Positions 1-64,000 of a stretch of 64,000 bases of DNA are shown here, in pieces. The position numbers and the translations under genes were made by a program. The notes beneath the pieces were generated by a model. That model was not told the origin of the DNA and did no database searches. It was given only the letters and a program-made list of their open reading frames with translations. The stretch comes from Eledone cirrhosa (lineage: Eukaryota), in the NCBI GenBank assembly GCA_964016885.1, contig OZ024753.1, positions 4,526,001-4,590,000 of the forward strand, given 5' to 3'. Numbering within the stretch: the stretch's first letter is position 1; every line of letters begins with the position of its first letter.

Positions 1-1175
1 GGAACAGGGCTACAATTTTGGTTGACATTTCTATATGTGACAAGGATTTGTCAACTTGCTGAATATTATTGTCATCAAAATAGGGACAACTTCGGTTTCT
101 ACCACACCGGGACCTTAAAGCATATACTACATCATATCTGCATTAACTAGGAGCCAAAGTTTGGTAGAAAACTGGGTATGGATTGGCTAAATATATGTGC
201 AAAGTATGAAGTCTTAAGCAAAATGCTTCTCTGTTAATGAAAATGTATTATAAAATACAAATTCAGACTGATGCAAGTAAGCATATATGTATATATTTTC
301 CTACTTTTTCTAGCTCTTTTCCCACATATATGTTGATAACATAACTTTATATTATTTCCATGATGGTTCTCAATTATAAGAGCAACAACACTACGAAGAG
401 CAAAATAGAAAAACGAGGTTTGATTTGCCACGTAAACAATTTGAATATATAGATTGGAATTTATAATGATATGTTGCGTAAAACACAAAAACCCACTGCA
501 GATAGAAATGCGTATTAAACAATTAAATTCCAAACAAAACAAGCATCAAAGGAAAACGTATACAACCTCAACAAACTTACCAGATTTAAACAAATCGAAC
601 TACATATTGCTCTCTCTCTATATATGGTCATACACACAAATTCATGGCAGTATATGTGTATGAGTATTTTCTTTTCTCTGGATTACGCTGTCGATGCAAT
701 TTATTAGTAAAATATATACAACTATCACACATCAGCCGTTAATAAATTTCTCAGGATTACCAATAACAATCATTTGCTAAACAAATGATTTTCTAAAGTT
801 TTAAATACTCGAAATCAAGACTTAAAACGGCTGCAGTAAATTATATTTCCAAAGGGCAGTAAAATGTAATTCGTATCCATTTCAAAGACAATTATTTTCC
901 ATATTAGAAATACGAAGCTGTTTACATGGCAGATGATTCATAACGCGGGTCACGTATTGCATAACATTTGAAATCTACTAGTCCTAAGGAATTACCTATC
1001 CTACCTTTTCTTTTTATCCGCAGCCGAGAGACACCATGGAAAGGAATTTCGAATATTTTAAATACAGATAATTTGCCAATATATTTTACAGTTTTATTTG
1101 AACAATAAGAGCATCATATTCAGAGAAATTGCTAACACGCATGGAAACATTGAACACCTTTTATTGACAACAAAA

Positions 1176-1250
1176 ACGGGGTCGATAATATAAAGTACCA
1201 GTAATGCACTGGGTAATTGCTGGCCTTGTGCCAAGTGTAGAAACAATTAT
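1176..1250 (+). mobile_element. 3' fragment of Meta/MESC-core tRNA SINE
   Basis: ggggtcgataa..aagtaccagtaatgcactgggtaattgctggccttgtgcc matches the 3' half of the full copies (e.g. 45255-45446). Confidence 0.85.
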
Positions 1251-1601
1251 TTAATACATTTATTTTTACGCACATAAACATTTTTAAAAACATAACCAAC
1301 ATATAACTAACAAATTGATTTAAATGCCGGTAAAAACAATCTAAAGTTTCAGGGTCCCACGTACTCGATATAATTATTTCTTCTGATATGCCCAGCTGTG
1401 TATATCTGTCTTTCCGGCTTTGTTACAAATACTGAAATAAGCAACTGAAACAGTATGCTTTATTAATATTTTCTCACAGACACACCCCTGTATAATATTT
1501 GGAATTCATGAAGACGTTTAAATACAGATCTTCAAAGTATTGGTTTCTCTGGTTAACATTTAATAATTATGCCGGGAATTATGATTAAATACTATATATG
1601 C

Positions 1602-1664
1602 AAAGGCGGTGCCCCAGCATGGCCTCAACCGGATGGCTGGAACAGGTAAATGAGTAAAAGAGTA
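1602..1664 (+). mobile_element. 3' end of a second SINE family
   Basis: aaggcggtgccccagcatggcc...gtaaaagagta resembles SINE tails I recall from octopus genomes; single copy here. Confidence 0.5.
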
Positions 1665-1686
1665 TGCGCACACACGCACGCCCCCC

Positions 1687-1717
<31 letters not shown>

Positions 1718-2534
1718 ATACATATTTTTTTGTTTTTGTTTTTTTTGTTAGTGTGTGTGTATGTGTGTGTTTGCGTTTTTGTTTACGTGTGTTTGTCTTT
1801 GTGTGTGTACATAGGCGTGAGTTGTTTTTTTATTACAATATCAATTTGTTTTGTTTTTTCTAAATGACATCAGCAACAGCAGAATATTGCAAATTTAAAA
1901 TAACGAGAAAAGTATACAAGATATAACATTTTTAACAACATAATCTATAACGATAAACATTGAGAAAACAATGGAAAACAAGAATTAATTCCGTTAAACA
2001 CAACAAATGATTTAGACAATTAACATTTTTACAAATATATTGTGTCATAGATCTTAAGATACTTGAGATGCCTTAGAAGATTAAACAGCGGTGTGATTTT
2101 ATCACAAATAATAAAGAACACAATGAGATGAAAGCTGCCAAACAAACTGCAAGCAAAAGGGTATTGCTTTTAGTATGAAGGTATTTGTGACATTTTACTT
2201 TTTGTGATCAATAAAAGCAATTATTGAATAAGCTGCACAACTGAAATGTTACATAAACAACACCACTAAAATATCTAGAAACAAAAGCATCAACAACAAA
2301 AACAATATCTCCTACAACAACAACAACGTACATAAAATAAATATTGAAAACATTAAACTTTTTTTAACTCAAACATGGTAAATTTTTACTGAGTATATGG
2401 TGCAAATCCATCACTCACTCGCTGATATATAAATGGTCCTGGAGAACCAAAACGGAAAATATTTAACATGGTATTACTAACTGTGTGATAATATACTCGA
2501 GATATTACAGTCTTATCTCCTGAATAACGATCTC

Positions 2535-2710
2535 TTCTTTCTTCGCCCACCTATTCCTGAGAGGATCGTGGGGACAGAGTCTTCAAATACTCCCTCCAAC
2601 GGATCCTGTCAGAAGCAATCGTGTCCAACTTGACTGGATCCCCAAGCGTAACCAGATAAGCTCATGGATGTTAACTAATCATCTTGCACGGGGTTTACGC
2701 CTGGGTTCCC
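2535..2710 (-). mobile_element. Decayed RTE-clade LINE 3' end
   Basis: Minus-strand translation gives RRKPRAR..IHEL.W.RLGI; homologous to 28170-28230 and 58355-58410. Confidence 0.65.
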
Positions 2711-3709
2711 TACCTAATAATAATAAAAAACACCTTAATTAAAGCACATCTCAAAAGATAATGTTTGTGTGGTGGTGGGGAAAAACAAAGCAAAACATGG
2801 CTTATAGACAAATTCAGCTGGCAAGATGACATCAGTTAATTTAAAGTAGAAAGAAATCCATGAGCAAACGATGAGAAATCTGCAAATTGAGTATTAAAAT
2901 ATAACTTCACTTTTATAAGTATTATTATTGGAAAGGTGTGATATTTACCAATTAGCAATGTATAGAGATCTGGGAGATTTATAAAAATAACATAGTCCAA
3001 TTATCCAGGCGTAATAGAAAATACAGATAAGATTACATTTGCAATAGAGAATGTTTGTGGGAAAGGTGACGGAAACTCCCAAGCATTTGTTTAATCATTT
3101 TCCTGTCACCATTGTCACTAATTACGTGACTCGAGAAACAAAACATTAAAATACTCCAATCAACAATAGAGAATATATAAACACGTAGAAGCATACAGTG
3201 ACCTGGTGATGTGTCCCATAGCGGACGAGGAGTGTATAGGTGCCATACAGAGTATTGGAATATATTATTTGTGATGAGACCTGTAAAAAGGAACCATTAA
3301 CCAGTAAAAATAACGGTTGAATATAAAGAAATATGGTCCTCAGATCTCTGTATAAAATACGCATTTATGAAAACTATTAGGACAACTTGACAGGGCACTA
3401 CCTAATATCAGGCTCATTGATTTTAGAAACAGAAAACTATTAACCTCTAACGGATATTAGGAGATCAATAGTTGTCCAAGAGACCAGAAAAATATTTAGA
3501 TTTATACCTGAGATTTTGGGTATCTGTTAATGCAACTAATTGCATAACAACCAAAGTTTGGGAGCTAAGGTTAGGAAATTCATAAATGATTATGAAAAGT
3601 CAATTAGCATTAATGAACGTCAGAAACATGCAATATATTAAAAAAAGTTTATGCTCTTCTATCAAGGACACACACAGACCGCCAAAAAGATGTACACATT
3701 CATACGTAT

Positions 3710-3905
<196 letters not shown>

Positions 3906-4134
3906 GAAAACGAAAAATCAGTGATGCCTCTGAACTCAATTTATTGTGTGTTACAATTGTTTCCCCGGCAGACAGTTCGAGACGCGATCATGTGTAGATC
4001 TGTCTGATTCTGGGCCCGCAGGTTCGACGGACTCGTCTAATGATTTGGGAGCATATTCTCTCAGTGAGAGAATATGCTCCGAAATCATTAGACGAAATTA
4101 TTAGATTTTTCGTTTTCTTTTCTATCATACTCTT

Positions 4135-4191
4135 CTCTAAGAGCATGGAGTGCTCTAAGAGCTTGGAGTGGTCTAAGATCTTGGAGTGCTC
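4135..4191. repeat. 18-bp tandem repeat, about 3 copies
   Basis: ctctaagagc(a/t)tggagtg repeated three times with substitutions. Confidence 0.85.
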
Positions 4192-4407
4192 AACCGGCAT
4201 ACCGCCTATGGAAGCATCTTAGCTACCATCAGACACACATATATATATATGGTCTTTAATGCGAAGAAATACCTATGATGGCTAGTAGACCACTGATGAT
4301 GGATAGTCCTGGCTTCTATTTCTAATTATTCATTTTAATTTGTATATCACATATGCAACAATACAGCACGCCATTTTTCATCATTATATATGTTTTCTAT
4401 GTTTTCT

Positions 4408-4543
4408 AGCATAGTTACGTCCCTTTTCGGTCTGAGTTCAAATCCCGCCGAGGTTAACTTTGCCTTTCATCCTTACGGGGTCGATAAAATAAAGTACCAG
4501 TAATGCACTGGGTAATTGCTGGCCTTGTGCCTAAAGTAGAAAC

Positions 4544-4548
<5 letters not shown>
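4408..4548 (+). mobile_element. 5'-truncated Meta/MESC-core tRNA SINE
   Basis: B-box-like gagttcaaatcc, core gcctttcatccttacggggtcgataaaataaagtaccag, tail agaaacaatta. Confidence 0.9.
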
Positions 4549-4596
<48 letters not shown>

Positions 4597-5136
4597 CGTT
4601 TTTTTTAATATAAACACTGGAGAGAAGTAGGTGGAGAAATTAAAACAGAACAAATTCTGATGATCACACCTAACAGAACTTTGCATTTCATCATTTCATC
4701 CTTTAAGGATGCTTAGATAACATAACACGATAGCACTGTGGAATATGAGTGCTGATATATCGTCGGATATAAACCCTGTGGTATATCCTTCAGCTTATTG
4801 TGTCATTTGTTTGCTTTTGGCATCGTTGGTACGTTTGTATTTATCTGCGAGAAATTCTGGGACGAGGAAATGGATGAGTTGGATTCATGGAAAATTGCCC
4901 TCCTCCACACTAAATAGCCCTTGCAGTCGTGGTTGCTGGACATCCCCAGCGGCTATTCTTCTGCTATGTTTTTCGAAGGGAGCAGTTGAAATATAGCGCT
5001 CTGACAGTGGTATAGAGTCTCTCCCGCCCATCTTAACTTCTTTTTTCTGCTCTTCCATCTCTTTCCTTCTCGGTTCGTTACGATACAGTACAGTATGTTT
5101 TCCATATTTTTTCTTTAGTTTAATAAACTTACTATC

Positions 5137-5418
5137 TGTCACGTGGGAGTTGCTGTAAAATTACCAATGTAATCTAGCCAACGGGTAACTCCACATACCT
5201 CACCATTTACACTAAGTGGGAGTTCTAGCCATTTATTTAAGGAACAGCCTCGGTATGTGTTCGGTAAAGAGAGCTGAAACACAGGTGTCTCGGACATAAT
5301 CAGGAGTAAAGCCCTATTTCATCTTAACCCCTACTGCAGTTGTATTATTTCTCTCACGAGGAAAACATGTAACCTGTTGATGTAGTTTACTATCTCACGT
5401 GTATACATCAAGACTACA
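5137..5418 (+). mobile_element. Possible solo LTR
   Basis: TGT...ACA ends, TATA-like tatttaa, agtaaa signal; no matching TSD seen. Confidence 0.25.
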
Positions 5419-6285
5419 TAATAATATTATGATAAATGTATAAGCGGTAAACAAGAGAACTGGCATATTTGTCTTCATTGAAAATCTTTCCAAAATGAAT
5501 AATTTCCTGGAACGAAAATATGATTCGCGAAAACAAACATTACCTCCTTTCAAGTTATTCACTACCTTATTAGATTCAAAAGGATTCCAATAATAAGGAA
5601 GTTTCTTAAAATAACAAAAGTATAGTTAATTACTGTATGTCTTAAACTTTTCAAAATTCATAATCACATATAATTATATATAATAACAATCACGTATATA
5701 GCTGCATACACACGCAGAGAAGGATAATGATCATACGTGAAACAATGACAAAATTCATTTAGCTCTACGGATTAACAATTAATTTAGATAACAATATTCT
5801 TATCATACGAAATAAAGAAATATCTTCCAATTTGGCCTGAAAGCTAAGGCAATTGTTTGTTTGTTTTAGCTAGTACTGAATAACTGTAATTAAATTCATT
5901 GTTAGCATTGTTAGAAAAATAATGCTCCTCATTAATAGAGTAATATCATTTATTACAGAAAATTAAGAAAATACAATAAAAAAATATTCTGAGAAATTAA
6001 AAATGAACAAATATCAAGAAAACTATAAAATGTGGTTTTATGAGTTTCAACACAATATAAATTCAGAATTATAATATTTCATGCTTCAATTTACGATACA
6101 TTGAAATATGAATATCAATATTTGATAAAGAATATATAAACATAAATACCAATTAAAATTGGGTAATGTCTATTATACTACATGTATCAGGATTTTTTAG
6201 ATAAACCGCGACTTTTTAGATAAACCGCGACGAAAAATAATACAAAATATATTTGCAAGCCACATACGCTCACAAACGTTCACAA

Positions 6286-6388
<103 letters not shown>

Positions 6389-7307
6389 ACGAGTCTAAAT
6401 GAACGGCAAATGTATCTCCAGCGATTTCAACTATTATATTCGATCGATCAAGCACATGCATTATCTTCCCATTGAATTATCGTTTAATTTGAAGCTTGGG
6501 TGGAATTACCGTGACCATGTGGTATCTTTCAATTTTAGTCACAATATAACTGACGACCATTAGTTCATTTCGTCCCCAATACCACTGAAAAGACATTGAA
6601 TGAATCGAGGCTTTGGTGTATTCACATACCATGATAGGCAATTAGATTGAACCACATTATTCGTTATTTATTCATGCATTTCTTAAAACCTCGGGCACTG
6701 CTCTTAATATGCTCGTGAAATTAATAAATGTGCTTAAAAGAGAATACATCAGGTTTTCATTACAATTATGATCATTGTCTTTATCTTTATTCGAATTTCT
6801 CTTCATTCTATTTGTTTCGTACAACGATTAGATAGGCAAAAGTCTACATATTCTTTAAAGTAGTTGAAAAGTGCTTTTATTCAAATCTACAACACATTTT
6901 CATTATATCAGCTCAAAATACGGTAAATTATTATGATAAACTGTACACATGGTTACGTATAATATTTGCTTAAACAATTTGTTTTTCGAAAGAGTATCTA
7001 TACTAATTCCTATTGTGTTAAAATAATTACGCGTGGAGCAAATTATTCATTAAAATATATTGCCAAACACTAATTCACATCAAATTTTTATTTACAAATA
7101 TTTCATCCTCTTAGGACTTACCAAAATCCATCATTTTATGAACAATTACCTCAACACGTTCATCTTTTCGAACGTATTTATCTTATAGAAATAATAAAAC
7201 AAAGACTATAATCCGAAAAGGGCTCGATAAGGATTGTATATAGATACAAAAATGATATATACACCCGTAGAGCAAATAATATGTATATGTAATAATAATA
7301 GTAATAA

Positions 7308-7344
<37 letters not shown>

Positions 7345-8407
7345 GTGTGTGTGTGTGCGGCTGTTTCTCTATTCAAAATATTTGCACGTAAATAATAGGA
7401 TGTTTTCTGACTAATATTGAATTAGTAATGAAGCTGAATACATATCAATATCATTATCTATTTTTTCTTATATTTGAAAATTGCCATAACAGTTTTCCTA
7501 TAAATCTTATATTAACAGTGTTAACATTTTTTTTTTATTCAATAAAGTCACTGATTATAACGAGGGCTTGCCGCATTCATTTGTCTCTGCAGTATCGTTG
7601 TTAATAAACGTGGTTAGAAAGCCAATAGAAAAACCCTTGACAAAAGCGGTATTTTTTTAACTTCATGTCGATTCTCTGATATTGAGAAGTTTGCATCTTC
7701 TGCATGCTGGGAATTCTAGTGATAATCAATTACCTTTGTTTTTTTAGAAAATTTCAAAGAAAATTAATTTGAAATGTGAATGCGTGAACAGGCTTTCCAA
7801 TATAACCTTCAAACCTTTAAAGGAGATGGTTCTCTAGAGTTTTATGAGTCACACATCATTAAACATTATAATCTCAACAACCGATTATTTCTGAAATTAT
7901 TAACAATGGTTAGTTAATTTAGAGATTTGCCGATTAAATATTTATCTAAAATGTCTTTTCCCTTATACATTATTTTACATAAATCTGTGTTTCACCTAGA
8001 CGTTCTTTAAGGAAACATCCTGGAAATTTGGAAATTACACTTGTTAATTATTTAAGAGGTACACTATCTTATAGACGTATAAAAGTATGCTAGTTTTCAA
8101 TTATCATCAATTAATCAAAGTTTCAATTCTTTAAATTGTCTTATCCATATCCATACTATTTGTAGATGTACGTGCGTCATGAAATGTAGATATCTCATGT
8201 TATCGGTAAGCAATTCTAAAGGAGGTGTTTCTAATTGTTGAAAACAATCCATATTTTTGAAAGAAGTGATAGATACATACATAACTATATACATTCATAA
8301 AAACATATGTACAGAAAATACGATGAAAGCTACTAGTTCAATTCACTTTCCAAATTCCGTCTTCTCAACACGTGATCGTTTATATATGTATATATATGTT
8401 TATATAT

Positions 8408-8769
8408 CTAGCTATCTATCTAGGGCTGGTAAAATTCCCGAGATCCATGGACGAGTTCTCTCCAGCGGTCTCTGTCCCTCATTATCGCTGCCATGTCCTG
8501 CGTCTCCAACAGACCAGTGTCTCCTTAGGGCATCAACATACGTTAACATTGGCCTTCCTCTTCCAGTGTGTCCATGTAGGGGCTCCCACAGGAGCACTGA
8601 GTGCAATGTCAACTCTGGATGTCGGTGAGCATGTCCAGCTAACCTCAGTCAGATTGTGGATGGGTGCTACACGAGAATGCTGAGGATGGCTCTGAACATT
8701 AATCAGTATACACTGAGGATGAAAAACTCAGAGCTGTATGGGAGCCTCCCAAAGGTCAGCTCAAAAGTG
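8408..8769 (-). mobile_element. RTE-like LINE 3' fragment with 5' inversion
   Basis: Minus 8417-8650 encodes LRLAGHAHRHPELTLHSVLLWEPLHGHTGRGRP; plus 8655-8769 encodes the adjoining upstream DGCYTRMLRMALN..LYGSLPKVSSKV; TSD atgtttatatat at 8396-8407 and 8770-8781. Confidence 0.85.
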
Positions 8770-9521
8770 ATGTTTATATATGTTTATATATATGTATATA
8801 TATATATAGTAATAATAATAATAAATTTGAAGACTAAAGGGTGAAAGCAGCGATTCTTTGCTTAAACTTTAATCTGTTATTTTAATAAATATATATATAA
8901 AGTTGTTAACGAAGCTAGCAGAATCGGGATCCGTATAACACCGACCAGTCCATTACTCGCCCAATGAGACATACGAATTCCATCTGGGAGAGTACAAAAC
9001 TATTTCACAGAGTACACACTATATACATTATTCGAAATGGTGACGGTTACACGTGGGTTATAGTAAATTCTATACCATAATTTCCCGGACTATTAATTGA
9101 TTCTGCGAATATGGACTGATCACACACAAGCAGTGCTTATACCATGCAGATATTACATCCTTCCCATCACCAGAATGCTTGTGAATGAATGCCTTGCTCG
9201 TCGAATCGTCAATTACTACTACATGTAGCAGTTACAAACTAATAACAGGTGACGACATAGGATATGAAAGTCAAAAAGCCAACTGTTGCTAGAGGATTTG
9301 GGGGCAGGAAGATCAAATATTGATTTCTTAGCCATAAGCTCACAGACAGTGTGCATCAGTTTGATGTCACTCCACTGCCAAGGCCTGTCATCGTGACCGC
9401 CGACAAGCCCAGCGCCATAACAATAAGCACAACCAAATCAACTTTCTTCTCCTCCTCCAAAGTTATTGAACTTGTACCTAAATCAGAAACCATTATTATT
9501 ATTTTAGTTATTATAATTATT

Positions 9522-9712
9522 AAGTCGGTGGATTGGTAATATCGATAATGAACCAGGCATCATTTTTGGTAAATATTTACAGCCCTTCACCTTCTGATTT
9601 CAAATCTTACAGGGTCGATCAAATAAAAAACCATCAACGCACTGGGGTCGATTTAATCGACATTCGCTTCCCCTGAAATTGATGGCCTTCGACCTAATCA
9701 GAAACTTTTATT
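9522..9712 (+). mobile_element. Old diverged Meta/MESC-core SINE
   Basis: ggtggattgg head, gggtcgat..aaataa, gcactggggtcgat, ggcctt..cctaatcagaaac tail. Confidence 0.65.
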
Positions 9713-10786
9713 ATTGTTGTTGGTCATGTTATTGCCGTCCTCGTAATTTTCAGTTTATTGAATAAATTGTGTATTTGTTTTATTTATTTCGATATGATTT
9801 GGACTTATTTGTATTATTTACCTGTGTTTTTAATAGATCTTTTTGTCCTTCCCAAAATATGTATTACATCACATGTTTTATTTTCAGAAGGACTCTGCCT
9901 CCCTTTATACGATTTCAATATGATGTTTCTATTACAGCTCTTTTATAGTGTGTCTTAGACGATGTAAATATTTCTTTTTTCAGTAATTATTTTTTCTATT
10001 TATTCTTGAAAAGTCACGTAGCATCCAGTTGCGAATTGTGTAACTACAATTAATAACTGAAACAGCGAGACTACTGATGCCTATTACCGTGTTGTTGTAT
10101 TTCGCTGGTTTTATTTAATAATTAATGTTATGCTTCTGTAATAATCCTGTTTAAACTTTTATTTCTTTTTGTGTTTTGTACTCTGTCTAGGTCATTAATA
10201 CGTAAGTATTTATAAGTCTCTGATTAGTCTAATTATCTGGTCTATGATTTGTTATCTAATAAAATATTAATGGTGTTTATTAATTTCAATCTCTTGAATT
10301 ATGCTTTGCTATCCCGAATCTCTTATGTATATGTGTACTGTCTGTGACCTCTCTAGTTTAGATGTTTATCATGTGAAGCCTACACCTGCCGGCCATCCAT
10401 ATGCACAGAATATTTCACTGTCCCCAATAAAACGTAGATCATGTTCCAACTTATTTAATAAAGATATCAACTATGGGGCAGAAATGAATTTGTGTGAGTG
10501 AGTACTCTTGGAATTGTTCTCACATTTTAAGAATAGATTTGTTTTCCTAATTGATTCTTGTCTGTTTATGGAAGACACTTGGCTGTTAACAGCTGCGATA
10601 TTTGATGTAGCTAGATAATAAATATTTTACTACCGTACACTTGGTTACTATATTAAAAATCCACGACTTGGCAACCCCGTTAAATTATAACCCTCACATC
10701 AAATTACATTTTATTTAAACAATTCTCTTTCCTTCTGCACTCAATGTTTGCAGTTTTGTTACACAGAAATGAGCCGTCGTTAAAAA

Positions 10787-11085
10787 GCGTGGTAGTGTGG
10801 TTAAGCTATTCATTAATTCGGATCGTGGTGGTGTGTTGTGTCCTTTAGCAAGTCACTTTATTTCACGTTGCTCCAGTCCACTAAGCTGGCAAAAAGGAGT
10901 TGTCCCTGTAATTCTAAGCGCCAGCCTTATCACATTCTGTGTCCCACAGAATCTCATCGAGACTTATGTTATTGGTACGCATGTATGTAGAATGCGCAGC
11001 CACTTGCACGTTAATTCCATGAGCAAATGTTCCCATTGATCGTATCAACCGGACCTCTCATCGTTTCAACCAACAGAATACGAGT
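10787..11085 (+). mobile_element. tRNA-derived SINE with CORE-like segment
   Basis: A-box-like gtggtagtgtggttaag, then gtgttgtgtcctttagcaagtcacttta..gctccagtccact. Confidence 0.6.
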
Positions 11086-11866
11086 TTAAAAATCTATCCC
11101 GTTATATTAACGTTTGCAGTATCGCCTCTTTTCATTGAAATCTACTCACTTTTGTTTTTCAGGTAATCTCTGAAGGATTATTGGGTTTTTGCAAGCTTTA
11201 TACGGACAGGTTATAAGCCTCTGCATTTGCTGATTTACGGTTTCTTTAGCTTTCTGTATTAAAATGTTTTCCACACAATTGAGTGATCTGTTCATGTTTC
11301 TGTTTCAGAATTATATAAAATGCTGTCCTTGAAAACTAACTTGTTCATTATTCCAACTAGGGGGTAACCAGGGTAAGGGACATTTCATATCTTTTTGCTG
11401 ATTAATATTTTATTTTATTTATTTTTATTTTGGTAGCGTCTGGATTTTTACGAGTTAATACTGCTTCTAACGATTGTAACTTCTACATATTTTCGAATTA
11501 TCTTGTTAATACTATGTTCATATACCGTTACATTTACCGTTACATTAAGTCTACGACGACCATCTGTGTTTTGTTTACTGTTGTGGGTAACTCATTATTA
11601 CATCATTGAAGTGGACTTACTGTTCTATACAGATGAATCTGTTGATTTTGATTATATATATTTTACTGTATGTATATTATTTCATATTCGTAATTGTTAC
11701 CTTCGTTATATTCCATTTCACTCGTATTTTCATTTATGCAATTCTAGTGGCCCCTTTATTGATCTGAATACTGTAGGTATGCTAGGATTTGATATTTATA
11801 TATTCACATTTTTTTTCATTTTTTCGCTTTGCCTTGATCTAGTATACGTTCAGACAAATGAGTCTC

Positions 11867-12520
<654 letters not shown>

Positions 12521-12550
12521 AGAATCAAAGAACTGTTCAAAACATGATTG

Positions 12551-12597
12551 TGCTTACAGCTGTTTCCTCCAAACCGAGGTTTGGATTCTTCGGAGCA
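12551..12597 (-). ncRNA. Type I hammerhead ribozyme motif, family A left arm
   Basis: Exact reverse complement of 12821-12867. Confidence 0.75.
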
Positions 12598-12820
12598 ATT
12601 TATTAATGCATGGACAGTTATATGACCTCCTTTTCAGCCGAGAGACATACCAATACATATTCAAACATTGATACATATTCAAACGATGTGTGTACTGCCA
12701 CTCTAAATTCTGTAATGAATGTTGACCCACAATGTTTGAATATGTATCAATGTTTGAATATGTATTGGTATGTCTCTCGGCTGAAAAGGAGGTCATATAA
12801 CTGTCCATGCATTAATAAAT

Positions 12821-12867
12821 TGCTCCGAAGAATCCAAACCTCGGTTTGGAGGAAACAGCTGTAAGCA
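12821..12867 (+). ncRNA. Type I hammerhead ribozyme motif with CCGAAGA core variant
   Basis: tgct-CCGAAGA-a-tccaaacc/tc/ggtttgga-g-GAAA-cagctg-TA-agca: stem I, stem II and palindromic stem III. Confidence 0.75.
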
Positions 12868-13091
12868 CAATAATGTTTTGAATAGTTCTTTGATTCTTAT
12901 ATTTCATATAACTACTCTGTAAATCATCTGATGTTTTTACATTGAGCTACTTAACTTACTGGTAATAAGGTAGTAATACATTACTGCCTACCACTATTTA
13001 GGGTGTGTGTAAAATACTTACAACTGCTTAAGGTTTTGTGTTTACATAACCATAAATAGTATAACTAATACTATATATATATATATATATA

Positions 13092-13168
<77 letters not shown>

Positions 13169-16100
13169 ATCTTCTGTCTGAACTGTCTGTACGTAGATCA
13201 GTATTGAGAATACGTGTTTAATATTATTTATTAAATATACAGTGGTTTATATCCCAAGTCGCACATCGTTGAAAGAGTTTCCTTTTTATATTTCATACTT
13301 GTGTATCGAAGTTTGGTTGGATATTTTGTGAGGAATATGTAAAAACATATACAAGACTGTAACATATGCTTTATCTACTCCATATCTCTCTCTAACCTGT
13401 GAAATGAATTGATAACTGAAAGGTATTTTCATGTCAATTATCTGGAAAGATTTCGCCACAGTGTTCTGATTATATGCAGCATGTAACAAAAATCCCCACT
13501 CGGATGTGAACATTTTAATAGGCTAATGATTAATTTCCTCAGGTTAGCTGTAACCATGACAGATAATGAACATTATCCAAAGAATCTTCTTGTTTTCATC
13601 CACGGTCTGTAATGACAACTGCCAACTTTAATTGGATAAGGGGAGACACAAGCTTCCTAGTGCAGAATTAAACGACATCTATTAACTGCATATAAACAGA
13701 CAAACAAAATATCATTGCATAATATCAAATTATAAAACCAAGTGTACATAACAAAATAACTTAACAAAACCTCCTCCAGCGCTTATTAGCATAACTTTCA
13801 AATTCTATAATGTGATTGATGGGAATATTTTGTCTCAAAAAATAAAATGCAAAAAATATATATAAAGGCTGTTTGAACGCACTCACACGCACGTACATCC
13901 ACATGCACTTATGTTTAAAGGAAATCGCTTTTATTAAAATACAAACGGCTAATTTTTAGGACACTCACTGAGGCATTGAATCGATTAGTAAATTACATGG
14001 GCTGAGTAGAATATAGGAAATATTGAAATGGCAAATGAAATACTTAAGCGATTTAATTTCTTTTTCACCTTTTTCCCTTCATTTAAATATGACAGTGTTG
14101 TAAAGATTATTTTATATTAGCTTTAGTAAGACACTTCTGATGAGAGAATGGAGATTACTTCCATCACACTTCATCCTGTCTAAAACTCACTGAGCTAATA
14201 GTTAATGCTTGTCACGTATAGTTGAGGCCTTTATTGATAAATGCAATTTACATTTAGAAATATTTTTTTACATGTTCAGTTTTTCATTTATTTATGTAAT
14301 TATTTATTCGATGCTATTTTTTTAAACGTTTTCTTTTTTTATCTCATTCAGATTATTCATGGCTGTAGTTAACAAATCTTGAATAGATGAAATACTTGTC
14401 AATATTGAGATCGTTCCTGAATATATGTGAAAAATATCTGTTCATTGAAAGTCATTTAAGAAAGATTATAAAATTTCTATGATGGAATAATGTAATTAAA
14501 TAGTTTAGGAAATCTGATTGTATTTAGTGTTTTATAAATACGACCATTAAACTGGGTTCTGTTTTACTTTAGGTGTTATGTGAAAAGGATAAACTTTCCA
14601 AAGATTTACATGTTCTCTCTCTCAATCTCCTACACACAACATACACGCATTCGCAAATATATATGCATAAGCATATCTATAAAATCCAGTTACAGTCTCT
14701 CCAGTAGTTCTGAAAATATATCAAACAGGGATAATTACGTACCAAGTGGTATTAGATTCAAGCCTCTTCTCACTCTCTAACTTTCTATTTCACCTTTATT
14801 TCTCATTCTCTCTTCCGATGTAGGACTAGTTTCTGAAACATAACATCTGATTTCCTACTACATCAGGCGTTAAACTAATATAATTCTTCGTTGTACTATG
14901 ATGTTTGCTCTTCTCTTTCTGTTTACGTTTTACGTATTGATATATATATATATATATAAATATGTATGCAGGTATATGTGAAAGTCTGTGTGTATATTTT
15001 GATATTAGGGATTTACAGTAACAGGAACATCAAATATATAGTTGATTTGCGGTTAAAATGAGCATGTACGGGTTTCGGCCAATGTGTATGGCATAAAGTG
15101 TATGCAAACGACACGTCCCTGCAGAACACTGTTGAAAATTGTCCAACATTTTCTGAGTGTATACGTATATAATTGGGTTTTATACCTGAAACATAATATT
15201 TTCATATATTTATCGCGTTATCAAGATGTACATATTTAACAGTCACTTCAACAGATGAAACTTGTATTGATCTTATTATATTTAGTAATGGTTTGTCTTT
15301 TTATAATTTCCACATATTGATCTAGATGTGTTTGTTGTTTCTTAGCTGTTGGCAATAAATCTCTTTTAACTGCACCAAACTACTTCACAATCTTTTAAAT
15401 ATTAATATTATCTTTTTCTTTAAGATTCACAGTTTTCTGTTTTTCTTTCGTTTTTGTTATAATTTCTCTTCATAACTAGAGCCATCATATGAATGATTCT
15501 CGTTGTTTCTGTTTCAAGTAATGAACTTTATTTAACACTCATATATCTTATTTGCATAATATATGATCTGAAATTTAGGCGTTTGGTGTTTTAATTCATA
15601 TATATATATATTGCCTCTGGCGATATTGCTGGTGGGAAAAATTTTCAGATTTAGAGGACCACAGTCACTTCTACCACAAGAAGCGGGAACATCCCAAACC
15701 CACATGGTTACAAGCATCACGAAACCACTTATAACTTTGATGAACAGATTTACGTAACCAAACATATGTATATACGCGTATATATATATGTCCATATACT
15801 GCGCTCCACGTGGGGTGTAACTAATAAATATATATTTATTCCACGCACCATCTACTTAAATTTGGCTGACATCTATTGTTGGTAGTTTAGTAAGAGGGAA
15901 AAGAAATCGTTTTGCATACGCAATATTTAAACGTAAATGATATTTTACTGGAACCCTTATTTATCTATCATTGACCGATTCTATGATATTTAGAACTGTA
16001 AAGAGACTTTAGTTAGAGTATACACTGTATTATTGCAACATTCGTGCTCGCTATAATACATCCAACGAGGTATATTACTTGAATAAGAAATATACCTTGT

Positions 16101-16793
16101 TTTCACACAATGTTTGCAGTGGATGGATGAAATACGCTCACCACTATAAAAGAAACATATTATTTACAAACACACTTTAGAGAGATTAGCGATTGTTTTC
16201 GGTAGATATTACAGCTCTGGTATTTAGTTCTCGCTCTAGAAGATTGTCAATAGTTGAATACGTTTATTAAACATAATTTAATCAACAACTCTAATTGAAT
16301 ATAGATGCAACTTTCTAGTCATATTTCATCATTTTCATTTCATCCAAACTTAATTTGACTATGATAAGTTGTGTAAACAGATTTTCTGTTGAAAACAATC
16401 GATGTGAGGTATATTTGAAAACAAATAAGGAAAAAAACAGAATTGTATTAAATATTCATTGAGATTCTTTAGAAAGTTGAATGTATTAATACTTCAAAAC
16501 ATTATAGAGATTTTATCGTAATATAACACGTATTTATTTTATTTTCTATGCAATAACGTTACGTGCCTTTTAATTAAAGATTATTTAGGGTAGCTACAAT
16601 CTAGATAATGACATTATATGCATCTATTGTGCTTATGCATTTAATTAAAAACACCGCAATACTAGATACCTTGTTGTGGATTCATATCTTTCACGTACAA
16701 AAATGTAATATGAAATTTTATAATATAAGCGAATCACTGCAAAGAGCGTTTCTAGATTCGCAGTTATAGAATATCAGATAGTCGACAAATAAT

Positions 16794-16975
16794 TGTTTCT
16801 ACTTTTGGCCCAAGGCCAGCAATTACCCAGTGTATTACTGGTACTTTATTTTATCGACCCCGTAAGGATGAAAGGCAATGTTAACCTCGGCGGGATTTGA
16901 ACTCAGAATGGCAAGGGCCGTAACTCAATGCATCAAAGCATGGCGTCCGACCCTCTACTGCCAATCCAAATGGCC
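16794..16975 (-). mobile_element. Meta/MESC-core tRNA SINE
   Basis: Near full-length copy with TSD gtcgacaaataat (16781 and 16976). Confidence 0.92.
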
Positions 16976-17131
16976 GTCGACAAATAATACAAAGCTATTC
17001 GAATATATCAGATCCCGATGGATGGGCAGCACAGAGATGGTTATACTCATGTTTCTCCATATGATGTTGATTGCTAATTCCTATCTTTCCCTCGCCAAAA
17101 AGTTAGATTATTTTCAAATATTCATGTTCAT

Positions 17132-17167
<36 letters not shown>

Positions 17168-17171
<4 letters not shown>

Positions 17172-17358
17172 TGTGACTCTATACATTACAAGACAACCCG
17201 ATGAATGCGAGAAATTTCTCCAGGAAAGTTAACCAGGAATCTACCGAAGTTAACAAAGAACTTACTAGATCTACAAACCAAATTGTAAAATTATTACATT
17301 ATAAAATTAAATTAAATTGTTTAGAACTACAAGTAAAGTCATTATTTTCCTTTTTTAA

Positions 17359-17362
<4 letters not shown>
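17168..17362 (+). mobile_element. TA-flanked insert with degraded HHR motif
   Basis: 17191-17242: CCGATGA-a-tg.gagaa/at/ttctc.ca-g-GAAA-gttaac-CA; palindromic stem III, but the cleavage triplet and stem I are imperfect. Confidence 0.4.
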
Positions 17363-18108
<746 letters not shown>

Positions 18109-18775
18109 GGTATTTGAAGCAATACATGTGTTAAGATGAGAATATTTTGATATTTCTTGCACAATCCAACGTAGCTTCTCTCCTAAAATTACAATATTCT
18201 GTTTTGCCTCTATTAAATCAATGTCCTGAAATTGAATATCATGTTAAAGGTGTCATGATATTCATTATGTATATATCCAAATGATATATTTAAAAGACAT
18301 TTTTTAGCCTTTCGTATTCACGAAAGATTTTCTTATTTTTTCATCAAAACAACATTAAATGAAATGTTATTCGATCCTTGAGATTAAAATGTTCTATATT
18401 TTGTGCAAGTGCATGCACTAAAGTTAATTACTAAAATGTATACTATGTTTTTATCATTTAAATTTCAACAACTATCGAAAATAGTTTTCGCAAAGATAAT
18501 AGATTTACACGAACAAGCGTTTGCGATGTACATTCCATTAAACATCTGTTTTGGAATAACTGAAAGTAATTGCAGTATAAATCACGTTTGGATTAATATT
18601 GACTTATATTGTTAGATTTACAAATTTGTCATTTGAAATTAATGCAATCACGTTAGCTGTTATTACTTGAAAATATTTCATTTTGATATTCCACCAACGT
18701 TACAGAAATACAGAACACAAAATCATTGAATTCATCAAATATCAACATAACTGATTTTAATTAAAGCACACTTTA

Positions 18776-18925
18776 AGGGTGGTGTATTGGCAGTACCGGT
18801 AGAGAGTCAGACACCATTATTTTCAGCATAGAGTTATGGCCTTCTACGTTCTGAGTTCAAATCCCGCCGAGGTTAGTTTTGCCTTTCATTCTTACGGAGT
18901 CGATAAGATAAACAATTAAAGTACA
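18776..18925 (+). mobile_element. Meta/MESC-core tRNA SINE, 3'-truncated
   Basis: ggtggtgtattggcagtaccggtagag head, gagttcaaatcccgccgagg, core. Confidence 0.85.
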
Positions 18926-19170
18926 CCTTCTGACATAAGAAAAGAGAATATAACACGCCTTTGGAAACTCAAAATATGTGAATATCATTGGATACAAATG
19001 ATTGCATATCGATATTCATTCACGTACAGTTATGGGGTTATGAGTGACAAAGAGATGGTAGCGGCTATGTGGTATGTTCTGTCTTCTGTTGATCATTGAT
19101 ACGATTAATAATCAGGGTGTAAAACTATATATTCTATTATTCCATTCTCTCTCCCATTCTCTCTCCCAAT

Positions 19171-19213
<43 letters not shown>

Positions 19214-21697
19214 ATATATATATATAAATATATACATATATAACGTTTATACATTTCAATGGCGAATTTCTATTTCTCTTCCTCCGTCTTTACTTCTCTC
19301 TTTTTCTCTTTTGTCTTATTTCGTTAAACCTTTCTACATCTCCAGCTTCTTATTTCCTGTTTTTGCGGTCAAGCTTTTTCCGGTATACTGTTCAATTGTT
19401 GACGTCGCTAGAATTTCTTTCCCTCCATTGTCACTAATACAAAAAAAAGCTTTGCTTCCTTCAGGCTTTTCCCACCTGAGGTCATTGACACGTCCTATTT
19501 ACGTTCGAAATAGTCTATTTGTTTTGTTCAGGCTGCTTTTCTTTGCAACAATCACCTGTTTGTTACAGAATATTTCGGTAGGTATCACATTTTCGTGTCT
19601 CTCAATTGTAAACATTTGTCAAAGGTCTCTCATATTCTGTATATTCGTTTATTGCTTTGTCTATTCAGTAGTGGCTAGAGCTTTATAAGCTCCTAATGCA
19701 GCTGTAGTACCGAGTCCTACGTTACGCATCGAAACTGGGTGTTACTTAACCTACGTAACCTTGTTAAATCGGAGGCTGAAGGAGCATTATTTTCCGATTG
19801 TCTGAGACACTTTGGTCTATTTGTCCCCATTGTGTACATTCACTTATCTTTCCTTGATTGTAAACTCACGCAAATTTTGTTTCTCGCTTCATTTCTTTCT
19901 CTCTCATTCTCTTTTTCGCACTCGCTCTTCCATATAAAAACTCTCTTGTATCTTATTTCTTTCTGATCTTCCTTCCAAGTTACTACATATACCAATATCC
20001 TCCAGCATTCTCTGTCACCTCACCATTTGCTTTTATGGCCGATTTTCGAAAATCTTGTTTCTACACATACACAGATATATAGACACAAACACACAACCCT
20101 ACACATACACACACACGCTCCTACACATACACGCACACATGCTCCTACGCATACACGCACGTATATATATAGAGAGATATAAAAAGAATGAGATAGAGTG
20201 GAAGAGAGAGAGAGTGAGGACTTGAAAATATATCAGGCGCAATATTTATCTATAACCCCAAAACAACTGGTAAATGCAAGTATTTTTCAGTTATTGTAAA
20301 CCGATACTTGAGGTGCCTCAATTCCACGTAAAATTAACTGGAAATATCCCTCTAACATAGTAGTTGAACTGAGTTTTGTATTTTCTAATATAAATGCATA
20401 TAATTCCCTTTTATCTCATATGTAATAACATGTGGAGAAACAATAATTGAAAATCCTTAAGAATAGCCGAAACCCAAATGTCAGTCGAGTGCAAAGCAAC
20501 ATTGACCGTCTGTGTTATTTACGCTGCATTTGATTTTATGGAAGTTAATGATAATTGAATTAAGCAACTATCAGAAGTAAGTTAACATGTGATATTTGAT
20601 TATTTCATACACGCAAACAAACTATTGTTTGTTGAATGACTATTCAAGTTTAGAACATTTGGTTTACCATTATATTAAGATGAAGTGGTTAAAGAGAGGA
20701 TATGCATACATAATTGCTTATAGGTTTCAAGGAAACATTGAAATAGATACACTGCAAGGCATTTTGGAATACCTATGAGTATACGCTATTGTCAAAATAA
20801 CAATGAGTATACGCTATTGTCAAAAGCAAGATGTATGACTTCAGCAACTATTGAAATCATAGGACCGCGTTCGTTCACAAAATATCGAGATGTTTGGAAC
20901 TGAATGAAAAAAGTACCCCAGAATAGAAAATCGTATAAACTAAGGTTTAATTGTAATTACTAACTTTTAATGTTTAAAGTAAATGGTAAATTTTCTTGTA
21001 CTTAATGATGGAGTTATAGATTAACAAAAGGAAATGTTTTATCTAAAGCACAATTAGTATAAAGTATCAATCCTTGAATTCGGAAACAAATTACAAATTC
21101 TATATTACCTTACTGTAAGCAATTCCCTCACTGATTACAGGCGCGAGGCTTACAAAAAAATGCATGTTACCCTAGCAAGCTGTTATAAGCTAAATTTCAA
21201 GACGAATCAAAAGGTCTACAGTAGTTCAAGGTCACCAGTTAGTAAACATTATTATAATACAATTAACAAGAAGAAAACAAACTATTATTTCAAAATCAAG
21301 AATGAACAAAAACACGTGAAAATATGCGTTGATTGGTATAAAAAAAGAAGCCGACAATTCGGCCTTGAATCTCAGAGTATCACAATTTAAGATTTTGTAG
21401 GGTTTGAAATATATAAAGAATTGTTGTTATTGTATGAATTCGAACAATAAAATTTACACCTCCGCACATTTTAACAATGTACTAAAATATTATGGAAAAT
21501 TTTGATATTCAATTGCTGTTTTAATATCCAAAATATCTTTGGATATTTCCCAAACTTTTTTTTTTTTTTGTTTAATATTTATTTTTCTACGTTAAGTAAA
21601 ATTATAAAAACCACGGATTCTATAATACTTATTCTGAATAAGAATGTTGTACTAATACTTCGATGAAAACAATTCAACCGTCATAGTACGTGCTCAC

Positions 21698-21884
21698 CTT
21701 CCAGGCGGATGTTTTAATTCCTGAGTGTGTATACAATGACAACATTACTAAGAGTCGGTGTTGCCGGAAGGTTAGACTTATAACACGTCTTGAAATATAC
21801 CAAACCCCATTAGCGATGTACTTCGGGATCTTCTCAGTCAGGTGTGATATATAACCTCCAACGAATCATCTCAGATCGGAAAAT
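21698..21884 (-). other. Candidate non-coding or 5'UTR exon
   Basis: Acceptor tttttcttttttAG and donor aag/GTGAGC bracket a 187-nt, relatively GC-rich segment; stops in all three frames. Confidence 0.3.
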
Positions 21885-21949
21885 CTAAAAAAGAAAAACG
21901 CAGGAGGACATGAATACAATTGGTTGTTAATAAGCGATGTTAATACATT

Positions 21950-22120
21950 ATAATATAATAAAATATGATGTAATATAACATATTCTATTATAAAATATAT
22001 ATAATATAATAAAATAATATAATATGATATAATACAATACACTATAATATAGTATAATATGATATAATATAATATAATATAATATAATATAATATAATAT
22101 AATATAATATAATATAATAA
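21950..22120. repeat. (TAATA)n pentanucleotide repeat
   Basis: Directly visible. Confidence 0.9.
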
Positions 22121-22700
22121 CATTGTCTTACATCAAATATTGTATGGTAAGATTTAGATAAAATTCAGATGTATTTATATTTCATATTTTACCTATATTT
22201 TCCTGTAATTAGATTAGATTTTGAACAAAAATTCGGTAACAGATTAATGTAATAGATGTTTGTAAATGTCTGTGTGCCAAAACAAAACTTTCATATATAA
22301 ACGAATAAATAAAAAATATTTTTGTTTTCTGAAGCGAATCTAATTTCAAGACGTGTTTTATTAAAAACATTTCAGTGTTTTTTAATGATTTTCTTTATTT
22401 TCAATAGGAAACACTGGATATACGTAAGGATATTTAAAGGGCTGACAGTAGGTTTTGTATGAATATCTGTCGAAAATAGTTTGATATTTTCAAATCTGAC
22501 CTGCCAAATTAAATGCAACTTTTAATCGCGCGCGACTTATGAGCCATCAAACACGAAACACACACGTACACATACACACACATAATACGACCTTTTTACC
22601 TCCTGGCATCCCTATCATCCATCTATGAGTACAATCAACCGTAATATCAGTGTAATCAAAAGGTATCCATAAAGACATTCTGCTTCTCCTCTTTCAACTG

Positions 22701-22792
22701 ATCATCACCAACGGTCACCAACATCATCAGCAACATCTTCACCATCATCATCATCATCATCATCACCAACAACAGCATCACCATCATCATTA
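22701..22792. repeat. (CAT/CAC/CAA)n trinucleotide repeat
   Basis: Directly visible. Confidence 0.85.
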
Positions 22793-23178
22793 TTCTTATA
22801 GAGTCGACAATTATATTGGTTTATTTATGTACGTTGATACAAATTTTGAATCAATAGAGAAAAAAACGTGAGAATGGTGGATATATGTTTTGTAATGTAA
22901 ATTATAAAAAATATCGATCAAAAAACTGTTGCCATTAACAACAAGACTGTTTTAAGATAGATCACTGTTCGATAAACTGATAATGAGATTGTCATCACGC
23001 AATATTTGTTCTTTTATTCATGAGTTGTTTCCCTCTACAACTAATTATATTGAAAAAACATTGGAGACGTCACACAAACACAGGCGCACGCGTGTGTATA
23101 AGTACACGTGAGTGTATGTTAGTTTATACATACATATATATAATTATATATGTAAAGGTATGTGTGTATGTGTGCGTA

Positions 23179-23226
<48 letters not shown>

Positions 23227-24084
23227 AAATCAGGTTAAATGTGCAACACTTACATTTGTCCCAATATATGCGTTTCGCTGGGGAATTATCTCTTTGAAAT
23301 GTATGTTGTCAGAAGTCGAGTTCTGGCAACATACATTTCAGAATATGTTGGAATCACGAGCTGAAAGAGTATTTACCAAACGAAACAAGCGTATTGGATA
23401 GATGGAAATGTTGAGAATGTAATCTAATCTTGTATATGACTGAGTGCACTGCCAATATCGGATATATTTTAAAGATATTCACGGGACTATATATATATAT
23501 ATATATAAATATATATATATAAACATTGCGTCGCAATATGCACTGGAATGAATAGTTTCAAGTTTGATGTACTGAAATCATAGTGATCTGAAGCGCCTAT
23601 CTGATGAGACAGGATTTCCGTATTTCTGTTTTTATTCATATTCGAATGACTAACCCACGCGAGTTGTATTTAAACTCACGTATAATTGACATTATGCTAC
23701 CCGGTATGTCTTCGATTCCCCCTTCCTACCTTTCTCATGTCTCCATGTCATTTTCTTTGTCTGTACGTCGAACTGTATTCCATATCCTTTTCCAGATATA
23801 TTTCCTATACTTTTGTATTTCTCTGTTTTGGCTAATCTACCATACACTCTTTCTTTTCAGTTGAAGCACTTTGTTTTAGTAAGCAATTTATTTTACATGT
23901 TTAGTCTTTATGTGTGTAATTCCTAACAAGGCACATCTTGTTCTGTGGCTGACTGATTTTGTTGCATTCAAATGTTCACTTGCTGCAGTGAAACTGAAAA
24001 TGCAACCCTTCCTATAGGTTGTATAAGAAGGCAATGTCCGGAATTCCATATTTTTCACCGTTGTGTTCGTGTTGTTTTGGACCC

Positions 24085-24122
<38 letters not shown>

Positions 24123-26416
24123 TTTTTTTATATTTTCTATATCCTTTGTCAAACTCATTAATTTTATCGATCACACCGACCATATTACATATTTTGTTTC
24201 AAATATGGAATTTATTATTATTTGCAACTATATATTTTTCTCCTCAAATTTGCAGGTAATTGTTATCAGTACAAGTTTCTCACAAACTATTATGTATGTA
24301 TGCTCGGCCATGAATATTTTGATAAAGAACATCAACACTGTATATACTCAGTCACACACAAACGAAGGAAAGAGAGAGAAAAAAGTAAAGAAAGGAAACG
24401 ATATATCGGAATCACTAAACAAAATATCTACAACAAACAAAGTAAGACCCCCACAAGGAATTGATTTTAAACAAGAAAACAGAACATCACAATGAATATA
24501 AAGCTTATTCTTACACGGGAGATTTCTACAAACTTAAAAGCGAATCACTAAATACTAAATACAATCGGAACACTAAGTGGGAAAATTTATATACATATGT
24601 AGTTTAATTTTTACAAAACGCCGATAATAGAGCATGTGACATAAAACGAAGAAAAAAAAACGAAAACAGACGAAAATATAACATTGAAACAAGCCTGAAA
24701 CAAGCCATTTTATGCTTGGCACAAAGTCGGAAAAAAAGACACTCGACCATGTTCGGAGACAAGTTTAGCTCACACACATATAAATAGATAAAATGTAGGA
24801 AATGAAACAAAGAATCAAACAAAGGACAAACCACTAAGAAGTATTATTCCCTTTCTTCATAGTTTCTTTACACTCACCTTTGAAGTTTAAGTCATATATG
24901 CTACCACTTCTGTGATTACAACTTGTTTGTTTTGAAGTTAATTGCGAAATATTTACTAGCCAGTACGTCACAACATGCAGGTTAGATCCCCAATGTATAT
25001 ATTTTCCCTATACTCTTACATTGTTTCCTTCACATGAGTCCTGCTATCATGTTCATTTAAATCCTATTAAAACGTTGTGATTACAGTACTATACGTAGCT
25101 AAGCGTGGTATTTGTCTTCTTCTAGAGAACATATTCAGTATGTCATATCTATGCCGTCCTTAACTCCTTTGGTGTAGGAAATGCTTTTGCTGTTATCCAG
25201 ATTAAAGAGGGATATCCAGTGAAGACGAGGTAGTAAAAATTAGATCTACGTAAATTGAACACTCTGTATTGTTTTAAATGTTTCTTACTTGTTTGTAAAT
25301 TGTACTCATCTGGCCATAGATTATTTTGAATTAACCGAGAAATCGAATACAACTATAAGTGTAAATTAGACCCGATCCACAGGCTATCACAATTACAGGA
25401 TATTTTAGATATAAAGAATAAATAACATTCTATACTTACTTCCAATCTATTTATCAACTTCTACTATATAGCAGAAAGTTTCTAATTGGATCTCTTTAAT
25501 GGAAAATATAATTCTATATGCATTGCATATGTTTAGTTTTTTACATATTTATATGTGTATGTATATATGTGTTCAAAGGCAAGTGAAAGAATAGCTTTAA
25601 ACACAAATTTGTGGTTGATTTGAAAATATAATCTATAATCCTTTACAGATCTTTGCAAAAATGTAAACCACACACGACGAAAGCATCTAAGTTATTTCAT
25701 CACAAGTTTTGGTTTCTTTCGTTTTGTTATTTCGTCATGAAAACAAGACGTCAAACACCACATGACATATTATTGACACTTTCACTCACACACAAACATA
25801 CACATATACACTCACACATTCATATACACAAGCATACATAAATATATACAAACAGACATTTACATATACAAGTAACTTATTACCACCGTGTCGAAAGGAG
25901 TAATCGAAAATCGATACGAATCCACAATTAGGTATGGATTATCAATATATGGGATGGTAGTTTTATTTAATACCAAAACTTGCGGCTGATCCATGTATAT
26001 TGACAGTTGCTAGAGATATGAATATGTTGGGTCATATGGGAGGAATATTCATTGAATGTTTATCGTAAAGTAGATTTCACGCACGCGTATTTGAATTTAA
26101 TGCGATGAATGATGTTATGAATTGGTTAATAATCCGCTACTTATTAACTAATGAATACTTATTTATGTATCCATGTACATAGACACTGACACACCCCTCT
26201 AACACACAGACACACACACACATACACGCATACACACAAACAGACACACACATATATACATATATATATAGAGAGAGATATATAGATAGATATAGATATA
26301 TAGATATGTATATATATATAATTATATATCCATATAATATACATGCATACGTGTATATTGACACACACACTGTATAAAAACTTGTAGAAATATTTTACTT
26401 ATGCATTTTCCTAGTA

Positions 26417-26469
26417 AAACATGGTAAAACAATAACGAAACTAAGTTTCGTTATTGTTTTACCATGTTT
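26417..26469. repeat. Perfect 26-bp-arm palindrome
   Basis: aaacatggtaaaacaataacgaaact-a-agtttcgttattgttttaccatgttt. Confidence 0.95.
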
Positions 26470-27530
26470 AATGTAAAAAACCTTATTCACCCAAATCAAT
26501 GCATCACGTATTATTTGCTATACATTTCAAGCAGATGTGAGTATATATTGAAATATCATAATATGCTGTGTTCACAAGAACATGTATGACACAATCGTGG
26601 AGACATTTTTCCATTTATAGAAACAGAATCAAAGGAATTCTCCTTGAAACGTAATATTTGTAACGGAGACTCAGGGTTTAACATATAATGTCTGACGAAT
26701 CATTAAAATGATATTATCAGCCAATAGCTTCATCATAAAGAAAACCCTCTTTTTCTTACATATTGATCATTGGCATGCATTTTATTTTTCCATTACAGCA
26801 AATGAATATCCAGTGCATAATTATACATGAGTGGATTCATTTTCAGTTGCGCTCTAGATAATTTCATTTTCTAACCGTATTTATAAATCTCAGCCGCATG
26901 TGAATTTCGAGCCTCTTGAATAGCAATGTCCCATCAGCAAGGAAGAAATATATGTATAGACGTTTGTCTATAACAGTATTTTAACTACAAATAAAATATA
27001 TGGACAGGACCAAATTTATTTTCTTGCGATGTTTGTAAGAAAACATTTTTTATGGATTCGGAATTAGTTACGGACAAATGTAACCAAACTGGAGAAAATA
27101 TGTAAAATATATGCAAAACTGTTTGTTCCTAACTTAATTCAATAACGCATAAAATAATACGCTCTCTAGAAATGTGATCCACATTTTATTTCTGGTAACA
27201 AATAGACATATACAAACACAGAGATGAATAGGGAGATATATGCAATTGCACAACCACATACTTACACACACGCACTCAAGCATATATATCAAACAAGCAG
27301 ACTAAAAGACACAAAACTGCATACCCGTTTATTTATTCATAAAAATACATGTAACTCTGAAAGCACACAACAATTTGCTGCCAAGTAACATTCATTTATA
27401 AATATATGGTAAATATATGGATGGATGGTTAAATTGACAGACGAATAGAGGGATGGAGGAATATATATATATGTGTATGTTTGAGAGACTATATATATAT
27501 ATATATTACAGAGAGATTTTGGGATATAGT

Positions 27531-27704
27531 TGTTTCTACTTTGGGCACAAGGCCAGCAATTAACCAGTATATTACTGGTACTTTATTTTATCGACCCCGC
27601 AAGGATGAAAGGAAAAGTTTACCTCGACGGATTTGAACTCAGACCGTAATGGGACGTAACTATGTTGGAAAGCATGGCGTCCGACCCTCTACCGATACTG
27701 CCAA
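27531..27704 (-). mobile_element. Meta/MESC-core tRNA SINE
   Basis: Matches family; TSD-like gggatatagt on both sides. Confidence 0.92.
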
Positions 27705-28039
27705 ATTTGGGGATATAGTGTTTGGTAGATAGATCGGTTTCAAATATTTTCTGAACCATTTCATGAAGATGAAACAGTAAATTGAAATATTGTTGAAAAA
27801 TTCATACTCAATGGTGTTTCACAATAGCCTACGGAGTTTACCTGTCGACAGCATCTAAACATTCGTATTTATAATAAATATTCAATGTCATACTCTAATT
27901 TATAAATATATTATTATCATTTTTATGGAAGAAAGTTGTTTGTATAACTGTGCAGTTGGGGTGGGGGGATAGGAGACAAAGCTTGTTGCCTGCATACTTT
28001 ATAAGGTTTTATGGAATGAATAACGATCTATTTAATTTA

Positions 28040-29000
28040 AGAGAGACAAGAGTCCAGCGACGCTCCAAAGGCTTTTTATTATTTGCCCACATATTCTTGT
28101 GGGCAGAATCGTCAATCAAACCTTCCAGCGGATGCTGTCAAAAGCAACTGTCTCCAAAATATCCGGTCTGATCCCCAAGTAGGGCTAGTTGACTTCTGGA
28201 TGTTATCAAGCAATCTTTCTCGCGGCCTAATCTTGGTTCACCTGCTGACTAGTGTAGCCCTTTAACATCATCTGTCCTACGATAGTTTCCTGAAGCATTC
28301 TGATAATATGTCAGTAGTATCGTAGCTGTGATTGCTCAAAACATAGCCGTAGTGCTTCTATTTGGAGCCAATCCCTGATCTCTGAGATACACAATCTATC
28401 GCGTAACGTTACTGCAACGACACTCCAGGGGAACATCATTTCAGACCTTGTATGCGCGATCGTATTCTTTCAGTCATTACCCACGATTCATCACCATAGG
28501 TAAAGGTTGGCACGAATACCCACCTGAAGATAACGAGTCTAGCTTTTACTCCACCCTTCTTTCATCAGTTGAACGAAAGCTGTAGATGGCGCATTACTGC
28601 ACAAGCTCCCGCAATTATTGTCACTAATTCAACCTCCTGGCCCCCATCTCTTGTGGAAACCACCACGAGATTACTTAAACATCAAAAGATGTGCTTCAAG
28701 TGAACACCATTCCCTGTGCAGACTTCCTTGAGTGGACAAGGGACTCAATCTTCGCTGTAAGGATTTTCATTCCTACCATGAAAAACCGGGCAGCTATACC
28801 ATCTGAAATATGTGGATGATCACTTACCGACGGGTTAAATAGTAACATGCCATCTGCAAATTTCAGCCGACAGATCCGACACTTGCTGTCTTGATACCAC
28901 AACTTTCAACCCTACAGCACATGTCAAATTTGTTTATGAAGATTATAACTATGAGGGCTGACAGAACGCACACGGGATATAGTCCGACTCCCACTATTAA
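28040..29000 (-). pseudogene. Decayed RTE-clade LINE reverse transcriptase fragment
   Basis: Minus-strand VGVGLYPVCVLSALIVIIFINKF (QG-x-LSP-like), KFADG (YADD-like), GMKILTAKIESLV, VFVPTFTYGDESWVMTERIRSR. Confidence 0.88.
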
Positions 29001-30639
29001 ATTGTCTTCACTTAGCACCATTTATCTGAACACAAATAGAGGAGATAATTTGGGGAATGCAATTACTGTATTCTAGGAATCTTTGTTTATATATCAATCA
29101 AAATACCTTTCATAGAATCTTCCAGCATCTGATGTGGTATAATAGAATATACGATTTCATAGCTCTTCCTTCGCTAGTATTTTAGCCAATTCGGCTGTGA
29201 CATATACACAAATATGGTTACATATCTGAACATACATTGAATTATAATTTTGTCTAGAATGTTATGGCAATGGAGCAACATGTTTTTCATCATATGAACC
29301 GTTGTACACTACAGTAGTAAACCATGATACTGTCGTCTTGATTCCAATCACATGTCTACGTATTAAAAATTAATAGTTTTATATTTTTTCCACAGTAAAT
29401 AATAAAATCTTTTTGTTTTGTCTCTCCTTTTACTTTGTGTTTGCTGTTGTACTTTATTTCATTTTATAAACCGATGTTTTATGCATCTATTTTAATTAAA
29501 AACTAATCACTTTCTTCTTTGTAATTATGTAATTTTGTAATTTGGAGGAGATAGATTTTAAATCCTGCCAGTTTGACTGTTCAATTGACGTCATGCTTTA
29601 CATTTTGATAATAATCTATTCATTATATCGAATGTTAATTTCTCGCATCTAATATGTTTTGTGTATAGGCAGCAGTTTTATTTTTATTTATCATATTTAT
29701 ATCTCTATTAATAACGACTCCGCTTTTGGCGATGCATCATTTTCAAAAGTAATATTATATTCAGTAATTGGGATTCGCAAGTCATTTACCTACTTCCAAG
29801 CATGTAGTTTTAAGAAAAAAGATTTTCTGATAAGAATCTATCCTAGATTGCTTTGGTTATCTTATATATCTTTACACAAGGATTTTTTAATTAATTTATT
29901 TCAATAGACATAATTATCAGAAATGACGAATGCCGTCTTCTTCACATATTTGTTTGCAAGATGATTTGAAAACATTACATGTTTTAACAATTATTCAGAA
30001 AAGCTTTATGTTATTGATTTAGATTATTTGCTTACTTATATATTTTTCGTTTGATTCTCAATGCTTTTATTTTTTTTGCTTTACCTCTGTGCTTGTTCTC
30101 GATTTTCTCCAGCAGGATATATATATCAAAAGGAATATTTTCAGCCTCATATTTGTTTTTCCGTTTTTACTGTATGGAAGACTCAGAATCCTGAGTATAT
30201 GTACCATTGCCTGTACAAGTGTAGTAACACATCTTAACAGTATATACCTCCTTTTAATGACAAACATACAACTATGTACATATATAATCCAGTCGATGGT
30301 AACTATCCAGAACAAAACACACTTAGTTTATCGATGCCGAGGATTTATACACAAAGTTACTATGTACTGGATATGAACTCAGACTTGAGGGAGTGTGGCC
30401 GTGCGAATACTAATCATGTTTACCCTCAATTCTCTATTATTTTCAGAAATTATATTTCTTAGTAATTATATTTCTTTTTTAATTTCTGAATTTATAAACT
30501 ACAACTTACAACTTTGTCTATTCTAACTTTTGGAGTTTAAATTCATGATTTACATTTAATCATTTCATTATTGAATATGATAAGTCAGCATATATATATA
30601 TATATAAATGTGAGTCATATAATAATTGGAATAAGTAAT

Positions 30640-30753
30640 AATTGTTTCTAGTATTGGAACAAGGCCAGCAATTACCCAGTACATTACTGGTACTTTATTT
30701 TATCGACCCCGTAAGGATGAAAGGCAAAGTTAACCTCGGCGGGATTTGAACTC
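30640..30753 (-). mobile_element. 5'-truncated Meta/MESC-core SINE
   Basis: Matches family core and tail. Confidence 0.9.
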
Positions 30754-31073
30754 ATGCTAGATGAACGTATATAGAAACATACATCCATAGGGTGCGGGAG
30801 GCCTGGAGAACAGTAACCTGGTAGCTTAACCGTCAAAGATTTATGTATTTTGCACTCACTGTCCCTCTCCCGCACTTTTCTCTCTCTCATATTATATATA
30901 AACACACAGATACACACATACATATATATATATATACACACACAGACTCATATATATATATGCATATATAGATATATAGATATACACACGCACTCATAAA
31001 TATATATATATGCATATATATATATGTGTGTGTGTGTGTCTGTGGGTGTGTGTGGTGTTTGTGTGTTTGTGTA

Positions 31074-31213
31074 CAGGGTGGACAAAAATCGCAATACAGA
31101 GGGAAAATAATTACATTTTTTAAGTTTCTACGTAGAGCATGTTATATGAATAAATTGCTTTTTATAAAAACATAATTATGTTTCCTATATATCGCGACCT
31201 TTCGTTCACCCTG
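31074..31213. mobile_element. Tc1/mariner-type MITE
   Basis: Imperfect TIRs cagggtggacaaaaatcgc / gcgacctttcgttcaccctg, flanked by TA on both sides. Confidence 0.7.
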
Positions 31214-31928
31214 TATATATATGTGTGTGTGTGTCTGTGTGTGTGTGTGTGTCTGTGTGTGTGCGCGTGCGTAGGGGTTTGTGTGTGTTAGTTTGCGCAT
31301 GTGTGCAAATATATTTATGTGTATGCGTGTGTACTAAGATTTAGACAAACCACATAACCAATGTGTAAATATTTAGAGAAGAAAAACACATCTGTGGTGT
31401 GTAAATGATGAAACTGTATTGTAAATGCAGCCTTTAATAGGTTAAAATACATTTGAAGTGAAAATTCCTTGCATAGACGATTGATAGTTCCCGAAAAAAA
31501 GTATGTTATGAAAAATATTGTTCTAAACAAGTAATATTCAAAATATTTCAGATGAAATGTTTTATAAAAATTTCTACATCTTACTACGGCATATTATTTT
31601 TAGAAATTAGGTTCGATATATTTGTTATTGTCTTTATAGGAAAGAAAGAAATAATGTGTGGAGATTTTAGTTTTGAAATTATATTTTATGCAATATATTT
31701 TATTTTAAATCTTCTTATAAATATTCCCTTTGGCGCAAACAATGTACTTTGATGAATTGTTTAGAATTGTTTGTATGAATGATTTGCCTACAGACATTTT
31801 AATATAAGTCAAAATAATGCTTAGATGATATAATATAGATAGGTGTATATGTTATTTCAGATACAAACTGATAAACACTCACACCCAGTCGAATATAACC
31901 ATACACACACACATAGCTATATATGCAT

Positions 31929-31962
<34 letters not shown>

Positions 31963-31965
<3 letters not shown>

Positions 31966-32081
31966 AACCAATAAGACGCCGACGGCTGAGCTCAAGCCGT
32001 TTCGACGGCTAATTCTGGACCCTAAGTATTGAGTACTTTGGTGCGTTATGGTCCACCTGGTTCCTTACCACATTTCCTTCG

Positions 32082-32083
<2 letters not shown>
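31963..32083. mobile_element. Family C minimal inverted PLE-like insert
   Basis: 31963-32019 is the reverse-strand HHR 3' half; 32019-32083 is the family tail in the opposite orientation; TA on both sides. Confidence 0.8.
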
Positions 32084-32129
<46 letters not shown>

Positions 32130-33348
32130 GATGATGTATTAAAGATATCTACAAATTTGCTGGACAACCCAATAAATGAAAATTTTGTGTAAGATAATGA
32201 CATACAAATTTCCGCAATTTACGTCAACAATTCAATTACATTCCTTGAATAAGTCCCAGTTGAGTTTACAAAAATAGCATTGCTTGGAACGAATTAATTG
32301 TCTTCAATGATGGAGATGAGTAAAATATTGAATAAATACACAAACTACTGACAGGAAAATACCTATTATTTCTTTCGCAAGATTTCAAAACAAAGTGCTA
32401 AAAAAAGGTAAAGGAAATTGATCACGAAACGAAGTTAGAACACCAAGCCGTGTTTTACTTTTACAGATTTCCAATGCAATCAGATTACGTGCTGTAGGTT
32501 TTTGTTCTAAAATGAAATGAGAATATTCAACACTATTATTCTTACGGTTTGTTGAATACCTCATACGTATCACTTATCTAGATTAAATAATGAAAAATGT
32601 TAATATTCAGAGGTCATTCATCTTCCTTCCTATGACGTTATGGCTCATGATGTTAAAACAGCATATTTTAATTGTAACGTCTGTCAAGAAAGAAGTTGAC
32701 ATACACATTTGATTCTATTCATGTGCATTTTGTATTACAATTGTGTTATAGTGTAAGGGTTAAACGAGTGATTTCATAATATTCAAAGGGAAAGCACTTC
32801 GTGTTTTCACAGCCGATGAGACGGATATGTGTAGATATGTTTTAACTAACCTTTTACTAAGTTTCTAGAGAATTATGTAAATCTGACTGAGCCCCTCCCT
32901 TCATCAGGATATTCACTGTGATATTTGCTTCACATTAATCATTGAGTTGATAGAATCATTACGAACCTGTCATTTTGCCTTTGCTATACGATTATTTTCT
33001 ATCTACGCATATGTATAATTTATTCACCATGTAGGATTTATAAACTACGTTTACTAGGTGAATATTATTTATTTTTTATACTTTGTTGAAAGAATCTTCT
33101 TCCAATATTGCTTGTTTTAATCTATTACGATGGTCAACATTATTTCTAGATTCCAGAAACTGCCGTCAGTGAAAAGATGGTTTATTGTATTAATTGGTTT
33201 TACTAGTATTCTACCCGTCGCTAACTTTGCATAGGTTATTCTTTATTTATATGTCTCTTTTATTGAGTTATATCTTAGTTATATTTTCCTTTTGATGTTC
33301 AGTATATTAGTGACAAATAACCTTCTGTGTGATAAATATATATATATA

Positions 33349-34087
33349 CTAGCAGAATGGCCCGGCGTTGCTCGGGATTTGCTATAGGGTTCTTATATAT
33401 TTGATATATATTTATCCTTATCGAACCTCGTGAAATAAATACGTTTGTTTATATTTTGTTATTGTGTATGCAAAGATATCTGATTTGTTTATATTACTTT
33501 AATAAGTCATAGTGTTAAGGACAATTATATATATACACGTGTATACAGATACAGACACATGGCAAACTCACACGCGCATATGTGCACATACACACACTCA
33601 CATGTTAATAGATTTTACTCTTATTGAAACGCTCACACACGCACGCACAAATGTTAATAGTTATACGTCATGTGTCTTTGAAAGTATCAAAAGACAGCGT
33701 CTTTCACTCTCTCTCTGCCTCCCGCTATCCCCCTCTTGTAGTCTGTCTCTTTCTTTCACTCTCACTCTCTCTCTCTCTCTTTGTAACTGACATTCTATCG
33801 AAAAACGCTGTGGCGAATGGGAGAAGGAGGAAGAGGAGAAAAAAGCCACTTCGTCACTTCGCCTCACCGTTTCTTTCTCTCCCCTCTCACTCCCTCATTA
33901 TGTAGAGACATTGGTCACTTCACTAATTCGATCCCTAGGACAGAATAATTTGAAATTTATTTTTGCTCAAAACACTTCTGGGGTCATATTTATTACACGT
34001 GGTAAAGTTTGAAAAACAACCGTTGGGTACTTTTCGAGTTTTAGGGAAACAGACACACAGACATCCTCTGTTTTATATATATATAGA
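33349..34087 (-). mobile_element. Non-autonomous Helitron
   Basis: Minus strand starts TCtatatatatataaaa and ends with hairpin cccgagcaacgccggg then CTAG; inserted between A and T. Confidence 0.8.
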
Positions 34088-34291
34088 TAATATTAAGGAT
34101 ACTATTTATAGTTATGTATATTTTAAACTTGTTATAGTTATGTATATTTTAAACCATAAACAGGGAAGGTCAGTAATTTATTACTACCTTATTACCAGTA
34201 AGATAAATAGCTCAATGTAATAACATCAGTTGTTCTACAGAGTAGTTATATAGAGTTCACAAGAATCAAAGCTATGTTCAAAGCATTTATT

Positions 34292-34338
34292 CACTTACAA
34301 TTGTTTCATCCAAACCTAGGCTTGGAGTCTTCGGAGCA
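34292..34338 (-). ncRNA. Type I HHR motif, family A
   Basis: tgct-CCGAAGA-c-tccaagcc/ta/ggtttgga-t-GAAA-caattg-TA-agtg. Confidence 0.72.
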
Positions 34339-34720
34339 TTTTTCAATGTTTGTACATATATTATACAAGAGGATAGTTTGATAGTCAGATCTAGTAGGTA
34401 GTGTATGCGTTAGTTACACATGGAGCATGCAAGTGTGTCTCTTGCATGCTCCATGTGTAACTAACGCATACACTACCTACTAGATCTGGCTATCAAACTA
34501 TCCTCTTGCATTATCTGTGTTATCTGCCGAATATATTTTAATTTTAATTTTAATTTTAATTTTAATTTTGATTTTGATTTTGATTTTGAATTTGAATTGC
34601 TGTACAAATATAGTATAGTATAATATATGTCACTCCACTGTACATCAATATATATATATATGTATCTGTATGTCTTTTGCGTTGGATAGGAGGTCAATGA
34701 TATGTACAAACATTGAAAAA

Positions 34721-34767
34721 TGCTCCGAAGACCCCAAGCCTAGGTTTGGATGAAACAATTGTAAGTG
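34721..34767 (+). ncRNA. Type I HHR motif, family A
   Basis: tgct-CCGAAGA-cc-ccaagcc/ta/ggtttgg-at-GAAA-caattg-TA-agtg. Confidence 0.7.
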
Positions 34768-35463
34768 AATAAATGCTTTGAACATAGCTTTGATTCTTGT
34801 GAACTCTCTCTCTCTATATATATATATGCGCGCGTGTGTGTGTGTGTATAGATATAACTAACAAGGTTGATTTATTGACCTAACACACCACTACTAGACA
34901 AAAACGAAGCCAGATCATCAGGTGCAATTCTGATATGCACTTTAGTTACTTATTTTTGCATTGAAACATTTTGTACTGCGGAGATAGATCAACATGAAAT
35001 CTAGAATGGTACGTGGAGAGAGGGAGGTGAAGTTTAGAATGTAGTAGATTGAAAAGAAAAGACAGCAATGAATTGAAAGTAATCTGGTTGTGGATAGTAA
35101 AAGAGATAGAGAATGTGATGTCGTGAGAAATAACATTTGATAGGAATAAATAATTAATTAGTTAGATTTAGAATTTGAAAGGAATATGTCCAGTGCAGAA
35201 ACAAATGTCACGTTAATACTCAAATGTAATAGAATGGAATTATAGAGGGAAAATGTTCACATAATGCTGAAATAAGATGTATTAAAAGAAAACAAAGAGA
35301 AAACATTTGAAAAATACAAAAATATCGTTGATTAGCGAATATTTGAAACAAATCATAAGATTGGGTAGCGAGAAATATATATTTTTATCAGAACAATTCG
35401 TTATCTGTAATCTTGCTTCAACTGAAACACTTCTTCCAAATACCTGCAAACACCTGGGTCCTC

Positions 35464-35518
<55 letters not shown>

Positions 35519-35602
35519 GTGAGAGAGAGGAAGAGTGAAAGATATTTAGATAATCGCTAGTGACCTGAGCAAATCTTCATAATTTTGTACGTATATATAT
35601 AC

Positions 35603-35645
<43 letters not shown>

Positions 35646-38615
35646 TTATTTTAATTATTCGAATTCTAGCAATAAAGCTGCGGCCAAAATGTAGCTGAGG
35701 GAGACAGCTCCAACGGTGAAAATTAAATAGCAACAGACGTATAGATTTGCATCTTTATTTTAAAATAATTATGGCATAATTTTCCAATTCTACCAACTGA
35801 TTAAATCAGTAGAATATAAGATTGATTATGCCTATCGTTAGTTGAACATTACAGCGTCTCTAGACTGTTACTTAAATATAAACAAATACGTCAATGATTA
35901 TATATATACAAATCTAAATGCAGAAGTTTGGTAGAGATATAGGCAAATGCATTTAAAGATAAATCTATCTTCTCATAAATGTTGTATTTGTAGCGTTCTT
36001 TCTGTGAAATATGTGAGTGAGAAATAATATTTTACTTTGTAAAATATTTTTCGAACTCTCATGTATAAGGAAACATATTTCCGCAGGCCATATTAAAAAC
36101 CAACATTATTTTGAAATAATGTTATATAATCCAGATGTTCCATGGCATTCTATTTATTTCTGGTGCATTTCGTAAGGATTTCATCTGATGAATCATAGAT
36201 AAAGTCGTGATTGTTGCATACCTGGCATATAATCAGTGGAATATGTTCAATATAGAGAATACATTTACTGTTAAATGTATAATAACGTCACAAATAATAT
36301 TCTTTTTAAATGACCTTACTATCGGTAACTATTATTATGTAATAATGTTCGACCAGCGATGGTTAGGTCATTTGTTGTCTTTCAGTGGCGTCATATATAT
36401 TAAGTGATTTTACAAAATGGAGGGATTTCCCTTAATTCTTTGTTAAAAACGTTCGACACAAACATAGCCAATATGGCTTCTAATGTGTATGTAATAGTCT
36501 AATACATATGAATGTATGCATATATGAAACATCTCTATACCGGACCGAATGTTCTCCAGGTTACCATTGCCATGATATCCAGCAGTCTTCCACCCTCATG
36601 GATATTAAAAGTATTGCACTAGATTACGAACCTAAGGGTTCAGCCTACACTTTTGAGGATATAAAAATACATATTTTATCATTTCATCAATATTCTAATA
36701 TCAGTCACTCATTCCTTGTTAATGCAGTGTATAGAGCATTAATTGTATCATAGATAAATCTGTCGTGTATCAAACCTCTCTCTGTGGTATGTTTAGTTAA
36801 CATTGTCATTCGCGAGTTGATTTAAAGTTAACACGAAAGTTGATCTAAGATTCAATAATAAATTATTTTCGTTGTTACAAAGATTTGTTTTCATAATTTC
36901 GTAAAAAGGCACAAATTATTGGCTTGGAAATCGTTGTTTAAATTTTCTCGATACAGTTGAACATATTTCAAGGAAACGAACATATACCATTCAGATAGCA
37001 GGTAGGCTGAAATATTTACAAGCTGCAGCTATCAATTTAACAAACAAATATAAATAATTGAATATATAGACGATTATTAAATAACCATTGCAGTTTTAAA
37101 TGCGTTTAGATGACTTTAAATATTTTTTCTTTAAATTATATCCCATTTCACCGAGTTTCTAAACTTTGTTCAATATGCGTTTTAACTTATGTTTATAAAT
37201 TCAGTTCAATATATTTTTTTCACTTCTAGTGTTGACTGTTTACACTTGTCTGATGATTCCTAAGTGGCAATTGCAATTACCTTCAATATATATATTCAAC
37301 TACATTTGATTCTGTTTATATATTTTATTTTCATTTACATTGAGGCCATTAAATTCAAATGGTTTTCTGCTCAAAAGCACACATTTAACTCTCATCATTA
37401 AGCACAATAAGGTAATTATGAACGCAATTTACACATGTATCTAAATTGTATTGTTACTTTTATTTCTTTCAACGAACCGTTGTCCTTTATTAGAAGGAAC
37501 TAAAATAAAATATAGCATCGTCGTTTCTACAATACTATTGTATTATTTTATATTGCTGCTGTTTATTGTTTGTTTTATTTTTATAAGGAGACTCTTTACA
37601 TATAGGTCGTAATTACATAGAGATTGTACATTAATTAAATTTTCAATAATACATTTAAATGCTTCACATCGAAGGCCTCGTGAGTAACGATATAGTTGTT
37701 TATCAAGTGTTGGTGGAGGAGAAGAATACTATTTAAATTATTTGAATTATCATATGCAATTTAAGAATATCTATTATGGAAAATATATATTTGAACAGAA
37801 AAAAATATTTTATGTGAATCTTCTTTCGGGAAATACCAATATCTGTCACAATATAATGGCCCATATAATTTATTTCATCACAAAAACATCTGTTGTTCTT
37901 GGTATATACGTATCATTACAACCACCGAAGGTAAAGAAAAGAATTTGAAGTATAGTCAGTTAGTTAATACTTAACAATGATGAACAAAACAATTCGCGTT
38001 CAAATTTCAATATGCATGTTTTGAAGAATATATGCCATTAACACATTTAGGATATCTAGCTATTGTAGTTGATAGAATGTATTTGAGCTAAAGAAAATGA
38101 TCGTATGTGAATTTAATTGTATCGAATATGCTAAGAATATTAATTATCTACTACCAGCTATGAGGTCTAGAATAAAAATGTATCTAAAACCACAATTCGG
38201 TAGAATAGCAATTGAAATGCATTTTCTAGAAACATATTACAATCAATCGATCACAAATTCTAAATATTCAAGCAAAACACATAACTCTTACGTACGTATA
38301 GAATCTCTTCTCTAATCAAGTATTGTCTAAAAAATATATTATAAGAGCAATCAAACAAACAGATAAATTACCATAGAGTTTATCATTTTTCTTTCTTTAT
38401 AATACATATTGTTATTTAGTATTATTTCTATTTCTTTTCTCTTAGATGTTTTTCTTTTCATAAGTTGAATCTGTATCTCACAAAAGACAAGCTTATAATG
38501 TTGCTAGAAATAGCAGCTTAACGACCATTTGGAACAGCTCAACAAATTTCGAAACAGTTTAATATTTATTAAAGGTCACAGAAACATCTCAATGAAAGAA
38601 ATCTCCGAGAAGCAA

Positions 38616-39603
38616 TCTATATATATAAAACTGTGGTTGTCTGTCTGTCTATCGATTTTTGGCACACATCTCCTCTTAGAATCTCTCACGGAATTGCACC
38701 GAAATTGCTATACTTGTACGTTGAGCCCTAGCGAAGACATCGGAAAAAGAAAATTTCAAATTGACCCACCCTATGTGACGAAATCGAATATAATGTATCG
38801 ATTTTTGAGCGTAAGTTATCAGTTATTTCCCTTTGTTCTGTTTACATTGAGCGTCTTACGTAAAAAATTACGCTGGCTTTAACAGTTGTCGAGCCAGCAA
38901 AATATTGACCTGCAAAATTCATCAGTTCGAACACTAAGCTTCCGTTTTGCTTCATTTCCATTTAAAAGCATTTTAAAACAATATTTTTACTTGAAAACAA
39001 GTCTATTTAAAGACTACGTAAAACAAGCAAATATTTCGTCGTTAGGCGTGCAGACAGACAGTCGTGCAGACAGACAGTCGTGCAGAGAGGTGATATAGGC
39101 GTGCAGACAGACAGTCGTGCAGAGAGGTGATATAGGCGTGCAGACAGACAGTCGTGCAGAGAGGTGATATAGGCGTGCAGACAGACAGTCGTGCAGAGAG
39201 GTGATATAGGCGTGCAGACAGACAGTCGTGCAGAGAGGTGATATAGGCGTGCAGACAGACAGTCGAGCAGAGAGGTGATATAGGCGTGCAGACAGACATA
39301 ACTGATAATTTGGTTACGCTAATGTTTTTCTCTGCGTTGCAGTGTTTACATTTTCGATCTTTGTTAATAAATAACCAGTGCAGTTTCTATCCCCAGCATC
39401 CTCTTTTGTTATAACATTCGGGTTATCGTTATGTTTTCTTAACTTCATAAGGCATATTGTTGATTGAGGGAATATTAATCAAAAACACCACATGCAAGTC
39501 TGCACAGTAGACACTACAGTTTTTAAGCCAAGAAAGAAACTTAACATTGTAACTTTAACACAGCTACTGAGCGACCCCGAGCAACGCCGGGCTTTACTGC
39601 TAG
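38616..39603 (+). mobile_element. Non-autonomous Helitron
   Basis: A^TCtatatatataaaa start; cccgagcaacgccggg hairpin then CTAG^T end; same termini as 33349-34087 with a different interior. Confidence 0.82.
39043..39298. repeat. 37-bp minisatellite inside Helitron, about 7 units
   Basis: taggcgtgcagacagacagtcgtgcagagaggtgata starts at 39096, 39133, 39170, 39207, 39244 and 39281. Confidence 0.95.
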
Positions 39604-40724
39604 TATTATATATTAAAACTAAATGAGAAATAAACTCTAATTACGGAAGTATAAACAATATAGACGGCAAATGGTTATCCTCTAACTTCGCTTATATATA
39701 GATCTCCCTACTATGGTTTCGTATGGGGATGAAGCATTATATGAATAGAATTCCCAATAATTCAAGCAACGCCATATGCTTCAGAGGAGTTACATTCTTC
39801 AATTTGTGTGTGTGTATGTATATGTGTATGGGGGGGTGCGTGTGTGTATGTGTGCGCGTGTATGTTTGCGTGTGTGAGTGTGTGTGTGTACAGGAATCGA
39901 TACAGTCCTGAAGGTTTACTAAAGAAACATTTTATACTTGTTAGATTAATCATTTAAATTTCCCACAAAATGATAACGATTGCTTGTTTCGTAGAATGGG
40001 ACATTTGCATAGTATTCCATTCGTTTCACACAACCTTTCAATAGTGACATGATTTGATCTCTTTAACCTTCAAATATTTATCGAACATCTTCTCAACTCT
40101 TTATTATACGACTCTGTTATTAGATCTATAGTTCTATAATTAATTTCTTAACTTTTACCAACAATTATACATTAGGTGATGTTTTGTTTACATAAAGTGA
40201 ACTTTAGTAGAGATAGATGCATAAATGCATAGAATATTAAATGTATAAGAGAATAAATAAATAAATAATTCATTTAGATGAGCATTTTAATTCCGGCTGT
40301 AATCAAGTTTAAATAGATTAGTCATGCCAGTGATATCTTTCTTCATATTGAGAAGAGGATTTACTGAAGCCCAGATACCTAATTAATAATTGATCTGAAA
40401 TATTCGATAGACAGTTCTTAATTGTTTGCAATTTACAGACTGGAGTACAAACTTAATTAAAGTGTATTTATGTACCAATGTTAATCTAAGAACAGCTATA
40501 TCAAACGTCGTTAATTAACGTTCATTGAAATGACTCTTAAATGTTGGGAACAACTCACTCATTTATTCATGCAGTCATGCTACAAACTTTTGTAGTAGCA
40601 AATACTTTTTCTACTTCGATTGATAATAATTTCCTTGAATCTAGATCGGAAAATAGTTATAGTGTGTAAGTATTTTACAAGGCTATATTGATTTCAGAAA
40701 GATAATAATTATGATGATGTTGAC

Positions 40725-40755
<31 letters not shown>

Positions 40756-40764
40756 TTAATAAAG

Positions 40765-41193
40765 ATTTCTTTATTGGCCACAAGGCTGACATCAAGAAAA
40801 ACATTACAGACGGCACAGGACGGTACGATGTGGGTTTTGTGCGTGTAAATATTTTTATTATTTATATAAGAAAATAAAAAAAGGACAGAAACATATATAT
40901 ATATAAACAATAAAAATGAAAATTGAAACAATGTAAGATTCCCCAATAGGGGGGAAACCTCCGAGGGTTACTCGTTGCGAAAACCACACAAAAGACCACG
41001 GCCACCCTGACCACCAGGGCAAGCGCCCTCTCTCAATTTTTCCATTTCTCAAACTACAGACGTATATTCAGAGCGGTCCCGTTCACTCGGACCATTCTCG
41101 CTACATTCACCCACCTTTCAACAAACTTGCTAGAAGGCAGAACTTGCCTCTCCACCCTGATTTTTCTATTCAAGTGAAACTTGAAAAAGTTAA
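40765..41193 (-). mobile_element. Tx1/L1-like LINE 3' end (ORF2 C-terminus plus 3'UTR)
   Basis: Minus-strand INFFKFHLNRKIRVERQVLPSSKFVERWVNVARMVRVNGTALNIRL*; homologous to 43215-43553. Confidence 0.72.
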
Positions 41194-41208
41194 TAATAAT
41201 GCTTTCCT

Positions 41209-41842
41209 CTATGCAGAATATGCTACAAACATGAAGAAACAGTAGATCAACTTATCAATGGGTGTCCAGAGCTGGCAAAAACTGACTATATAGAAAGACA
41301 CGACAGCATTGCCAAATGTGTGCACTACCGCTCTCGTGACATCCAAATTTCTGGCAGATGGTATGAACATCAACCAAACACAGCCATGGAAAACAGCAAC
41401 ATATCCATCTTATGGGATATACCTGTGATAACTGACCGAGAAATCGCTGCCAACAGACCAGATTTTATCATAAAACAACAAAACAGTTCGGACATGTAGC
41501 CTTATAAATATTTCCGTACCAGCTGACAAGAATACATCTATAAAACCTATGGAAAAAACTGTCAAAATACAAAGACCTGGAAATAGAGATCAGTCGCATT
41601 TGGAGGATGACCACAAACTACCCCTCTGGTAATAAGAGCATTAGGATTAGTAGCCAAATTATCAGACCTGCACCTTAGTGTCCTTCCCTGCAAGTTTAGC
41701 AAATATGAGCTGCCGAAGATCTGGCTACTAGGAACAGCAAACATTCTCAGACGGGTTCTCTCTCTACAATGAGAGCCTCTATTGCCCTGAACCCGGCAAT
41801 AGAGAAACAGAACTAAGCTAAACGAAATAACACGACAATAAT
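41209..41842 (+). pseudogene. R4/Dong-like non-LTR retrotransposon C-terminus (zinc knuckle plus restriction-like endonuclease)
   Basis: CRICYKHEETVDQLINGCPELAKTDYIERHD..WYEHQP..ILWD..NRPDFII..KYKDLEIEISRIW..LLGTANILRRVL*, frameshifted; TAA repeats at the flanks. Confidence 0.88.
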
Positions 41843-42035
41843 AATTGTTTCTACAATAAGCACAAGGCCAGCAATTATCCCAGTGTATTACTGGTACTTT
41901 ATTTTATCGACCCCCATTCGGATGAAAGGCAAAGTTAACCTCGACGGGATTTGAACTCAGAATGGCAAGGGCCGTAACTCTATGTGTCAAAGCATGGCGT
42001 CCGACCCTCTACCGATACTGCCAATTCACCGCCCT
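41843..42035 (-). mobile_element. Full-length Meta/MESC-core tRNA SINE
   Basis: Matches family from head to tail. Confidence 0.93.
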
Positions 42036-42561
42036 CACAAAAATAATAATAATAATAATAAAAGTGAATTAGTTAAGCATGCCCTGACGGGGGCAATCTT
42101 TTCAAAGATGTCGCAATACATGAGTTATAACATCTGAGAAAATTAGAAAAGATGGCTGGTTGTGTAAATAGGGGAATATGAATTGATCATCCATTTAACG
42201 AAATCAAACAAAAGAGAAATACTCTAAAAACAGATACAGGCTTGGAAATATTTACTTTGACATAGAGATTAGCTTAAATTCTGAACAAACACATTCTTTC
42301 AGATGGAAAAAATAATTATGAATATAATTCTTATCGAAGTCTGCAGCAAATGCATTTCAATGATTCTACGACATATATCAGTATTTCGTTTTATTCTTTT
42401 GATTAGGCATCAACTTCTGTAAGAAAATATTCAGTCTTAATATTTGAAAGTAATATCCTTTATTAAATCATCAAAGTTCTATCGTCTCAATGAACTTTGA
42501 AATGGATCTTTCATTTTCTATAGTCATATCTCATAATAGAAATGACGTCTTGAGAAGATAA

Positions 42562-42647
<86 letters not shown>

Positions 42648-43214
42648 ATATATACTAGCATAGTACTGATCAAGAATGACGTGGCTGATAACAAGTGTTT
42701 TGTTAAAAACATTTTGCGTAAAGATGCTTGAATTCTCGATTTTACGTGACCTCCTGCATCTGGCCAATAAAGCTGTCAACGTATTTAACTTTAAATTCAT
42801 TTACATATTTTACACCCCTTTATTTTTCCATATTCTCCTTAATCATTATCAAAAATATATTTATTAAATTTCTATGACTATTTCCTGTCTATTTGATTTT
42901 TTAATGGTATTAGGTTTCGTACTATTTTGTTATTGTTGTTCTTGTCTGGGGATTGATACATATACATGAATATATATAGCTATAAAGAAGTAGATAACCA
43001 CATACATATAGAGAGATGAACATACAGACAAGCAACAAGCTAGTCATATATACAGATATGCTAACATATTTATATGTAGATAGATACACTGTTATTAATG
43101 CAGAGCTATGGGAATATAGATTACGAGAGAAAGAGATGCTGGAAGGAAGCTATCGAAGCAGATTTACGATCAAATTACTACTTCCCAGAAAACAAGTTCG
43201 GTACACACCATATA

Positions 43215-43553
43215 TCTCGTTATAATGTTTTATTTGGCCGGGAAGCGCAGGGTGTTTTCCTCTATGGTGGCCGCAGAGAAAGAGGTGGACCAGGTCGAAA
43301 GGATTGAAGACAGACACTTTTCTCATTGGCCAATCCCTCATCAACCTTTTCATATTCTACTTGGAAAGGAAGGTGAGTGTGGAGAGAGAAGTGCTTTTAT
43401 CCCTTACTCCTATAACTTTAAATAAAAAGTGGGTGAATGTGGTGAGAATGGTCCGTGTGAATGGTCTTAATCTTACCGTGCGTCTGTAGGCTGGATGACT
43501 TGTAAGTAAAGAGGTGCCCTCCCCGGAGTGCACTCGCAGCGTCGGGTGGTTCA
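43215..43553 (+). mobile_element. Tx1/L1-like LINE 3' fragment
   Basis: LINLFIFYLERKVSVEREVL..WVNVVRMVRVNGLNLTVRL*; homologous to 41054-41193. Confidence 0.72.
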
Positions 43554-43891
43554 ATATATATATATACATATATCTATGTATACACGCACACACGCACACA
43601 TATATATATATATATAGCACAAATATATATTTTTCTAATATAATAATATACAGTTATCTTATCATATTGTGTTCGTGTCCATTAGTACTAAGACTGCGAT
43701 AGGAATAAAAGACATTTCAGATTAAAGGCAACCTAATCATTTACTCACTAACATACGAACAGTTTCATTTTTATATATCCATTTATTTGTAAATGAAAAT
43801 GCGCCGTCTTGTTTTCTTTCTTTCAATATAAATATGATTTTGTAAAGAAAATGTATATTGCTACACAATATCTGAATTCTCGCAGACAATA

Positions 43892-43953
<62 letters not shown>

Positions 43954-45254
43954 CTGAATTGCAGAACAGTTAGTTTTTAGAAAGGGTTTTGTTTGATTAG
44001 AAAAAAATCAATTAATTCTGTTAGGTAACAAGAATAGCTGACTTGGTATTTATTAATGAGATATATTTTTGGTGGAACTTCAAGGATACATTGTATCAAA
44101 ATTAAGGTTGCATGCTCTTCAAAAACAGTTTGGTGCGGTAATCGAAAAGGCTAACGTCACAAATTGAATGTTGTTCGGAGATTTCTTTTTCGAAAACTCT
44201 TTCCTACCTACAATAAGCTGTTTGATTGAATCGATTTTCATTTCTATGCTAAATTAGGAGTTTTGACTCGTACATTACATAATAGAGCATAATAATTGAG
44301 GGTTCTTCACTTGATAGTGTGAAGGGCAATTTTATGTTGAACATTGCCTGTTGCACTGATTTCCTTGTTTTCATGTGTATCAAGTTCTTTTCATTGATAA
44401 CTAAATTATTGAACTTTAATCGGCAGGTCTACCCCAAAATTATTCTCGAGAATTCATCGTTGACGATAATTTCCCAATTAATCTAATTTGTCGTTCTTCT
44501 TTGAAATTCCTGTACATGTTCCTCTCGTGCACCATAGGACTGTCTATTGAATGTCAAATAATCAGTAACGTGTAACGGTCTCACCAGGTGTTTTAATTTT
44601 CACTATTCTTAAGGAAACTCATTAGAGATTAATTGAGGGTCACTTAATTCGGTTTCATCGCAGTCTTTAGGCGATATTAAATTATGTACAATATGTACAA
44701 TAAGGTTAATGAAATGCTATTCAATTATGAAGATTATTCGCTGAACAGAGCTGCGACAGCCCCATACCGGCTAAATGATGTCTACAAAAGTCTTCCCCAA
44801 ATAATCATTCGTTACTGTTGAATTATCAAAACTATGTCACATGCACATACTCACCTTATGGTATACAAACAGTTCTACTACATCAGTATGTTTAAAAGAT
44901 CGCCTAAATCTCCAGAAGTAAGTCGTATATCAATACTAAGTGGAAGCATCCACTCACCGTCCCAACATCTACTTGACTGTTATCATTGATACACTCACCC
45001 TTCTGCCAGTCTGCAATAAAACGTAACCCAGAGAATTTCTTCCAATTTTGGGGAATCTTTCTAACAACAATCTCTCAGACCAAACCTTTCATGTTTCCTT
45101 TTCGCTGCCTCATCAACTCTAAAATTCACGGAAACAACATATCAGATATGCGCATCTACGTGACGTATATTATCTAACTCCTCGATCTTGAATAACTTGG
45201 AGTTGCACAAAACCAATCTATTACTCTCTCGTTACGCCCCATTATTAGACTACA

Positions 45255-45590
45255 AGGGCGGTGGATTGGCAGTATCGGTAGAGGGTCGGACGCCATGCTT
45301 TCCAGCATAGTTACGTCCCTTTACGATCTGAGTTCAAATCCCGCCGAGGTTGACTTTGCCTTTCATCCTTACGGGGTCGATGAAATAAAGTACCAGTAAT
45401 GCACTGGGTAATTGCTGGCCTTGTGCCTAAAGTAGAAACAATTATTAGACTACATTATGTCCCTTTACGATCTGAGTTCAAATACCGCCAAGGTTAACTT
45501 TGCCTTTCATACTTACGGGGTCGATAAAATAAAGTGCCAGTAATGTACTGGGCAATTGCTGGCCTTGTGCCTAAAATAGAAACATTTATT
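45255..45590 (+). mobile_element. Full SINE followed by a tandem 5'-truncated SINE
   Basis: Copies at 45255-45446 and 45455-45590; ttattagactaca occurs before, between and after. Confidence 0.93.
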
Positions 45591-47144
45591 AGACTACATT
45601 ATAGTCTACAATTGTACGGCAAAGCTTCTGTATCTATTTCAATTCTAATTCATTACATGTTCGTGTAAGTAACTTGCTTAAGTAAATATTAATATCATCT
45701 CAAGTCAAATTCGTGCACTTAGTTGATTGCTATATATTTCCGCAATTATATTATAAACTTGCATTATAAACTTGCATTAAGACTGGAATTCTTCTTCAAT
45801 ATATGTTAATTTTATTAAATAATTTTGATCAAAAACCAGTAACCATAAATATCTTGTATTTTAGGGAAATACATATGGTTGCGACGATAAAAATCTGGAG
45901 CGAATATATTTCCAAAAACAATTAAACATAAATTGAAATCGCAACCATAGTTTGGTGTTAACAATTTTTATCAATTAAATGTATAACAGTCATGATAACA
46001 GCAATATATTGCTATACATGTCGTTATGAAATATATTAGTATCTGATGTGTGGATGTTTTTATCCTGGGGCTAATTTTCTGAAGTTCAAATAAATCATGA
46101 ATAGTATTAACATCATGAATAGCATTACTGAATTTTGGTTTCTTCATACTCGCCACTGAAAACTGATTAAGATTAACTACTCCGCAAATTAGAGAACGAA
46201 TAAACAATTAAATCTGAATTCGATCTTCTTTCAAAGGACATTAATCATACCTGGAAGATTGTCCAGAGCAGTCTGTGCTTGAATATGGGTTAGGTATTAA
46301 TCACTTTTACTTGCTAATGTTTTTACATTATCTATATGTTGTAACTATATTTCAACCATTGTGTCGCATCTTAATCTATTGTAAACATACAGTAACTACT
46401 TCTTGCGGCTTTGCTACGGCAACAATATCTAGTGTAGTTGAATTAACATAACTGAATACATGTGAATAAAAACATAAATTGAATATTTATAACTTAACAT
46501 AGCGAACCCGGCTTTCCACACTGACACAAATTTCTTGGAATCACATAAGACAAAAAAAACACTTTCTTTTGTTTAAAGGAATTCTCAAAAATATTGGAAC
46601 GCTATTCAATTACGTTTGTGTCAATAAATCTTTGTCATTTGAACTCTAACATATCAATTTTTCGTTATTGGGTGACGCTATATGTAATATCCCTTTTGGC
46701 TAAGCATCTCGAATCAATTATTAAATACAACATAGGATATGTAACTGTGGCAATATAGTTTTGTAGTGAAGGCTACCTGCCATAATTCTCGTGTAATTCA
46801 CAATATGTCACGTCAAGCCACATTTCATCACATATTATTGATTTTAGCGAGCTACAGAGAAGAATGCAATCTATGGAAGAATTTGTTCTTAAGAATTGAT
46901 TTGATTGCATGCACTTGTTCAAAGATTGGAAAAAGTATAAACCGTCTATACATTATGAATCCATCGACAGATAAGTAATATCTTGTATGATTTGATGTTG
47001 TGATAATTATATACGCTACAACATTCACCCATTCCCGTTTTGACAAATCCTCTTTCAGTTTCGTTTTCTCATTGAAGGAATTATAGAATATTTCAGTTGT
47101 TTCTTTAAAACAGAAGAAATTCATGCTGTTTACGATCTGAATAA

Positions 47145-47321
47145 GTGTTTCTACTTTTGGCACAAGGCCAGCAAATACCCCCAATGCATTACTGGTGCTT
47201 TATTTTATCGACCCCGTAAGGATGAATGGAAAAGGTAACCTCGGCGGGTTTGAAATCAAGTCATAAAGGGCCATAACTCTATGCTGCAAAGCATGATGTC
47301 TGACGTTCTACGGATACTGCC
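47145..47321 (-). mobile_element. Meta/MESC-core tRNA SINE
   Basis: Matches family, moderately diverged. Confidence 0.9.
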
Positions 47322-48216
47322 TGGTAATTATGGAATACTATCGCTAATATCATCACTAGTATCATTTATTAAAACAACATGGGATCACATTCATAGAATT
47401 GCTAACGTATTGACCAATCGAATTAAGCTTTCTCAGTTCAGCTTGTCTCTTTAAAACATCTTTCTTGAATAAGTTGAATAAGTCAAATGAGTTGCCGTGA
47501 TTATACAATTTTAGTTTGTAGGGGAGTAACAAATCACCTGTGCTAGTATTTCTGTCTGTGATTCAGATTACATACCAATTAGTGCAGACAGCCAAAGTAA
47601 GTAAATAATTTGAGAGGAGTGTAATAGCCAGGTGGAGTCACGTAGATTGAATTAAATAACAACGATGACCACAAATTTAAATGATGGAGAAGATTTAATT
47701 CGTATACAGAGATTTTCTCTGAAATAGCTGATCGTGATTTGACGTACATGGGACCGTAGTGTGAGATCTAGAGAGTGTGTTAGATAGATCGACGTAAACG
47801 GGAATATTAACTTCAGAAGGGGAAACAGAACGAGAGAGAGAAAGAGAGACAGGGGGAGATACGGTGGGACATATATTTAATACAGAGGAATTTGAGGTTA
47901 GTTAGGGTTTGCATAATAATTAAGAACAATGTTTATTACGTTCATTTATGAGTAGAAATGGTAGGGGATTTTATGTATACATAGGCACAATATTTTCCAC
48001 AAACCTTTGAGGATAGTGTCGGGTATTACTGATATTATTTAGATATGGAGAGTGAGAGATATCTCTCGAATATGGAAATATCATATATATGCTTCATATA
48101 TTAGTAGGAAATGTTGGGTTGAGTCTACGTTGGATGGGTAATTTTATTTTTCACGTTTGTAAAGATAATTTATCATATAGTGAAATATAACAACATTCAT
48201 TATTATTTCATATAGG

Positions 48217-48404
48217 GGTGATGGATTGGCAGTATCGGTAGAGGGTCGGACGCCATGCGTTGACGTATAGAGTTACGGCCCTTGCCATTCTGAGTTTAAA
48301 TCCACCCGAGGTTCACTTTGCCTTTCATCCTTATGTTGTCGATAAAATAAAGTACCAGTAATACACTGGGTATTTGCTGGTACTTGTGCCAAAAGTAGAA
48401 ACAA
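48217..48404 (+). mobile_element. Full-length Meta/MESC-core tRNA SINE
   Basis: Matches family; TSD attattatttcatatag on both sides. Confidence 0.93.
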
Positions 48405-49326
48405 TTATTATTTCATATAGCTTAATATCGGAATATCAAATATATTCAATACAAATATGATATCGATATCTACTGGAATTTGGTAAAGTAGTAATTTCAT
48501 TGGCTAACATGCTTGATCTTTTATCTGAGAAGCTAACAGCTAACTCATTATTATGCGCTATACTTAATGTCGCGAAAACACAAATGTCATATAGTGCGAC
48601 TTATATTGTTCTTGTAATGTATAAACGAACCATGGCTACATAAAGTTACTGTTTCATCATTGGCACTCTATAACCGAATGTTCTGTTAGCTTGCAATGCT
48701 CTAGTGGAGGCAGATATAGCGTGAGTTGGCATTTACAATATCCTACTAAGACTAGATAACAATGTCATGGCTTACAAATTAGGATTATAAATTGTGTCAC
48801 CATGTCAATTGAAAGAAACCATAGTTCTTATCATTCGTGAAGTTTATTTAAATATCGGCGGAAACCATTTCTTTAAGAGTGAAACAAATTTATCTAAAAT
48901 GATTAATGTAACGAGAACTAAGTAGAGTCAAATCAAATCCAATTATATTGAAGATAACACTTGCTTAAGGCAATTCTCTAATCCACTGTAAATATGGTAG
49001 ATGTGTTGTTTGGGGTCTTATCGCTAGATTATATCACAAAACCAACAACAGTAGGACTAAACTAAAAAACTATCTTAAGTCACGTTCTATAATGCGTAAA
49101 GGGCATACATATCTCAAAAGCAACTTTCAAGTGGTAGCAGACATAATAGAAAGTCTATAAAGTAGACATTTAAAACGTGTTCAAAATAATATCAAAGTAG
49201 TTAATCTAAAACGAATATATTTTATTTGTAAGGTATCCAACCGTCAATAATTCCTCGTGAAAATAACAAAATATATTTCTATAACTTTACGTCAGTAGTT
49301 TCTAATATTGGGATAATATAATTGAC

Positions 49327-49360
<34 letters not shown>

Positions 49361-49361
<1 letters not shown>

Positions 49362-49785
49362 GAAAATGTTCAAGACCCCGCCGGCAGAGCTCAAGCCGTT
49401 TAGACGGCTATTTCTGAACTAGCGTGGTAGTAAATAACCGAACTTTTCAAGGGGTAATTCCTTATATGGGCGTGCGATGATGATGCATTTTTGAAGATTG
49501 TAGTTGTCAAAAGGATTGGTCAAAATTTCTTGTAAACACAATTAATTCTTTCATGTCGGCCCAACGTGTGGCTGAACTTGCCTGTAGAACAATGAGGGAG
49601 TGGGGTAAGCCGGTCAAGCGTTGAAAGTGACTTCCATACAGCAAATTGTAAGGAGTGTGGAGGGATTAGGCTAGCTAGAAAGCAGGCGAAAAAAGAATTG
49701 TAGAGGAATCTGAGAGTGGGAAGTTATAAAATTAACAAATTAAAAATTTAATAAATTAAAACTAAAAAATAAAAAAATAATACAT

Positions 49786-49790
<5 letters not shown>
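49361..49790 (-). mobile_element. Family C PLE-like insert, diverged subfamily
   Basis: Homologous to 57588-57827; TA on both sides; degraded HHR at 49375-49455 with TTGAAAA core. Confidence 0.75.
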
Positions 49791-49847
<57 letters not shown>

Positions 49848-50329
49848 GTTCATATGTCACACAATTAATTAAAAAAAATTGTGATTGTGATAAATAGAGG
49901 GAGAAAAGGAAAATAAAAGGAGGAAAATGATTTAGTAAAGTAGTCCCACAATATTTTTGATTAATTGTTGTTCATGGGAAGAGTAGCGTAGAATGGGCTT
50001 CGGAGAAATCACAATTTGTTTACTTCGATTTTGTTTGTTTCTGTTATTTTTAATTTCGTTGTATTAGGATTAAACATACGCAAGCAGGTAGTCGAACTTG
50101 TCGTGCTGGCTGGTCATCTCTGCACCGACGTTTCAGTTCATAAAAGGACGTGTGTGTATAAAACTATATAGCATGTGTGTGTATGTAAATATGTCCGTTG
50201 GTGTGTATTCATGCATGAGAAATAATTTTAAACTTGAATTCTTAAGAAATTATCGATCTTCATTTCCATTTTTTTTTTGGTATATTTTTATACGCCTAAC
50301 GTATTATTGACAATATGTACACTAAACAT

Positions 50330-50535
50330 CTCATGGGAGGTGCCCAGTGATGTCTGTGTGCTCAAGCTCCAATTTCACGTCTGCTTCTATGGTTTTGGTG
50401 ATGTAAATCTTCATGGCTTCTTCGCATGATGAAGTTAGCATAAGGGTATCATCCACGTAATTGTTTCAGCCCAACTTTGAAGATATGGTATAGCCCTAAA
50501 GTATCATGCTGGAATACACTGGATAAAACATTGCT
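50330..50535 (-). pseudogene. Possible decayed reverse transcriptase fragment
   Basis: Minus-strand NYVDDTLMLTSSCEEAMKIY (YxDD motif); clade not assignable. Confidence 0.35.
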
Positions 50536-50934
50536 TTGTTCTGTTTTATTTATCATTTGCTCTTTGTATTTTCTTTACCAACTTTTGATAATCATCTGAC
50601 TTTTACTAAAATAATATAGTTTTATCATTCGTTCCTTTATATACAGGCGGATTTATTTTTTCAATGTTATAGAAAGAAAATAAATAAAGTGATGAATGCT
50701 ACACACACAAGGGATATGCATAGAAATGATTTGTAAATGGAATGAAATATAAAGCATTTAACAGCACAATAGCATAGGTACAAATGCATTATAGGATAGA
50801 TATGTTTATAGGCATATACATTCCTCAGTTACCGACAAAAAAAAACATTATTTAGAGCCACAAATGCAATATTAACTCTATTGTTACGCTAATTGAAAAG
50901 TTCAATATATATATATGTATATATATATATATAC

Positions 50935-51028
<94 letters not shown>

Positions 51029-51030
<2 letters not shown>

Positions 51031-51563
51031 TGGCTGCCAACTCGTTTTCGAGTACGGCCACTACTTTATATCCATGTAGGAGAACCCCTACCGATGCGCT
51101 GAACGAGTGTGACTTTTTAGTCCAGCCAGCAACTTGAAAACTCTGGTACAAACACTACACTTGTGACAATTAGTGACACATAGTGCTGGACCCATGGTAC
51201 CATGTGACGACAAGTGCAGAGAGATCTCCAGATATAAAGCAATGCCTGTAAAGCTTTTATAGTGAGCAAAGGCACTGCACAAAGCCAGTCCCACTCTCTT
51301 AACCAAGATGATATTTACCAAAAAGAAGAACAAGTCAACATCATTGGATACCATCAGGGTTGCAGGTGTTATATCAGAGTTTTCCTTCTCCTAGAATTCT
51401 GCCTTGACAAAGGCTAAGGGGTCATCTCTCCCGGTGATTTTGGATGGCCATTGACTCTTAAGAGCTCCTTTGCCCTTTGACAGGTTTTGTTTTTAGTCCT
51501 GCAGGATGTCCAAAGTCACCCTCCTCACCAAGAAACCTTGGTGGGGCTGCCAGTTTAGTCGCC
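51029..51563 (-). mobile_element. TA-flanked element resembling an RTE 5'UTR/head
   Basis: Minus strand begins ggcgactaaactggcagccccaccaagg and contains ctaggagaaggaaaactctgat, a motif I associate with RTE 5' regions. Confidence 0.5.
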
Positions 51564-51580
51564 ATATATATATATATATA

Positions 51581-51982
51581 CTTAGGATAAATATTGATGC
51601 AATTCAATTCAAGCACTCAACGTACTTATCCCCCATAGGAGTGACGGAGTAAATATCGGGGAACTGACTAAGCGAATTTCGTTGAAAACTGCCGTAGCTA
51701 ATGGTCAACTTCCTTCGGACATGCGCCTCCGCAAACCGGTGGGGGTGAATTGGTACTCACAGGGGAACGGATGAAGAACCCAAAAGCACACACTTCGTCC
51801 GTTCCCATGTCGATTCAATTTGGATTGCCTCAGAAACATAACCTTATTATGTAACAAGCTGTCTGACGATGTCGCAACAATGGCACACAGAACAGTGTAG
51901 CCAATGTGGTCATTGAAATATATATCACAGCATTATTATTAAAAGACTTGAACATCTGAAACTACTTCGCTTTTCCTTATTC
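51581..51982 (+). mobile_element. Family E TA-flanked HHR-bearing insert
   Basis: TA tracts on both sides; HHR at 51858-51931; 14-bp hairpin gggaacggatgaag/cttcgtccgttccc. Confidence 0.7.
51858..51931 (+). ncRNA. Type I HHR motif with extended helix II
   Basis: gctgt-CTGACGA-[tgtcgca..tggc.acac/gtgt.gcca..tgtggtca]-GAAA-tatata-TC-acagc. Confidence 0.78.
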
Positions 51983-52156
51983 TATATATATATATATATA
52001 TATATACAGTATTTTCCGTTGTGTTGTAATATAAATATTACACACAGTAGATTATCAGCTCACGTAGAGTTTGCTCGACGGTTCCAGTTGTAGTTCCAAA
52101 AGTAATCCGGAGAAAAATAGAAAGATTTGAATGGATACAGTTTAGTTGAAAGGAAT

Positions 52157-52273
52157 TTATTGACACGTGTTTCTATAACAGTTACATAACCTAAAACAGC
52201 TATCTACAAACTTTTAGTTATGCAGACATTCAATATTTCAATGTTATTATTTACTGTCATTTCATCAGAATAA
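52157..52273 (-). ncRNA. Type I HHR motif, family D left arm
   Basis: Reverse complement of 54135-54251. Confidence 0.72.
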
Positions 52274-52859
52274 TATTACTGAGGACCTATTTAGTTTTTA
52301 TAGAGAATATTAGGAGGGAGGGGTGAAGTTGTTAGAAGAATAGTTGAAGGAGTGGTTTTTCGATAGCAGTGAGAATTCTTGGTGGCAGTGAGTAATTAGA
52401 TTCCCATCTGTTGTTTTGACATTTTTTATGGAATATATTATTGGTTATTTTTCTAAATCTATAGAAGGATTAGAGATAGTAAAGATATGCGTGGTTGGTT
52501 TTGTGTTTGCACTTAACATTCAGACTTAAATTTTTCTTTCAAGTGTACTTATTCTTTCACCCACGCATTCACACACAAATATATTTGCACACCTCCACAA
52601 AATACATATACTCACAATTCACATATTCATACTTACATATATATACACATGCATACACATATATATACACACATGTATTCATGTACATACATACGCGCTC
52701 ATGTGTATACATTTTCATACTCAACTTATCTTTATATTTACACACGTATAGACACACACATATATACATACATACTCTAGTCCATGTGTACACACATACG
52801 CATACATACACATCCACATACACATACATACATACACATATATATATATATATATACAT

Positions 52860-52929
<70 letters not shown>

Positions 52930-53032
52930 CCACACACACACATATACACATACACACATATATATATATATATATAAGCACTTTAATACATGAATACACT
53001 TACATCTAACTATACACATCAAACATATATAT

Positions 53033-53158
53033 AATCTTGAGATTTATTACATAATCACACACAAGAAGAAACTGCTGAATAACAGAATTGAACGAACATT
53101 ATTCTGCCGTCACAGAACTAAAACCCTTTTTTCCCACTACAAGCCGAATATTACATAA
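53033..53158 (+). pseudogene. C-terminal remnant of PLE GIY-YIG endonuclease ORF
   Basis: [41 protein letters not shown] resembles the LE..I...LLNxRxE...CRH C-terminus of Penelope-like ORFs. Confidence 0.7.
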
Positions 53159-53474
53159 AAGAGGGACATCCCCCAACTATATAAACCTTAATCTAGTTAG
53201 AAAAATATAAAAACAATCTCTTCTCAACATATATTAATAACCTTAAATTACCATACTAATAATGAAAAGATATGCTGATGAAAATAGGTACAAATATGCG
53301 ATAATGAATGTGTCTAAAAACGTCCATAAGTATGTATATATATGTGAAAATGTATATAAATAAGTAAATATATATATATGTTTGATGTGTATAGTTAGAT
53401 GTAAGTGTATTCATGTATTAAAGTGCTTATATATATATATATATATGTGTGTATGTGTATATGTGTGTGTGTGG

Positions 53475-53548
<74 letters not shown>

Positions 53549-54134
53549 ATGTATATATATATATATATATGTGTATGTATGTATGTGTATGTGGATGTGT
53601 ATGTATGCGTATGTGTGTACACATGGACTAGAGTATGTATGTATATATGTGTGTGTCTATACGTGTGTAAATATAAAGATAAGTTGAGTATGAAAATGTA
53701 TACACATGAGCGCGTATGTATGTACATGAATACATGTGTGTATATATATGTGTATGCATGTGTATATATATGTAAGTATGAATATGTGAATTGTGAGTAT
53801 ATGTATTTTGTGGAGGTGTGCAAATATATTTGTGTGTGAATGCGTGGGTGAAAGAATAAGTACACTTGAAAGAAAAATTTAAGTCTGAATGTTAAGTGCA
53901 AACACAAAACCAACCACGCATATCTTTACTATCTCTAATCCTTCTATAGATTTAGAAAAATAACCAATAATATATTCCATAAAAAATGTCAAAACAACAG
54001 ATGGGAATCTAATTACTCACTACCACCAAGAATTCTCACTGCTATCGAAAAACCACTCCTTCAACTATTCTTCTAACAACTTCACCCCTCCCTCCTAATA
54101 TTCTCTATAAAAACTAAATAGGTCCTCAGTAATA

Positions 54135-54251
54135 TTATTCTGATGAAATGACAGTAAATAATAACATTGAAATATTGAATGTCTGCATAACTAAAAGTTT
54201 GTAGATAGCTGTTTTAGGTTATGTAACTGTTATAGAAACACGTGTCAATAA
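54135..54251 (+). ncRNA. Type I HHR motif with branched helix II, family D
   Basis: ttatt-CTGATGA-a-atgacagt-[two hairpins]-actgttat-a-GAAA-cacgtg-TC-aataa. Confidence 0.72.
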
Positions 54252-54310
54252 ATTCCTTTCAACTAAACTGTATCCATTCAAATCTTTCTATATATATATA
54301 TATATATATA

Positions 54311-54503
54311 TAACGAAGGAAATGTGGTAAGGAACCAGGTGGACCATAACGCACCAAAGTACTCATTACTTGAGGTAGTAGAGTGGGTAATAGGAACCAG
54401 TAAGACCCCGACAGCTGAGCTCAAGCCGTTTCGACGGCTAATTCTGGTCCAGAATTAGCCGTCGAAACGGCTTGAGCTCAGCTGTCGGGGTCTTACTGGT
54501 TCC
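54311..54503 (-). mobile_element. Family C fold-back insert
   Basis: Tail 54311-54390, then perfect palindrome 54391-54447/54449-54505 carrying only the HHR 3' half. Confidence 0.85.
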
Positions 54504-54528
54504 TATATATATATATATATATATATAT

Positions 54529-54972
54529 CATAAAACATGTCTATAGCATCACCAGATAAAATATATACCATTTCCTCTCCTAATTACCATAATTAACTAT
54601 ATAAAAAATCGAATAGACCAGGCTAAAAGAATAAGGCTTCTATGAAGAAATCTCCAACAAATAACCGAAACTAGCCCTTCGCGTCGGCCGCGACGGAATA
54701 TTTGTCGAATATTTCGACAGCGTAATCGCCCAGATACAGTTAATTAAACAGAATTAGGTGTAAAATAAACTACCATGGTTTCGTCCGCATTTTGAGATTT
54801 CCAGTAACTTTGGAAACTCGAGCATCGGACTCTTCAGGAGTTTTGCTCTAACCTAGACATTAAATTTTCAAAAGTGATCGCGCCAAGAATTCATTCAAAA
54901 ATGGCTAAGAATCGTGACATAGCAGTGGTTAGGTTGGAAGGGATGTGGTGGTAGTTGCCTACGGCTGGTGGC

Positions 54973-54977
<5 letters not shown>
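54529..54977 (-). mobile_element. Family F TA-flanked HHR-bearing insert
   Basis: TA on both sides; HHR at 54767-54844; downstream hairpins at 54679-54719. Confidence 0.7.
54767..54844 (-). ncRNA. Type I HHR motif, family F
   Basis: CTGAAGA-gtccg-[gagtttcca/tggaaatctc]-cggac-GAAA-ccatgg-TA; stem I imperfect (aaac/gttt offset by 2 nt). Confidence 0.72.
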
Positions 54978-55044
<67 letters not shown>

Positions 55045-56173
55045 GATATTGGAATAGTAGAAGGTTTTATTCATTTTCCTTTATCGGGAGTTCAGAAATT
55101 AAAAGTTATTTCTGGGGAGGGAAATTCCTTCGTAACAGATAAAGTATTTAGAAGCTTTTTAATGTATTGCTGTTTTATCAATTCACCTGCTTAAATGAGA
55201 TATTCTCATATTGGCACAACTTATCCATTGAGAATAACTACACGTATATCTGTTTCATAAATAATTAGAACTGATTTGAACAGAAACAATTTCCAAAAGG
55301 TACATGCAGGTTGATAATATACGTCTCCAGCCATAGTTGATTACATTTTGACAAACAAAAAGCATAATCGTTGAAATTGCATTGGTCTTCTTTCAAATTC
55401 TTCTCTGATATATAAATTATATTTTGTACTATGCCGGGAACCATTAAGTTTTAAATTCACAAAAGCATAAAAAACGCATTTCATTTTATGGTAGAAACAA
55501 GAATATCTTATTTTAGAATTTTAGAATATTTTCTTTTTAAACATTATATATGCTTATAAAATGTATTTATTTATTATTTAAAATGTGGTTTTCACATGAA
55601 ATATGTCTCTTGGAATAGAAAATAAGTAAATAACTACACTTAATATTGAATACAAGAATTTTAAAACGAAAAGTATAGTAAAGAACGAGAATTGGTAACA
55701 TTTCACATTTAAATATTTAACATTTTAACATCGTACGTAATATCGTACGTTTGTAATTTTGTGCCAGAAATCTTCCAGTGAGATCTTTACATCTATTATT
55801 GAAGTGCTAAAAAACAATTGAAACAATGAATTTACAAGATTAGATTGCTCACCCAATTTACTGTTGCACGTTTCGTTTTATTTTATTTTAATGATACACT
55901 TTACCAAAAGTATGGTGTTCTTTTTTTTCTGGGATGTTTGATATACATTTTGTTTCTTTCTAATTCCACTTGTTGAAAGTTGGGAGTAATAGATTTTAAG
56001 ATACATCCACACAAATACATGCATACATACACATGCACGCACACAACCGGAAGCACACCCACAGATCCACATATCTATCTATCAATCAATCAATCTATCA
56101 ATCTATCTATCTATCTATCTGTCTCTCTCTCTCTCCCTCTCTATATATATATATAAATATATAGGAAAAAGTT

Positions 56174-56928
<755 letters not shown>

Positions 56929-57147
56929 ATATATATATATGTGTACCTGTATGTATATGTATATATATATATATATATATGCATGCTACTGTACGTCTGT
57001 ATACATATATGTATGCACGTATACATACATACTTACATTTAAGTAAGTGCCGTACTAAGAGTGAGAAATGAAATTTCGTTTCATTATATTACAACTTATA
57101 TATATATATATATATATATATAGGAAAAAGTTTATATATATATATAA

Positions 57148-57220
<73 letters not shown>

Positions 57221-57223
<3 letters not shown>

Positions 57224-57416
57224 TTAATATAGATGCGATTGTACAGGACTAGAACTGTTTCATTGTTTAGAAATCATCAGGAATCTCCTGATGATTTCTA
57301 AAGAATGAAACAGTTCTAGTCCAGTAGAATCTCATCTATATTAAAACCTTTATACTCTGCTATGTATTGAATACCTTACTTACTGTGGTTACCGCCGATT
57401 CAACCCGGAATAACGT
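57221..57416 (+). mobile_element. Family H fold-back insert with HHR motifs
   Basis: Arms 57221-57281/57287-57347, tail 57348-57416; homolog at 61068-61271. Confidence 0.85.
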
Positions 57417-57434
57417 ATATATATAGAGAGAGAG

Positions 57435-57507
<73 letters not shown>

Positions 57508-57511
<4 letters not shown>

Positions 57512-58201
57512 GAAGGAAATGTGGTAAGGAACCAGGTGGACCATAACGCACCAAAGTACTCAATACTTAGGGTAGTAGAGTGTGTAATAGGAACGAGTAG
57601 GACCCCGACGGCTGATCTTAAGCCGTTTCGACGGCTAATTCTGGACTAAATGAACATTTTTATCCTGGTATATGAATAGCGGAGCTTCTCAGGGGCTAAT
57701 TCAATATATGGTAAAAGTGATTGTCACAAGGATTGGTCAAAAGTCTGTTGTTGAGACACATAATTCTATCATGGCAATTTGTGGAAGGAAGGGGTAGCTG
57801 AACCTGCCAGTAGAAGAAAGAGGGAGAGGGGGTGGAGGAAACCCAGTCGTGCGTTGATAGTGCCAACTACAGCAGGGCAGGAGGTCAAGGAAGTATACTA
57901 GGGAGGAGGAGGGGGAAGAAGTCGAAACAAAAAGTAAAACAATATGGGGTAAAAATATAAGTATCTCCCTCTTTCTTCTACTGGCAGGTTCAGCTACCCC
58001 TTCCTTCCACAAATTGCCATGATAGAATTATGTGTCTCAACAACAGACTTTTGACGAATCCTTGTGACAATCACTTTTACCATATATGGAATTACCCTCT
58101 GAGAAGCTCGGCTATTCATATACCAGGATAAAAATTTTCATTTAGTCCAGAATTAGCCGTCGAAACGGCTTGAGCTCAACCGTGGGGGTCCTACTCGTTC
58201 C
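57508..58201 (-). mobile_element. Family C fold-back insert, longest copy
   Basis: Tail 57508-57587; arms 57588-57827/57964-58203; microsatellites on both sides. Confidence 0.87.
57603..57696 (-). ncRNA. Type I HHR-like motif with CTGAGAA core, family C
   Basis: ccc-CTGAGAA-g..gcta..tagccgtc-GAAA-cggc/loop/gccg-TC-gggg; the right-arm copy (58094-58189) has GTG at the cleavage site. Confidence 0.55.
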
Positions 58202-58339
58202 TATATATATATATATATATAAATGTATCATTTTTTTCTGTGTGTATGAGTGTGTGCATGTGCATATTCACGTAATGCTAAGTACTCGCCGCAGGCATTG
58301 TTACTTCTATTTGTTGAAACTCAAAGACAATAGTTAGCT

Positions 58340-58700
58340 TCCTATATCTACGAGGCTAGATCCCCAAGCGCGACCAGCCAAGCTCATGGTTGTTATCCAA
58401 CCATCTTGCTCGGAGACTAAACAGAGGTCTTCTACAGGTTGGTTTTGTGATTCTTTCCTGAGACATTCTAACCACTTGTCATGGTATTGAAGCTGTGATC
58501 TCTCAATTTGGAGACGTAGCAGTTCTACGTGGAATCACTCTCTGTTCCACGAGCTACGCACTCTATCGGAGGAGTCCCATTTCGGATGCTTGTTTTTGCG
58601 ATCGTATTCTTTCAGTCATTACCAAAGATTCATGACCATATTTAATGGTTGCCACGAATACTGAATTAAAGATAGCGAGTTTGGCCTTTACGCATTTCTC
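58340..58700 (-). pseudogene. Decayed RTE-clade LINE fragment
   Basis: Minus-strand YGHESLVMTERIRSQKQASEMG; same family as 28040-29000. Confidence 0.8.
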
Positions 58701-59402
58701 CCTTCTTCTGATTGCTAGGGTGCATATTTCCACATGCTAAATATGTATAAATCGGTTGAGAATTTTGCAATTGTATGTATACATACGGTAGAATCTCACA
58801 TATCAGATATATTGAACTAAATAAAAACATTAAACCTTAATTATCTAAGATTATCCTTTGAATTCGAAATCAAACATAATATTTGTGGGGCGATGAAATC
58901 AAATGCAAATAAGCAAAGGAGATAAATAATCCAACCACAGCCATTTATGATTATATTTTCGCGACACAAGGAAATTGCAGTATGAACTGATAATATATTT
59001 TTAAAATTGCAGCTGCTGAAATCTACAATCTTGTCACTAAACCTACTAGAGATATCGGCCTAAATTCTCAGCAAATCACATTACATTATCTTACTAAAAG
59101 GATGATGCATTCGATAATGTAGAAATGACGCCTTTGATTTTAGCTCTGTTTGAGTCAGATTTGGTGTCTTTTTGAGTATCAATGACAACATTTTAATGAA
59201 ACTAATCGAAGGCATTTTATTTCTTCTTTATTAATCGTTAAGCCAATAACGTGGACGAAACTTCGAAAGAAACAGTGACCGAAAATGATAATTGTTATAT
59301 TGATTCTATCTATACACTATATATGAGATATTTATTAAGAGAATCTATAATGTGTTTACTATGCATATCCACAAAATGCATGCATATGTATATATATATA
59401 TA

Positions 59403-60079
59403 TTGTTATACATGGGGAGGGTCATATTTGTGTAATAATATTGCCAGAATTAATAACAGAACACACTCACTGTTTGGTTGGTTTTTCGCTTCTGTGTCTT
59501 TTATATCGGTTAATTTAATTTATTCGGTCCTCAATGTTGCCATTGACTGACCAACGGTAAAAAATACAGATACAATATAGACACAAACACATATATGTAG
59601 TCTATCAAAGTTCTTTCGTTGCACATCTGCAACATCGTCAGTGTTGCTATTATGTTTCTTCCCGTTGCATTGTATGCTTACACCATCTTTATTTAGTGTG
59701 TTTATTTATTTATTTATTTGTTTATTTGTTTGTCTTCTCTGCGCATGCGTTTACGTGTGTGTATAGTGTTTTGTTTGATGTGTGTTCTTGTTTGGGTGAC
59801 TGTGTATTGGTTAATGTATTCTATCTTAGTTTATTAGTGTGTGTTTATGTGTGTCTGTTGTTATTGTGGTTGTGTATGTATTTATTTATTTATTTATTTA
59901 TACTTCTCTTGGGTCAGTGTTGTTTGTGTGGGTGTTGTTATTCCATTCATATTTTCTCTTCTTTGTAATAATATTGCCAGAATTAATAACAGAACATACT
60001 CACTGTTTGGTTGGTTTATATATATGTGTGTGTGTGCCTGTGTTTATTGCCAGTATGACCCTTCTAAATATATAACAAT
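59403..60079 (-). mobile_element. Family B insert, second copy
   Basis: Homologous to 17628-17896; partial direct repeat at about 59964-60017; short inverted terminus at about 60053-60079; HHR at 59603-59646 (CTGACGA-t-gttgca/tgcaac-GAAA). Confidence 0.78.
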
Positions 60080-60326
60080 ATGACAATATAAATATATATA
60101 TATGTGTGTGTGTGTATGTGTGTGTGTGTATATGTGTGTGTGTGTGAGTGTATGTATATATGTATGTATATATTTGCAATCACAGTTTGGTAGAATATTA
60201 TGTTGCGTGGGTTTAAGAAATTGATAGGTTTATAGCAGATTTTAAAAGTACGAGTTTTACTATATTTAAACAGAGGTAGGCTTAATACTTGGAAGTTCTG
60301 TCCTTGTCGCTATTGAAAATATGACA

Positions 60327-60499
60327 TTGGTAGAGGCTCGGATGCCATGCTTTGACGCATAGAGTTACCGCCCTGCCATTCTGAGTTCAAATCCCGCCGA
60401 GGTTAACTTTGCCTTTCATCCTTACGGGATCGATAAAATAAAGTACCAGTAATGCACTGGATAATTGCTGGCCTTGTGCCAAAAAGTAGAAACAATTAT
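60327..60499 (+). mobile_element. Meta/MESC-core tRNA SINE
   Basis: Matches family. Confidence 0.92.
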
Positions 60500-60781
60500 A
60501 TTATTTAAACAACTCGATTAATAATAGTTTAATGAATTCTTGGTTTTATAGGCTAAAACTGCGAAAATGTTTATTTCTAAATCCTGTCGATGTCAATGTT
60601 GCTTTTCATCTTTTGTAGTCGATAAAATATTTTAACTGTCAAATATCGATATCGATATAATTGACTACATCAATGAAGACGCTGCCCAAAATATACCCAC
60701 TTTCCAGTATATGAAGCCAATCAAATATTGAACCAAAATATGAAATGTATATTTACCAACTGTCCTCTCAAGTACCTAATG

Positions 60782-60915
60782 TCTTCTACTTTCGGTACAA
60801 TATTGAAGGAAGAGGAAAGTTGATTAAGTCCTCCAACTGTTTCACTGGGACTTTATTTCATTGACCCTGTAAGGGGGAAAGGCAAAGCTAACCTCGGCAG
60901 GATGTGAATTCGGAA
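60782..60915 (-). mobile_element. Old diverged Meta/MESC-core SINE
   Basis: ttgaccctgtaagggggaaaggcaaagctaacctcggcaggatgtgaattc. Confidence 0.7.
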
Positions 60916-60980
60916 CATAAACACATATAATGCAATGCTGTAAATGAATGTTTCCATTTACTTCCACCATATCCATATCT

Positions 60981-61067
<87 letters not shown>

Positions 61068-61069
<2 letters not shown>

Positions 61070-61268
61070 TACGTTATTCCGGGTTGAATCGGAGGTAACC
61101 ACAGTGAGTAAGGTACTCAATACATTGCAGAGTATAAAAGTTTTAATATAGATGAGATTCTACAGGACTAGAACTGTTTCATTCTTTAAAAATCATCAGG
61201 AATCCTGATTCCTGATGATTTCTAGAGAATGAAACAGTTCTAGTCCTGTAGAATCTCATCTATATTAA

Positions 61269-61271
<3 letters not shown>
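61068..61271 (-). mobile_element. Family H fold-back insert, second copy
   Basis: Tail 61068-61139; arms 61140-61204/61207-61271; TA on both sides. Confidence 0.87.
61207..61255 (+). ncRNA. Type I HHR motif, family H (mirror copy at 61156-61204, minus)
   Basis: gattc-CTGATGA-t-ttc/taga/gaa-t-GAAA-cag/ttctagtc/ctg-TA-gaatc. Confidence 0.8.
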
Positions 61272-62081
<810 letters not shown>

Positions 62082-62982
62082 GAGGAAGCGAATGGAAACA
62101 ATGATTGACAGCATTGAATTATATGTCTTTATGTTCTGGGTTCATATCCTGCCGGGGTTAGCCTTGCCTTATACATATATATATTATATATATATACATG
62201 TGTGTGTGTGTGTAATTGGGCGTGTGTCTGAGTGAGGAAAGTGCAATTTATTTTAATAAGTTAGATAAGCAACATACAAAATCTGCTTTATTAGAAAACC
62301 GCGGCTTCATGGCTCATCATACGCGTATCAAATCGTGATAGCGAGATATATGGAAGAACAAGCAGATAAAACAAGATCAAATAACGGCTATAAGAGGCAG
62401 GTAAAGACTGAAAGAACTAGATTTAATTGATATTCGAAGATATTGCATTACACAATTAGAATTGAAATTAATTTGCTTTTCATACAACACTGTGTAATGT
62501 TTAAAAAGATTAAACATCTAAATATAATGTTTTACATTGTAAACAGGACTGAGCTGTGTTAAAACTATTAACTGTAAAGAATGATTTGTTAAATGGATTC
62601 CAAACCTGCCATTGTATTATAAGATATACATGTATTCTGGTAGATGGCCGCGTAGGAGAAAATGTTGATAGACAGAGGCGTGAATTTTTATATCTTATAT
62701 CCATCTATGATTTGATCTCATATAAATACTAGTACTCATATAGAAAATAAAAGTGTAAATTACTTGTAACATTGAAATATTTTTGCAGTAGAGTTATAAA
62801 AATAGATGCATTTTTCTATTGTTTCGTCTTTAGTAATGTTCTATTGATGACATTTATACTTTGAGGCCAAATGTAAAGCTTGTGGAACAAGATTACTATA
62901 GAATGATTATTTCAGAAATATTGAATAACAAAACACATTTTGTCTTGCACCTTGGAGATTAATTCAATTATATATATATATA

Positions 62983-63298
62983 GATAGATTTTGAGTTTAC
63001 GTTGGTTGTATACCAACACCTCAGTATGCAGACTGGAGCACTCGACGAGTGCGCAGGTTGGTTTGGTTACTCCGGAGTAATGTAAAATAAAGTTAAATAA
63101 AAAGTCAAATGTTTAAAATTTAGCTTTGTTTATTACTGCTATATATATTTCAGTGACAGCCATCTTTGGCTGTGACCTCTTCAGGCAGTCCGAATTAGTG
63201 TAGTATAGACAAGTACATATGTACTTGAGGTGTATAATTTTGTCAATACTCTGATATGTTCAGTTCCTGGTTGGGTTGTTTGCTATATAGCAAACATT
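62983..63298 (-). mobile_element. Family I TA-flanked HHR-bearing insert
   Basis: HHR at 63135-63189 followed on the minus strand by aataaa and three hairpins before the TA tract. Confidence 0.72.
63135..63189 (-). ncRNA. Type I hammerhead ribozyme motif, family I
   Basis: actgc-CTGAAGA-ggt.c.acagcc/aaagat/ggctgt.c.act-GAAA-tatata-TA-gcagt. Confidence 0.87.
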
Positions 63299-63312
63299 TA
63301 TATAATATAATA

Positions 63313-63500
63313 ATTGTTTCTACTTTAGGCACAAGGCCACCAATTACCCAGTGCATTACTGGTACTTTATTTTGTCGACCCCGTAAGAATGAAAGGCAAA
63401 GTCAACCTCGGCGGGATTTGAACTCAGATCGTAAAGGGATGTAACTATGCTGGAAAGCATGGCGTCCGACCCTCTATCGATACTGCCAATCCACCGCCCT
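63313..63500 (-). mobile_element. Full-length Meta/MESC-core tRNA SINE
   Basis: Matches family from head to tail. Confidence 0.93.
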
Positions 63501-63875
<375 letters not shown>

Positions 63876-64000
63876 AAATAGTGCGGATATGTATCTCTCT
63901 TAAATTATATTCTCTGGGAATATAAGTTAAGAAAATTGTTAATCTGTATTCAGTGCGACGTTGTACAACTCATAGTTGGGAATATTAATTAATACTATCA

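Follow-up and report, generated by a model that had tools for sequence, protein, structure and literature searches.

A recent 5'-truncated fold-back of a Hydra-clade Penelope-like element in a (TA)n tract, probably primed from two fixed sites on one RNA

Among Penelope-like elements (PLEs), the Hydra clade is defined by an RWK motif, a DKT motif, a CxCx5C linker, a C-terminal GIY-YIG endonuclease without CCHH, and a CxxC/CxH signature (Craig et al. 2021, PMC8557442, in its available sections). The origin of tandem and inverted structures and the bias towards microsatellites are named as open questions in the same sections. For the Poseidon PLE PAc, in vitro experiments in the accessible part of Frangieh et al. 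2024 (PMC11167929) show that two adjacent internal reverse transcription start sites delimit the tail, that both target strands are nicked and extended, and that ribozyme cleavage is not required for insertion. Recently active Penelope-like families have been reported in Octopus vulgaris (PMC13282606), with no mention of Hydra in the available part of that text. The locus described here is ordinary in that PLEs with an inverted copy and a one-sided tail are already in print, and a Hydra family from an octopus has been described before, as far as the available text of PMC8557442 goes. Since its family is young, abundant and rich in intact ORFs, it nevertheless offers unusually clean statistics on those questions.

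The window, a 64-kb stretch of DNA, contains a fold-back at 52007-54291. In a gapped alignment, its left arm (52117-53033, 917 nt) pairs with its right arm (53371-54291, 921 nt), and the two are distinguished by a single substitution, C52386 versus the complement of 54022, and by a 4-nt length gap in an internal TA tract. A sequence-only reading of the locus had described a fold-back of about 915 bp, with arms differing by about one substitution plus TA-tract length, and the alignment bears this out. By alignment, the left arm is an inverted (minus strand), 5'-truncated copy of the 3' UTR of a longer element, covering element positions 2587-3489. It carries 110 additional nt (52007-52116, minus strand), which are absent from the right arm. 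This tail corresponds to the element sequence between two end sites, called hereafter short and long, so that the left arm is long-ended. The right arm is a direct copy (plus strand) of the 3' UTR up to the short end, and includes the TA/TG-rich tract proper to the element. The spacer (53034-53370) begins with the terminal 41 codons of an ORF (53033-53155, plus strand, stop at 53156-53158), containing LE..I..LLNNRIE..CRH and reading toward the tail-less arm, as had been noticed from the sequence. The remainder of the unpaired spacer (53159-53370, plus strand) is the start of the 3' UTR.

Both outer ends adjoin (TA)12 tracts of 24 nt (51983-52006 and 54289-54312), and a stub from another Hydra family, the second one in the window, comes immediately after the right tract. 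The two tracts are equal in length, and a target duplication is indistinguishable from chance within a microsatellite. The central junction (53032-53033) was scored as a 2-nt TA microhomology, and its sequence occurs only once in the 3.0-Gb assembly. As the same architecture was found at dozens of other loci with other breakpoints, chance or a one-off assembly error is a very unlikely source of the fold-back. Contigs from public runs covered only its left part; the left flank is a high-copy repeat, and the contigs end at the TA tract.

With the spacer as query, the genome search yielded 980 candidates, and with the arm 566; the 40 scored for each query were nearly identical to it. From 20 longer loci, a unit of 3601 nt was derived, present in partial tandems and encoding a 773-aa reverse transcriptase (RT) and GIY-YIG ORF. 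The window peptide matches residues 733-773 of this ORF with 100% identity, and the full-length element which the earlier reading proposed to recover by means of the peptide was obtained. Motif and homology searches gave, within the single ORF, the RT followed by a C-terminal GIY-YIG domain (TMGS at 319, YRDD at 352, IIYKC at 650, YYVGST at 664, R at 676), with a GIY-YIG-type core at residues 650-669. RWK is present at 37 and GFRT at 61, which follows the Hydra pattern of a retained RWK and a non-conserved GxKF/Y. DKT, the modified DKG of Hydra, is found at 121; its D and K are invariant in 95 of 95 aligned relatives and its T is kept in 89. The CxCx5C linker reads CNCTYPDNC at 631, and the endonuclease has no CCHH, with a lone Cys between the two GIY-YIG strands. 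CKLC at 729, E735, LLNNRIE at 746 and CRH at 757 place a CxxC and a CxH around the conserved E and N, in agreement with the published alignment rows. These key residues are conserved in the 95-sequence alignment.

A protein search detected 299 relatives at E≤0.001, with 31-43% identity among the matches listed. Pfam gave no match for either the full 773-aa protein or the 41-aa peptide, and one relative matched RVT_1 below the cutoff. Among Atlas neighbours, GIY-YIG was annotated in 13-50% of members, and the PDB returned no significant match by sequence or by profile. With 3601 nt, the unit exceeds the length of less than 3 kb towards which Hydra elements tend; this was not treated as clade-defining, because the available part of PMC8557442 presents it as a tendency and lists one entry of 3045 nt. 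A Naiad/Chlamys PLE, expected to have an N-terminal GIY-YIG, a CxC domain and DKA, was rejected, the endonuclease motifs being C-terminal and DKT being present. We therefore regard it as nearly certain, on protein motifs, that the locus is an insertion of a Hydra-clade PLE. The assignment proposed earlier, from the LLNxRxE/CxH peptide, to the endonuclease C-terminus of a Hydra-clade PLE is thus supported by the complete ORF. Judged by sequence, the element is a new family within the known clade, set apart by eye from Hydra-1_Obim.

The insertion is young. Another locus (L068) is identical to it over 314/314 bases of the spacer and 552/552 bases of the left arm and tail, and three more (L061, L063 and L064) show 1-2 differences per segment. 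Relative to the nearest full-length or near-full-length copies, 0-2 differences per 300-550 nt were counted, in support of the earlier proposal of a recent 5'-truncated insertion. Stop-free frames of at least 777 aa were present in 89 of the 150 best N-terminal protein matches. These values point to a very recent family, which may plausibly be active. Exact patterns detected 1033 long and 1412 short end-to-TA junctions genome-wide, and 134 read-throughs from the tail into the 5' UTR, versus none in reversed controls; loci with two successive read-through junctions exist. Among 70 fetched fold-backs, most of them chosen by their TA junction, TA flanked 69 left and 68 right ends.

Of the 76 long ends on C1:1-185.7 Mb, 41 were paired with a short end in fold-back orientation. 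The unpaired ends on C1 comprised 34 long and 54 short ones. Twenty of each were fetched, revealing 9 and 5 fold-backs, respectively, whose other arm is variant or very short; two of these 40 loci (L097 and L119) yielded no alignment and were therefore not classified. Extrapolating from about 2,400 junctions and the C1 sampling, the genome would hold some 1,900 exact-ended insertions, about half of them fold-backs. Arms reached at least 300 nt in 21 of 50 C1 fold-backs, and at least 900 nt in 12. The family was present at depth in run X3. In an independent deep run, a rough measure of depth climbed across the ORF region in the 3' direction, the pattern that 5'-truncated retrocopies should give. 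Run X1, labelled as another organism, contained one 2.5-kb piece with 5 differences from the element (L061:4670-7170); it could stem from the same or a sister species, from carry-over or from a recent transfer. In runs X7 and X9 the element was seen at a depth of 2-5, with carry-over possible.

Comparison of the fold-backs revealed several regularities. Arm length and central junction differ at each of the 70 loci, and 69 of them combine one long and one short end, the remaining one having lost its short end. Likewise, all 41 divergent end pairs on C1:1-185.7 Mb were long with short, with no long-long and no short-short pair. The two arms of a locus tend to share alleles. At element site 3176, the minor allele was found in both arms at 13 loci and in one arm at a single locus, versus 4.7 and 17.7 expected under independence. 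Over 11 unambiguous but linked sites, both arms carried the minor allele in 38 cases, versus one arm in 1 case (one AGC insertion was excluded from this count because its placement is ambiguous). The mean arm-to-arm distance in 55 loci was 0.50% for arms of one locus and 1.05% for arms of different loci.

For truncation points, 7 compound loci were set aside, leaving 63 simple fold-backs. The long arm reached further 5' in 27 of these and the short arm in another 27, from which it follows that neither arm is a copy of the other. In the remaining 9, the arms stopped at most 15 nt apart, versus 0.96 expected, a number attained in none of 10,000 permutations; in the C1 subset there were 5 such coincident stops in 50, versus 0.78 expected (p=0.0006). 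At the window locus, the long-ended arm stops at element position 2587 and the short-ended arm at 2248. Central junctions could be scored for 61 loci, 9 of the 70 having been excluded after a failed seed check. Sixteen contained inserted bases, and of the other 45, microhomology of at least 2 nt was present in 26, versus 17% in simulations. At two loci (L070 and L124), the arms stop at nearly equal element positions, with 42-72 nt of repetitive filler between them, which looks like the product of repeated slippage synthesis.

A hairpin pattern accompanies the two end sites. The motif CTC-stem-NN-GAG(C/T)A occurs exactly twice on the sense strand of the 3.6-kb element and not at all on the antisense strand, beginning at a distance of 8 nt behind the short end and of 10 nt behind the long one. 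In the window, a motif search places the first at 52072-52112 (minus strand), as a predicted CTC-[3-bp stem, long loop]-TC-GAGCA hairpin. The second Hydra family likewise has two hairpins on its sense strand and none on the antisense strand, each 8-10 nt behind an end, and the sequence of the inner stems varies between the families while pairing is kept. Shuffle frequencies overstate the significance of the motif, since the pattern was written after the four sequences had been viewed. By eye, the hairpin was seen twice in the published consensus of Hydra-1_Ajap, once in those of Hydra-2_Ajap and Hydra-2_Amil, and as a variant in Hydra-1_Crog; it was absent from two of the six new Hydra consensi, Hydra-1_Obim and Hydra-1_Amil, in the available supplement of PMC8557442. 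A literature search covering titles and abstract openings, and lying outside most subscription papers, Repbase and Dfam, returned no description of a Hydra tail hairpin or of fixed double priming.

Together, the family statistics and the hairpin pattern, all of them patterns in genomic sequence, favour priming of both strands on one RNA. We consider, with a probability of about 0.6 for the whole statement, identity of the element included, that the locus is a recent 5'-truncated fold-back of a Hydra PLE in (TA)n, where nicks on both strands primed on the same RNA from the long and the short site. The GIY-YIG domain would nick both strands of the TA tract, and each free 3' end would pair with UA at a start site set by its own hairpin, one being the long end and the other the short end, 113 nt upstream on the same element RNA. 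Both cDNAs would end early, at element positions 2587 and 2248 for the window locus. Their 3' ends would then anneal via 1-4 nt, and each would be filled in on the other. The product would be an outward-facing inverted repeat, whose spacer comes from the longer cDNA and which bears a tail on only one of its sides. Among the points against this reading, about half of the insertions show one end only, inserted bases take the place of microhomology at 16 of 61 junctions, and the hairpin is missing from two of the published consensi. The extension to Hydra PLEs at large, namely that they integrate by fixed double priming, with two hairpins on a single RNA, tandem or circular, each fixing an RT start 8-10 nt upstream, is put forward more tentatively. 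Priming at the long end would need such a template because the second hairpin lies beyond it.

The alleles common to the two arms would also fit two sibling RNAs transcribed from one source locus, or a later gene conversion between arms. A protein dimer could thus have primed doubly on two RNA molecules of the same origin, its subunits being set to the long and the short site. Such a dimer accounts as well for arms that are not nested in each other, and one is predicted for the Poseidon PLE protein in the accessible text of PMC11167929. It gives, however, no simple reason why the same site is never used twice (0 of 41 pairs, 0 of 70 loci), nor why truncation points coincide in excess (9 of 63 versus about 1), and we judge it rather unlikely. 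Shared alleles, near-perfect palindromes and the fixed long and short pairing would equally be obtained if a cDNA started at the long end copied itself or switched template, the endonuclease then cutting the internal TA of the short site and leaving a one-sided tail; the tail is indeed ascribed to endonuclease-mediated resolution in the available part of Craig et al. 2021 (PMC8557442). But a longer short-ended arm cannot be copied from the long arm, so that self-copying fails at the 27 of 63 loci where the short-ended arm extends further 5', the window locus among them (2248 versus 2587). Furthermore, 12 of the 20 sampled unpaired short ends had no inverted arm, and this origin appears improbable.

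Long, near-identical terminal inverted repeats with TA on both sides are also what a DNA transposon or MITE that had captured a PLE fragment would present, or an assembly palindrome. The constant terminal repeats and constant interior expected of a transposon were not found, as arm length and junction differ at each of the 70 loci, and the transposon version is largely refuted. Against either version, arm length and central junction vary from locus to locus, the central junction is unique in the genome, the arms correspond to the 3' UTR of a collinear RT element, and the roughly measured depth in the independent run rises 3'-ward across the ORF region. An explanation of this kind is thus very improbable, and double priming on one RNA is retained as the preferred reading.

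Ribozyme motifs were also inspected. Each arm contains a type I hammerhead-like motif (54140-54183, plus strand, with a mirror copy at 52225-52268, minus strand) having the core, a 4-bp stem II, a 5-bp stem III and a GUC site, with a stem I of 0 bp. Its sequence is nearly constant among copies of the element, and its activity is doubtful. Rfam, run on one full-length locus, detected no hammerhead and only sub-threshold microsatellite matches. Viewed by eye, the 5' breakpoints of 70 junctions did not cluster where the ribozyme is predicted to cut. A further hammerhead candidate, in the tail, was discarded for having an A in its core where the conserved G should stand. Elsewhere in the window, a complete type I hammerhead with a 5-bp stem I and a palindromic stem III lies at 51858-51932 (plus strand), in a third high-copy repeat, and another complete motif with a 5-bp stem I at 63184 (minus strand). 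The third repeat ends at the same left TA tract; the fold-back insertion is flanked on its two sides by stubs of two other families.

The second Hydra-type family is represented in the window by stubs at 54313-54503, 57508-58204, about 31961-32084, and 49372-49421. Its long and short ends follow the same architecture, its tail measures 79 nt, and it too has the twin hairpin. There are 2167 candidates for it in the genome, locus L192 holds a copy close to full length (790-aa frame), and the protein of this second family is 37% identical to that of the window element. The sequence-only reading had tied what it called the system, through the fold-back, to a PLE endonuclease; if the other TA-flanked fold-backs of the window are meant, this link stands at the level of the clade and falls at that of the family, those at 54313-54503 and 57508-58204 coming from the family whose protein is 37% identical. 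Further fold-backs by microsatellite tracts (12521-12897, 17628-18003, 34255-34804, 57221-57347 and 61140-61271) have no DNA similarity to the window family and are probably stubs of other families. A dispersed repeat of 140-150 nt, on both strands, at 1176, 4399, 16788, 27525, 30637, 45295, 45439, 48257, 60348 and 63309, looks like a SINE. A search of 120 frames of at least 62 aa, which would miss short exons, detected no host gene in the window; its only Pfam match was sub-threshold and lay at a distance from the fold-back. The earlier reading had suggested that the locus, if transcribed, might yield a dsRNA substrate for ADAR or siRNA. In a transcript across the locus, 915-916 arm positions are predicted to pair, and fold-backs in transcribed regions, if any, would be strong dsRNA substrates.

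Fixed double priming, if true, would explain in one step why PLEs have an inverted arm and a tail on one side, and would define a cis signal for a telomerase-related RT. The family would then supply its host with a few hundred near-perfect inverted repeats of at least 0.9 kb. With its defined start sites and candidate cis hairpin, it offers a direct route in vitro.

The window element resembles the described Hydra clade in its single ORF with the clade motifs, its (TA)n target, its partial tandems and a hammerhead core near the 3' end, as well as in the inverted truncated copy, listed there for Penelope-13_HM (PMC8557442, available sections). It differs by its length, 3.6 kb versus 1.1-3.0 kb for the listed consensi, which is due to a microsatellite-rich 3' UTR of 1.2 kb, and by its tail of 110 nt, versus 30-40 bp. 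It is also distinguished by the unpaired stem I of its hammerhead and by its very young age, at least 89 full-length frames being open. The Octopus bimaculoides family Hydra-1_Obim shares with it the clade, the target and the motif order, and differs by eye in its size of 2507 bp, short 3' UTR, other ends, and listing without pLTR (PMC8557442, available supplement). Poseidon PAc from Anolis similarly has two fixed internal ends bounding the tail and an AT-rich target, but belongs to another clade, has a short tail, and starts in an AC-rich stem-loop inside the ORF (PMC11167929, accessible part, which leaves aside the origin of inverted arms). In the window element, the two ends instead precede the ORF start, and each has a hairpin of its own behind it.

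In L1 twin priming, two primers provided by target nicks are used on one RNA, and the products are joined by microhomology, resulting in an inversion. There, the internal site taken by the second primer varies, and the two pieces have hardly any overlap. The starts of the window element are, in contrast, fixed and 113 nt apart, and copying the same 3' region twice from them would produce its long inverted repeat.
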